The notes: generated by a model not told the origin, from the sequence alone. A stretch of DNA of 64,000 nt from Eledone cirrhosa (GCA_964016885.1 OZ024762.1:22196001-22260000); one strand, 5' to 3'. Shown: positions 1 to 64,000, numbered from the stretch's first letter. Program-made: numbers and translations.

Positions 1-552
1 TGTTTCTACTTTTAGCACAGGGCCAACAATTATCCCAGTGCATCACTGGTACTTTATTTTATCGACCCCGTAAGGATGAAAGGCAAAGTTAACCTTGGCG
101 GGATTTGAACTAAGATCATAAAGGCCCGTAACTCCGTGCTTAGCGTCCGACTCTTTAACGATACTGCCAATCCACCGCCCTTGGAGTTTCTACTTTTGGC
201 ACAAGGCCAGCGAATACCCCAGTGCATCACTGGTACTTTATTTTATCGACCCCGTAAGGATGAAAGGCAAAGTTAACCTCGGCGGGATTTGAACTAAGAT
301 CATAAAGGCCCGTAACTCCGTGCTTGGCGTCCGACTCTTTAACGATACTGCCAATCCACCGCCCTTGGAGTTTCTACTTTTGGCACAAGGCCAGCGATTA
401 CCCAGTGCATCACTGGTACTTTATTTTATCGACCTCGTAAGGATGAAAGGCAAAGTTAATCTCTGCAAGATTTGAACTCAGAACGCAAAGGGCCGCAACT
501 ATGCTGCAAAGCATGGTGTCTGACGCTCTACCGATTCTGCCAAACCACCGCC
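1..552 (-). mobile_element. Three tandem copies of tRNA-derived SINE family 1 (~1-179, 186-363, 370-552)
   Basis: The reverse complement shows an A box (TGGCAGTATCG..AG), a B box (GAGTTCAAATC, intact in copy 3), a central GCCTTTCATCCTTACGGGGTCGATAAAATAAAGTACCAG block resembling the Meta-type SINE domain (from memory), and the 3' end GGCCTTGTGCCAAAAGTAGAAAC. Period is ~184 bp. Confidence 0.85.
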
Positions 553-655
553 ATTGCACACATGCAATAATATCCATAGCTGTACACCAACACATACAGA
601 AATGCTTACATATTTACCTAGTTGATGTTGTCTAAATTCCAATGTTAGGAACCAG

Positions 656-686
656 CTCTCTCTCTCTCTCTCTATCTATCTACCTA

Positions 687-729
<43 letters not shown>

Positions 730-735
730 CTCTCT

Positions 736-770
<35 letters not shown>

Positions 771-951
771 CGAAAATTTATAAAATAATAAAACCAGAAG
801 AACATACGTACATACATACATATATACACACACACATACATACATACATACATACATACATACATACGTACATACATATATACACACACACATACATACA
901 TACGTACATACATACATATATACATACGTACATACACATACGTACATACAT

Positions 952-1010
<59 letters not shown>

Positions 1011-1041
1011 TACATACATAGATACGTACACACACGTACAT

Positions 1042-1088
<47 letters not shown>

Positions 1089-2415
1089 TACATACATACA
1101 TACATACATACATACATACATACATACATACATACATACATACATACATACATACATACATGACATGACATGACATTGTCCTTTCTATACTTTTTATTGT
1201 TTTTCCAGTAAAAAACAATAAAAGGTGAAATATCAGACATGGGATCTCATAAATAATACCTGGCGATGGCGGGAGGGGGGTGTTGTGGGGGTGCAGGGGG
1301 TGGGGGCTATAGTGGTGGTGGAGGGGATATAGTGGTGTGGAAAGTGGTATGGAAGATGTCTGTAGTGTGGTGGGCATAGAGATTGGTCGTGTCGGTGCTG
1401 ATGGTGGTGGTGGTGGTTGTTGGTGTAGGTGGTGGTGGTAATGATGGTGTGGAGGTGGTAATGGTGGTGGTGGTAATGATGATGGTGGTGGTGGTGGTGC
1501 TGGTTGTTGTTGTAGGTGGTGGTTGTTGTTATAGGTGGTGGTGGTTGTTATAGGTGGTGGTAATGATGGTGGTGGTGGTGGTTGTTGTAGGTGGTGGTGG
1601 TGGTGGTGGTTGTTATAGGTGGTGGTGGTAATGATGGTGGTGGTTGTTGTTGTAGTGGTGGTGGTGGTGGTAATGATGATGGTGGTGGTGGTGGTGGTGG
1701 TTGTTGGTGTAGGTGGTGGTTGTTGTTGTAGGTGGTGGTGGTAATGATGGTGGTGGTGGTGGTTATGATGATGGTGGTGGTGCTGGTGGTTGTTGTAGGT
1801 GGTGGTGGTAATGATGGTGGTGGTTGTTGTTGTAGGTGGTGGTGGTGGTGGTGGTGGTTGTTATAGGTGGTGGTGGTAATGATGGTGGTGGTGGTGGTGG
1901 TGGTGATTGTTATAGGTGGTGGTAATGATGGTGTGGAGGTGGTAATGATGATGGTGGTGGTGGTGGTGGTAATGATGGTGGTGGTGGTTGTTGTTGTAGG
2001 TGGTGGTGGTAATGATGGTGGTGGTGGTAATGATGATGGTGGTGGTAATGATGATGATGGTGGTGGTGGTGGTTGTTGTAGGTGGTGAAGGTGGTAATAA
2101 TGGTGGTGGAGGTGGTAATGATGGTGGTAATGGTGGTGGCGGTGGCGGCGGCGGTGGCGGCGGCGGTGGCGGCGGCGGTGGCGGCGGCGGTGGCGGCGGC
2201 GGTGGCGGCGGCTGGGGCTGGATGGCCTTCGTCATGTTGGAGGTGGTGAGGATAGTGGTAGCGATGAAGATGTCGCTGATGATGGTAGTGGGGGTGTGAT
2301 CATGACGACAACAACAATGATGCTGATGATGATGATAGGAGGGCGGTGGCTTGAGATGAGGAGGTGAAGGAAGGAAGGAAGGAGGTAAAGGAAGGAAGGA
2401 AGGAAGGAAGGAAGG
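656..2415. repeat. Compound microsatellite/low-complexity block: (CT)n, (TA)n, (ACAT)n, (AC)n, (GGT)n, (GGC)n, (GGAA)n
   Basis: Directly visible simple repeats. Confidence 0.95.
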
Positions 2416-2497
2416 AATGGCAGTAATATCCATAAATAATAATAAATGTATGATACGAAAATATTAATACGAAACTATGATAATAATAATATTAATG

Positions 2498-2770
2498 GTT
2501 TCTTATATAGGCACAAGGCCAGCAATTTTGGGCGAAGGGAAAGTCGATTAAATCGACCCCCAGTACATTACTGGTACTTTATTTATCGACCCCGTAAGGA
2601 TGAAAGGCAAAGTTAACTTCGGCAAGATTTGAACTCAGAGCATAAAGGGCCGTAACTCCATGCTGCAAAGCATGGCGTCCGACCCTCTACCGATACTGCC
2701 AATCCAAGACCTTACGGGGTCGATAAAATAAAGTACCAGTAATGCACTGGGGTAATTGCTAGAAACAATT
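2498..2770 (-). mobile_element. SINE family 1 copy (minus, ~2498-2706) followed by an inverted partial copy (~2710-2770)
   Basis: Same core as 1-552. The segment CCTTACGGGGTCGATAAAATAAAGTACCAG reappears on the plus strand immediately after. Confidence 0.8.
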
Positions 2771-2931
2771 GTTAGTTTCTGAAGATCCCGTTAAGGGTGA
2801 AAGCAGCGATTCTTTGCTTAAACTTTAATCTGTTATTTTAATAAATATTTGCTCTTGAGTTCTTATATATTTGATATATATTTATCCTTATCGAGCCCGC
2901 TTTGGATTTTAGTCTTCAAATTTATTATTAT

Positions 2932-2961
<30 letters not shown>

Positions 2962-2962
<1 letters not shown>

Positions 2963-3161
2963 ACGAAGGAAATGTGGTAAGGAACCAGGTGGACCATAAC
3001 GCACCAAAGTACTCAATACTTAGGGTAGTAGAGTGGGTAATAGGAACAAGTAAGACCCCGACGGCTGAGCTCAAGCCGTTTCGACGGCTAATTCTGGACT
3101 GAATCAGTCCAGAATTAGCCGTCGAAACGGCTTGAGCTCAGCCGTCGGTGTCTTACTTGTT

Positions 3162-3195
<34 letters not shown>

Positions 3196-3386
3196 AAATG
3201 ACATATATATATAGGAACGAGTAGGATCCCGACGGCTGAGCTGAATGTCCAGAATTAGCCGTCGAAACGGCTTGAGCTCAGCCGTCGGGGTCCTAATCGT
3301 TCCTATTACCCACTCTACTACCCTAAGTATTGAGTACTTTGGTGCGTTATGGTCCATCTGGTTCCTTACCACATTTCCTTCGTTAC
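2962..3386. mobile_element. Family D short repeat (AGCCGTCGAAACGGCT...CCTTCGTTA-(TA)n): two inverted copies, each with a fold-back arm
   Basis: Minus copy 2962-3102 with mirrored arm 3104-3165. Plus copy ~3246-3386 preceded by an inverted arm ~3211-3242. Flanked by (TA)n. Confidence 0.8.
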
Positions 3387-3803
3387 ATATATATATATAT
3401 ATATATATAGATATATATGCCGAGTTTGGGAAGGTGGGCAGGTCCGCGTTTGGGTTTGCCGAATTTGGAAGATGAGGGAGGTTTGTTTTGGTAGGGGGTC
3501 ACGAGGGCAGTTCGGCGTTTGATTAAAGGTGTTTGATGAGTTTTTGTTAACTGATTGGAGCAATAGGGGTCTTATTTAGGTATATATATATATACTACTA
3601 GAGACTGTATGCAGTAGGTAGTTGTTTGGTAGTCATTAGGACATCGGATAGACGGCTTCGTGGTACTTCGTATGTCTGAGTTCAGATCCGGCCGTGGTCA
3701 ACTTCGACTCTTAATTTTCGACGTCCATTTAAAAGTGTACCAACCCAGTACTGGATTCGTTTTTTTCCTTAATTTCTCTTTCTCACTTCCTTTCTAATAC
3801 TTT

Positions 3804-3834
<31 letters not shown>

Positions 3835-4364
3835 CTACCACCAACACCATCATCATCATCATCATCATTATTATTATCATCATCACTACAACCACCACCA
3901 CCACCACCACCACCACCCCCTATAGGATCATCACTATCATCATCATAATCATCATCACCACTACCCCCCCCCTATAGGATCATCACTATCATCATCATAA
4001 TCATCATCACCACTACCACCACCACCACCACCCCCTATAGGATCATCACTATCATCATCAGCAGCCACAGCACCGCCAGCACCAGCACCACCACCACAGC
4101 ACCACCATCCTCTTCCTTATTCATTCCCATCTATTCCATATTTTTTTTTTTTGTTTTCTTGTTTTTGTTCCGTGACACAAGCCCCGACCCCCCATCACAT
4201 GCCCCTCTCCCACCCTCCTCCCCCCATCACACACACACACCTCTTCCCTCCGCCCCTACTGTTTGTAGTTAACCAGATGAACACAAAGGCTGAAGGGCTT
4301 CATACATCATATTTTTTTTCACAAAAAATTCACTAATTGATAATATTGAACAAAAAGGGAACTA

Positions 4365-6300
4365 GTACAACAACAACAACAACTACAGCAATAACAATAA
4401 CAACAACAACTACAACAGCAATAACAACAACAACAACAACAACGATAACATCAACAACAACAACTACAACAGCAATAACAACAACAACAACAACGATAAC
4501 ATCAACAACAACAACTACAACAGCAATAACAATAACAACAAGAACAACAACTACAGCAATAACAATAACAACAAGAACAACAACTACAGCAATAACAATA
4601 ACAACAACAACAACTACAACAGCAACAACAATAACAACTACAACAATAACAACAACAACAACTACAACAGCAACAACAATAACAACTACAACAACAATAA
4701 CAACAACAACTACAACAGCAATAACAAGACAACAACTACTACTACTACAGCAGCAACAACCTCAACCACAACACTAACAGCAGCAATAACAACAGCAACA
4801 ACAACAATAATAACAACAGCAGCAGCAGCAGCAATAACAACAACAGCAACAACAACAATAACAACAACGGCAGCAGCAGCAGAAATAACAACAACAACGA
4901 CAGCAGTAACAACAACAAAAACAACAACAATAACAACAACAACCACAATAACAGCAACATTAATATCAACAGCAATACCTTACAAGCACACACGCAATAC
5001 ATACATACACACACATATATTTACACAATACATACATACACACACATATATTTACACAATACACACACACACACATATTTACACAATACACACACATACA
5101 TATATTTACACAATACATACTTACACATATTTACACAATACATACTTACATACTTACACACATATATTTACACAATACATACTTACACACACACACACAT
5201 ATATTTACACACACACATATTTACACAATACATACTTACACACACACACACATATATTTACACACACACATATTTACACAATACATACTTACACACATAT
5301 TTACACAATACATACTTACACACACACATATATTTACACAATACATACTTACACACATATATTTACACAATACATACTTACAAACACACATATATTTACA
5401 CAATACATACTTACACACACACATGTTTACACAATACATACTTACACACATATATTTACACAATACATACTTACACACACACATGTTTACACAATACATA
5501 CTCACACACACATATTTACACAATACACACGCATACATATATTTACACAATACATACTTACACATATTTACACAATACATACTTACACACATATATTTAC
5601 ACAATACATAATTCCACACACACACTCATATTTACACACACACATATTTACACAATACATACTTACACACATATTTACACAATACATACTTACACACACA
5701 TATATTTACACAATACATACTTACACACATATATTTACACAATACATACTTACAAACACACATATATTTACACAATACATACTTACACACACACATGTTT
5801 ACACAATACATACTTACACACATATATTTACACAATACATACTCACACACACATATTTACACAATACATACTTACACATATTTACACAAAACATACTTAC
5901 ACACATATATTTACACAATACATACTTACACACACACACATATATTTACACACTCACATATTTACACAATACATACTTACACACACACATATTTACACAA
6001 TACATACTTACACACAGGCTTCTTACAAACACACACACACCACACCACCACCACAACACCACCACCACATCACCACCACCACATCACCACCACCACAACC
6101 ACACCACCACCACCACATCACCACCACCACATCATCACCACCACAACCACACCACCACCACCACCACCAACCAGTAAATGACTACACGATCACCACCACC
6201 ACCACACCACCACCACCACACCACCACAACCACACCACCACCACCACCACCACCACCAACCAGTAAATGACCATACCACCACCACCACACCACCACCACA
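4365..6300. repeat. (AAC)n-rich tract, ~27-30 bp minisatellite (ATATTTACACAATACATACTTACACAC) at ~4990-6015, and (ACC)n tract
   Basis: Directly visible tandem units. Confidence 0.9.
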
Positions 6301-6436
6301 GAGGGAGAGAGAATCATAGGGAACAGCTGCTCTCCTCTTGTTACATACTTGCTTCTTTCTTTCTTCTTCTACTTCTTCCTCTCCTTGCTCTTCTTAAACA
6401 TTTTTCTGTCATTCCCTTTTACTTTAATGTATATAT

Positions 6437-6491
<55 letters not shown>

Positions 6492-6537
6492 TCTATATAC
6501 AAATATATATATATATATATACACACATATATATATT

Positions 6538-6948
6538 GTGGCTGCCAACTCGTTTTCGAGTACGGCCACTACTTTATATCCATGTAGGAAAAATCCTACC
6601 AATGCGCTGAACAAGTGTGACTTTTTAGTCCAGCCAGCGACTTGAAAACTCTGGTACAAAGACTACACTTGTGACAATTATTGACACATAGTGCTGGGCC
6701 CATGGTACTATGTGATGACAAGTGCAGAGAGATCTCCAGATATAAAGCAATGCCTGTGCCGTGAAGCTTTTATAGTGAGCAAAGGCACTGCACAAAGCCA
6801 GTCCCACTCTCTTAACCAAGATGATATTTACCAAAAAGAAGAACAAGTCAACATCATTGGATACCATCAGGGTTGCAGGTGTTATATCAGATTTTCTCCT
6901 TCTCCTAGAATTCTGCCTTGACAAAGGCTAAGGGGTCATCTGTCCCGG
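6538..6948 (-). mobile_element. 5'-truncated copy of an RTE-related non-autonomous element
   Basis: Near-identical to 8786-9196 and flanked by (TA)n. The minus strand contains a CTAGGAGAAGGA(G)AA motif that I recall from RTE-clade 5' UTRs. Confidence 0.6.
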
Positions 6949-7264
6949 ATATATATATACAAACATATATACAAACACACACACACATATATATATATAC
7001 ACACACATATATATATACACAAATATATATATTCAAACCTATAGTAGAATAATCGAGAATCGGAATATCAGCCCACGAAATCACGATAAACAATATCCGA
7101 CATGTGTGGCAGAGGGCTCAATAATTTGGATAAATCAGAGCTATAACTATCGTTAAAATACCAACACATAGAGATCATGCCTAAAATCACCCGTGCAGCC
7201 GAAAAAGAACGACCAGGAAGATTCGGGTCACTCAAATAAAATATCAATAAATTAATAAATTAAA

Positions 7265-7407
<143 letters not shown>

Positions 7408-7461
7408 GGAAACAGTGACGAAATAGTGAGTTCAATTGCATGAACTCATAATCCTTTATTT

Positions 7462-7517
7462 ACTGCTATATATATTTCGATGATAGCCATTGAATGGCTA
7501 TGACCTCATCAGACAGT
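7462..7517 (-). ncRNA. Type I hammerhead ribozyme motif (minimal stem III)
   Basis: Minus strand reads ACTGT-CTGATGA-ggtcatagccattcaatggctatcatc-GAAA-tatata-TA-GCAGT. The core is intact, stem I is ACTGT/GCAGT, stem II is long, and stem III is palindromic. Confidence 0.8.
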
Positions 7518-7616
7518 TAGTCAGTTCTTAGATATGCCAGCTCTGTGTTTATAGTGTTGATGGTATCAGAGCCTTGGGGGATATATATATATATATACAC
7601 ATAGATCTATAAAATG

Positions 7617-7648
<32 letters not shown>

Positions 7649-7739
7649 GATCTACAAAACCAAATAGTAAAATCATAATATTATAGAATTAAATAAAATT
7701 ATTTAGAACAAGTGAAGTTATTCTTTTCCTTTTTTTAAA

Positions 7740-8355
7740 TATACACACATATATACATATATATATACACATATATATATATACACACATATATATACAC
7801 ATATATACACACATATATATACACACATATATATATATACACACACATATATATATACACACACATATATATATACACACATATATATACACATATATAT
7901 ATACACACACACATATATATATATACACACATATATATATACACATACATATATACACACACATATATATATACACATATATATATACACACACATATAT
8001 ATACACATATATACACACATATATATACACATATATATATATACACACACATATATATATACACACACATATATATATACACACATATATATACACATAT
8101 ATATATACACACACACATATATATATATACACACATATATATATACACATACATATATACACACACATATATATACACACACATATATATATACACACAT
8201 ATATATACACATATATATATACACACACACATATATATATATACACACATACATATATATACACATACATATATACACACACATATATATATACACATAT
8301 ATATATATACACACATATATATACATATATATATATACACACACATACACATACA
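7740..8355. repeat. (AT)/(AC) compound microsatellite
   Basis: Directly visible. Confidence 0.95.
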
Positions 8356-8539
8356 CAATGCCTGTGCTTTGAATGTTTTTTTTTAAGTGGGGAAAGGCCT
8401 TGCACTCGACCAATCCCACTCTCTGAGCATCGAAAACACTACCTAAAAAGGAGAAGTGGTTTCCCTCTCTTAGAAAGGGGTTGTGAAAGTAACTAGGGGC
8501 CTTTCACTCCCAGGTGGAAAAAAAAAAAAAAAAAAGGAA

Positions 8540-8750
8540 AACTACTATTTGGATGGCCGTTGACTCTGCTGAGTTCCTCCGCCCTTCGTCGGATCTTGTA
8601 TTTCATCCCGTAGGGTGTCCAAATACCACCCTCCTCACCAAGCAAGTTTGGCGGGGTTGCCGGGCTGAGCCGCCGACGACGACCCGAACATGAGACAGGT
8701 TGTGCTGGGCTGGGTTACATGTTACCAGTAGCACTCCAGAGCGACCTGAC
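8540..8750 (-). mobile_element. Diverged 5' portion of an RTE-related element
   Basis: Homologous to 9200-9393 (CACCCTCCTCACCAAG, CATGAGACAGGTTGT, CATGTTACCAGTAGCAC, GACCTGACAT) and abuts (ACAT)n. Confidence 0.55.
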
Positions 8751-8785
8751 ATGATACATACATGCATACACATACATACATACAT

Positions 8786-9393
8786 GGTGGCTGCCAACTC
8801 GTTTTCGAGTACGGCCACTACTTTATATCCATGTAGGAGAACCCCTATCGATGCGCTGAACGAATGTGACTTTTTAGTCCAGCCAGCGACTTGAAAACTC
8901 TGGTACAAAGACTACACTTGTGACCATTATTGACACATAGTGCAGGGCCCATGGTACCATGTGATGACAAGTGCAGAGAGATCTCCAGATATAAAGCAAT
9001 GCCTGTGCTGTGAAGCTTTTATAGTGAGCAAAGGCACTGCACAAAGCCAGTCCCACTCTCTTAACCAAGATGATATTTACCAAAAAGAAGAACAAGTCAA
9101 CATCATTGGATACCATCAGGGTTGCAGGTGTTATATCAGAGTTTTCCTTCTCCTAGAATTCTGCCTTGACAAAGGCTAAGGGGTCATCTCTCCCGGTGAT
9201 TTTGGTTGGCTATTGAGTCTTAAGAGCTCCCTTGCCCTTTGACAGGTTTTGTTTTTAGTCCTGCAGGATGTCCAAAGTCACCCTCCTCACCAAGAAACCT
9301 TGGTGGTGTTGCCAGTTTAGTCGCCAACGACCCGACCATGAGACAGGTTGTACTGGGATACATGTTACCAGTAGCACCAACTGGTGACCTGAC
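8786..9393 (-). mobile_element. ~610 bp RTE-related non-autonomous element embedded in (ACAT)n
   Basis: (ACAT)n on both sides. Contains the RTE-like 5' UTR motif CTAGGAGAAGGAAAACTCTGA on the minus strand. A second copy is at 6538-6948. No RT ORF. Confidence 0.6.
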
Positions 9394-9472
9394 ATACATA
9401 CATACATACATACATACATACATACATACATACATAATCGAGGTGTATATGGGGACATATATGATGTATAAT

Positions 9473-9640
9473 TGTTTCTACTTTAGGCACAAGGCCAGCA
9501 ATTACCCAGTGCATTACTGGTACTTTATTTTATCGACCCGGTGAGGATGAAAGGCAAAGTCAACCTCGGCGGGATTTGAACTCAGATCGTAAAGGGACGT
9601 AACTATGCTGGAAAGCATGGCGCCCGACCCTCTACCGATA
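9473..9640 (-). mobile_element. SINE family 1 copy
   Basis: Matches the family core, B box and 3' end. Confidence 0.85.
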
Positions 9641-9703
9641 TTATAATAGACATATCCTCAACTCTTTAATATTATTTTTAATATATAATATGTCAGTGTG
9701 TGT

Positions 9704-9760
<57 letters not shown>

Positions 9761-9884
9761 TAGCCAGCTTGACTCCCTAGGCAGAAATGTAAAGCTATAA
9801 GGCTAATAATATCAAATATAACAAACGCCACTTAATATTCTGGTCTGGTGTTAATATGCTTATTAGACAACTCATTGTTAGACA

Positions 9885-10756
9885 CACGTACACATACACA
9901 CACATAATTACACATACAAATACACACACACACACATACAGGCACATAAATAAATACATACACAAACACTCACACATAAATACACATACAAATACACACA
10001 CACATACACACACATACACACACATAAATACACATACAAATACACACACACAAATAAATACGCACACAAACACACACACATAAATACACATACAAATACA
10101 CACACACACACATACAGACACATAAATAAATACACACACAAACACACACACATAAATACACATACAAATACACACACACATACACACACATACACACACA
10201 TAAATACACATACAAATACACACACACAAATAAATACACACACAAACACACACACATAAATACACACACAAATACACACACACAAACACACACACATACA
10301 CACACATACACACACATAAATACACATACAAACACACACACAAATACACATACAAACACACACACATACAAATACACACACACATTAATACACACACAAA
10401 CACACACACATACACACACATAAATACACATACAAATACACACACACATACACACAAATAAATACACATACAAACACACACACATATATACACACATAAA
10501 TACACATACAAACACACACACATACAAACACACACACACACACATACAAATACACACACACACATACATACACACATACACGCACACACATACAAACACA
10601 TACACATACGCGCACACATATACATACACCCAAGTCATTGATACATTTGTTTATATGTGGGTATGCGTGTATATATATGTGTATAGATAAGTGTATATAT
10701 TCATTTATATATAGAGAGTGGTTCTATCTAGAGTGTTTCTTTGCGTAAATTGTGTG

Positions 10757-10801
<45 letters not shown>

Positions 10802-10839
10802 TATACATATAAATATACATATATATTTGTGTGTATATG

Positions 10840-10871
<32 letters not shown>

Positions 10872-10975
10872 TATGTTTGTGTGTATATGTATGTATATAT
10901 ATATATATATATACATATATTTATACATATATATATACATATATATACACACACATGTGTGTAGTACATTGATAT

Positions 10976-11018
<43 letters not shown>

Positions 11019-11078
11019 TATATACATATATATACACACACATGTGTATAAGTACATTGATATACACACACACATATA

Positions 11079-11120
<42 letters not shown>
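9885..11120. repeat. (AC)/(AT)-derived degenerate minisatellite and microsatellite block
   Basis: Directly visible. Confidence 0.9.
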
Positions 11121-11123
<3 letters not shown>

Positions 11124-11302
11124 AATGATGTGCTCATGCGCAGAGATGCTATAAAGTAGCTTATGAAATAGGAAGACCTCTACTCGACCCCTATATCTCC
11201 CAGATATGGTGTTCGATATCTCATAGCGGCCTATGGCAACGTCTTTGTCCGTCTTTTAAGTATATTTATCCTATCTTATGAGCTATATTATAGCATCCCC
11301 GC

Positions 11303-11830
11303 CGAGTCCATAGTAAGGATCAAACCGCCAGACTCTTTCAAAAACGAAAGAGAGGCGGTTTTCCTCTGTACGGTGGCTATGGTGAAAGAAGTTATATGGT
11401 GGACGAGGTTGAGAGGACTGAGGACAGATGCCTTTCTCTCCGGACAACAATTGATTCCCTTCTTTAAGTATCACTTTAGAAGGAGAATCAGGGTGGAGAG
11501 AGAGGCACTGCACCCCAGTAAATTTACTGAAAGGTGGGTGAATGAAGCGAAAATGGCCCGAGTGATTGGGCCTTCTCTGTTTATAAGCCTGTAGGTTGAG
11601 GAAGAGAGCAAAAGGAAGAAAGGAGCACTTGCACAACACGCTCCTCGAGTTGAGGGTTGTTCTATCGACGGGGTATTAAACAACCCATTTGTGGCGCCTC
11701 CCCCCTATTGGGGATTTCGATTGTTGAAATTGTTTGTTTTTATATTTTTTACACGACTGTATGTAAAATCCCCGGCATGTCTTTGTATTGTCCCCTTTCT
11801 TGTTGCGCCCTTGTGGCTAATAAAGAAATC
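11303..11830 (+). mobile_element. 5'-truncated, diverged Tx1-type LINE (ORF2 C-terminus + 3' UTR) with a 19-bp TSD
   Basis: Translation VAMVKEVIWWTRLRGLRTDAFL...FTERWVNEAKMARVIGPSL aligns with the ORF2 end of the full LINEs. The 3' end is CCCTTGTGGCTAATAAAGAAATC. TATATTATAGCATCCCCGC is duplicated at 11284-11302 and 11831-11849. Confidence 0.9.
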
Positions 11831-11930
11831 TATATTATAGCATCCCCGCGTATGAGCACACCAGTCTTTATATTGTTTATCTTCTCTACCCTTCGTAAAA
11901 GTCCGAGAGATCGGCTCTAAATACACGATG

Positions 11931-11977
<47 letters not shown>

Positions 11978-11979
<2 letters not shown>

Positions 11980-12113
11980 CCAGAAATAGCCGTCGAAACG
12001 GCTTGAGCTCTGCCGTCGGGGTCAAACATTTTCATATTACCCACTCTACAACCCTAAGTATTGAGTACTCTGGTGCGTTATGGTTCATCTGGTTCCTTAC
12101 CACACTTCCTTCG

Positions 12114-12115
<2 letters not shown>
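11978..12115 (+). mobile_element. Family D short repeat copy
   Basis: Matches 3246-3386 and ends in (TA)n. Confidence 0.8.
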
Positions 12116-12184
<69 letters not shown>

Positions 12185-12185
<1 letters not shown>

Positions 12186-12325
12186 TATTGTTATACTTTG
12201 GGAGGGTCATGTTGCCAATAAGAAACACACGCACCAGTTGCTTTCACTTCAATTTATTATAATAACTAATAAATTTATAAATTTATAAATTTCTGGTTGG
12301 TTGGTTCCACAAATTCAGAAACGAA

Positions 12326-12326
<1 letters not shown>
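12185..12326 (-). mobile_element. Family A Penelope-like pLTR/tail fragment
   Basis: Inverse of 58938-59049 (AATAAATTGAAGTGAAAGCAACTGGTGCG...ATGACCCTCCCAAAGTATAACAAT) and lies between (TA)n tracts. Confidence 0.5.
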
Positions 12327-12373
<47 letters not shown>

Positions 12374-12380
<7 letters not shown>

Positions 12381-12426
12381 TGCCTCCTCGTTATCGAGTA
12401 TGGCCATTGCACGAGAAAAAAAAAAC
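12374..12426. repeat. Left arm of a ~50 bp inverted repeat (partner at 24668-24716)
   Basis: TGATGGCTGCCTCCTCGTTATCGAGTATGGCCATTGCACGAGAAAA is the reverse complement of 24668-24716. Confidence 0.9.
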
Positions 12427-12470
12427 ATAATAACAACAACAATAATAATAACGACAACAACAACAATAAT

Positions 12471-12625
12471 TGTTTCTACTTTTTACACAAGGCCAGCAAA
12501 TACCCAGTACATTACTGGTACTTTATTTTATCGACCCCCGTAATGGATGAAAGGCAAAATTAACCTCGACGGGATTTGAACTCAAACCGTAAAGGGACGT
12601 AACGCCGTGCTGCAAATTCACCGCC
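12471..12625 (-). mobile_element. SINE family 1 copy (head partly deleted)
   Basis: Family core on the minus strand, with its ATT/GTT tail at ~12427-12470. Confidence 0.85.
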
Positions 12626-12717
12626 AACAACAATAATAATATACATATATATATACACACACAGGCACACACATAAACATATATATATGTATATGTATAT
12701 TATTATTGTTGTTGTCG

Positions 12718-12960
12718 AGGGTGGTGGATTGGCAGTATCGGTAGAGGGTCGGACGCCATGCTTTCCAGCATAGTTACGTCTCTTTACGATCTGAGTTCAA
12801 ATCCCGCCGAGGTTGACTTTGCCTTTCATCCTTACGGGGTCGATAAAATAAAGTACCAGTAATGCACTGAGTAATTGCTGGCCTTGTGCCTAAAGTAGAA
12901 ACAATTATTGTTGTTGTCGTTATTATTATTGTTGTTATAATTATTATTATTATTATTATT
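12718..12960 (+). mobile_element. Full-length SINE family 1 copy with a (GTT/ATT)n tail that is the LINE insertion site
   Basis: A box TGGCAGTATCGGTAG, B box GAGTTCAAATCC, 3' end GGCCTTGTGCCTAAAGTAGAAACA, then ATT repeats running directly into the LINE 5' end. Confidence 0.9.
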
Positions 12961-13173
12961 GACGAAAGTGGATGTACGTTTTTTGAAGCTCCGTGAGTAA
13001 GCAATTTTTGAGGATTAATTGTAGAGAATTGTTTATTTTTTGTACCGCTGAAGCATTATAAGACATTAATTTGTATCCTGTGAAGGAATAACTCATAATA
13101 TTTGGGCCTTTTGGCCCAAATATTTGAACTTTATTTTGAAAAAAAAAAATAATAATTTTTTTCTCAAAAAAAC

Positions 13174-15084
13174 ATGGCGGAGCCACGCCCCCTAGAGGCG
13201 GGTCTGCTGTCGTGCAACGGCGACTTGAGCGTTGAGAGGAGAGGTGAGGCGAGGAGCGCCACCAGCACGAATGTGAGCAGCGACAGTGCCAGCACCAACG
13301 GGCCGAGCGGCGCGGAAGGTGGTAACAGCGACAACACCAACACCAACAAGCCGAACAGCGCAGAAGGTGGTAATAACGAGAGCACCAACAAAACGAACAG
13401 CACAGAGAGTAATAGTAGCGACAGCAGCAGCACCAACAAGGCCAACAGCACAGAAGGTAACCACGACACAGGGGAGAACAACAACAGCAATAGCAGCAGC
13501 AACACCAACAAGAACAACAACAGTGACAACACCAACAAGAACACTTTCGCTGCTGTGGCAGCGGCTAAAAGGAGACCATGCTACAGCATCGACTTAACCA
13601 ACAGAGAGGAAAAGTTGGCCCAGGCCTGGAAAATCATAAATCAAGAGCAGACCTGGGCAAACTTAACTGTCCCGGCAGAAGCCATTGAGGCAGTGGAAAA
13701 AAGAACGGTGCATTTCAGATGCATCTCAGTAGAGACAAAGAGGGCAGCGATAATCGCCCAAGCTGATATAGAAGCCGCACTGAAATACATCAGAGAGGAC
13801 ACAGACTTCATAGAGAGGGGCAGGCAATACGGCACCGTTTCGGTGCTGTTCAAGTCTGAAGCCCTCGCTGTGAAGCATTCAATGACCCCTTGCAAAACCA
13901 GCAAGGTCATAATGTACCCCTCCCACATGGGAAAACGAATAGCACGTGTGCGCATTCCCAGGATTCCACCAGGACTTGATATGTGGTGGCTCCTGGGTTG
14001 CGTAATCGTGGAAGGAACGGATACAGTCCCGGTAGAGGCAACGAGAACTGCCAGGGACGACTGGTCCGGGGTTGATCTGGAGATACTGCTCCAAATCAGA
14101 CCCGAAAACGTAAAAACAATCCCGGACCACATCCGCCTCCAAAACGGGAGGGTGTTGCATATAATGACTGAGGGCAAAAGGCCGCATTGTTTCCTTTGTG
14201 GGGAAACGACACACTTGCGAGCCTTCTGCCCTCAACTGCCGAAAAGCGCAAGGGGTCGAAAGATTCCACTGCTGGCGACGCCGGGACAAGGACCACCAGC
14301 AACACCGTCAACAATGGAACCACCAAAATTGCACACCCAGGGGGGAAACGAGGAAAGCTCTCCCATTCCCCCTCCCCTCAAAAATACACACACGAACAAG
14401 AACATAAACACTCACTCAGACACAAACACGCTCACAGCCACAGACCCCTCATCCTCCAGCAGTGAAGATGAGGGAAAACCAAAGTCCCCAAAAATACAAA
14501 AAACAAAACACAAAAAAAAAAGAAATCCACAAAGCACAAACACCCCCACAAAAAAAAATACACACACCACCCACACAAACATTTTCCCCACAGCATCACC
14601 AACACAACCACCAAAATCCCCCAAACGCAAACAAGCTAAACAGACACAAGAACAAATAGACACACAAACATCAGAAACTACAGACACCCCACCCACAACA
14701 AACGCAGACACAATAGAAACAACACTAACAAAGCTATCACCACCACAATCACACGAACAAATAAAACCCGAGCAACAAAACATTAAAAACTTCGTGCTTG
14801 CCAGAAGGGCCAACAAGGAATTGATGGCCCATGTAGCACGAAGCACAAACATCGAAAAAGACGGGGAAACATTTGAAGCGAGCACATTTCGCGTACCAGA
14901 TAATTTGCTTCTGATGCGAATGTCGCTCGCTTCATACAAAGAAATTCGAAAGAGCTTTCCTCGGGATGTGGGAACCCCGAACGTAAAACCCACGTCAAGA
15001 CTATTAAAGGGGTTCCCAAAAGAAACCCCACAAACCATGGAGGTCGAACCACCCGACCTTCACAAGACCCCGGAAGGTAAGTAA
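13174..15084 (+). CDS. LINE ORF1 protein (636 aa) with CCHC zinc knuckle
   Basis: Intact ORF. CFLCGETTHLRAFC fits C-X2-C-X4-H-X4-C. It has a Ser/Asn-rich N-terminus, the TFAAVAAA motif typical of Tx1/L1-like ORF1, and a Pro/Thr/Lys-rich linker. Confidence 0.9.
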   Translation: MAEPRPLEAGLLSCNGDLSVERRGEARSATSTNVSSDSASTNGPSGAEGGNSDNTNTNKPNSAEGGNNESTNKTNSTESNSSDSSSTNKANSTEGNHDTGENNNSNSSSNTNKNNNSDNTNKNTFAAVAAAKRRPCYSIDLTNREEKLAQAWKIINQEQTWANLTVPAEAIEAVEKRTVHFRCISVETKRAAIIAQADIEAALKYIREDTDFIERGRQYGTVSVLFKSEALAVKHSMTPCKTSKVIMYPSHMGKRIARVRIPRIPPGLDMWWLLGCVIVEGTDTVPVEATRTARDDWSGVDLEILLQIRPENVKTIPDHIRLQNGRVLHIMTEGKRPHCFLCGETTHLRAFCPQLPKSARGRKIPLLATPGQGPPATPSTMEPPKLHTQGGNEESSPIPPPLKNTHTNKNINTHSDTNTLTATDPSSSSSEDEGKPKSPKIQKTKHKKKRNPQSTNTPTKKNTHTTHTNIFPTASPTQPPKSPKRKQAKQTQEQIDTQTSETTDTPPTTNADTIETTLTKLSPPQSHEQIKPEQQNIKNFVLARRANKELMAHVARSTNIEKDGETFEASTFRVPDNLLLMRMSLASYKEIRKSFPRDVGTPNVKPTSRLLKGFPKETPQTMEVEPPDLHKTPEGK

Positions 15085-15113
15085 ACCTTTCCTCTCCCAT
15101 TCATCCTGCCAGC

Positions 15114-18100
15114 ATGGCCATAAGAGTAGGAAGTTTAAATGTTCGTGGCCTGGGGTCGCCCTGGAAGCAAGGTCACTTGCTCAACGACCTCAGGTCACTA
15201 GGAATAGATGTAATTGCCATCAGCGAGACCAGAATTTCCGACACACGCGCACTGGCGCCGATTTTCGACGATTATCAGATCTTTGCATCTGTTAGTCGGC
15301 CGGGAATGGGAGGTGGAGTGGCTGTGCTGTTTAGGAAATGTCTGGATCTCGAGGTAAGGTCAATCTTCCGGGATCCTGACGGAAAGTTGGTTGTCCTGGA
15401 CGTGAGCAATAGCGAAGGTGGTGCCTTTAGACTGGTGGCCGTCTACGCCCCTACTGGGGCCGGTCGGCCGGACTTCTTTAGGCGCCTGGAAAACTTTCTG
15501 CTTACGTCTCGCCCTTTACTGTTAATAGGGGATTGGAATGGCATCTTAGAAGCACGCTGGGATTGTGTGGGAGTATCTGATAGGAGCGGGGGGTGCAAAA
15601 GCCTCAAGTACCTGATCAGCCAGTTTCAACTGTCTGACAGGTACCGACTAGATTTCCCTAATGCGCCAGTATGGACCTGGACCAATCGCATAGGGTCATC
15701 TAGATCGTACATAGATAGGATTTTCATTAGGAAAAGAGATAGAAATAGTGTAGGATGTCCACATTTTAAAACGGTTGCCTATTCAGATCACAAGCTTGTG
15801 ATCTGTATGGTCGACCTAGATAAGACACGTAGGTTAGGACCTAGCTACTGGAAGCTAAACATGTCGTTTCCGGCACGTAAAGCTTACAGGGACCGGGTCA
15901 ACAACTTAGTTAAGCAAAAGTTGACAGGGGGGTTGTCAACAACAGGTGGTGGGGGGCACTCAAAAGAGAGATTAGAGCAACCTCGATAGGATTTAGCAAA
16001 GAAGTAGCAATAGAGAAAAATAGAAAAGAGGAGGGGCTGATAGCTAAGTTAGACGAGGCTATTTGTAGTGGCATTGCAACAGACGTGCTAGCGGCGAGAA
16101 TGGCACTAGACCATTTCTTCAATGCGAAACACGAAGGTTGCATTGTCAGAGCTAAGGCGCGTGCTCTGAGGAACGAGGGAACCAAAGCTGCCCGATGGGC
16201 TCGCTTTGCAGAGACGCAGCGTGGAAATAAAACCACAATTCGGTCTTTGACGGATCGAGATGGACACGAACTGAGCGATTCCAAGCAGATGTGTGAGGCC
16301 TTTCGCCAGCACTTTGCTCGATTGTTCGGGAGGATGGGTGAGTCGGAGATGGCGGCGGACTTCAGTCCCTACCTCGACGGCTTGCCACGCCTCTCGACGG
16401 CCGACGCTGAGCGCTGCGAAGAGCCGATAACATCAGCCGAAATTCAGGACGCCCTTGTCGGCTGCTCGAGTCGCAAGTCACCCGGTTTGGATGGTCTGCC
16501 CTACGAGCTTTACGTAAATATGCCAGACTTGTTCTCCGATCTCCTCGAAGCGCTCTACTGCAACTGGCAGCAGAACGGGAGCATTCCCAGTTCTGTGAGC
16601 CGTGGCGTAGTGACGCTGATAAGGAAAGACGAGAACAAGAGGGACACACTAGATAATTTCAGGCCCATAACCCTGCTCAACACAGAGTTTAAGATTTTGG
16701 CCAAGGTGTTAGCGAAAAGGTTGGCGCTTGTCGTCAAAGATTTGGTTGGGGAGGCGCAAACTTGCGCAATCCCGACCAGGTCCATACACGACAACCTCCA
16801 CCTCATGCGATACATCATAGAGAGGGTTGGGTGCAAACCTGGCTTCGGTGGGGCTCTGATCAATTTAGATCAATCGAAAGCATTCGATAGGGTCGACCAT
16901 CGGTACTTGGAGGCTGTACTCGAGGCGGCTGGCTTCGGCCCCGTCTTCAGAAGCTGGATCGCTGCAATGTACAGCGGCATCCGCTCGGTGGTCAAAGTTA
17001 ATGGCCACCTCTCGGAACCGTTTCAGATCTCTCGATCGGTCCGTCAAGGGTGCCCTCTCTCCTCACTTCTGTACGTATTGACTCTTGAGCCTCTACTGCG
17101 GAAGCTGGAGTTGTTGCAGGGCATCCCGCTCGAACCGGGACGTAGAAAGGCTGCGTCCGCTTATGCGGACGACATCACCGTGATGGTGTCGGACACCTCG
17201 GAAATCGAGGTGATCCGCACCCATTTGGAGGAATATGAAAGGTTGACGGGAGCAAAACTTAACCCGGAAAAGTCGGTGGGCTTGCAGCTCGGCACCTGGA
17301 GAGGCAAGTCCATGCCGTCCAACAGCGTCGTTGGGCGCTGGACAGACGGACCGGTAAAGTTGCTCGGGGTTTGGTTCGGACCAGACCTCCAGGTGGATAA
17401 GAATTGGGACGAGGTGACGAGCAGGATAGCCAACCTCACCCAGAAATGGGCTGAGAGAAAGCTATCACTGAAAGGGCGGGCGGAGGTGGCGAACGCGTAC
17501 ATCGCGTCCGTCATCTACTACCGCCTGACCGTCGTGCCTTGCCCCCGTCCACGCCTCGCCAATTTGGAACGGCTCCTTTTCAAATTTTTGTGGAGGGGAC
17601 GGGTCCCGTTGGTGAGGCGGTCCATCTGCTGCCAGCACCCTCTTCGTGGAGGGCTGGGCATGCCGTGGCTAATGATGCGCAGACATGCGCTGAGGCTGCG
17701 ACATCTCCAGATATTTTGCCTAAACGGTGAACAGGTGTGGTCGCCGTTTGTTAGACGGGCCTTTCCGCAGCTCATCTCTTTGACTGAGCTGCAGTCCTGG
17801 GTCAAGAAGAGACCGAGACTGGGCGACTGGCATCTGGAATGTTGCCAGGCGCTCACTGCACTCTGCAAGGTGGGCAATGCGGTCAGTGGAACTTCCACTC
17901 AAGATTTCTATAGAGGATTAGTGGAGGGCAAGTGCGATGACGTACTAGGAGAGGCTCTGGGCGTCAACGAAGTAGAACTGACCAGTATGTTCCGGAGGAC
18001 TTTCGAGCCGGGGACGATGGATAACTTCCAGAAATCCCTCGCTTGGCAGTGCTACCGGGGGGCGCTGCCGGTTCGGGATAAACTCTACAGGCACGGAAGT

Positions 18101-18532
18101 GCTGTCAGACGAACCTGCCCGAGATGCGCGCAGAGCGACGAAACCGTTCTGCACGCACTCGTCCAGTGTCCGTGCATTGCTGACTTGTGGGGTTATGTCG
18201 AACAGCTATTGTCGCGTGTAGAACGGATCCGGCTATCGTCCGAGTCCATAGTGAAGATTGACCCGCCGCCTTCTTTTGGTCAGGAAGGGCAGGCAATTTT
18301 CCTCTGCCTGGTGGCAGTAGCGAAAGAGGTTGCATGGTGGACCAGGTTGAAAGGACTGAAGACAGACACTTTTCTCTTCGGCCAATCCCTCATCAACTTC
18401 TTCAAGTTTCACTTGGAAAGGAAGGTGAGGGTGGAGAGAGAAGTGCTGCCCCCCAGTACATTTACTGAAAGGTGGGTGAATGTGGCGAGAATGGCCCGCG
18501 TGAGTGGGCCTACTCTGATCATGCGCCTGTAG
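15114..18532 (+). pseudogene. LINE ORF2 (APE endonuclease + reverse transcriptase + C-terminal zinc finger), interrupted by one frameshift at the G6 run 15927-15932
   Basis: APE motifs GSLNVRGL, SETR, VYAP, GDWN, YIDRIF, SDHK. RT motifs KSPGLDGL, FRPITLLN, DQSKAFDRV, RQGCPLS, AYADD. Zinc finger CPRC..ETVLHALVQC. A -1 shift at the G run joins 15114-15989 to 16085-18532 via VVNNRWWGALKREIR. Confidence 0.9.
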
Positions 18533-19012
18533 GCTGGTGAATTCGAGAAGGAGAGGGGTGCCCTTCCCGGGTGCCCTAGGAGCGTCGGGTGGCTCAGGAC
18601 TGGTGGGGTGCTTGAGTCAACCCTGGGTGGTGATCCCTCTTATTGGGGAACTTTCATTGTTGTATTTTTATTGTTATTTTGTTTTTTTGTTATTTATACT
18701 TACTCGATCTCTATGTAAACCCCCACTGTCCCTGTCTATTGTGTTGTCCCCTATATGTCGGCCCTTGTGGCCAATAAATGAAATCATTATTATTATTATT
18801 ATTGACGAAAGTGGATGTACGTTTTTTGAAGCTCCGTGAGTAAGCAATTTTTTGAGGATTAATTGTGGAGAATTGTTTATTTTTTGTACCGCTGAAGCAT
18901 TATAAGACATTCATTTGTACCCTGTGAAGGAATAACTCATAATATTTGGGCCTTTTGGCCCAAATATTTGAACTTTATTTTGGAAAAATAATAATTTTTT
19001 TCTCAAAAAAAC

Positions 19013-20903
19013 ATGGCGGAGCCACGCCCCCTAGAGGCGGGTCTGCTGTCGTGCAACGGTGACTTGAGCGTTGAGAGGAGAGGTGGGGCGAGGAGCGCCA
19101 CCAGCACGAGTGTGAGCAGCGACAGTGCCAGCACCAACGGGCCGAGCGGCGCGGAAGGTGGTAACAGCGACAACACCAACACCAACAAGCCGAACAGCGC
19201 AGAAGGTGGTAATAGCGAGAGCACCAACAAAACGAACAGCACAGAGAGTAATAGTAGCGACAGCAGCAGCACCAACAAGGCCAACAGCACAGAGGGTAAC
19301 CACGACACAGGGGAGAACAACAACAGCAATAGCAGCAGCAACACCAACAAGAACAACAACAGTGACAACACCAACAAGAACACCTTCGCTGCTGTGGCAG
19401 CGGCTAAAAGGAGACCATGCTACAGCATCGACTTAACCAACAGAGAGGAAAAGTTGGCCCAGGCCTGGAAAATCTTAAATCAAGAGCAGACCTGGGCAAA
19501 CTTAACTGTCCCGGCAGAAGCCATTGAGGCAGTGGAAAAAAGAACGGTGCATTTCAGATGCATCTCAGTAGAGACAAAGAGGGCAGCGATAATCGCCCAA
19601 GCTGATATAGAAGCCGCACTGAAATACATCAGAGAGGACACAGACTTCATAGAGAGGGGCAGGCAATACGGCACCGTTTCGGTGCTGTTCAAGACTGAAG
19701 CCCTCGCTGTGAAGCATTCAATGACCCCTTGCAAAACCAGCAAGGTCATAATGTACCCCTCCCACATGGGAAAACGAATAGCACGTGTGCGCATTCCCAG
19801 GATTCCACCAGGACTTGATATGTGGTGGCTCCTGGGTTGCGTAATCGTGGAAGGAACGGATACAGTCCCGGTAGAGGCAACGAGAACTGCCAGGGACGAC
19901 TGGTCCGGGGTTGATCTGGAGATACTGCTCCAAATCAGACCCGAAAACGTAAAAGCAATCCCGGACCACATCCGCCTCCAAAACGGGAGGGTGTTGCATA
20001 TAATGACTGAGGGCAAAAGGCCGCATTGTTTCCTTTGTGGGGAAACGACACACTTGCGAGCCTTCTGCCCTCAACTGCCGATTCCACTGCTGGCGACGCC
20101 GGGACAAGGACCACCAGCAACACCGTCAACAATGGAACCACCAAAATTGCACACCCAGGGGGGAAACGAGGAAAGCTCTCCCATTCCCCCTCCCCCCAAA
20201 AATACACACACGAACAAGAACATAAACACTCACTTAGACACAAACACGCTCACAGCCACAGACCCCTCATCCTCCAGCAGTGAAGATGAGGGAAAACCAA
20301 AGTCCCCCAAAATACAAAAAACAAAACACAAAAAAAAAAGAAATCCACAAAGCACAAACACCCCCACAAAAAAAAATACACACACCACCCACACAAACAC
20401 TTTCCCCACAGCATCACCAACACAACCACCAAAATCCCCCAAACGCAAACAAGCTAAACAGACACAAGAACAAATAGACACACAAACATCAGAAACTACA
20501 GACACCCCACCCACAACAAACGCAGACACAATAGAAACAACACTAACAAAGCTATCACCTCCACAATCACACGAACAAATAAAACCCGAGCAACAAAACA
20601 TTAAAAACTTCGTGCTTGCCAGAAGGGCCAACAAGGAATTGATGGCCCATGTAGCACGAAGCACAAACATCGAAAAAGAGGGGGGAAACATTTGAAGCGA
20701 GCACATTTCGCGTACCAGATAATTTGCTTCTGATGCGAATGTCGCTCGCTTCATACAAAGAAATTCGAAAGAGCTTTCCTCGGGATGTGGGAACCCCGAA
20801 CGTAAAACCCACTTCAAGACTATTAAAGGGGTTCCCAAAAGAAACCCCACAAACCATGGAGGTCGAACCACCCGACCTTCACAAGACCCCGGAAGGTAAG
20901 TAA
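19013..20903 (+). pseudogene. LINE ORF1 copy 2, frameshifted near 20680 (reads 560 aa, ends 20695)
   Basis: Lacks KSARGRK after the zinc knuckle. GAAAAAGAGGGGGGAAAC versus GAAAAAGACGGGGAAAC in copy 1 shifts the C-terminus. Confidence 0.85.
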
Positions 20904-20932
20904 ACCTTTCCTCTCCCATTCATCCTGCCAGC

Positions 20933-23900
20933 ATGGCCATAAGAGTAGGAAGTTTAAATGTTCGTGGCCTGGGGTCGCCCTGGAAGCAAGGTCACTTGCT
21001 CAACGACCTCAGGTCACTAGGAATGGATGTAATTGCCATCAGCGAGACCAGAATTTCCGACACACGCGCACTGGCGCCGATTTTCGACGATTATCAGATC
21101 TTTGCATCTGTTAGTCGGCCGGGAATGGGAGGTGGAGTGGCTGTGCTGTTTAGGAAATGTCTGGATCTCGAGGTAAGGTCAATCTTCCGGGATCCTGACG
21201 GAAAGTTGGTGGTCCTGGACGTGAGCAATAGCGAAGGTGGTGCCTTTAGACTGGTGGCCGTCTACGCCCCTACTGGGGCCGGTCGGCCGGACTTCTTTAG
21301 GCGCCTGGAAAACTTTCTGCTTACGTCTCGCCCTTTACTGTTAATAGGGGATTGGAATGGCATCTTAGAAGCACGCTGGGATTGTGTGGGAGTATCTGAT
21401 AGGAGCGGGGGGTGCAAAAGCCTCAAGTACCTGATCAGCCAGTTTCAACTGTCTGACAGGTACCGACTAGATTTCCCTAATGCGCCAGTATGGACCTGGA
21501 CCAATCGCATAGGGTCATCTAGATCGTACATAGATAGGATTTTCATTAGGAAAAGAGATAGAAATAGTGTAGGATGTCCACATTTTAAAACGGTTGCCTA
21601 TTCAGATCACAAGCTTGTGATCTGTATGGTCGACCTAGATAAGACACGTAGGTTAGGACCCAGCTACTGGAAGCTAAACATGTCGTTTCCGGCACGTAAA
21701 GCTTACAGGGACCGGGTCAACAACTTAGTTAAGCAAAAGTTAACAGGGGGGTTGTCAACAACAGGTGGTGGGGGGCACTCAAAAGAGAGATTAGAGCAAC
21801 CTCGATAGGATTTAGCAAAGAAGTAGCAATAGAGAAAAATAGAAAGGAGGAGGGGCTGATAGCTAAGTTAGACGAGGCTATTTGTAGTGGCATTGCAACA
21901 GACGTGCTAGCGGCGAGAATGGCACTAGACCATTTCTTCAATGCGAAACACGAAGGTTGCATTGTCAGAGCTAAGGCGCGTGCTCTGGGGAACGAGGGAA
22001 CCAAAGCTGCCCGATGGGCTCGCTTTGCAGAGACGCAGCGTGGAAATAAAACCACAATTCGGTCTTTGACGGATCGAGATGGACACGAACTGAGCGATTC
22101 CAAGCAGATGTGTGAGGCCTTTCGCCAGCACTTTGCTCGATTGTTCGGGAGGATGGGTGAGTCGGAGACGGCGGCGGACTTCAGTCCCTACCTCGACGGC
22201 TTGCCACGCCTCTCGACGGCCGACGCTGAGCGCTGCGAAGAGCCGATAACATCAGTCGAAATTCAGGACGCCCTTGTCGGCTGCTCGAGTCGCAAGTCAC
22301 CCGGTTTGGATGGTCTGCCCTACGAGCTTTACGTAAATATGCCAGACTTGTTCTCCGATCTCCTCGAAGCGCTCTACTGCAACTGGCAGCAGAACGGGAG
22401 CATTCCCAGTTCTGTGAGCCGTGGCGTAGTGACGCTGATAAGGAAAGACGAGAACAAGAGGGACACACTAGATAATTTCAGGCCCATAACCCTGCTCAAC
22501 ACAGAGTTTAAGATTTTGGCCAAGGTGTTAGCGAAAAGGTTGGCGCTTGTCGTCAAAGATTTGGTTGGGGAGGCGCAAACTTGCGCAATCCCGACCAGGT
22601 CCATACACGACAACCTCCACCTCATGCGATACATCATAGAGAGGGTTGGGTGCAAACCTGGCTTCGGTGGGGCTCTGATCAATTTAGATCAATCGAAAGC
22701 ATTCGATAGGGTCGACCATCGGTACTTGGAGGCTGTACTCGAGGCGGCTGGCTTCGGCCCCGTCTTCAGAAGCTGGATCGCTGCAATGTACAGCGGCATC
22801 CGCTCGGTGGTCAAAGTTAATGGCCACCTCTCGGAACCGTTTCAGATCTCTCGATCGGTCCGTCAAGGGTGCCCTCTCTCCTCACTTCTGTACGTATTGA
22901 CTCTTGAGCCTCTACTGCGGAAGCTGGAGTTGTTGCAGGGCATCCCGCTCGAACCGGGACGTAGAAAGGCTGCGTCCGCTTATGCGGACGACATCACCGT
23001 GATGGTGTCGGACACCTCGGAAATCGAGGTGATCCGCACCCATTTGGAGGAATATGAAAGGTTGACGGGAGCAAAACTTAACCCGGAAAAGTCGGTGGGC
23101 TTGCAGCTCGGCACCTGGAGAGGCAAGTCCATGCCGTCCAACAGCGTCGTTGGGCGCTGGACAGACGGACCGGTAAAGTTGCTCGGGGTTTGGTTCGGAC
23201 CAGACCTCCAGGTGGATAAGAATTGGGACGAGGTGACGAGCAGGATAGCCAACCTCACCCAGAAATGGGCTGAGAGAAAGCTATCACTGAAAGGGCGGGC
23301 GGAGGTGGCGAACGCGTACATCGCGTCCGTCATCTACTACCGCCTGACCGTCGTGCCTTGCCCCCGTCCACGCCTCGCCAATTTGGAACGGCTCCTTTTC
23401 AAATTTTTGTGGAGGGGACGGGTCCCGTTGGTGAGGCGGTCCATCTGCTGCCAGCACCCTCTTCGTGGAGGGCTGGGCATGCCGTGGCTAATGATGCGCA
23501 GACATGCGCTGAGGCTGCGACATCTCCAGATATTTTGCCTAAACGGTGAACAGGTGTGGTCGCCGTTTGTTAGACGGGCCTTTCCGCAGCTCATCTCTTT
23601 GACTGAGCTGCAGTCCTGGGTCAAGAAGAGACCGAGACTGGGCGACTGGCATCTGGAATGTTGCCAGGCGCTCACTGCACTCTGCAAGGTGGGCAATGCG
23701 GTCAGTGGAACTTCCACTCAAGATTTCTATAGAGGATTAGTGGAGGGCAAGTGCGATGACGTACTAGGAGAGGCTCTGGGCGTCAACGAAGTAGAACTGA
23801 CCAGTATGTTCCGGAGGACTTTCGAGCCGGGGACGATGGATAACTTCCAGAAATCCCTCGCTTGGCAGTGCTACCGGGGGGCGCTGCCGGTTCGGGATAA

Positions 23901-24351
23901 ACTCTACAGGCACGGAAGTGCTGTCAGACGAACCTGCCCGAGATGCGCGCAGAGCGACGAAACCGTTCTGCACGCACTCGTCCAGTGTCCGTGCATTGCT
24001 GACTTGTGGGGTTATGTCGAACAGCTATTGTCGCGTGTAGAACGGATCCGGCTATCGTTCGAGTCCATAGTGAAGATTGACCCGCCGCCTTCTTTTGGTC
24101 AGGAAGGGCAGGCAATTTTCCTCTGCCTGGTGGCAGTAGCGAAAGAGGTTGCATGGTGGACCAGGTTGAAAGGACTGAAGACAGACACTTTTCTCTTCGG
24201 CCAATCCCTCATCAACTTCTTCAAGTTTCACTTGGAAAGGAAGGTGAGGGTGGAGAGAGAAGTGCTGCCCCCCAGTACATTTACTGAAAGGTGGGTGAAT
24301 GTGGCGAGAATGGCCCGCGTGAGTGGGCCTACTCTGATCATGCGCCTGTAG
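20933..24351 (+). pseudogene. LINE ORF2 copy 2 (APE-RT-ZnF) with the same frameshift at G6 21746-21751
   Basis: Same motifs as copy 1. Split into 20933-21808 and 21904-24351 in the ORF track. Confidence 0.9.
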
Positions 24352-24635
24352 GCTGGTGAATTCGAGAAGGAGAGGGGTGCCCTTCCCGGGTGCCCTAGGA
24401 GCGTCGGGTGGCTCAGGACTGGTGGGGTGCTTGAGTCAACCCTGGGTGGTGATCCCTCTTATTGGGGAACTTTCATTGTTGTATTTTTATTGTTATTTTG
24501 TTTTTTTTGTTATTTATACTTACTCGATCTCTATGTAAACCCCCACTGTCCCTGTCTATTGTGTTGTCCCCTATATGTCGGCCCTTGTGGCCAATAAATG
24601 AAATCATTATTATTATTTTTGTTGTTATTAATGTA

Positions 24636-24667
<32 letters not shown>

Positions 24668-24668
<1 letters not shown>

Positions 24669-24715
24669 TTTTTTCTCGTGCAATGGCCATACTCGATAAC
24701 GAGGAGGCAGCCATC

Positions 24716-24716
<1 letters not shown>
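24668..24716. repeat. Right arm of the ~50 bp inverted repeat (partner 12374-12426)
   Basis: TTTTCTCGTGCAATGGCCATACTCGATAACGAGGAGGCAGCCATCA followed by (TA)n. Confidence 0.9.
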
Positions 24717-24770
<54 letters not shown>

Positions 24771-24874
24771 CATACATCAGCTAACGCCATCATTCCATAT
24801 ATATATATATCCTCTAGCTTAACCGATTCAAAAGAATGAAAGTCAATATGGTGTTAAGTCTTTATCTACCTCAG

Positions 24875-24948
24875 CAGCAGTAGTAGTAGTAGTAGTAGTG
24901 GTAGTGGTGGTGGTGGTGGTGGTGGTGGTAGTGGTGGTAGTAGTAGTA

Positions 24949-24980
<32 letters not shown>

Positions 24981-24986
24981 ATGTTG

Positions 24987-25042
<56 letters not shown>

Positions 25043-25251
25043 GATGTTGGTAGTAGTAGTAGTAGTGGTGGTAGTAGTAGTAGTAGTAGTGGTGGTGGTG
25101 GTGGTGGTCGTGGTGGTAGTAGTAGTAGTGATGTTGGTAGTAGTAGTAGTAGTAGTAGTAGTAGTGATGTTGGTAGTAGTGTAGTAGTAGTAGTAGTGGT
25201 GGTAGTAGTAGTGTAGTAGTAGTAGTAGTAGTAGTAGTGATGTTGGTAGTA

Positions 25252-25283
<32 letters not shown>

Positions 25284-25410
25284 TAGTAGTAGTAGTAGTA
25301 GTGATGTTGGTAGTAGTAGTAGTAGTGTAGTAGTAGTAGTAGTAGTGATGTTGGTAGTAGTACTGATGTTGGTAGTAGTAGTATAGTAGTAGTAGTAGTA
25401 GTAGTAGTGG
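24875..25410. repeat. (TAG)n/(TGG)n microsatellite
   Basis: Directly visible. Confidence 0.95.
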
Positions 25411-25572
25411 TTGACAAAGAACATAGTGATCGGGGCTAGGATCAATGCAGCCCGAATTTGCCACGCTACAACTCATCCTAATCCAGACTCAAGTATGCTC
25501 AGGTAAACGTTATTCCTAAATCTTCGATGTGAGATTCTAGAATTATTGAACTGTCGCCGCTGATAAGATATC

Positions 25573-26035
25573 GGAAGATGGCGGCGTAGGGGAGAATAAG
25601 GGGAAGGTTTATGGAAGATGGCATCGTAAGAGGGCGGGGAGTAAGGGGGAGGTTTAAGGAAGATGGCGGTGTGGGGGAGAATAAGGAAGTGGTTTGAGGA
25701 AGATGGCGGTGTGGGGGAGAATAAGGAAGTGGTTTGAGGAAGATGGCGGCTTGGGGGAGAATAAGAAAGAGGTTTGAGGAAGATGGCGGTGTAGGGGATA
25801 GTAAGGTGGGGTTTAAGGAAAATGGCGGTGTGGGGGAGAATAAGGAAGAGGTTTGAGGAAAATGGCGGCGTGGGGGAGAATAAGAAATAGGTTTGAGGAA
25901 GATGGCGGTGTAAGGGAGAGTAAGGAGGGGGTTTAAGGAATATGGCGGTGTAGGGGAGAGTAGGGAGGGGTGTTTGAGGAAGATGACGGTGTAGGAGCGA
26001 GTAAGGAGGAGGTTTAAGGAAGATGGCAGTGTAGC
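25573..26035. repeat. ~40 bp minisatellite, ~11 copies (GGAAGATGGCGGTGTGGGGGAGAATAAGGAAGTGGTTTGA)
   Basis: Tandem units visible. Confidence 0.9.
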
Positions 26036-26154
26036 TTTGACGGCAAATTATCGCTGGAGATTAGATCAGTGTTTGTAAGGCGTATGGAAATGGCGGAACA
26101 AGGGAAATTATCCCAGAGAAAGTATTGGTCAATGAACTTTCAGAATGATTATAT

Positions 26155-27120
26155 GATGGTTAACCAGCTGGATGGTTAGTTGGCTGGTTGCTTAACTTGT
26201 TAGATGGTTAGATGGGATGCTGGGTAGATGGTTAGCTGGTTAGATGGTTTGCTGGTGAGATGGCTTGCTGGTGAGATGGCTTGATGGTTAGATGGTTTGC
26301 TGGTTAGATGGTTAGTTGGCTGGTTGGAAGGTTAACTGTTTAGATGGTTAGCCAGCTGGATGGTTAGTTTGTTGGCTGCTTAGTTGGTTAGCTGGTTTGC
26401 TGGTTAGCTGGCTTGCTGGTTAGATGGTTTGCTGGTTAGCTGGCTTGCTGGATAGATGGTTTGCTGGTTAGATGGTTAGCTGGCTTGCTGGATAGATGGT
26501 TTGCTGGTTAGATGGTTAGCTGGCTTGCTGGTTAGATGGTTTGCTGGTTAGCCAGCTAGATGGTTAGATGGTTTACTGATTAGCCAACTAGATGGTTTGC
26601 TTGTTAGAAGGTTAGATGGTTTGCTCGTTAGCTGGCTAGATGGTTAGATGGTTTGCTGGTTAGCCAGCTGGATGGTTAGCTAGTAGGCTGCTTAGCTAGT
26701 TAGATGGTTTGCTTGTTAACTTGCTCGATGGTTAGATGGCCAGATGGTTAGATGGCTGGTTGGCTCGATGGATGGTTAACTATTTGGATAGTTAGATTGC
26801 TGGCTGGATGATTAGTTGAATGGATGGCCAACTAGATGGTTAGCCAGCTGGATGCTTTGACTGGTTGGCTGATTAGCCGGCTGGTTGGCTGGATGGGTGG
26901 TTAAATGGTTAGGTGGTTAGTTAGCTGGCTGGATGGTTAGTTGGCTGATCAGCTGGATAGTTGAATGGATGGCCAGCTGCATGGTTAACTGGTTGGATGA
27001 CCAGCTAAATGGTTAGCTAGCTAGATGAATGGCTGAACGAATAGCTGGCTGATTATCTGGGTAGCTTGCTGGCTGGCTGGCTTGATGATTAGCTGATTGG
27101 ATTACTGGGTGACTGAATGG
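26155..27120. repeat. Degenerate 8/16-bp repeat (TGGTTAGA/TGGTTTGC)
   Basis: Visible periodic degenerate repeat. Confidence 0.85.
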
Positions 27121-27134
27121 ATGTACAGATCGAG

Positions 27135-27382
27135 CGGTGGATGTGTGGTTGGTAAGGATGTTAGACTTACGATCGTAATGTCGTGGGTTCGATTCTTGGG
27201 CTGGTTTGTGTATTGTGTTCTTGAGCAAAAACACTTCATTTCCCGTTGCTCCAGTATACTCAGCTGAAAATGAGTACCAGCAATAGCTGAGGGTTTAACC
27301 CTGCCATGGATTGGCGTCCTGTCCAGGGGGAAGCCTTGTACTCTCAGTCACTTCACGCGATGGAACCGAGATAAGCACCGGG

Positions 27383-27383
<1 letters not shown>
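27135..27383 (+). mobile_element. tRNA-derived SINE family 2 (CORE-like central block)
   Basis: B box GGGTTCGATTC, then TGTGTTCTTGAGCAAAAACACTTCATTTC and CAGCTGAAAATGAGTACCAGC. An inverse homolog is at ~29390-29560. Confidence 0.7.
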
Positions 27384-27474
<91 letters not shown>

Positions 27475-27847
27475 GTGTTTATTTGATTTTATGGCCCGTA
27501 ACTTAGCGGTTCAACAAAAGTAAGATAGATAAAATAAATAGCAGGGGCTTGATATAAAATATAGGTAAGCATAAGTGTTGGGCGGGGTGTGTGTCAATAT
27601 AATCGATTAAATCACTTCAAGGCGATGCCCTACGCCCCAGCACGGCCGCAGTTTAATCACTGAAACCAGTAAAAAAATAAAAGTATTTAAAAAAATTATA
27701 GGAAATAAATAAATCAATAAAAAAAAAATCGTTCGTGAGAAATTTTGTAACTTCTTTCTTTTTCCCTGAAATCTAAGTTAAGCCTGTTATCAACTACAGA
27801 TGTTACCTCCCTTGTCATTGTAACTCTCCTGCTTTTCTCCACTCCAG

Positions 27848-27906
27848 ACGACAACAGAGGCAGTATTGAGAGGTTTGACAACGTAGACACGTCGAAGTCG
27901 CTTAAG
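27848..27906 (+). CDS. Possible 59-nt internal host exon (DNRGSIERFDNVDTSKSLK)
   Basis: Polypyrimidine tract plus CAG acceptor, an open frame, and an AAG|GTTGGA donor in non-repetitive sequence. No homology recognised. Confidence 0.3.
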
Positions 27907-28074
27907 GTTGGAACAATGTTTGGTTTTCTTCTTGTTTTCTTTCGGTTATGTTTTACTTTTCATGGTTGACTTCACACAATGTGTATTGTATTGTAATGTG
28001 GTGTCGGGGGGTTGGCTGGTGTATGGTGGCGGTGTAGTTGTATATTGAAGGGTGGTGGTCGTAATAGTTGGCCG

Positions 28075-29220
28075 TCGGCTGAAATGTGGTGGTGTGGTGT
28101 GGTGTGGTTAGTCGAGGGTTGATTGAAATGTGGTGGGGGTGTGTGGTGGTGTTCAGTTGGTCGAGGGTTGGCTGAAATGTGGTGGTGGTGGTGTGGTGTG
28201 GTTGGTCGAGGGTTGATTGAAATGTGGTGGGGGTGTGTGGTGGTGTTCAGTTGGTCGAGGGTTGGCTGAAGTGTGGTGGTGGTGGTGTGGTGTGGTTGGT
28301 CGAGGGTTGATTGAAATGTGGTGGGGGTGTGTGGTGGTGTTCAGTTGGTCGAGGGTTGGCTGAAGTGTGGTGGTGGTGGTGGTGTGGTTGGTCGAGGGTT
28401 GATTGAAATGTGGTGGGGGGGGGGGGGGGGGGTTCAGTTGGTCGAGGGTTGGCTGAAGTGTGGTGGTGGTGGTGTGGTGTGGTGGTTGGTTGGTCGAGGG
28501 TTGATTGAAATGTGGTTGTGGTGTGGTGGTGTGGTGGTCAGTTGGTCGAAGGTTGAGTGAAGTGTGGTGTGGTGGTGTGGTGGTCAGTTGGTCGAGGGTT
28601 GATTGAAATGTGGTGGTGGCGGTGTGGTGGTGTGGTGGTTAGTTGGTCGAGGGTTGGCTGAAGTGTGATGGTGGTGTGGTGGTGTTCAGTTGGTCGAGGG
28701 TTGGCTGAAGTGTGGTGGTGTGGTGTGGTTGGTCGAGGGTTGATTGAAATGTGGTGGGGGGGTGTGGTGGTGTTCAGTTGGTCGAGGGTTGGCTGAAGTG
28801 TTGTGGTGTGGTGTGGTTGGTCGAGGGTTGATTGAAATGTGGTGGGGGTGTGTGGTGGTGTTCAGTTGGTCGAGGGTTGGCTGAAGTGTGGTGGTGTGGT
28901 GTGGTTAGTCGAGGGTTGATTGAAATGTGGTGGGGGTGTGTGGTGGTGTTCAGTTGGTCGAGGGTTGGCTGAAGTGTGATGGTGGTGTGGTGTTCGGTTG
29001 GTCGAGGGTTGATTGAAATGTGGTGTGGTGGTGTGGTGGTGTGGTGGTTAGTTGGTCGAGGGTTGGCTGAAATGTGGTGGTGGTGTGGTGGACAGTTGGT
29101 CGAGGGTTGTCTGGTTTGGAGTGGCGGTGTGGTGGTCAGTTGATCGGGGGGTTGTCTGGGTTGTGGTGGTGGTGTGGTGGTCGGTTGGTCGGGGATTGAC
29201 TGAAATGTGGGGTGGTGTGG
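28075..29220. repeat. Minisatellite with alternating units GGTCGAGGGTTGATTGAAATG / GGTCGAGGGTTGGCTGAAGTG separated by (TGG)n
   Basis: Visible dimeric higher-order repeat. Confidence 0.9.
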
Positions 29221-29231
29221 TGGAGAACATC

Positions 29232-29560
29232 CCAGATTAAGGGCTTACCACGCGGAACGGGAAGATGCTCGTGCCTTCTGGCCTTTTACCGTCCCCTCGA
29301 TCCAGCCCCGAGGGCTCTAGTTGGGAGGGGGAATCCTGCAACATCCAAGCCATGCTTTACGACCTCGTTGAGAGCAACACGGCGTGGAAGGCAGCCGGCA
29401 CTGAAGCAACTGAGAGTACAAGACTCCCTCCAGGACAGGACGCCAGTCCATCACAGAGTTAAACCCCCAGTTATTGCTGGTACTCATTTTCAGTAACGTG
29501 AAATGAAGTGTTTTGCTCAAGAACACAACACACAACCCAGCCCAGGAATCGAACCCACTA
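29232..29560 (-). mobile_element. SINE family 2 copy (longer 3' part)
   Basis: Inverse of 27135-27383 (AAATGAAGTGTTTTGCTCAAGAACACAA...GGAATCGAACCC). Confidence 0.7.
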
Positions 29561-29649
29561 TGTACCATTTATGTACTGGTGTAAATTTAATCAATTTATC
29601 CTTCCCCAAAATGTATTGGCCTTGTGCCTCAATTAGAAATCACCTGGGC

Positions 29650-30105
29650 CTTGGGTTGGCAGAATCGTTAGAGCATCGGACAAAATGCTTTGTAGCATTT
29701 AGTTATGGCCCTTAACGTTTTGAGTTTAACCGCCGCCCCCCTCCCCCGCTCCCAGCCTATTTGCCTTTCATCTCCCCCTCTTTCTAATTATTACACCACC
29801 ACCACCACCACAACAACAACAACAACAACAACACTGTCTCTCTAACTATTTCACCACCACCACCACCTATTACACTACCACTGCTAGAAACAATTATTAT
29901 TGTCACCTACGTCGGGACGCGCACGTTTTAACCACATCCTTCTCCAGGTCTGAACACAACGGTTTTCTTCCAGAGAAATATAGAAAGTGGGGCTGGGACC
30001 TCGAAAGGATGAAAGGCAAAGTTAACCTCGGTGGGGGTTTGAACTTACAAACCCAGTGAGCCGGAACGAATACCGCAAAGCATTCTATCCGACCTAACAA
30101 CCCAA
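29650..30105. mobile_element. Two diverged SINE family 1-related fragments (plus ~29650-29772, minus ~30000-30105)
   Basis: TGGCAGAATCGTTAGAGCATCGGAC head, and AGGATGAAAGGCAAAGTTAACCTCGG core. Confidence 0.65.
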
Positions 30106-30114
30106 CCTATTTGC

Positions 30115-30154
<40 letters not shown>

Positions 30155-30614
30155 ATATATGTGTGTGTGTGTATATATGTGTGTGTGTGTATATATGTGT
30201 GTGTGTGTATATATGTGTGTGTGTGTATATATGTGTTTGTGTGTGTGTATATATATGTGTTTGTGTATGTGTGTGTGTGTATATATATGTGTTTGTGTAT
30301 GTGTGTGTGTGTGTGTATATATATGTGTTTGTGTGTGTGTGTATATATGTGTTTGTGTGTGTGTGTGTGTGTATATATGTGTTTGTGTATGTGTGTGTGT
30401 GTGTGTATATATATGTGTTTGTGTGTGTGTGTATATATGTGTGTGTGTGTGTGTGTATATATATATGTTTGTGTGTGTGTGGTGTGTGTGTGGGGGGGGG
30501 GACTGCTTACTTCATTTACATTCAGAAAATGTTAGTGTATAAAGAAGTGGTCAAGATTCGTGGCAACGTTCCTTTTTCTATAATATATAAATATATGTGC
30601 GTGTATGTGTGTAA

Positions 30615-30667
<53 letters not shown>

Positions 30668-30695
30668 CGTAAATATATATATATATACACACACG

Positions 30696-30748
<53 letters not shown>

Positions 30749-30864
30749 GTAAATATATATATATATATACACGTAAATATATATATATATATACACGTAA
30801 ATATATATATATAGATAGATACGTAAATATATATATATAGATAGATACGTAAATATATATATAC

Positions 30865-30902
<38 letters not shown>

Positions 30903-30937
30903 ATATATATACGTATATATACATATATACGTAATTA

Positions 30938-31014
<77 letters not shown>

Positions 31015-31134
31015 GTAAATATATATATACATAAATATATATATATATATATATATATACGTAAATATATATATACATAAATATATATATGTATATATAC
31101 ATACGTAAATATATATGTATATATATACATACGG

Positions 31135-31188
<54 letters not shown>

Positions 31189-31253
31189 GTAAATATATAT
31201 GTATGTATATATACATACGTAAATATATATATATATGTATATATATACATACG

Positions 31254-31300
<47 letters not shown>

Positions 31301-31301
31301 G

Positions 31302-31333
<32 letters not shown>

Positions 31334-31335
31334 CG

Positions 31336-31385
<50 letters not shown>
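30115..31385. repeat. (GT)/(AT) compound microsatellite with ACGTAA-punctuated (TA)n
   Basis: Directly visible. Confidence 0.95.
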
Positions 31386-31386
<1 letters not shown>

Positions 31387-31854
31387 CATAGAATTTTCCG
31401 GAATAATCAAGCGAGAGGTTTTAGCAACAACAATGCAAAAACTCTCATAGAATTGCTGGCTGTCAGGAATCGTATTTTAATACTAAAATCAATTCTTTCA
31501 TATGGAAATCGTTATCTGTATATAGCGACTTGTGTTCTGTGAGCAGTTCCTCACGTGGAACCACATCGTCTATTATTAATCTATTTCAGTTTAAGGAACC
31601 AATTGATCTCATGATTTAATTAAGCCGGAGATTTAAGAGACAGTTTTATGGAGAAAACCTCCTTAAAGCAGCTATTAGAAGGCTGTATTCTTACAATAAT
31701 CAATGGCGCTAACAGCCTATATCGTACAATACTAAGTTTTATAATGTCACATCTACCATGAATCCTAAGTAGACTGAAATATTAATACAGTCCTACAGCG
31801 AGAGAGGGAGAGAGAGAGAGAGGGGGGGTGAAATAGAGAGGGTGGTAGTGAAAG

Positions 31855-33520
31855 AGTTAGAGAGGGTCAGAGTTAGAGAGAGAGCTAGAAAGGGTTAGAG
31901 AGAGTCAGAGTTAGAGAGAGCTAGAAAGGGTTAGAGAGGGTCAGAGTTAGAGAGAGCTAGAGAGGGTTAGAGAGGGTCAGAGTTAGAGAGAGCTAGAAAG
32001 GGTTAGAGAGGGTCAGAGTTAGAGAGAGCTAGAAAGGGTTAGAGAGAGTCAGAGTTAGAGAGAGCTAGAAAGGGTTAGAGAGGGTCAGAGTTAGAGAGAG
32101 CTAGAAAGGGTTAGAGAGAGTTAGAGTTAGAGAGAGCTAGAAAGGGTTAGAGAGAGTCAGAGTTAGAGAGAGCTAGAAAGGGTTAGAGAGGGTCAGAGTT
32201 AGAGAGAGCTAGAAAGGGTTAGAGAGGGTCAGAGTTAGAGAGAGCTAGAAAGGGTTAGAGAGGGTCAGAGTTAGAGAGAGCTAGAAAGGGTTAGAGAGGG
32301 TCAGAGTTAGAGAGAGCTAGAAAGGGTTAGAGAGGGTCAGAGTTAGAGAGAGCTAGAAAGGGTTAGAGAGAGTTAGAGTTAGAGAGAGCTAGAAAGGGTT
32401 AGAGAGAGTCAGAGTTAGAGAGAGCTAGAAAGGGTTAGAGAGGGTCAGAGTTAGAGAGAGCTAGAAAGGGTTAGAGAGAGTTAGAGTTAGAGAGAGCTAG
32501 AAAGGGTTAGAGAGAGTCAGAGTTAGAGAGAGCTAGAAAGGGTTAGAGAGAGTCAGAGTTAGAGAGAGCTAGAAAGGGTTAGAGAGGGTCAGAGTTAGAG
32601 AGAGCTAGAAAGGGTTAGAGAGGGTCAGAGTTAGAGAGAGCTAGAAAGGGTTAGAGAGGGTCAGAGTTAGAGAGAGCTAGAAAGGGTTAGAGAGGGTCAG
32701 AGTTATAGAGAGCTAGAAAGGGTTAGAGAGAGTCAGATTTAGAGAGAGCTAGAAAGGGTTAGAGAGGGTCAGAGTTAGAGAGAGCTAGAAAGGGTTAGAG
32801 AGAGTTAGAGTTAGAGAGAGCTAGAAAGGGTTAGAGAGAGTCAGAGTTAGAGAGAGCTAGAAAGGGTTAGAGAGAGTCAGAGTTAGAGAGAGCTAGAAAG
32901 GGTTAGAGAGAGTCAGAGTTAGAGAGAGCTAGAAAGGGTTAGAGAGGGTCAGAGTTAGAGAGAGCTAGAAAGGGTTAGAGAGGGTCAGAGTTAGAGAGAG
33001 CTAGAAAGGGTTAGAGAGGGTCAGAGTTAGAGAGAGCTAGAAAGGGTTAGAGAGGCTCAGAGTTAGAGAGAGCTAGAAAGGGTTAGAGAGGGTCAGAGTT
33101 AGAGAGAGCTAGAGAGGGTTAGAGAGAGTCAGAGTTAGAGAGAGCTAGAAAGGGTTAGAGAGGGTCAGAGTTAGAGAGAGCTAGAAAGGGTTAGAGAGGG
33201 TCAGAGTTAGAGAGAGCTAGAAAGGGTTAGAGAGGGTCAGAGTTAGAGAGAGCTAGAAAGGGTTAGAGAGAGTTAGAGTTAGAGAGAGCTAGAAAGGGTT
33301 AGAGAGGGTCAGAGTTAGAGAGAGCTAGAAAGGGTTAGAGAGAGTCAGAGTTAGAGAGGGCTAGAAAGGGTTAGAGAGGGTCAGAGTTAGAGAGAGCTAG
33401 AGAGGATTAGAGGGGGTCAGAGTTAGAGAGAGCTAGATAGGGTTAGAGAGGGTCAGAGTTAGAGAGAGCTAGAAAGGGTTAGAGAGGGTCAGAGTTAGAG
33501 AGAGCTAGAAAGGGTTAGAA
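31855..33520. repeat. 36-bp satellite, ~46 copies (TTAGAGAGAGCTAGAAAGGGTTAGAGAGGGTCAGAG)
   Basis: Highly homogeneous tandem array. Confidence 0.95.
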
Positions 33521-34364
33521 AGGTAAAGAAAGGGTTAAAGATAGATAGATAGATAGATAGAGAGAGAGAGGAGAGACAAAGGGTTAAAGATTGAGAGAGA
33601 GAGAGAGATACGTAGAGATACGTAGAGAGGTATTGGTGGTGGTGTTCTTGGTGGGATTTGTGGGAGGGGGTGATGGCTGTGGGCTTGTTGTTCTTGGTGG
33701 TGGTGATGGTGGTGTTGATGGTTGTGGTGATGGTGGTATTTGTGGTGGTGGTGGTGGTGGTAGTGGTGATGGTGGTGGTGGTGATAGTGGTGATGGTGCT
33801 GGTGGTGGTGATGCTGGTGATGGTGGTAGTGATGTTGGTGGTGTTCTTGGTGGTATTGGTGTGGATGGTGGTTGTGATGATGGTGGTGGTGGTGATGGTT
33901 GTGGCGATGCTGGTGGTGGTGATGGTATTGGTGATGGTGGTGGAGTTAGAACTTGTATGTTTTATCATAACAAACTAATGGCGCCGTTTTCTACTTATAC
34001 ACAACAGAATCCACCAGAAATATATACAGATACGGGCTCACAGAAGTTTCCTTTGAAACCACGTGGATATGGGTTCGATCTTCCACACGGCGCAGTCGCA
34101 ATACGGGTAGGTTAATTTCTGTATATTATTTATATATTTATGTATTTATTTGTATATTGTTACATTCTTCTACAATAATTTTGATTTGATTACTTCACTG
34201 CATGTGAAATTTGCTTCGGGGAAACCATTTACAAGCTAGTCGTACATACAAATATATATGCATATTATGTAAATATTTATGTGTATGTGTTCTTTTATAT
34301 ATATATATATATGTATACACACACATTAATATGCATATATATTTTTCCCCGCCTGTTTTCAAAG

Positions 34365-34523
34365 TCCGGCAGTTGGAGGAGCGGGAGAGATCGTCCTGGC
34401 GAGGACCAGTTGAGTTCGAAATACATCGACGATTGTCCCCCTTGCTTCTGCTGGACACCGCTTGGTGGCGTTAGCTGCCAGTGTGTTATTCATAGCTATA
34501 GTTTTCTAAATGTTCATTTGTAA
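34365..34523 (+). CDS. Possible terminal host exon encoding a Cys-rich peptide (SGSWRSGRDRPGEDQLSSKYIDDCPPCFCWTPLGGVSCQCVIHS...)
   Basis: GC-richer unique island after a pyrimidine tract and AAG, followed by AT-rich UTR-like sequence. No homology recognised. Confidence 0.25.
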   Translation, partial: SGSWRSGRDRPGEDQLSSKYIDDCPPCFCWTPLGGVSCQCVIHSYSFLNVHL

Positions 34524-34859
34524 ACATACCGTATTTCTTTCTTTAGAAATATGAAATTCATATATATATATATAAAACAATAGAAAAACAAACCCTCCAT
34601 CTCAGTTTTACTTTTGATAATCATAAGAACTGTGAAACCGGTAAAGTAAATAAATATTCTTAAAAGGCTCTAGTTACATTTTCAAAGTCCCGTGTGGGAC
34701 ATTTAAAGAAAAAATTAAATTTAAAAAAATTACTTTTATATATATTTACATTACAAAGCCTATCTAAATGTTTGTCTTGTTTACTCTCATTATTTTCGTT
34801 ATTTTACTACTAACTACCTTTTATTTTCTATGTCTAACCTTTGTGATCCTGTCTAACCT

Positions 34860-35560
34860 CTTGTGCTCCTGAAGAAGGGTTAAAACCCGACACGTCGAAC
34901 TTTCTTTCCCTTTTTCCATGTAAAGCGTGAAACTAATAATACTTTTTGTATCTCTGCTTGTTGTTTCTTTGAACTCTAATGTATCCTGCTAAATGTTCAA
35001 GTGAATAGGAATATATTTGTTTTAATCTTTATATGCTCCGATGAATCCAGAATTATGTCTGGATGAAACGATCTTAAGCTATTAAATGTTTAAAACACAA
35101 TTTGATTGTTATTTATTTTGTATATATATATTCACAATATTCTTTTATTTCCTGATATTTAACTGTTCATAACTTAATCGTCCGTTTTAACCTCCTGATG
35201 AACCGAGGGTTATAATGTGCATAGAGCTTCTCCCATATTACTAAAAATAATAGTGAAGTACTTCACTATAATAACATATTTTACTATGTGTGTGTGTGTG
35301 TGTGTGTGTATTATTTATTTAAATCATATTATACCATAAATCAGCTCAGATATGCTTTATACATGCTAAAATCCGTGTTATGCAGAGCATTAATAAAAGG
35401 TCTCTGGCGCTCCCGATCACTACAGAGCGCCGAAACATCCGATCGTGGATATTTACAGCTGACGAATTCTTTCTCCTTTCTTATTTTCTCCTCTTGTTCC
35501 GTCCTAACCACCATCCCAAACATTGTTTTTAGTAACCACACAGCTCCTTTCGTTTCGTAT

Positions 35561-35619
<59 letters not shown>

Positions 35620-35740
35620 AAAGGTAAACAGAAATAACAACACAATCGGTACAGTACATGGAAGGAATATATTAGGTTAACGCTTGAAATAGCAGCAAGA
35701 GGGTCTTAACGTTTCGGACGCTAGTCTTTCATCAAAAGAA
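34860..35740. ncRNA. Cluster of degenerate hammerhead-like motifs (~34868 +, ~35038 +, ~35700-35740 -)
   Basis: CTGAAGA-agggttaaaaccc-GACA-cgtc; CCGATGA-atccaga..tctggat-GAAA-cgatct; and on the minus strand TTGATGA-aagactagcgtcc-GAAA-cgtta. Each has one core mismatch. Confidence 0.45.
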
Positions 35741-36312
35741 GGAATGAGAAATAAGATAGAGTGAAGAGACGGGTGGGCTGGAATTGGAAAAAAAATGTCT
35801 TTAAATGAAAATTACAGATCCATTTATGTTGCCATCTCTTGGAAAACTGTTGATGCTGGCGTTTTGTGTATGATATCTTTTTTTTAGAAAAGTGGATGAT
35901 GGAGTGCGTCTACCTGAAACGAAAAAAAAAACTGTTTTGAAAAAAGAGCTATACTTGTGCGCGTGCGTATGCGCCCGTGTGTGTGTGTTATATGTCCGTA
36001 CGAAGCTAAGAAGATATGTGTGTATATGTAAGTAAAAGAGTGTGTGTGTGCTTGTAAGTACGAAACTATGAGTAAAAGTATGTTAATATAAGGATGTGTG
36101 TATACAAAGCAGTGAAGGGAAAAGTGGAGTATATATAATTATAAGTTTGAAGAATACTCAGACGAAATTCCCCGAATTTTTGCTTCTTTGTCCATAGAAA
36201 TTAACCAGATAAATAATTATCTAAACGGAGTTAAGTTTATAATGTACGTTTGAAGAAATAACAGATAAATTTTATCGATATTCCTTTATAAGGAACAGTC
36301 GATATTATTGAG

Positions 36313-36466
36313 CCCAGTACATAACTGGTAGTTTATTTTATCGACCCCGTAAGGATGAAAGGCAAAGTTAACCTCGGTGGGATTTCAAATCAAAACGTAA
36401 AGGGCCGTAACTCTGTGTCGCGAAGCATGGTGTCCGACGCTCTACCGATACTGCCAATCCCCCGCC
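36313..36466 (-). mobile_element. SINE family 1 copy
   Basis: Family core and head on the minus strand. Confidence 0.85.
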
Positions 36467-36529
36467 TTTGTTAAACTTATATAACAAAAATAAACTGTGA
36501 AATGGCAAGATTCCTTACGGTGCTTGAGG

Positions 36530-36560
<31 letters not shown>

Positions 36561-38275
36561 CTTCCCTATTTCTCTAGCTCTCCTATCTCTCCCTTTCTCT
36601 CTCTACTTCCTTTTCACTCCTCCCCTTTTTTCTATCCTCGTTGCCCCACCGTCTCTCTCTCTCCCTCTATCCTCGCTCTCTCTCTTTCTCTCTCTCTCTT
36701 TCTCTCCCTTTCTCTTTTTCTCTCTCTTTCTCTCTCTCACATCATATTTTAACACTTCACTTATGATGGTGGTGGTTGTAGTGGCAGTGGTAACGGTGGT
36801 GGTGGTGGTGGTGGTAATAGTAATGGTGGTGGTGGTGGTGGTTGTAGTGGCAGTGGTAATATGGTGGTGGTGGTGGTGGTAATGGTAATGGTGGTGGTGG
36901 TGGTGGCTGTGGTGATGGTAGTGGTAATGGTAATGATGGCGGTAATGGTAGTGGTGGTAATGATAGTGGTGGTGGTGGTAATGGTGTTGGTGGTGGCTGT
37001 GGTGACGTCACCATGCGTGAAAGCGTCAATTTACATAGATACATTTGTCTTTTTGGTTGAACACAAATTTGAGAATTAATATTTGGTAAGAGCAGCCACC
37101 ACTCCCACCCCCTTCAATTTCTCTCTCCCTTCCCCCTTCTCTCTCCCTTTCTTCCATCTCTCTCCCATCTCTCTCCTCCCATCTCTCTCCCCTTCTCCCC
37201 CTCTCCCTCCCATCTCTCTCTCCCCTCCTCCCATCTCGCTCATCTCTTCCATCTCTCTCCTCTCCCCCTCTCCCATATATCCCCCCCTCTCCCATATATC
37301 CCCCCCTCTCCCATATCTCTCCTCTCCTCTCCTCTCTCACTCCTCTCCTCTCTTCCCTCTCTTTCTCTCCTCTCTCTTCTCCATTCTCCCTCTCTCCTCT
37401 CTCTTCATTCTCCCTCTCTCCTCTCTCCATTCTCCCTCTCTTTCTCTCCTCTCTTCTCCCTTCTCCCTCATCTCTCTCTCCCCTTCTCCCATCTCTCTTT
37501 CTCTCCTCTCTTCTCCCTTCTCCCTCATCTCTCTCTCCCCTTCTCCCATCTCTCTTCCTTCCCCTCTCTCTCCTCCCTTCTCTCTCCCCCACACCCAGTA
37601 GATATTCTTCTATAGATATATTCCCCCCTCCCCCACATCCCCTCCTCACCACCACCACCCCAGGGAATCCCACAACACTCTTAGTTATTATTATAATTAA
37701 TCAAATCTCGAATTACTAACGCTCGTTAAACATTAAATTTATATCGCCATCATTGATTGAGGCCGCCATTGTTGTTGTTGCTGTTGCTGTCGTTGTTACT
37801 TATAATATAGATGTTGTTGGTGGTGGCGGTGGTGTCGAGGGTGGGTGGTGATGGTGGTGGTTGTGGTGATGATGATAGTGGTGGTGGTGGTGTCGAGGGT
37901 GGCTGTCATTGTGGTGGTGATGGTGATGGTTGTGGTGATGATGATGGTGGTGATGGTGTCGAGGGTGGCTGTCATTGTGATGGTGGTGGTTGTTGTGGTG
38001 ATGATGGTGGTGGTCGTAGTGGTGGTGCTGGTGGCGGTGGTGTCGAGGGTGGCTGTCATTGTGGTGGTGGTGGTGCTGGTGGTGGTGGTGTCGAGGGTGG
38101 CTGTCATTGTGGTGGGGGTGATGATGGTGGTTGTGGCGGTGGTCGTCGTTGTGGTTGTCGTGGTGATGGTGGTGGTTGTCGATGTTGCGATGATGATGAT
38201 GATGGATGGTGGTGGTAGTGGCGATGGTGCTGACGATGGTGGTGGTTTTAGTGGTTGTCATTGCCGTGGTGGTTG

Positions 38276-38306
<31 letters not shown>

Positions 38307-38347
38307 GGTGGTGGTGGTTTTAGTGGTTGTCATTGTCGTGGTGGTTG

Positions 38348-38381
<34 letters not shown>

Positions 38382-38438
38382 GGTTGTCGTTGTGATGATG
38401 ATGGTGGTAATGGCGATGGTTGCTGTCGTTGTGATGAC

Positions 38439-38471
<33 letters not shown>

Positions 38472-39940
38472 TTTAGTGGTTGTGATGATGATGATGGTGG
38501 TGGTGGTGGTGGTCTTAGTGGTTGTGATGATGATGATGGTGGTGGTGGTGGTGGTCTTAGTGGTTGTGATGATGATGATGGTGGTGGTGGTGGTGGTCTT
38601 AGTGATTGTGATGATGATGATGGTGGTGGCGTCGATGGTTGCTGTCATTGTCGTGGTGTTGGTGATAGTAGTAGTAGTGGTGGTGGTGGTGGTGGTGGTG
38701 GTGGTGGTCGTTGTCGTCGTTGGTATGGTGATGATGATAGTGGCGGTGTTGGTAACGTCGTCGTTGTGGTTACTAGCAATGCAGTTACGGTTGTTGTTAT
38801 TGTTGGTGTGTGGGGGGGGGGTATATTTATGGTTGAGTCAGGAGAATGTCTTCTTTTTCTTCATTTTTTCTTGAACAAAAACTCTTGTATTGTTTATTGA
38901 AACAAGATAATTATAACATATTGATGGTGAAGGAGGAGGAGAAGAAGGAGAAGGAGGAGGAGAAGAAGAAGGTGAAGAAGAAGAGAATGGTGAAGAAGAA
39001 AAAGGAGAGCAAGATAATGGTGAAGAAGGAGAAGAAGAAGAAGGAGAGCAAGAGAATGGTGAAGAAGAAGAAGAAGGAGAGCAAGAGAATGGTGGAGAAG
39101 AATAATAATAAGAAGAAGAAGAAGAAGAGGAAGAGAATGGTGAAGAAGAAGAAGAAGAAGAAGAAGAAGAAGATGGTGAAAAAAAGGTGAGGTGGTGAAG
39201 AAGTAGAAGAAGAAGGTGAAGAAACTCGGGGAGGAGGTGGCTATCATCTTTTTACACCAGTACAACAACAGTAGCAGAAACTACAACAAAGACAACAACA
39301 ACAACAACAGTAAATATTACAAGAACAACAGAATGGAAAAACAACACCACCCCACCAACACCGCCATAAACAATATCAACAACAACAACAACAGCACCCC
39401 ACCGCCGTAAACAACATTAACAACAACAGCACCACCACCACCACCATAAACAACAACATCATCATCAACACAACACCACCGCCACCATAAACAACAACAC
39501 CACCACCACCATAAACAACAACAACAACAACACCACCGCCATAAACAACATCAACAACAACAACACCAACATCATCATCAACACAACACCACCACCACCA
39601 TAAACAACAACACCACCACCACCACAAACAACATCAACAACAACAGCACCACCACCACCAACACCCTCAACAACACCACCACCACAAACAACACCAACAA
39701 CAACAACAACAACACCATCATAAACACCAACATCAACAACAACAACACCACCATCATAAACATCGACAACACCACACCACCATCATAAACACCAACAACA
39801 ACACCACCACCATAAACACCAACAACAACAACAACAACACCACCACCACCACCACCATAAACACCAACAACAACAACACCAACAACAACAACACCAACAA
39901 CAACAACACCAACAACAACAACACCAACAACAACAACAAG
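36530..39940. repeat. Low-complexity block: (CT)n, (GGT)n, (GAT)n, (GAA)n, (AAC/ACC)n
   Basis: Directly visible. Confidence 0.9.
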
Positions 39941-40294
39941 ACAGTCAGAGATTTGAAGAAGTGAAGAATTAGAAGCGGAAATACTTGAAGCGGGGAGGCA
40001 ACAAATTTGAAGAAATGGAGCTTTAGTTGAAATATTGAAATATCACTGTCTTGGGAACTGGAGATTCTTCAGCTCTGCTGGAATAGTTCAGCCAGCCATG
40101 TGGTGTGAGCCAAGGTAGACGTAGACAAAGAGGTGGGGGAGGGGCTGTGATGTTTGTGTAGTCAGTCAGATCAGAGAATCTTCCGTTAAAATAAAATAAA
40201 AAAATAAAAACAACACTATAATTCTCAACAGTTGTGTTATTTCACTCAGTTAAATTGATCAAAGTAGCCTCGGTGTATTTGAGCGGGAGGCTTG

Positions 40295-40350
<56 letters not shown>

Positions 40351-41236
40351 GTGTGGTGTATTTGAGCGGGCTTGATGTGTGTGTGTGTGTGTGGTGTATT
40401 TGAGCGGGGGGCTTGTTGTGTGTGTTTGTGCGTGTGTGTGGTGTTTTTGAGCGGGCTTGTTGTGTGTGTGTGGTGTATTTGATCGTGCTTGTTGTGTGTG
40501 TGTGCGTGTGTGTGGTGTATTTGAGCGGGCTTGTTGTGTGTCTGTATGTGGTGAGGGGCTACGTTAGTGTGTGTGTGTGTGGAGGAGCTAGTGTGTGTGT
40601 GGTTTGGAGAAGCTACGTTAGTGTGTGTGTGTGTGTGGTAAGGGGCTACGTTAGTGTGTGTATGTATGTTTGTTTGTGTGTGTGTGTGTGTGGTGGTTTG
40701 GAGGGGCTACACTAGTGTGTGAGTGTTGGTGGTGGTGTGGTGCGTGTGTGTGTATACGTACATTAGTGTAAAGGAAAATGTGTATGTACACCTGAATATA
40801 TGTGTATGTGTGTGCAATAGTGTGTGTGTGTGTGAATATCAAAGTGTATCGATATATGTATTAATGTATGTATGTATTTGTGTATTAATATATATATATA
40901 TATGAAGGTGTATATGTATGTATGTGTATATGTAAATTCATGTGAGTACATGTTATACATATATGTATGTGTAGGTATGTATGCATGAATGCATATGTAT
41001 CTGCAATGGTGCGTGTTTGTATATGCGTACACAAGTGTGCGGGGGGGGGGGCTATAGATGTACGCATGATTGAATGTGTACGTCTGCATGTATGTATGTG
41101 TATATATATATGTGTGTGTGTAAATTGATTGTACACTTGTGCTGTTTAGTAGCGCATAACTATACATATATAGAGATTGAAAGCAAGAAGTTTCACAGCT
41201 ATATTTTTTTCATCACAAACTGAATTTGATTCATGG

Positions 41237-41275
<39 letters not shown>

Positions 41276-41277
<2 letters not shown>

Positions 41278-41595
41278 TTATATTAATAAATGGAAGCTAT
41301 ATTTATAAAACCATAATTATTTTATTATATATATTTTAAGGGCAACCAAGGCAAATTTTGGTGCGCTTTCATCAGATAAAATACAAAATTTGTTTTATAA
41401 ATGTTGACATACCCGCCGAAGAACAACCTTGGGGGTTCGCTGTCAAGGTTGTTCTTCGGCGAGTATGTCAACATTTATAAAACAAATTTTGTATTTTATC
41501 TGATGAAAGCGCACCAAAATTTGCCTTGGTTGTCCTTGAAATATATATAATAAAATAATTATGGTTTTATAAATATAGCTTCCATTAATATAATG
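41276..41595. mobile_element. Family B Penelope-like fold-back element: ~150 bp inverted arms with a 12-nt loop
   Basis: Arms ~41276-41431 and 41444-41595. Contains a hammerhead motif. Continues with a family B tail to ~41686 (homologous to 62835-62926 and, inverted, 60037-60105). Confidence 0.8.
41492..41557 (+). ncRNA. Type I hammerhead ribozyme motif
   Basis: TATTTTAT-CTGATGA-aagcgcaccaa..ttggttgtcctt-GAAA-tatata-TA-ATAAAATA, with a perfect 8-bp stem I and intact core. Confidence 0.8.
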
Positions 41596-42084
41596 AATAT
41601 TTACTCCACCAATCTCTTGAGTGCTTTATATCAGTTATAAAACTTTTAAGTTTGTTGAATTCCAACAAATTAAATATAACCTTTGTATATATTTATATAT
41701 ATATATATATAAAGGATAACAAAATATCGTTATAGGTAATCCAGTTAGAGGTTGTGAATACTTCTTATTATGGATAGTTTAAGCGTACCACGTTGTTTGA
41801 CTCAACAAGAGGTTTACGTAGATGACGAGTTTATGCTTTCACTTGTATTCCTATGTAAGTTTATCTTGGAGTAATACAATTAAAAAAGTGGAGAATAACA
41901 TGGTCAACAGTACACAAAGGGGGATTTATTTACAGTCTAACAATTGTTTCACTGATAAAGTTGTCTAAAAATTGCTGAACACTAGAAGCAGTGCCACTCA
42001 ATTTTAAATACGATGTTAGCTCGATCAGATCTTCGGAAACTGTTAAAAAATATATATATAACCCATGTTATTCTCCTCTTTTTC

Positions 42085-42148
<64 letters not shown>

Positions 42149-42283
42149 TTATATATATATTGTAAAATGTGTGTAGAAGTAGTTCCACAACAGTTAGTTC
42201 ACCATACCGAGAACAAATGTTTCACCTTATGCGGATTTTCAGCTCGGTCATATATAGATATATATTTATATAAATATATATAT

Positions 42284-42453
42284 CTAGGGCGGGTAAAATT
42301 CCCTAGATCAATGGACGAGTTGTCTCCAGCGGTCTCTGTAACCTCATTATCGCTGCCACGTCCTGCGTCTCCAAGAGACCAGTGTCTGTCCTTAGGGCAT
42401 CAACATATGTTAACCTCGGCCTTCCTCTTCCACTGTGTCCATGCAGGGGCTCC

Positions 42454-42456
<3 letters not shown>
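42284..42456 (-). mobile_element. RTE-clade LINE 3' fragment
   Basis: Minus translation WEPLHGHSGRGRPRLTYVDALRTDTGL matches the RGRP-containing C-terminus typical of RTE ORFs. A second copy is at 59562-59717. Lies between (TA)n tracts. Confidence 0.75.
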
Positions 42457-42503
<47 letters not shown>

Positions 42504-42729
42504 AAACACACACACACACAGTAAATTCTATAAGTTGATAATACAATAGTAAGGCGTTCGGATATTTAAAGCTCAAATGTGGTTTCTTTTATATCCAGAT
42601 TAACGAGAGATAATACAGAGGTAAATACAGTTAGTATACTTCCGGTCATCTGAAGTTTATAATCACAGACCATATATAAACAAAGGAAATAGATCAACAA
42701 GTTCAACAGTTAATACATTATTTATCTGA

Positions 42730-42913
42730 GGCGGTGAATTGGCAGTATCGGTAGAGAGTCGGACGCCATGCTTTCCAGCATAGATACGTCCCTTTACGGT
42801 CTGAGTTTAAATCCCGCCGAGGTTAACTTTGCCTTTCATCCTTACGGGGTCGATAAAATAAAGTACCAGTAATGTACTGGGTAATTGCTGGCCTTGTGCC
42901 AAAAGTAGAAACA
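42730..42913 (+). mobile_element. Full-length SINE family 1 copy with a 13-bp TSD
   Basis: ATTATTTATCTGA occurs at 42717-42729 and 42914-42926. Confidence 0.9.
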
Positions 42914-43305
42914 ATTATTTATCTGATCAACACGTGTTTCATTCTGTAAAGATCGTCAGGATAAATTATATATACAACATATTAAAAAGTGTTTATTTAC
43001 TGACCGATGTATGTCTGTGCCACCATGGTTGCAGTTGCAAATTGTAAACAAAGTGTTTTCTAAGGTCATGGAAGGCTGGAATTGCCAGAATTATTTAACG
43101 GTACTTTTTTTATAGTTATTCTGTCGTGTATCACCAGCACTCCTATTCTGATATTAACGTAACCTATGATTGTCGTTAGTGCAAATATAGTAATATTTAC
43201 TGAAGTCATAACATCTAGATAATTTTAGATATTACTTGCTTCCATAGTCTTTATAACATTAACGCTCATAAAACTGTATACTGAGGTTAATTTTGATTAT
43301 ACCTT

Positions 43306-43640
43306 AACACAATAGCGGAATAAAATATTTGATCCACAAATGTTGATCTGTTGTCTGTGAAAAACGAGGATCAACTTTTACTTGAACACAATAGCGGAGT
43401 AAAATATAAAATTGATGAGCCACAAAAGTTGATCCGTTGTCTCTGAAAAACGAGGATCAACTTTTACATGAACACAATAGCGGAGTAAAATATAAACATT
43501 TTGAGCCACAAACGTTGATCCGTTGTCTGTGAAAAACGAGGATCAATTTTTACATGAACACAATAGCGGAGTAAAATATAAAAATGTTGAGCCACAAACG
43601 TTGATCTGTTGTCTGTGAAAAACATGGATCAACTTTTAGA
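43306..43640. repeat. Four tandem 79-86 bp units, each containing a hairpin (GTTGATCC...GGATCAAC)
   Basis: Units start AACACAATAGCGGA at ~43306, 43385, 43471 and 43557. Confidence 0.85.
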
Positions 43641-44059
43641 TGTGACACATGGAAATGTTCGAAGTATTTTGGTTATAAATTGCGTGGGGGAAGATCGATT
43701 TTTACATGGGACTAACTTATACACTAGTATATACGGTAATACTTGAACGTATTCTATTACTTAATCGCATCACATCCCCCTCCCCACACGCACACACACA
43801 CTCTTTCTCTCTCTCTCTCCGTCTCACTTTTGTCCTCCGCGTTATTTCTCTTTCTCTCTCTTTCTATTTTTCTCTCTCATTCTCTCTCTCTCTCCCTCTC
43901 TCTCTCTCTACTCTCTCTCTCTCTCTCCTTTACTCTCTCCCTCTCTCCACACCATTCTCCATCTCCTCCTCTTGCATTCTTCCACAAGTCTGTTACACAC
44001 TCTGCTTCATTAGAAGAGAAATATCTATACAACAGCATTGCTATATACCCACCCCGTCT

Positions 44060-44371
44060 AATACTGTACACACACACATACATACACACACACATATATA
44101 TACACACATACACACACACACATATATATACACACATACACACACACACATACCATACACACACACACATATATATACACACATACACACACACATACAT
44201 GCACACACACGTATAGTGACGTTCCCACCTTGTGTGACCTCCTCCCATTACAGTCACCACCGCTGCTATAAACACTATCACACACATACATAAATACGTA
44301 TGTACATGCACACACTCATACATATATATATAAGTATATACATATATATACATATATATACATATATATAT

Positions 44372-44433
<62 letters not shown>

Positions 44434-44925
44434 ATACATACATACTTTCATTCGTACATCTATACATCCATATACATGCATTCACACATACATATATACA
44501 TACATACAGATATATATAAATATATACATATATATAATGCACACAGACACACACACACATACATATATATACATACATACACACACACACATATATATAT
44601 ATACATACACACACATATATATATACATACATACACACATATATATACATACACATACGCACACACATATACACACACACACACACATATATATATATTC
44701 ATATATATACACATACACACACACACACACACACATATACATACACATACGCACACACATACACACACACACACATATATATTCATATATATACACATAT
44801 ATACATACACACACACATATACATACATACACACACACACACATATATATACATACACATACGCACACACATATACACACACACATATATATTCATATAT
44901 ATACACACACGCACGCACACGCACG

Positions 44926-44979
<54 letters not shown>

Positions 44980-46350
44980 CATACACATACGCACACACAT
45001 ATACACACACACACATATATATATTCATATATATACACACACACACATACACACACATATATACATACACATACGCACACACATACACACACACACATAT
45101 ATATATTCATATATATACACATACACACACACACACACATACATACATACACACACACACACATATATATATATATACACATACGCACACACATATACAC
45201 ACACACACGACCATTTAGCCAGATAGATTTCAAAATGCATAAGAATAATTGAATTCGTTTTCCAAGAGAGTAAAGTCAGTGCATTGCACGAGCGATCAGT
45301 CTAGGTGACCCAGGGGTCAAGGAAAGTCCATTTTCTTCAAGACGGTTCGCCTAACACAATCGACCAAAAGCCATCTTCGATAATTTCCCATGATAACTTA
45401 CTTCACACTTCTCTCTATTTTAACCGCTGTCGTACACATGATTGAGCAGGGCGTTGGTTGTTGGTTGCTGGTTGTTGGTTGCTGGTTGGCTGGTTGGTTG
45501 GTTGGTTTGGTGGTGGTGCTGGTGGTGGTGGTGATGGTGGTCGTCGTCGTCGTGGTTGTTGGTTGTTGGTTGTTGGTTGCTGGTTGGTGGTGGTGGTGGT
45601 TGTCGTTGGTGGTGGTGGTGGTGCTGGTGGTGGTGATGGTTGGCTGGTTGGTGGATGGTGGTGGTGGTAGTGGTGGTTGGTGGATGGTGGTGGTGGTGGT
45701 GGTGCTGCTGCTAGTGGTGATGGTGGTGGTGGTTGGTGGTGGTGGTGGTTGGCTGGTTGGTGGATGGTGGTGGTGGTGGTGGTGGTGGTGATGGTTGGCT
45801 GGTTGGTGGATGGTGGTGGTGGTGGTGCTGCTGCTAGTGGTGGTGGTGGTGGTGGTCGTCATCGTCGTTGGTGGTGGTCGTTGGTGGTGGTGGTGGTGGT
45901 GCTGGTGGTGCTGTTGCTAGTGGTGATGGTGGTAGTCGTCGTCGTTGGTTGCTGGTGGTGGTGGTGGTGGTGGTGATTGGTAGAGGTGGTGATGGTGTTT
46001 GCTGGTGGTGGTGGTAATGGGGTTTGGTGATGGGGTTGTTGGTTGATGGTGGGTGATGGTGGTTGGTGGTGGTGGTGGTGGTGGTGGTTGGTTGTAGGCG
46101 ATGGTGGCTGGTTGTAAGTGGTTGGAGGTCTGTTGGTTGGTGGTGGTGATGGTGGTGGCTGGTGGTGATGGCAGTGGTGGCGGTGGTGATGGTGTTTGGT
46201 GGTGGTTGCAGTGATGGTGGTGGTGGCAGAGGTGTTGGTGGTGACGGTGTTTTGTGGTGGTGGCGGCGACATTAGAGGTGGATAGATTACAGTGGTGGCA
46301 GTGGTGGTGGTGGTGGTGACAGCTTTGATTCTGGTGGTGGTGATAATGAT
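44060..46350. repeat. (AC)/(AT) and (GGT)n low-complexity block
   Basis: Directly visible. Confidence 0.9.
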
Positions 46351-46381
46351 GATGGAAGTGCTCTTAGAATTACAAATACAA

Positions 46382-46536
46382 CCCAGTACATTACTGGTAC
46401 TTTATTTTATCGACCCCGTAAGGATGAAAGGCAAAGTTAACCTCGGCAGGATTTGAACTCAGAACGTAAAGGGCCATACCTTTATGTTGGAAAGCATGGT
46501 GTCTGACGCTCTATCGATACTGCCAAACCACTACCC
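46382..46536 (-). mobile_element. SINE family 1 copy
   Basis: Family core and head on the minus strand. Confidence 0.85.
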
Positions 46537-47830
46537 TCGAGTATAAAATCACCAAACCACTGCCCTCTAGTATAATATCACCAAACCACTGCCTTCGAGT
46601 ATAAAATCACCAAACCACCGTCCTCTAGTATAGTATCACCAAACCACTGCCCTCGAGTATAATATCACCAAACCACCGTCCTCTAGTATAATATCACCAA
46701 ACCACTGCCCTCGAATATGATATCACCAAACCACTGCCCTCGAGTATAAAATCACCAAACCACCGTCCTCTAGTATAGTATCACCAAACCACTGCCCTCG
46801 AGTATAATATCACCAAACCACCGTCCTCTAGTATAATATCACCAAACCACTGCCCTCGAATATGATATCACCAAACCACCGTCCTCTAGTATAGTATCAC
46901 CAAACCACTGCCCTCGAGTATAATATCACCAAACCACCGTCCTCTAGTATAATATCACCAAACCACTGCCCTCGAATATGATATCACCAAACCACCGTCC
47001 TCTAGTATAGTATCACCAAACCACTGTCCTCTAGTATAGTATCACCAAACCACTGCCCTCGAATATGATATCACTAAACCACTGTCCTCTAGTATAGTAT
47101 CTCCAAACCACTGTCCTCTAGTATAGTATCACCAAACCACCGTCCTCTAGTATAGTATCACCAAACCACCGTCCTCTAGTATAGTATCACCAAACCACCG
47201 TCCTCTAGTATAGTATCTCCAAACCACTGTCCTCTAGTATAATATCTCCAAACCACTGTCCTCTAGTATAGTATCTCCAAACCACCGTCCTCTAGTATAG
47301 TATCACCAAACCACCGTCCTCTAGTATAGTATCACCAAACCACTGCCCTCGAATATGATATCACCAAACCACTGTCCTCTAGCATAGTATGAGCAAACCA
47401 CTGCCCTCGAATATGATATCACTAAACCACTGTCCTCTAGTATAGTATCACCAAACCACCGTCCTCTAGTATAGTATCACCAAACCACTGCCCTCGAATA
47501 TGATATCACCAAACCACTGTCCTCTAGTATAGTATCACCAAACCACTGCCCTCGAGTATAATATCACCAAACCACCGTCCTCTAGTATAGTATCACCAAA
47601 CCACTGCCCTCGAATATGATATCACCAAACCACCGTCCTCTAGTATAATATCACCAAACCACCGCCCTCGAGTATAAAATCACCAAATCACTGCCCTCGA
47701 GTATAGTATCACCAAACCACTGCCCTCTAGTATAGTATCACCAAACCACTGCCCTCGAGTATAATATCACCAAACCACCGTTCTCTAGTATAGTATCACC
47801 AAACCACCGCTCTCGAGTATAATATCACCG
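46522..47830. repeat. 29-bp minisatellite, ~45 copies (CACCAAACCACTGCCCTCGAGTATAATAT)
   Basis: Tandem array beginning inside the SINE head. Confidence 0.95.
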
Positions 47831-47964
47831 CATAAATAGTTCTAATAAGATTTCTTATTAGATTGTGAAATACATAAACACTTAAATTAAGTGTAAATGG
47901 CGTCCCTGAGAAGCCGGGATAATAAACACCGGTGTCTCCGGTGGGAAAAGCTTCTCTGCTTAGG

Positions 47965-48140
47965 GGAGACTTTGGCAGTATTGGTACAGCGTCAGACACC
48001 ATGCTTTGCAGCATAGAGTTACGGCCCTTTCCATTCTGAGTTCAAATACCGCCGCGGTTAACTTTGCCTTTCATCCTTGCAGGGTCGATAAAATAAAGTA
48101 CCAGCAATGTACAGGGGTCGGTTTAATCGACTTTCCCCTC
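47965..48140 (+). mobile_element. SINE family 1 copy (variant with GGGGTCG..TTAATCGACTTTCCC segment)
   Basis: A and B boxes plus family core. Confidence 0.8.
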
Positions 48141-48144
48141 CCTT

Positions 48145-50024
48145 GTGGTGATGATGATTATGGTGTTGTGGTGGTGGTGATGATGATAAGGGTGATGATG
48201 GTGATGTTGATGTTGTTGATGATGATGGTTGTGTGGTGGGGGGTGGGGGTGAGGATTGTAGTGATTAGTATAATGATGGTGGCATAGGAGAGGGTGAGTA
48301 GGATGGCAATCATAACAATGATAATGGCGTTGATGAAACGATGGTGATGATGATGACGATGATGGTGATGATGATGATGGTGATGATGATGATGATAATG
48401 ATGATGATGGTGGTGGTGGGGATGGTGATGATGATGATTATGATGACTATGATGATGGTGGTAGTGATGGTGATGGTGATGATGATGGTGGTGGTGGTGG
48501 TGGTGATGGTGATGATGATGGTGATGGTGATGATGATGGTGATGATGAGGATAATGATGATGATGGTGGTGGTGGGGATGGTGATGATGATGATTATGAT
48601 GATGGTGGTGGTGGTGGTGGTGATGGTGATGATGATGATAGTGGTGGTGGTGATGGTGATGGTGGTGATGGTGATGATGATGGCGATGATGATGATGACG
48701 ATATTACCATTCTATTAACGACATGTAACTCCCATCAATATATCATTAAATACAACAATAACGACAACAATAACAGCAATAACAACAACACCACACCACC
48801 ACCACATCACCACTATCACCACACCACCACCATCACCACCACCACCATCACCACCACACCACCACCACCACCACCACATCACCACTACCACCACCACATC
48901 ACCACTACCACTACCACCACACCACCACCACCACCACATCACCACTACCACCACCACATCACCACTACCACCACCACATCACCACTACCACCACACCACC
49001 ACCACCACCACATCACCACTACCACCACCACATCACCACTACCACCACCACATCACCACTACCACTACCACCACACCACCACCACCACCACCACATCACC
49101 ACTACCACCACCACATCACCATTACCACCACCACATCACCACTACCACTACCACCATTACCACCACCATCACCACATCACCACTACCACCACCACATGAC
49201 CACTACCACCACCACATCACCACTACCACTACCACCACACCACCACCACCACCACATCACCACTACCACTACCACCATTACCACCACCACCACTACCACA
49301 TCACCACTACCACCACATCACCACCACCACCACATCACCACTACTACTACCACCACACCACCACCACCACCACATCACCACTACCACCACCACATCACCA
49401 CTACCACCACCACATCACCACTACCACCACCAGCACCACCACCATCACCACCACTACCACTACCACCATTACCACCACGATCACCACTACCACCACCACA
49501 TCACCACTACCACTACCACTACCACCATTACCACCACCATCACCACTACCACCACCACATCACCACTACCACTACCACCATTACCACCACCACCATCACC
49601 ACTACCACCACCACATCACCACTACCACTACCACCATTACCACCACCACCACCACTACCACCACCACATCACCACTACCACTACCACCATTACCACCACC
49701 ATCACCACTACCACCACCACATCACCACTACCACTACCACCATTACCACCACCATCACCACTACCACCACCATCACCACCACTACCACAACAACAACAAC
49801 AGCTATAACACTAAGTTGTGTGTTAACCAGAGAATCTTACAAACAACGATGACATAAACAGCGGGATTATATGGGGCACGAAAGTAGCATATGGTGGGGG
49901 GGGGGACGGCAAGTGACATATATATATATATATGTATATATATATATGTATATATATATATATGTATATATGTATACACATTTATATATATATGTATACA
50001 TATATATATATATATATACACATT

Positions 50025-50060
<36 letters not shown>

Positions 50061-50140
50061 TGTATGTATGTATATATATATATATATACATGTATGTATG
50101 TATATATATACATGTATGTATGTATATATATACATGTATG

Positions 50141-50183
<43 letters not shown>

Positions 50184-50185
50184 GT
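48145..50185. repeat. (GAT/GGT)n, (ACC)n and (TA)n tracts
   Basis: Directly visible. Confidence 0.9.
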
Positions 50186-50520
50186 AATGTAGATCTCTCC
50201 CACTCACTCTCTCACTCACACGCACACTATATATATATATATATAAAGAGAGAGAGAAATATATAAAAGAGACAGAGAGCGAATGCGAGAGAAGAGTTAT
50301 AGAACTATTGGAGAGGTAGGGGAGATAACCCATTAGAACGACATAAAACTCAGCAAGTGACATAAAAGTGTCACTTGGCGATTTACAGCCGTATCAAACG
50401 ATAGTTAGAGTTTTAGACAAATGTAAGATTTTATTGCAGTTAAATTGATATCACTGACCCCTAGTGGTTGGTTTGGGTATCACCGGACGCCATTTTACCC
50501 TCAAATATTGACTAGAAAAC

Positions 50521-50620
<100 letters not shown>

Positions 50621-50685
50621 CTGTACCTATCTGTGTCACCTATCTATCTATCTATCTATCTATCAACTGATTCTTTTTTTCAAAT

Positions 50686-50852
50686 AGAGGGTCGGACGCC
50701 ATGCTTTGACGCATAGAGTTCCGGCCCTTGCCATTCTGAGTTCAAATCCCGCCGAGGTTAACTTTGCCTTTCATCCTTGCGGGGATGATAAAATAAAGTA
50801 CCAGTAATGTACTGGAATAATTGCTGGCCTCGTGTCAAAAGTAGAAACAATT
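50686..50852 (+). mobile_element. 5'-truncated SINE family 1 copy
   Basis: B box, core and 3' end AAAAGTAGAAACAATT. Confidence 0.85.
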
Positions 50853-52112
50853 ATATTGCACATTTTACAACAGAGATTCTCAAAGTGGCTGTTATCGCCC
50901 GCCCCCCCTCGAGGTGGGGGTTGGGGTGGAATTGGGAATGTCTATGGGGGCGCTGGGGCCTATGGCGTAGTGGAGGCGGTAAAGATGATATAATGGTATA
51001 TTAAATATCAATATTATATATAAATATAGTAAAATAAAAAAAAATATTTATTTATACATAATATATATCATATTATTTATTATATATATAAATTAAAGAT
51101 TTTATTTATTATATATCATTTACAATTTTCGTGTAGGCAGGTTTCTCTAGAAATAGGAGCGGTGTCGTTGAGGGTACTACGTGGCTGTGAGGGGCAGTGG
51201 CCCGAAAAAAGTTTCAGAACCTCTGCTTTACACAATGCTTCGAGCAAACTACAACATTCTTGTATCGAATACAAGGCTTGCGATATTAGTCCCGGACCTC
51301 AGTATTCTGATTTCAAATACGGATTTTCTTTTCCTTTTCTCTTAAATAAAATAAAAAGCTCTTCTTCTCTTCTTAAATCATCCCTCCGTCGAAGGGGAAG
51401 CATTAATTTTGCTTTCTCTAATGGCTAGAATATATGTGGCTTGCCACATCGGCATGCTCATAGATATCTTTCGCTGGTGTTTCTTAGGCATTTTAAGCCA
51501 CATGTTGGAGTGTTGGAGTGAACTGGTCGAGTCGTTAGAACGTTGGATAAAACATTTTATGGTTTCGTTCCGGCTCTCTGATCCTTGAGTTCAAATCAAC
51601 TTCCTTTCTTTTTTTATTTTCATTTCTTTGTTTTTTATGAAATGGAACGAATTAGTGAGATATAAACGGTTGGCTGTTTACTCCAAGGACGAGATAGATA
51701 ATAGATAAGGTTTTCCTTATTAGAATTTCTATCCGTGGGACTAGGGTGAGGGCTAGAGTTGAGGAAAGTTTGGGATTGGGGTTGTTGGGCAGAAAAAGAG
51801 AAACATTCTAGCCTTCTGTTGTTTGGGGACACGGAAAATAGAAAATGGCCGCCGAAGAGGATGGGAGACAGTTGATGTGTGACGAATATGATTTGAAACG
51901 AACAGACCGTAATAATTACCACTAGAGCCTCTAATCGTAACAGACGAAACACACACACACACATACACACACACACAAGGGGGGAAATTATGAAGAGGTA
52001 GAGAGGGATATAGTGAGCAAGGAAGGAAGTATGTGTATATATATATATATAATCTTTACATATGTGTGTGTGTGTGTGCGCGCGCGCGTCTGTATGTGTG
52101 TGAAAGTGTTGC

Positions 52113-52147
<35 letters not shown>

Positions 52148-52150
<3 letters not shown>

Positions 52151-52385
52151 GAGGGTGGGCTGCAAACACCAAAAGGTAAAAATCAATGGCAAAATAGAAT
52201 ACTTTTTATAGGAATACTAATAGGTGTTAAGCCTAAGGGACACCAACTCTTTATTTCGATCATCCACTACAAAACATCTATCTATCTGGAATCTTCCACA
52301 ACCACGACTCTGGCTTCAGCTTTAATCACTGTCAAATATGGTGGTTTTGTGAACACTTTCTCAAACATTGAGCATCTGAACTTGT
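52148..52385 (-). mobile_element. Probable mariner-type DNA transposon end fragment
   Basis: Terminus TA-CGAGGGTGGGCTGCAAA within (TA)n resembles mariner TIRs. No intact ORF. Confidence 0.35.
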
Positions 52386-53918
52386 GGTTAGGCTATTGGA
52401 TTTAGATTATAAGATCGCGTGATAGTTTTCTGAACCGGGCAGCGTAATATGTTCTGTAAAGGCTTAGAGGTTAGAGTGTTAAACTCACGATCTTAAGGTC
52501 GTCGGCTTGATTTCTGGACTGAGTGTTTCATTGTGTTTTTGATCAAAATACTTTATTTCACGTTGATACTTTTGTCAGAAGTTGTGACCAACAGATAGTA
52601 TCAGTAATGGAAAGCTCAATGGAAACATTGTTTCCATGGTCTGATCTGGCGACCAGCTCCTTTCTTCTGTCAGAAGTTGTGAGCAACAGCAGGAACAACA
52701 ACAGCATCAACAACAGCAGTGCCAACGACAGCAACTACAGCCACAAGCGCAACAGCAAGAGCATTAATAGCAAAAAAAAGACACCACTCCCGCAAAAACA
52801 ACAGCAACAACAGCTGTAAAAACAACAACAACAATAGCAACAGCAACAAAAGAACAACAATAATAGCAAGATCAGCAAAAACAACAACAGCAACAGCAGC
52901 AAAAACAACAATAATAGCAACAATAACAACAATAACAAAAACAACAACAACAGCACCAGCAACAAAAACAACAACAATAGCAATAGCAGTAAAAACAACA
53001 ACAACAGCAGTAAAAACAACAACAAAAACAACAAAAACAACAACAATAGCAACAGCAGTAAAAACAACAACAACAGCAACAAAAACAACAACAATAGCAA
53101 CAGCAGTAAAAACAACGACAATAACAACATCAGCAAAAGCAACAACAACAATAGCAACACCAGCAAAAGCAAGAACAACAATAACAACAGCAGTAACAGC
53201 AACAACAACCACAACAACAGCGACATCCAAATATTTCTCTCACTGAGTCAATATTGAATAAAATAAAATAAATTTCGGTAAAATCATTTTTTTTAAAAAC
53301 TAATACAAAAAGTGAAAGAATACAAAATGGATTCCTCATTGAAATTTCGTAATGTTTTATTGTTTTACAGAATAACTTAAGGAATAAATACTGTTGCACA
53401 GTTGCCTCTGGCATCTTTATGGGCGCCATTTTGAAATTATTTATCGTTTTCCGATAAATAACTAAGTAAAGTATTTGTTACTAGTTGTAAATCAACGTTT
53501 GCTAATCAGCGGCGATCGATTTGTGTAATACACAGTTGTTGTTACTGTTGTTGATGATGGTGATGGTGATGGTTATGGTGTTGTTGTTGGTGGTGGTGGT
53601 GATGGTGATAGTGCTGATGTTGTTGTTGTTGTTGGTGGTGGTGATGCAGATGTAATTGTTACTGTTGATGATGTTGTTGGTGTTTGTGGTTGTTGTTGGT
53701 GCAGCTGTAGTCGTTTCTGTTCTTTCTGATGTTCGTGATGATGATGATGATGCTGTTGGTGATGATGTTGTTGTTTTTCTTCTTCGTGATGCTAATAATG
53801 TTATTGGTAGTGGTGATAATGACGGTAGTAGTAATGGTGATAGTAGTGGTAGTAGTAGTAGTAGTAGAGGTAGTAGTAGTAGTGTTGGTGTTAGCGTCTG
53901 TGGTAGTGGTGGTAATAA

Positions 53919-53950
<32 letters not shown>

Positions 53951-53992
53951 ATTCTAGTTGAAGCGGCTGCGATAGTGGTCCTTTTTTGTTGT

Positions 53993-54573
53993 CAGTATCG
54001 GTAGAGAGTCGGACACCATGCTTTGCAGCATAGAGTTGCGTTCCTTTACGGTCTGAGTTCAAATCCTGCCACGGTTAACTTTGCCTTTCATCCTTACTGG
54101 GTCGATATAATAAAGTACCAGTAATGCACTGGGATAATTGCTGGGCTTGTGCCAAAAGTAGAAACAATTATTATTTTTACTTGGAGGTGGATTGGCAGTA
54201 TCAGTAGAGGGTCGGACGCCATGCTTTGACGCAAAGAGTTACGTCTCTTTACGAGCTGAGTTCAAATCCCGCCGAGGTTAACTTTGCCTTTCATCCTTAC
54301 GGGGTCGATAAAATAAAGTACCAGTAATGCACTGGGATAATTGCTGGGCTTGTGCCAAAAGTAGAAACAATTATTATTTTTACTTGGAGGTGGATTGGCA
54401 GTATCAGTAGAGGGTCGGACGCCATGCTTTGACGCAAAGAGTTACGTCTCTTTACGAGCTGAGTTCAAATCCCGCCGAGGTTAACTTTGCCTTTCATCCT
54501 TACGGGGTCGATAAAATAAAGTACCAGTAATGCACTGAGATAATTGCTGGCCTTGTGTCAAAAGTAGAAACAA
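53993..54573 (+). mobile_element. Three tandem SINE family 1 copies (~53993-54167, 54183-54370, 54386-54573)
   Basis: Each is followed by ATTATTATTTTTACTTG. Copies 2 and 3 are almost identical (period 203 bp). Confidence 0.9.
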
Positions 54574-55734
54574 TTATTATTTTTACTTGTTTCAGTCAGT
54601 AGACTGTCTTCAAGCGGGAGCACTACCTTGATTTAGTTGATCACATCAAATCCAGTTCATATTTTTTTCAAATCTGGTTTTTATTTTATCAGTTTTGGTG
54701 GTGAGGATGTTAGTGGTGTTGTTGTTGGTGTTGGTGGTGTTTATTTACGGTGGTGTTGATGGTGGGGGTGATATTAGTGGTGTTGTTGTTGGTGTTGGTG
54801 GTGTTGATGGTTGTGATGACGGTGGAGGTGATATTAGTGGTGTTGGTGGTGTTTATTTACGGTGGTGTTGATGGTGGAGGTGATATTAGTGGTGTTGTTG
54901 GTGTTGGTGGTGTTGATGGTTGTGATGATGGTGGAGGTGATATTAGTGGTGGAGGTGATATTAGTGGTGTTGTTGTTGGTGTTGGTGGTGTTTATTTGCG
55001 GTGGTGTTGATGGTTGTGATGGTGGTGATGGTGATATTAGTGGTGGTGGTGTTGTTGGCGGTGTTTTGATGATATTGATGGTGTATTCATGGTTGCGACG
55101 ATGTTAGTGTGGAGGGGGGGGGGGGGGGTAACTGTTGTCATCGTGGTGTTTGTTCTTGGTGTGTTCGTGATGGCATCTGTATTGATGATGATGATGATGA
55201 TGATGGTGGTTGGTATTGAAATAGCAACGGCGGTGGCGACAGAAGATGGTGGTGTTTTTTGTATGTTATTTTTATAGCTGCGATATAGATGAGTGGTTTA
55301 GTTATGATGGCTGGGACGGTGGCGGTGGTGTCGTTGGTAGTGGTGGTGGTGGTGGTAGGGGGAGGGGGGTTTGTGGGGATTTGAGATCAGGGTGAGGACA
55401 GAGAACGCTTCTTCTTCTTTTTCTTCTCTTTTTTCTTCTTCTTTATTCTCAGTCAGGGTCTATAGTATTAGAGGCGGTAGTGGTGGTGTGGTGGGGTTAA
55501 GCTATGAGGTGGCGGTCCCTCGGGTACTAACTAATCAGTGAGGAAACAGTAATGAGAGATGGGAGTGAAGGGGATAGGATAGTGGTGGTGGTGGTGGTGG
55601 TGGGTAGGAGGAAGGTGTGGTAGAGGGGTGTAGGTGGTCAGGTTGGATGTCTTTGGAACGGAGATTGAAGAAAATGACAGAATTATCATAATTGCGTGTG
55701 AGCAATGGTGAGAAGGGAAGAACAAACCAAACAC

Positions 55735-55807
55735 GAACGTAGAAACACACACACACACACACACACGGACGTAGAAACACACACACACACGGACGTAGAA
55801 ACACACA

Positions 55808-55853
<46 letters not shown>

Positions 55854-55927
55854 CGTAGAAACACACACACACACACACGGACGTAGAAACACACACACAC
55901 ACACACGGACGTAGAAACACACACACA

Positions 55928-55998
<71 letters not shown>

Positions 55999-56478
55999 CC
56001 AACAACAACCAACAACCAACAACAACCAACAACAATAACAACAACACACAAAAACAATAACAAACAAACAAAAGAACAATGTTTGCTTTTGAGGTTGGTA
56101 ACATTGTAGGGTGTGGTGGGTGGTGGGGACTGATGTGGGGTGGGTGGGGATGGTGTGGGATGGTGTGGGGGGGACTGATGTGGGGGGTGAGGGTCTGGGT
56201 GGAGTGTGATGACTAGTAGTTATATAGGGGGGGGGGTGATGTTTGGTGACGATGACTTGGACGATGGTGATGTTGATGGTGATGGTGATGATGTCGATGA
56301 TGATGAAAGTGGACGTTGGTGATGATGGTGATGGTGATGGTGATGATGGTGATGATGATATTGATGGTGATGGTGATGATGATGGTGATGATGATGAAAA
56401 GGTGAAAAAAATAGGATTAATCAAAGAAAAGATTGGCAGAAAAAATATATTAAGAGGTTGGTTGGTGTGTGTATATAA

Positions 56479-56526
<48 letters not shown>

Positions 56527-56829
56527 GTGTGTGTATGTGTGTGTATGTGTGTATGTAGTGCGTGAGAGAGAGGAAGGAGTGTAGTGTGTAGGAGAGTAGT
56601 GTGTATATATGTGTGTGTGTGTGTGTGTATGTTTATATATATATAGAGAGAGAGAGGTGGGAGAAAGTGTGTATACATGTGTGTATATATGTATAATGAG
56701 AGAGAGAAGACTGGTGTGTATATATGTATATATAGAGAAGGGTGGTGTGTATATATGTATATATATATATAGAGAGAGAAGAGTGGTGTGTATATATATA
56801 TATAAAGAGAGAGAGAGAAGAGTGGTGTG

Positions 56830-56865
<36 letters not shown>

Positions 56866-57581
56866 AGAGTGGTGTGTATATATATATAGAGAGAGAGAGA
56901 AGAGTGGTGTGTATATATGTATATATATATAGAGAGAGAGAAGAGTGGTGTGTATATATATATAGAGAGAGAGAGAGAGAGAAGAGTGGTGTGTATATAT
57001 ATATATAAAGAGAGAGAAGAGTGGTGTGTATATATATATATATATATAAAGAGAGAGAAGAGTGGTGTGTATATATATATATATATAAAGAGAGAGAGAA
57101 GAGTGGTCTGTATATATATATAAAGAGAGAGAGAAGAGTGGTGTGTATATATGTATATATATATATATATAAAGAGAGAGAGAAGAGTGGTGTGTATGTA
57201 TGTATATATAGAGAAGGGTGGTATGTATATATGTATATATAGAGAAGAGTGGTGTGTATATATATATATAGAGAGAGAGAAGAGAGGTGTGTATATATGT
57301 ATATATATAATGAGAGAGAGAAGAGTGGTGTGTATATATGTATATATATGTATAATGAGAGAGAGAAGGGTGGTGTGTATATATGTATAGATAGAGAAGG
57401 GTGGTATGTATATATGTATATATAGAGAAGAGTGGTGTGTATATATATATAGAGAGAGAGAGAAGAGAGGTGTGTATATATGTATATATATATAGAGAGA
57501 GAGAGAGAATAGTGGTGTGTATATATAGAGAGAGAAGAGAGGTGTATATATGTATATATATAGAGAGAGAAGAGTGGTGTG

Positions 57582-57622
<41 letters not shown>

Positions 57623-57893
57623 GAGTGGTGTGTATATATATGTAGAGAGAGAGAAGAGTGGTGTGTATATATGTATATATATAGAGAGAGAGAAGAGTGG
57701 TGTGTATATATATATATATAGAGAGAGAGAAGGGTGGTGTGTATATATGTATATATAGAGAGAGAGACAAGAATGGTGTGTATATATATATAGAGAGAGA
57801 GAGAGTGCGTATATGAGAGACATAGGGCAAATGATGTGTATGCGTGTGTGTGTGTGTGTGTGTGGAGAGAGAGATGTGATGTGTGTGCGTGAG

Positions 57894-57925
<32 letters not shown>

Positions 57926-58015
57926 GAGAGAGAGTGATGTGATGTATGTGCGTGAGTATATATATATATATGTGTGTGTGTGTGTGGAGAGAGAGATGTG
58001 ATGTGTGTGCGTGAG

Positions 58016-58055
<40 letters not shown>

Positions 58056-58195
58056 GAGAGAGAGATGTGATGTGTGTGCGTGAGTATATATATACATATA
58101 TGTGTGTGTGTGTGTGTGGAGAGAGAGAGATGTGATGTGTGTGCGTGAGTATATATATACATATATGTGTGTGAGTGTGTGTGGAGAGAGGGAGG
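55735..58195. repeat. Microsatellite-derived minisatellites: GGACGTAGAA(AC)n, (AG)nAAGAGTGGTGTG(TA)n, and GAGATGTGATGTGTGTGCGTGAG units
   Basis: Directly visible. Confidence 0.9.
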
Positions 58196-58715
58196 GGGGA
58201 ATGGTTTAGAGAAGTAATCAACGATAGAAACAAACAAATGAATAAGTAATGGGACGAAAAAATACATCAAACAAACATTGGTTATAGTGATGGTGGGGGT
58301 GGGGGTGGAGTGGTGGGGGAGAGGTGGGGGGCGGGCCAAGATGGCGATGAAGAAGAACATGAAAAAAAGCTCATCATCATCATCATCATAAACGAATACA
58401 AGACGAAAAATCAAGTGTTCTTAGGTGTTTGTGTTGAATGACAAATGTTATATATGTGTGTATATATATATGTGTGTGTGTATATATATATAAATATGTG
58501 TGTATATATATATACATATATTTATATAGAGAGAGAGAGAGAGGGGAAGGGGAGAGTGAGAGGAATACACACACACATATATATATAATATATGTATATA
58601 TATATATATGTGTGTGTGTGTTTGTATATATATACATATATATATATATACAGTGAGAAAGGGGGGGGGATACACACGCACACATATGTAATATATATAT
58701 ATATATATATATATA

Positions 58716-58891
58716 TAGGAAAAGAGTCAGGACCCCGACGGCTGAGCTTCGGCCGTTTCGACAGCTGGATCCGAACAGTTCGGATCTAGCTGTCGAAACA
58801 GCCGGAGCTCAGCCGTCGGGGTCCTGACCCTTTTTCTATTACCCTATCGAGTACTCTGGTACACCTGGTTTCTTACCACACTTTTTTGTTA
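58716..58891. mobile_element. Family D variant with a ~60 bp fold-back centred at 58777
   Basis: GGATCCGAAC-A-GTTCGGATC centre with mirrored GACCCCGACGGCTGAGCT arms. Confidence 0.8.
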
Positions 58892-58924
58892 TATATACAT
58901 ATATATATATATGACAATATATAA

Positions 58925-59103
58925 ACAACCATCTGGTTGTGGAACCAACCAACCGGAAATTTATAAACTTATTCTAATAAATTGAAGTGAAAGCAACTGG
59001 TGCGTGTGTTTCTTATTGGCAACATGACCCTCCCAAAGTATAACAATATCGGTTTCAACACACGTTTTCAGATAAAGAATCTTGCTAAACAAATTCAGAA
59101 ACG

Positions 59104-59106
<3 letters not shown>
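58925..59106 (+). mobile_element. Family A Penelope-like pLTR end plus ORF start (MTLPKYNNIGFNTRFQIKNLAKQIQKR)
   Basis: Hairpin-GAAA, AATAAA, then an ATG-initiated frame also present at ~60868-60935 (MTLPKYNNICFDTRFHIKNLAKL). Truncated by (TA)n. Confidence 0.5.
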
Positions 59107-59139
<33 letters not shown>

Positions 59140-59315
59140 CTTCATAGAAGCCTTATTCTTATAGCCTGGTCTATTCGATTTTTTATATGGTTAATTATGG
59201 TAATTGGGAGAGGAAATGGTATATATTTTATCTGGTGATTCTATAGACATGTTTTATGATATATATATATATATGAAAACAAAACAAAGGTAGAAGGGTT
59301 ACCGTAGTGGAGATT

Positions 59316-59532
59316 TAATCCCAATATTTCGGGCTCACGCCCATCAACGGGGGAAAGTTCCAAAGGGGGGGGGGGGACAGGCTAAGCGGAGAAAGTTGTG
59401 TTGTCGTTAAAACAGGAATGCCGGCATTCCTGTTTTAACGACATCACAACTTTCTCCGCTTAGCCTGTTCCCCCCCGCCCCCCTTTGGAACTTTCCCCCG
59501 TTGATGGGCGTGAGCCCGAAATATTGGGATTA
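59316..59532. repeat. ~107 bp-arm loopless palindrome with a degenerate hammerhead-like motif
   Basis: Centre GGAATGCC|GGCATTCC (59422/59423). The arm contains TTCCC-CCGTTGA-T-GGGCgtgaGCCC-GAAA-TATT-GGGA. Confidence 0.85.
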
Positions 59533-59561
59533 TATATATATATACATATATATATATAACT

Positions 59562-59717
59562 ATCTAGGGCGGGTAAAATTCCCGAGATCCATGGACGAGT
59601 ACTCTCCAGCGGTCTCTGTCCCTCATTATTGCTGCCATGCCATGCCGTGCGTCTCCAACAGACCAGTGTCTGTCCTTAGGGCATCAACATATGTCAACCT
59701 CGGTCTTCCTCTTCTAG
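59562..59717 (-). mobile_element. RTE-clade LINE 3' fragment
   Basis: RRGRPRLTYVDALRTDTGLLET on the minus strand, homologous to 42284-42456. Confidence 0.75.
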
Positions 59718-60173
59718 TATGTCTTCCAAATTTCACTACCGCTTGGTTTTGCCCGTAAAATTTCTCCAGCGATTCTTCCTTGAGACATTCTAACCATATG
59801 TCCGTAATATCGGAGCTGTGATCTCTCATTTCGGGGAAGTAGCGGCTCTACCTGAAGCAACTTCGTTATTTTATTGAATTCCAAATGTTTGTTATTTTTA
59901 AAATCAACTGGAAATTAAAATAAATATATATATATACAGGTTGTCCTCCCCAAAATCTATACATATATTTATTAGAATGCTATTGAAGTGTGTATAATTT
60001 TTTGGTACACCCTGCATATATATATATATATATATGCAAAAGTTTTATTTAAAATTGTTGGGTTATAACGAGTAAATATTTTATAACTGATATAAAAGCA
60101 CTCAACAAGTTTTGAATGGAAGTTGTAATGTTTAAGGTATGTCAAATTTATTTATAAAACGGTTTATATATTG

Positions 60174-60239
60174 TATTTTGTCTGAGGAAGGCATACCATA
60201 TTTTTAATATGATATCCCTGAAATATATATAATGAAATA
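60174..60239 (+). ncRNA. Type I hammerhead ribozyme motif (family B)
   Basis: TATTTTGT-CTGAGGA-aggcataccatatt-ttt-aatatgatatccct-GAAA-tatata-TA-ATGAAATA. Stem I pairs using two G-U wobbles. Flanks are homologous to 41460-41590. Confidence 0.75.
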
Positions 60240-60481
60240 AATATGGTTTTATAAATATAGTTTCCATTTGTTTAATATCGTATATATATATATATATATA
60301 TATAAATATATATATGTGTGTGTGTGTATATATATATACACAAACATATGACGGACTTCTGCATTATACGTCTACCAAATTCCACTCACAAGACATTGTC
60401 CAAACTCGTATGCCGAATGTGCTGCACAGTGAGACTGAACCCAGAACCATCTTGTTGCAATGCGAATTCGTTAACCACAGA

Positions 60482-60548
<67 letters not shown>

Positions 60549-60556
<8 letters not shown>

Positions 60557-60932
60557 ATACTTGGGGAGGGTCATATTTGCGTAATATTGCCAGAATTAAT
60601 AACAGAACACACTCACTGTTTGGTTGGTTTTCGCTTCTCGCTGTCTTTTATATCTGCGATCTAACTTACTTGGTCCTCAATGTTGCCATTGACTGACCGA
60701 CGGTCAAAAATAATACAGATACAATATAGACATTTGACCGTCGGTCAGTCAATGGCAACATTGAGGACCGAGTAAGTTAGATCGCAGATATAAAAGACAG
60801 CGAGAAGCGAAAACCAACCAAACAGTGAGTGTGTTCTGTTATTAATTCTGGCAATATTACACAAATATGACCCTCCCCAAGTATAACAATATCTGTTTCG
60901 ACACACGATTTCATATAAAAAACCTCGCTAAA

Positions 60933-60935
<3 letters not shown>
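60549..60935. mobile_element. Family A-related fold-back element with ~160 bp inverted arms and a 24-nt loop
   Basis: Arms ~60549-60708 and 60733-60892. The right arm runs into MTLPKYNNI. Confidence 0.85.
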
Positions 60936-60974
<39 letters not shown>

Positions 60975-61135
60975 ACATTAACAGAGAAAGCCTTAAGCTA
61001 TACTCCGACTGGCTTCCATCTCACTCAACAAACATTAGGATATACCTTAGTATAATCCCAATTTTACGTTTGGGGTGCTAACTATATGTATTTTGCGGAA
61101 GGCCAGTAGTATTATTTTATATGAGACATAATTAA
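60975..61135. mobile_element. Family C TA-embedded repeat (second copy 63012-63173)
   Basis: Shared TACATTA..GAGAAAGC..ATACTCCG..CTCACTCAACAAACATTAGGA..GTGCTAACTA..ATATGAGACATA. Confidence 0.6.
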
Positions 61136-61274
61136 AATATATCTCCTTTTCCAAACAATTGTTTCATTATAAGTTTTCTACAAGTTGGGATATATATATA
61201 TATATTAACACTTCTCCAAATGTAATTGTACTTGCTGTACTCCAGCTAAAGTTCGATTTACAAATATTATATAT

Positions 61275-61622
61275 ACTAGCAGATGTACCCGGCGTTGCTC
61301 GGGAAATGAATGACAGCCTGAATTGTTCAAGGACGTTTATGGCTTAGCTACCAATTTCTGAGTGCATGTAGGCTTATGTCAGCTAATTGGCTAGCCAATG
61401 AGAGGTCGCCTCAATAGCACGCGCCAAATCGGCCTAGTACATCAAAAGTTAAAAGGACCCTAGCATTTGTACACAATCAGATACACACACAAAATCGATT
61501 TTTTTTTTCGGCCCCAATATCGATTATTTTCAAATTTGTTTTTGTCCAAAACCTGCTAGTACTTCAAAAGTTAAAAGGAGCCTAGTATTTGTACATAGAC
61601 AGACACACACAGACCGACTTGC

Positions 61623-61630
<8 letters not shown>
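61275..61630 (+). mobile_element. Probable non-autonomous Helitron/Helentron-type (HINE-like) element
   Basis: Starts ACTAGCAG..TACCCGGCGTTGCTCGGG (short hairpin), has an internal duplicated segment, and ends with ACAGAC repeats and CTTTATATA. This matches the general architecture from memory only. Confidence 0.45.
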
Positions 61631-61668
<38 letters not shown>

Positions 61669-61860
61669 GAGAGGTATAGAGATTGTTTTAGCAAGAAGCT
61701 AACGGCATTCTATAACATATATGCGACTATAACGTCAAGATGGGAAAAGTAGTTAACGAAAGATTTAGGAAAAATAACTCAAACTCATCTCAAAAGAGAA
61801 TCAGGATATAAATTCATCCACAGAATTTAGTAAAATCCAGGGAAAAATCTATATGTGTGA

Positions 61861-61905
<45 letters not shown>

Positions 61906-62003
61906 CGCTAAGAGAGAGTTTGTTTGTCTCATTTAATTGAGCTGTGAGTACACAGGTGAAACCTTAGATTAACAAAACTCATCACTAAGCCTTAAAAAAT
62001 AAT

Positions 62004-62035
<32 letters not shown>

Positions 62036-62214
62036 GTTTCGTGCACAGACACGCAGATATATTGCCCTCTGTATGACAGTGTGGTTTTAGCTCAATGTAG
62101 GATAACTGGTATACTACAGAGCCGTTATAAGTTTAGGAATAACCAAAGAGTGCTTAGAAATACATAGTTTTATTAGCTAACAGTGTTTCATCCATACCCT
62201 ATGGCCGGAATCAT

Positions 62215-62317
62215 CCTAGTTGTCGAAACGGCCAGAGCTCAGCCGTCGGGGTCCTGACTCTTTTCATATATATATATATCATATCATTTTATATATATAT
62301 ATATATATATATCATAT

Positions 62318-62363
<46 letters not shown>

Positions 62364-62366
62364 TAT

Positions 62367-62428
<62 letters not shown>

Positions 62429-62653
62429 ATAAAATATATATATATATATGAAAAGAGTCAGGACCCCGACGGCTGAGCTCTGGCCGTTTCGACAACTAGA
62501 TCCGAACTGTTCGGATCTAGCTGTCGAAATGGCCGGCGCTCAGCCGTTGGTGTCCTGACTCTTTTCATATTACCCACTCTACTGCCCTAAGTATTGAGTA
62601 CTCTGGTGCGGTATGGTCCACCTGGTATCTTAACACACCCTCTTTGTTCTCTG

Positions 62654-62655
<2 letters not shown>
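62215..62655. mobile_element. Family D variant: three alternating-orientation arms (two overlapping palindromes)
   Basis: Plus arm 62217-62266, minus arm 62449-62507, plus arm 62509-62655. Confidence 0.8.
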
Positions 62656-62707
<52 letters not shown>

Positions 62708-62733
62708 GTATATATAAATATATATATATATAT

Positions 62734-62926
62734 ATATTAAATAAATGGAAACTATATTTATAAAACCATATTTATTTCATTATATATAATGAAATAAATA
62801 TGGTTTTATAAATATAGTTTCCATTTATTTAATATTGTAAATATACTCCAAATATTTGTCGAGTGCTTTTATATCAGTTATAAATATTTACTAGTTGTAA
62901 CCCAACAATTTTAAATATAACTTTCC
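62734..62926. mobile_element. Family B fragment: perfect palindrome centred on TATATATA (62781-62788) plus tail
   Basis: AAATAAATGGAAACTATATTTATAAAACCATATTTATTTCAT-TATATATA-ATGAAATAAATATGGTTTTATAAATATAGTTTCCATTTATTT. Confidence 0.85.
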
Positions 62927-62938
62927 ATATATATATAT

Positions 62939-63016
<78 letters not shown>

Positions 63017-63171
63017 TATCGGAGAAAGCTTTTTAGCGATACTCCGGTCAAATTCCAACTCACTCAACAAACATTAGGAAATAAGTGAGTAGATTCCTAA
63101 TTATGCGTTCGGCGTGCTAACTAAATATATTGTGTGGAATATTGGCTGTATTATTTCATATGAGACATATC

Positions 63172-63236
<65 letters not shown>

Positions 63237-63290
63237 ACAATTGAACAGGAACAAAACAGAGAGGCAGTACGAACAAAGGTTTATTACTTT

Positions 63291-63333
<43 letters not shown>

Positions 63334-63458
63334 GATATGTCTCATATGAAATAATACAGCCAATTTTCCACAATTAGTCCAGAATTAGCCGTCGAAACGG
63401 CTTGAGCTCAGCCATCGGTGTCCTACTCGTTCCTATATATATATATATATATATATAA

Positions 63459-63532
<74 letters not shown>

Positions 63533-63605
63533 GGTGTTGGCTGCTTAAAGCGTCCGTATGCAGTAGGCCGTATGAGCACTCGATGTTCTCATAGAGCAGA
63601 GTATG

Positions 63606-63935
63606 ATATCACAGAAAGAAAAAAGAGAATCAGTGTTGCGACGAATGGAATTTATTGGACATATTACAATCGTTTCTCTGGCGACCAGCTCGAGGCACGA
63701 TCGATGTGATGATCGAACCTGACTCTGAAAATCGCAAGGTCCTCAGATACGTCTTGATTCTACGAAGCAGATTTTTTTTTTTTTCGTAGAATCAAGACGT
63801 ATCTGAGGACCTTGCGATTTTCAGAATCAGGTTCGATCATCACATCGATCGTGCCTCGAGCTGGTCGCCTGAGAAACGGGGATTCTCTTGCGCCAGAGAA
63901 ACGCAACACTGATTCTCTTTTTTTTTCTGTGATAT
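63606..63935. mobile_element. Fold-back element with a hammerhead motif in its arms
   Basis: Arms ~63671-63766 and 63783-63878, plus outer inverted ends (TATCACAGAAA..GAGAATCAGTGTTGCG). Confidence 0.8.
63658..63753 (-). ncRNA. Type I hammerhead motif with extended stem II
   Basis: Minus strand reads GACGTAT-CTGAGGA-(~63 nt, ccttgcga..tcgccaga)-GAAA-cgattg-TA-ATATGTC, then AATAAA. Stem I has 7 bp. The stem II closing pair is imperfect. Confidence 0.6.
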
Positions 63936-64000
63936 ATATATATATAGGAACGAGTAGGACCCCGACGGCTGAGCTCCAGAATTAGCCGTCGAAACGGCTT

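What the first reader, a model, noticed from the sequence alone, without database searches (positions are those of the whole stretch)
12718..24617. (ATT)n-targeting Tx1-type LINE forming a head-to-tail array in its own and a SINE's tail
Seen: both full-length copies start at the same base (GACGAAAG) directly after (ATT)n and end in (ATT)n, not poly(A), despite an AATAAA. Copy 1 follows the ATT tail of a SINE and copy 2 follows the ATT tail of copy 1. Established: Tx1-clade LINEs often have sequence-specific APE endonucleases, including microsatellite-targeting families. Inference: this family targets (ATT)n, so every insertion regenerates its own target and can seed tandem arrays. A near-intact, repeat-specific integrating element would be of mechanistic interest.
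Basis: partly seen in the sequence, partly recalled or inferred. Interest (0 to 1): 0.8.

Follow-up and report, generated by a model that had tools for sequence, protein, structure and literature searches.

The report
Tandem LINE pair in ATT microsatellite
Two full-length, 99%-identical LINE retrotransposons sit head to tail in an ATT microsatellite of a likely octopus genome; the second copy likely re-used the first one's target duplication, as related elements do at non-ATT sites, so ATT targeting is possible but unproven.

Summary
The dimer is real: copies at 12961-18785 and 18804-24605 start at the same base after (ATT)7 and (ATT)6, end AATAAATGAAATC without poly(A), and are followed by (ATT)6 and (ATT)4. 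Both carry a frameshift in a G run that contigs of three public runs lack (likely an assembly slip). The copies differ at 29 sites; at three of them each copy's letter dominates a different organism's run, which favours two source lineages over local duplication.

ATT specificity is not shown. An older relative 1.1 kb upstream has no ATT tail and a 20-bp non-ATT target duplication. The sister lineage (animal DNA mis-binned in a bacterial genome) forms arrays of up to 12 units with nine unrelated non-ATT spacers, although eight types have endonucleases 90-96% identical. One complete dimer there has an 18-bp repeat before, between and after the units, the same layout as here. The second copy is therefore no independent test of ATT preference. 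Flanks of other copies could not be read. Best reading: an L1/Tx1-like LINE that stacks on its own target duplication, founder in an ATT run. The mechanism has precedent (R1); stacking at arbitrary sites is the interesting twist.

The parts
12961..18785 (+). LINE copy 1, full length (5' UTR, ORF1, ORF2, 3' UTR, AATAAA at 18773, no poly(A))
13174..15084 (+). ORF1 of copy 1, 636 aa, open; CCHC zinc knuckle at 14188-14229
   Evidence: no Pfam hit; look-alikes are CCHC / ZCCHC3-type RNA-binding clusters at 0.89-0.92 (lead only)
15114..15932 (+). ORF2 endonuclease (APE) part of copy 1; motifs SLNVRG, SET, GDWN, YIDR, SDH present; specificity hairpin of L1 length
   Evidence: PF03372 E 8.6e-16
15927..15932 (+). 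G6 run where the ORF2 frame shifts, same in copy 2 (21746-21751)
   Evidence: contigs of runs X1, X5, X6 carry one more G here
15914..18532 (+). ORF2 RT and C-terminal zinc part of copy 1 (872 aa open frame; YADD at 17162, CCHC at 18116)
   Evidence: PF00078 E 8.3e-30, PF13966 E 7.2e-9; best solved structure L1 ORF2p E 1e-47
18804..24605 (+). LINE copy 2, full length; 29 substitutions and 5 indels against copy 1; ORF1 frameshift at ~20680, 21-nt deletion at ~20080
12940..12960 (+). (ATT)7, 5' outer flank
18786..18803 (+). (ATT)6, 18-nt spacer between the copies; likely a target-site duplication
   Evidence: same length as the 18-nt repeat of the sister-lineage dimer
24606..24623 (+). 3' outer flank: (ATT)4 then TTTGTT (12-nt perfect, or 18-nt with 2 mismatches, against the spacer)
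12718..12903 (+). SINE upstream, with its own 16-nt duplication at 12702-12717 and 12904-12919
11303..11830 (+). Older 5'-truncated relative (76% identical), ends AATAAAGAAATC, no ATT tail, 20-nt non-ATT duplication at 11283-11302 and 11830-11849
12375..12422 (+). Left 48-nt inverted repeat, set in (AT)n
24668..24715 (-). Right 48-nt inverted repeat, identical to the left, set in (AT)n; the two enclose two inverted SINEs and the dimer

Best explanation
This is a head-to-tail pair of a young L1/Tx1-like LINE, likely made by two target-primed insertions: a founder likely landed in an ATT-rich microsatellite and duplicated 12-18 nt of it, and a copy from a likely different source then likely re-used that duplication. 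The ATT after each 3' end is then duplicated target, not an encoded tail (inferred). Stacking on its own duplication appears to be a trait of the wider lineage and does not need ATT (shown for the sister group). The family may have a loose liking for ATTAT/AT-rich sites, but strict (ATT)n specificity of its endonuclease is untested. The 3' halves were probably made alike later by recombination, or by a template switch during insertion (inferred). Shown: anatomy, differences between copies, the non-ATT relative, the sister arrays. Inferred: order and number of events, the cause of re-targeting, the strength of ATT preference.
For: Spacer is exactly 18 nt. The older relative in the window ends at the same AATAAA-GAAATC, has no tail and has a 20-nt non-ATT duplication. 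The window RT groups with 4 octopod-type proteins (100/100) and then with a 15-row sister group (20 rows, 100/100). That sister group includes 58 near-complete RT matches (of 78 matches) on 16 contigs of G001, in same-strand arrays of up to 12 units. It has nine spacer types, and eight of them belong to elements whose endonucleases are 89.8-96.2% identical between types. Only 2 of 71 junction reads have ATTATT within 30 nt (overlapping loci count more than once). G001:C17 is a complete dimer between unique flanks with an 18-nt non-ATT repeat before, between and after the units. Different sources: at 13271, 14862 and 14994 copy 2's letter dominates run X5 while copy 1's letter dominates run X1. 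Precedent: R1 tandems arise by insertion into the duplication at the 5' end of an earlier copy (PMC2718515, passages); dimers by double insertion are common (PMC5932611, passages).
Against: The founder did hit the only (ATT)>=4 run of the window; chance per site is about 1e-4 for (ATT)3, which favours a real ATT preference. ATT is periodic, so tail and duplication cannot be told apart here. In G001, 3 of 4 readable 5' outer boundaries (C3, C4, C19) do not carry the array's spacer; only C17 does, so the spacer can also travel as part of the element's 3' end. The two copies share a frameshift and are almost identical over the last 2.35 kb (1 of 29 substitutions in 40% of the length, P = 6.5e-6), which simple independent insertion does not explain. 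Only 7 of the 29 differences were visible in the read table (40 of 950 rows shown). The sister lineage is only 41-42% identical in RT and comes from one bin, which may be enriched for arrays.
Confidence: 0.5

Rival explanations
1. The subfamily is a true (ATT)n-targeting element, like Kibi and Koshi for (TC)n and (TTC)n: its endonuclease nicks (AAT)n, so every insertion regenerates a target.
For: All three junctions are ATT runs, the only such runs in 64 kb. Copies look to come from two sources. Microsatellite-targeting Tx1 families exist (PMC4494074, passages and section 15). The older relative's site begins TATATTAT and five SINE loci end in AATTAT, hinting at an ATTAT bias in this genome.
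Against: One locus only. The relative's duplication is not ATT. The sister lineage gives the same layout without ATT. The specificity hairpin is of L1 length, two residues shorter than the Tx1L loop; weak evidence, since loop grafts do not transfer specificity simply (PMC1950540, passages).
Confidence: 0.25
2. One insertion event: the RT finished one RNA and jumped to the 3' end of a second RNA that carried an (AUU)n tail picked up by read-through, giving a direct head-to-tail join; only the outer ends hold a duplication (12 nt).
For: Join is exactly at the first base of copy 2. In G001 the spacer recurs at 3' outer ends (C9, C17, C5) but is absent at 3 of 4 5' outer ends, as expected if it rides on the RNA; arrays mix sub-variants and 5'-truncated units. 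R2 proteins template-jump and give head-to-tail products (PMC11371274, passages).
Against: C17 has the 18-mer at the 5' outer end too. The older relative in the window has no carried tail. Two full 5.8 kb templates in one event is demanding (inference).
Confidence: 0.13
3. Local duplication by unequal crossing-over between the ATT runs of one copy, or an assembly artefact.
For: Shared frameshift in both copies; near-identity of the last 2.35 kb; two identical truncated units side by side in G001:C9 show that recombinational duplication occurs in this lineage; no listed contig piece spans the laid stretch.
Against: 29 substitutions and 5 indels including a 21-nt deletion; at three sites both letters are dominant states in other organisms, and the T insertion at 13004 also occurs in X1 and X5. 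The copies differ 4 nt before the frameshifted G run, so it is not inside a converted tract. Both frameshifts lie in G runs, as homopolymer slips of an assembly would (inference). Flanking DNA is not duplicated.
Confidence: 0.12

Closest known systems
Kibi, Koshi and crocodilian Tx1 families (PMC4494074, PMC3812793; passages)
   Same: Two-ORF APE-RT elements of the L1/Tx1 group found in microsatellites.
   Different: Their targets are (TC)n, (TTC)n, (TTCC)n/(TTTC)n and rest on many copies; here ATT rests on one locus. The window RT does not group with the fish Tx1-named proteins (37-40% identity in the RT core, relation unresolved).
R1 tandem arrays in Drosophila rDNA (PMC2718515, PMC5932611; passages)
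   Same: Full-length copies separated by one target duplication; new copies enter the duplication beside an old copy; arrays then grow by unequal exchange.
   Different: R1 has one fixed 28S target set by its endonuclease; the sister lineage here stacks at nine unrelated spacers, eight types with endonucleases 90-96% alike.
Dong (TAA-microsatellite targeting; PMC3812793, passages; young Dong-R4 families in Octopus vulgaris, PMC13282606, passages)
   Same: Same repeat class as target, and present in octopus.
   Different: Dong is an R4-clade element with a restriction-like endonuclease (clade from PMC13282606 label and PMC4640811; enzyme assignment for Dong itself recalled); this element has an APE domain.
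Unnamed array-forming sister lineage in G001 (record CAXXMW01, filed as Arenicella) and ENA proteins P0005-P0038
   Same: Sister group 100/100; ends at AATAAA without poly(A); 18-nt-spaced dimer whose units differ at the 5' end and match at the 3' end.
   Different: 41-44% RT identity, longer 3' UTR, longer hairpin loop, no ATT spacers, unidentified animal host.

Membership tests
L1 group of non-LTR retrotransposons | ORF2 with APE endonuclease, RT and C-terminal zinc motif | tested here: met
   PF03372, PF00078, PF13966; motifs
L1 group of non-LTR retrotransposons | RT closer to L1 than to R2-type | tested here: met
   L1 ORF2p E 1e-47 against R2 E 2e-22 among solved structures; RTE and CR1 references were not in that hit list
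Tx1 clade | RT groups with reference Tx1 elements in a tree | tested here: inconclusive
   65-row tree: fish proteins named 'Transposon TX1' form their own clade (100/99); the window's 20-row clade (100/100) is not resolved as their sister; no Repbase references or human L1 in the tree
Tx1 clade | ORF1 with CCHC zinc knuckle; 3' end without poly(A) (both recalled as common Tx1 traits) | tested here: met
   CFLCGETTHLRAFC at 14188-14229
Microsatellite-specific Tx1 family (Kibi/Koshi type) | More than 20% of copies flanked by one repeat type (criterion in PMC4494074) | not testable with these tools
   No genome; read tool skipped 12860-12968 and 18776-18860; no close relatives with flanks. Readable: 1 ATT locus, 1 older non-ATT relative
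Microsatellite-specific Tx1 family (Kibi/Koshi type) | Endonuclease prefers the repeat in vitro | not testable with these tools
   bench assay needed
Tx1L-like specific endonuclease | Extended beta-hairpin loop as in Tx1L | tested here: not met
   Loop aligns to L1 without a gap and needs a 2-residue gap against the Tx1L graft 2v0r
R1-type duplication-spaced tandem | Spacer equals the duplication found at both outer ends | tested here: inconclusive
   Window: 18/18 with 5' flank, 16/18 with 3' flank, but periodic. Sister lineage: met in C17, not met at the 5' ends of C3, C4, C19

The most novel reading that the evidence does not exclude
This lineage homes on its own footprint: with no poly(A), its RNA reads about 18 nt into the downstream flank, and that extension pairs with the identical duplication beside the parent copy or with any look-alike site. 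Target choice would be set by RNA rather than by the endonuclease, each founder would seed its own array, and a founder that fell into (ATT)n would turn into a genome-wide ATT-targeting family with no protein change. That would be an APE-type LINE with an RNA-addressable target, and a route by which microsatellite-specific families are born.
Probability: 0.15. Interest if true: 0.75.

Novelty: new variant of a known kind. Interest (0 to 1): 0.42.

Why it matters
If only a duplication-spaced dimer, it is an ordinary though well-preserved example of how LINEs start satellite arrays. If the subfamily truly targets (ATT)n, it adds one more microsatellite to the known Tx1-type targets and gives a young, probably intact endonuclease to assay. 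If the lineage re-targets its own duplication at arbitrary sites, it would bear on how target specificity arises in APE retrotransposons and on RNA-guided insertion. The array-filled contigs also show animal DNA inside a GTDB species genome.

Tried and rejected
Flanks of other copies: no genome; the read tool skipped both ends as repeats; a 3'-end motif found 0 matches in metagenomes and 5 in viral contigs, which I took as chance and did not read; protein scans gave no close octopod loci (best 43% in metagenomes; none in viral contigs). No RNA holder listed. RNA editing: 10-11 A>G against 1 G>A from copy 1 to copy 2 suggested A-to-I editing, but at 13376 and 16027 G is the family letter in DNA-type runs and at 13271 both letters are dominant in different organisms, so rejected. 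About 5,600 loose read ends at 17582-17583 looked like a shared truncation point with AT-rich flanks, but they sit on an AATT site 75 nt from the GCATGC site where reads begin, so they are a library effect. Selection between copies: 10 silent and 14 amino-acid changes among the 24 coding substitutions classified, uninformative. Rfam: nothing at gathering score in 11000-25000. Telomeric repeats were not seen beside the G001 arrays in 14 fetched stretches. Earlier findings of the scan: four look-ups, nothing. Depth ratios were not used as copy numbers.

Full report
Observation. The window holds two full-length copies, 12961-18785 and 18804-24605, 99.0% identical with 29 substitutions and 5 indels. 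Both begin GACGAAAG after an ATT run and end AATAAATGAAATC without poly(A); the runs are (ATT)7, (ATT)6 and (ATT)4, the only pure runs of four or more units in 64 kb. Outside the element 12 of 104,568 strand-positions start (ATT)3 and none (ATT)4. The upstream SINE (12718-12903) has its own 16-nt duplication (12702-12717, 12904-12919), so copy 1 lies in the neighbouring TTA/TTG microsatellite, not in the SINE tail proper.

What the element is. ORF1 (636 aa) has a CCHC knuckle; ORF2 has APE, RT and zinc domains. The best solved relative is L1 ORF2p (E 1e-47; R2 2e-22). The closest named protein is from Argonauta hians (67%), with unnamed ones at 78-83%, so the host is likely an octopod (inference). 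In a 65-row RT tree the window groups with four such proteins (100/100) and then with a 15-row sister group (100/100); fish proteins named 'Transposon TX1' form a separate clade whose relation is unresolved (rows under 200 or 250 aligned residues were dropped, among them P0004, and 33 of 126 protein-matched loci were offered). Tx1 membership is thus plausible, not proven. One fish row (BAC82605.1) is, from recall, an element of Kojima and Fujiwara 2004; I did not check which.

Intactness. Both copies shift frame in a G6 run between APE and RT. Contigs of X1, X5 and X6 carry one more G there; in X1 that contig's depth (1,762) matches the depth of the near-identical family contigs (1,760-2,007). 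Copy 2's ORF1 frameshift is also in a G run. Homopolymer slips of the assembly are the simplest cause (inference); real slippage is not excluded.

One event or two. Of the 29 differences, 7 were among the 40 rows shown (910 hidden). At 13271, 14862 and 14994 copy 2's letter dominates X5 and copy 1's letter dominates X1; at 13376, 14378, 15392 and 16027 copy 2's letter dominates both. Letters that are standing states elsewhere favour two source lineages over a local duplication. Yet only 1 of 29 substitutions lies in the last 40% (P = 6.5e-6), so the 3' halves were made alike by recombination, a template switch or polishing. No listed piece spans the stretch, so the dimer lacks independent read support.

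Is ATT the target? I could not read other copies' flanks. Two lines of evidence lower the claim. First, a 5'-truncated relative 1.1 kb upstream (76% identical) ends at the same AATAAA-GAAATC with no tail and has a perfect 20-nt non-ATT duplication, though it begins TATATTAT. Units end at AATAAA and are joined by short spacers of nine unrelated types; eight types belong to elements with endonucleases 89.8-96.2% identical. ATTATT occurs within 30 nt in 2 of 71 junction reads. Contig C17 is a complete dimer between unique flanks with an 18-nt repeat before, between and after the units (1-3 mismatches); its units differ at 312 sites in the first 2.5 kb and 8 in the last 3.9 kb, the same 5'-different, 3'-alike pattern as the window. 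The window's spacer is also 18 nt. So this layout needs no microsatellite, and the evidence for ATT preference shrinks to one founder. Against my reading: that founder hit a rare site; five SINE loci in the window also end in AATTAT; and three of four readable 5' outer ends in G001 lack the spacer, so it can travel with the element. The bin may also be enriched for arrays.

Mechanism. Most likely a founder inserted into the ATT-rich tract and duplicated 12-18 nt, and a second copy entered the duplication at the founder's edge, as R1 does (PMC2718515) and as many dimers do (PMC5932611). Why a family without one fixed target re-hits its own footprint is open: loose endonuclease preference, pairing of read-through RNA, template jumping (PMC11371274) or recombination. 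The specificity hairpin is of L1 length, shorter than Tx1L's (PMC1950540), a weak sign. I put about 0.5 on this reading with at most loose ATT preference, 0.25 on strict ATT targeting, 0.13 on a single template-jump event, 0.12 on duplication or artefact.

Against what is known. Tx1 families on (TC)n, (TTC)n, (TTCC)n/(TTTC)n are described (PMC4494074), TAA repeats are targeted by Dong (PMC3812793), and young L1-Tx1 and Dong-R4 families are listed for Octopus vulgaris (PMC13282606). Ten searches showed no report of an ATT-targeting Tx1 in cephalopods or of these arrays; Repbase, Dfam and most subscription papers are not covered. I saw passages of PMC4494074 (also section 15), PMC13282606, PMC3747384, PMC4758252, PMC5932611, PMC10088271, PMC4640811, PMC2718515, PMC1950540, PMC11371274 and PMC3812793; only the listing of PMC5907723; nothing of Kojima and Fujiwara 2004. 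The figure and supplements of PMC4494074, which list Tx1 targets, could not be read and may include an ATT-type family.

Verdict. A real, young tandem LINE pair; a new variant of a known kind. ATT targeting is an open, testable possibility, not a result. Interest 0.42; the bold case of RNA-guided self-stacking has probability about 0.15 and would merit 0.75.

Noticed in passing
window 12375-24715: Identical 48-nt inverted repeats in (AT)n enclose two inverted SINEs (86-90% alike, same TTA/TTG context) and the dimer: a MITE-like or fold-back element. Some Tx1 families target DNA transposons, so this host element could matter. Related 30-nt motifs lie at 6539 and 8788.
   Followed up: partly
   Followed up: yes
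window 12860-12903, 2495-2560 and 18760-18785; L106 3' end: The SINE 3' end (GGCCTTGTGCC motif) resembles the 3' ends of the older relative (1-4 of 1000 shuffles reach the score) and of the G001 elements (0-19 of 1000); weaker for the dimer itself (2-48 of 1000). The SINE may be mobilised by this lineage.
   Followed up: partly
window 53989-54591: Three SINE copies head to tail, each followed by the same ATT-rich 17-18 nt; the first is 5'-truncated and lacks it upstream.
   Followed up: partly
window 2-552: A second SINE tandem, period 184, without the ATT tail.
   Followed up: no
L086-L125 3' ends: G001 elements have a stem-loop just before AATAAA whose stem sequence varies between families while staying complementary (read by eye; one folded).
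   Followed up: partly
window 12961-24605 and G001:C17: Neighbouring units differ at the 5' end and match at the 3' end in both animals; unexplained.
   Followed up: partly
window 13061-15070: Depth over the 5' part is very different between runs (near-identical contigs at about 1,900 in X1, about 10 in X6), hinting at recent amplification of full-length copies in some species.
   Followed up: no
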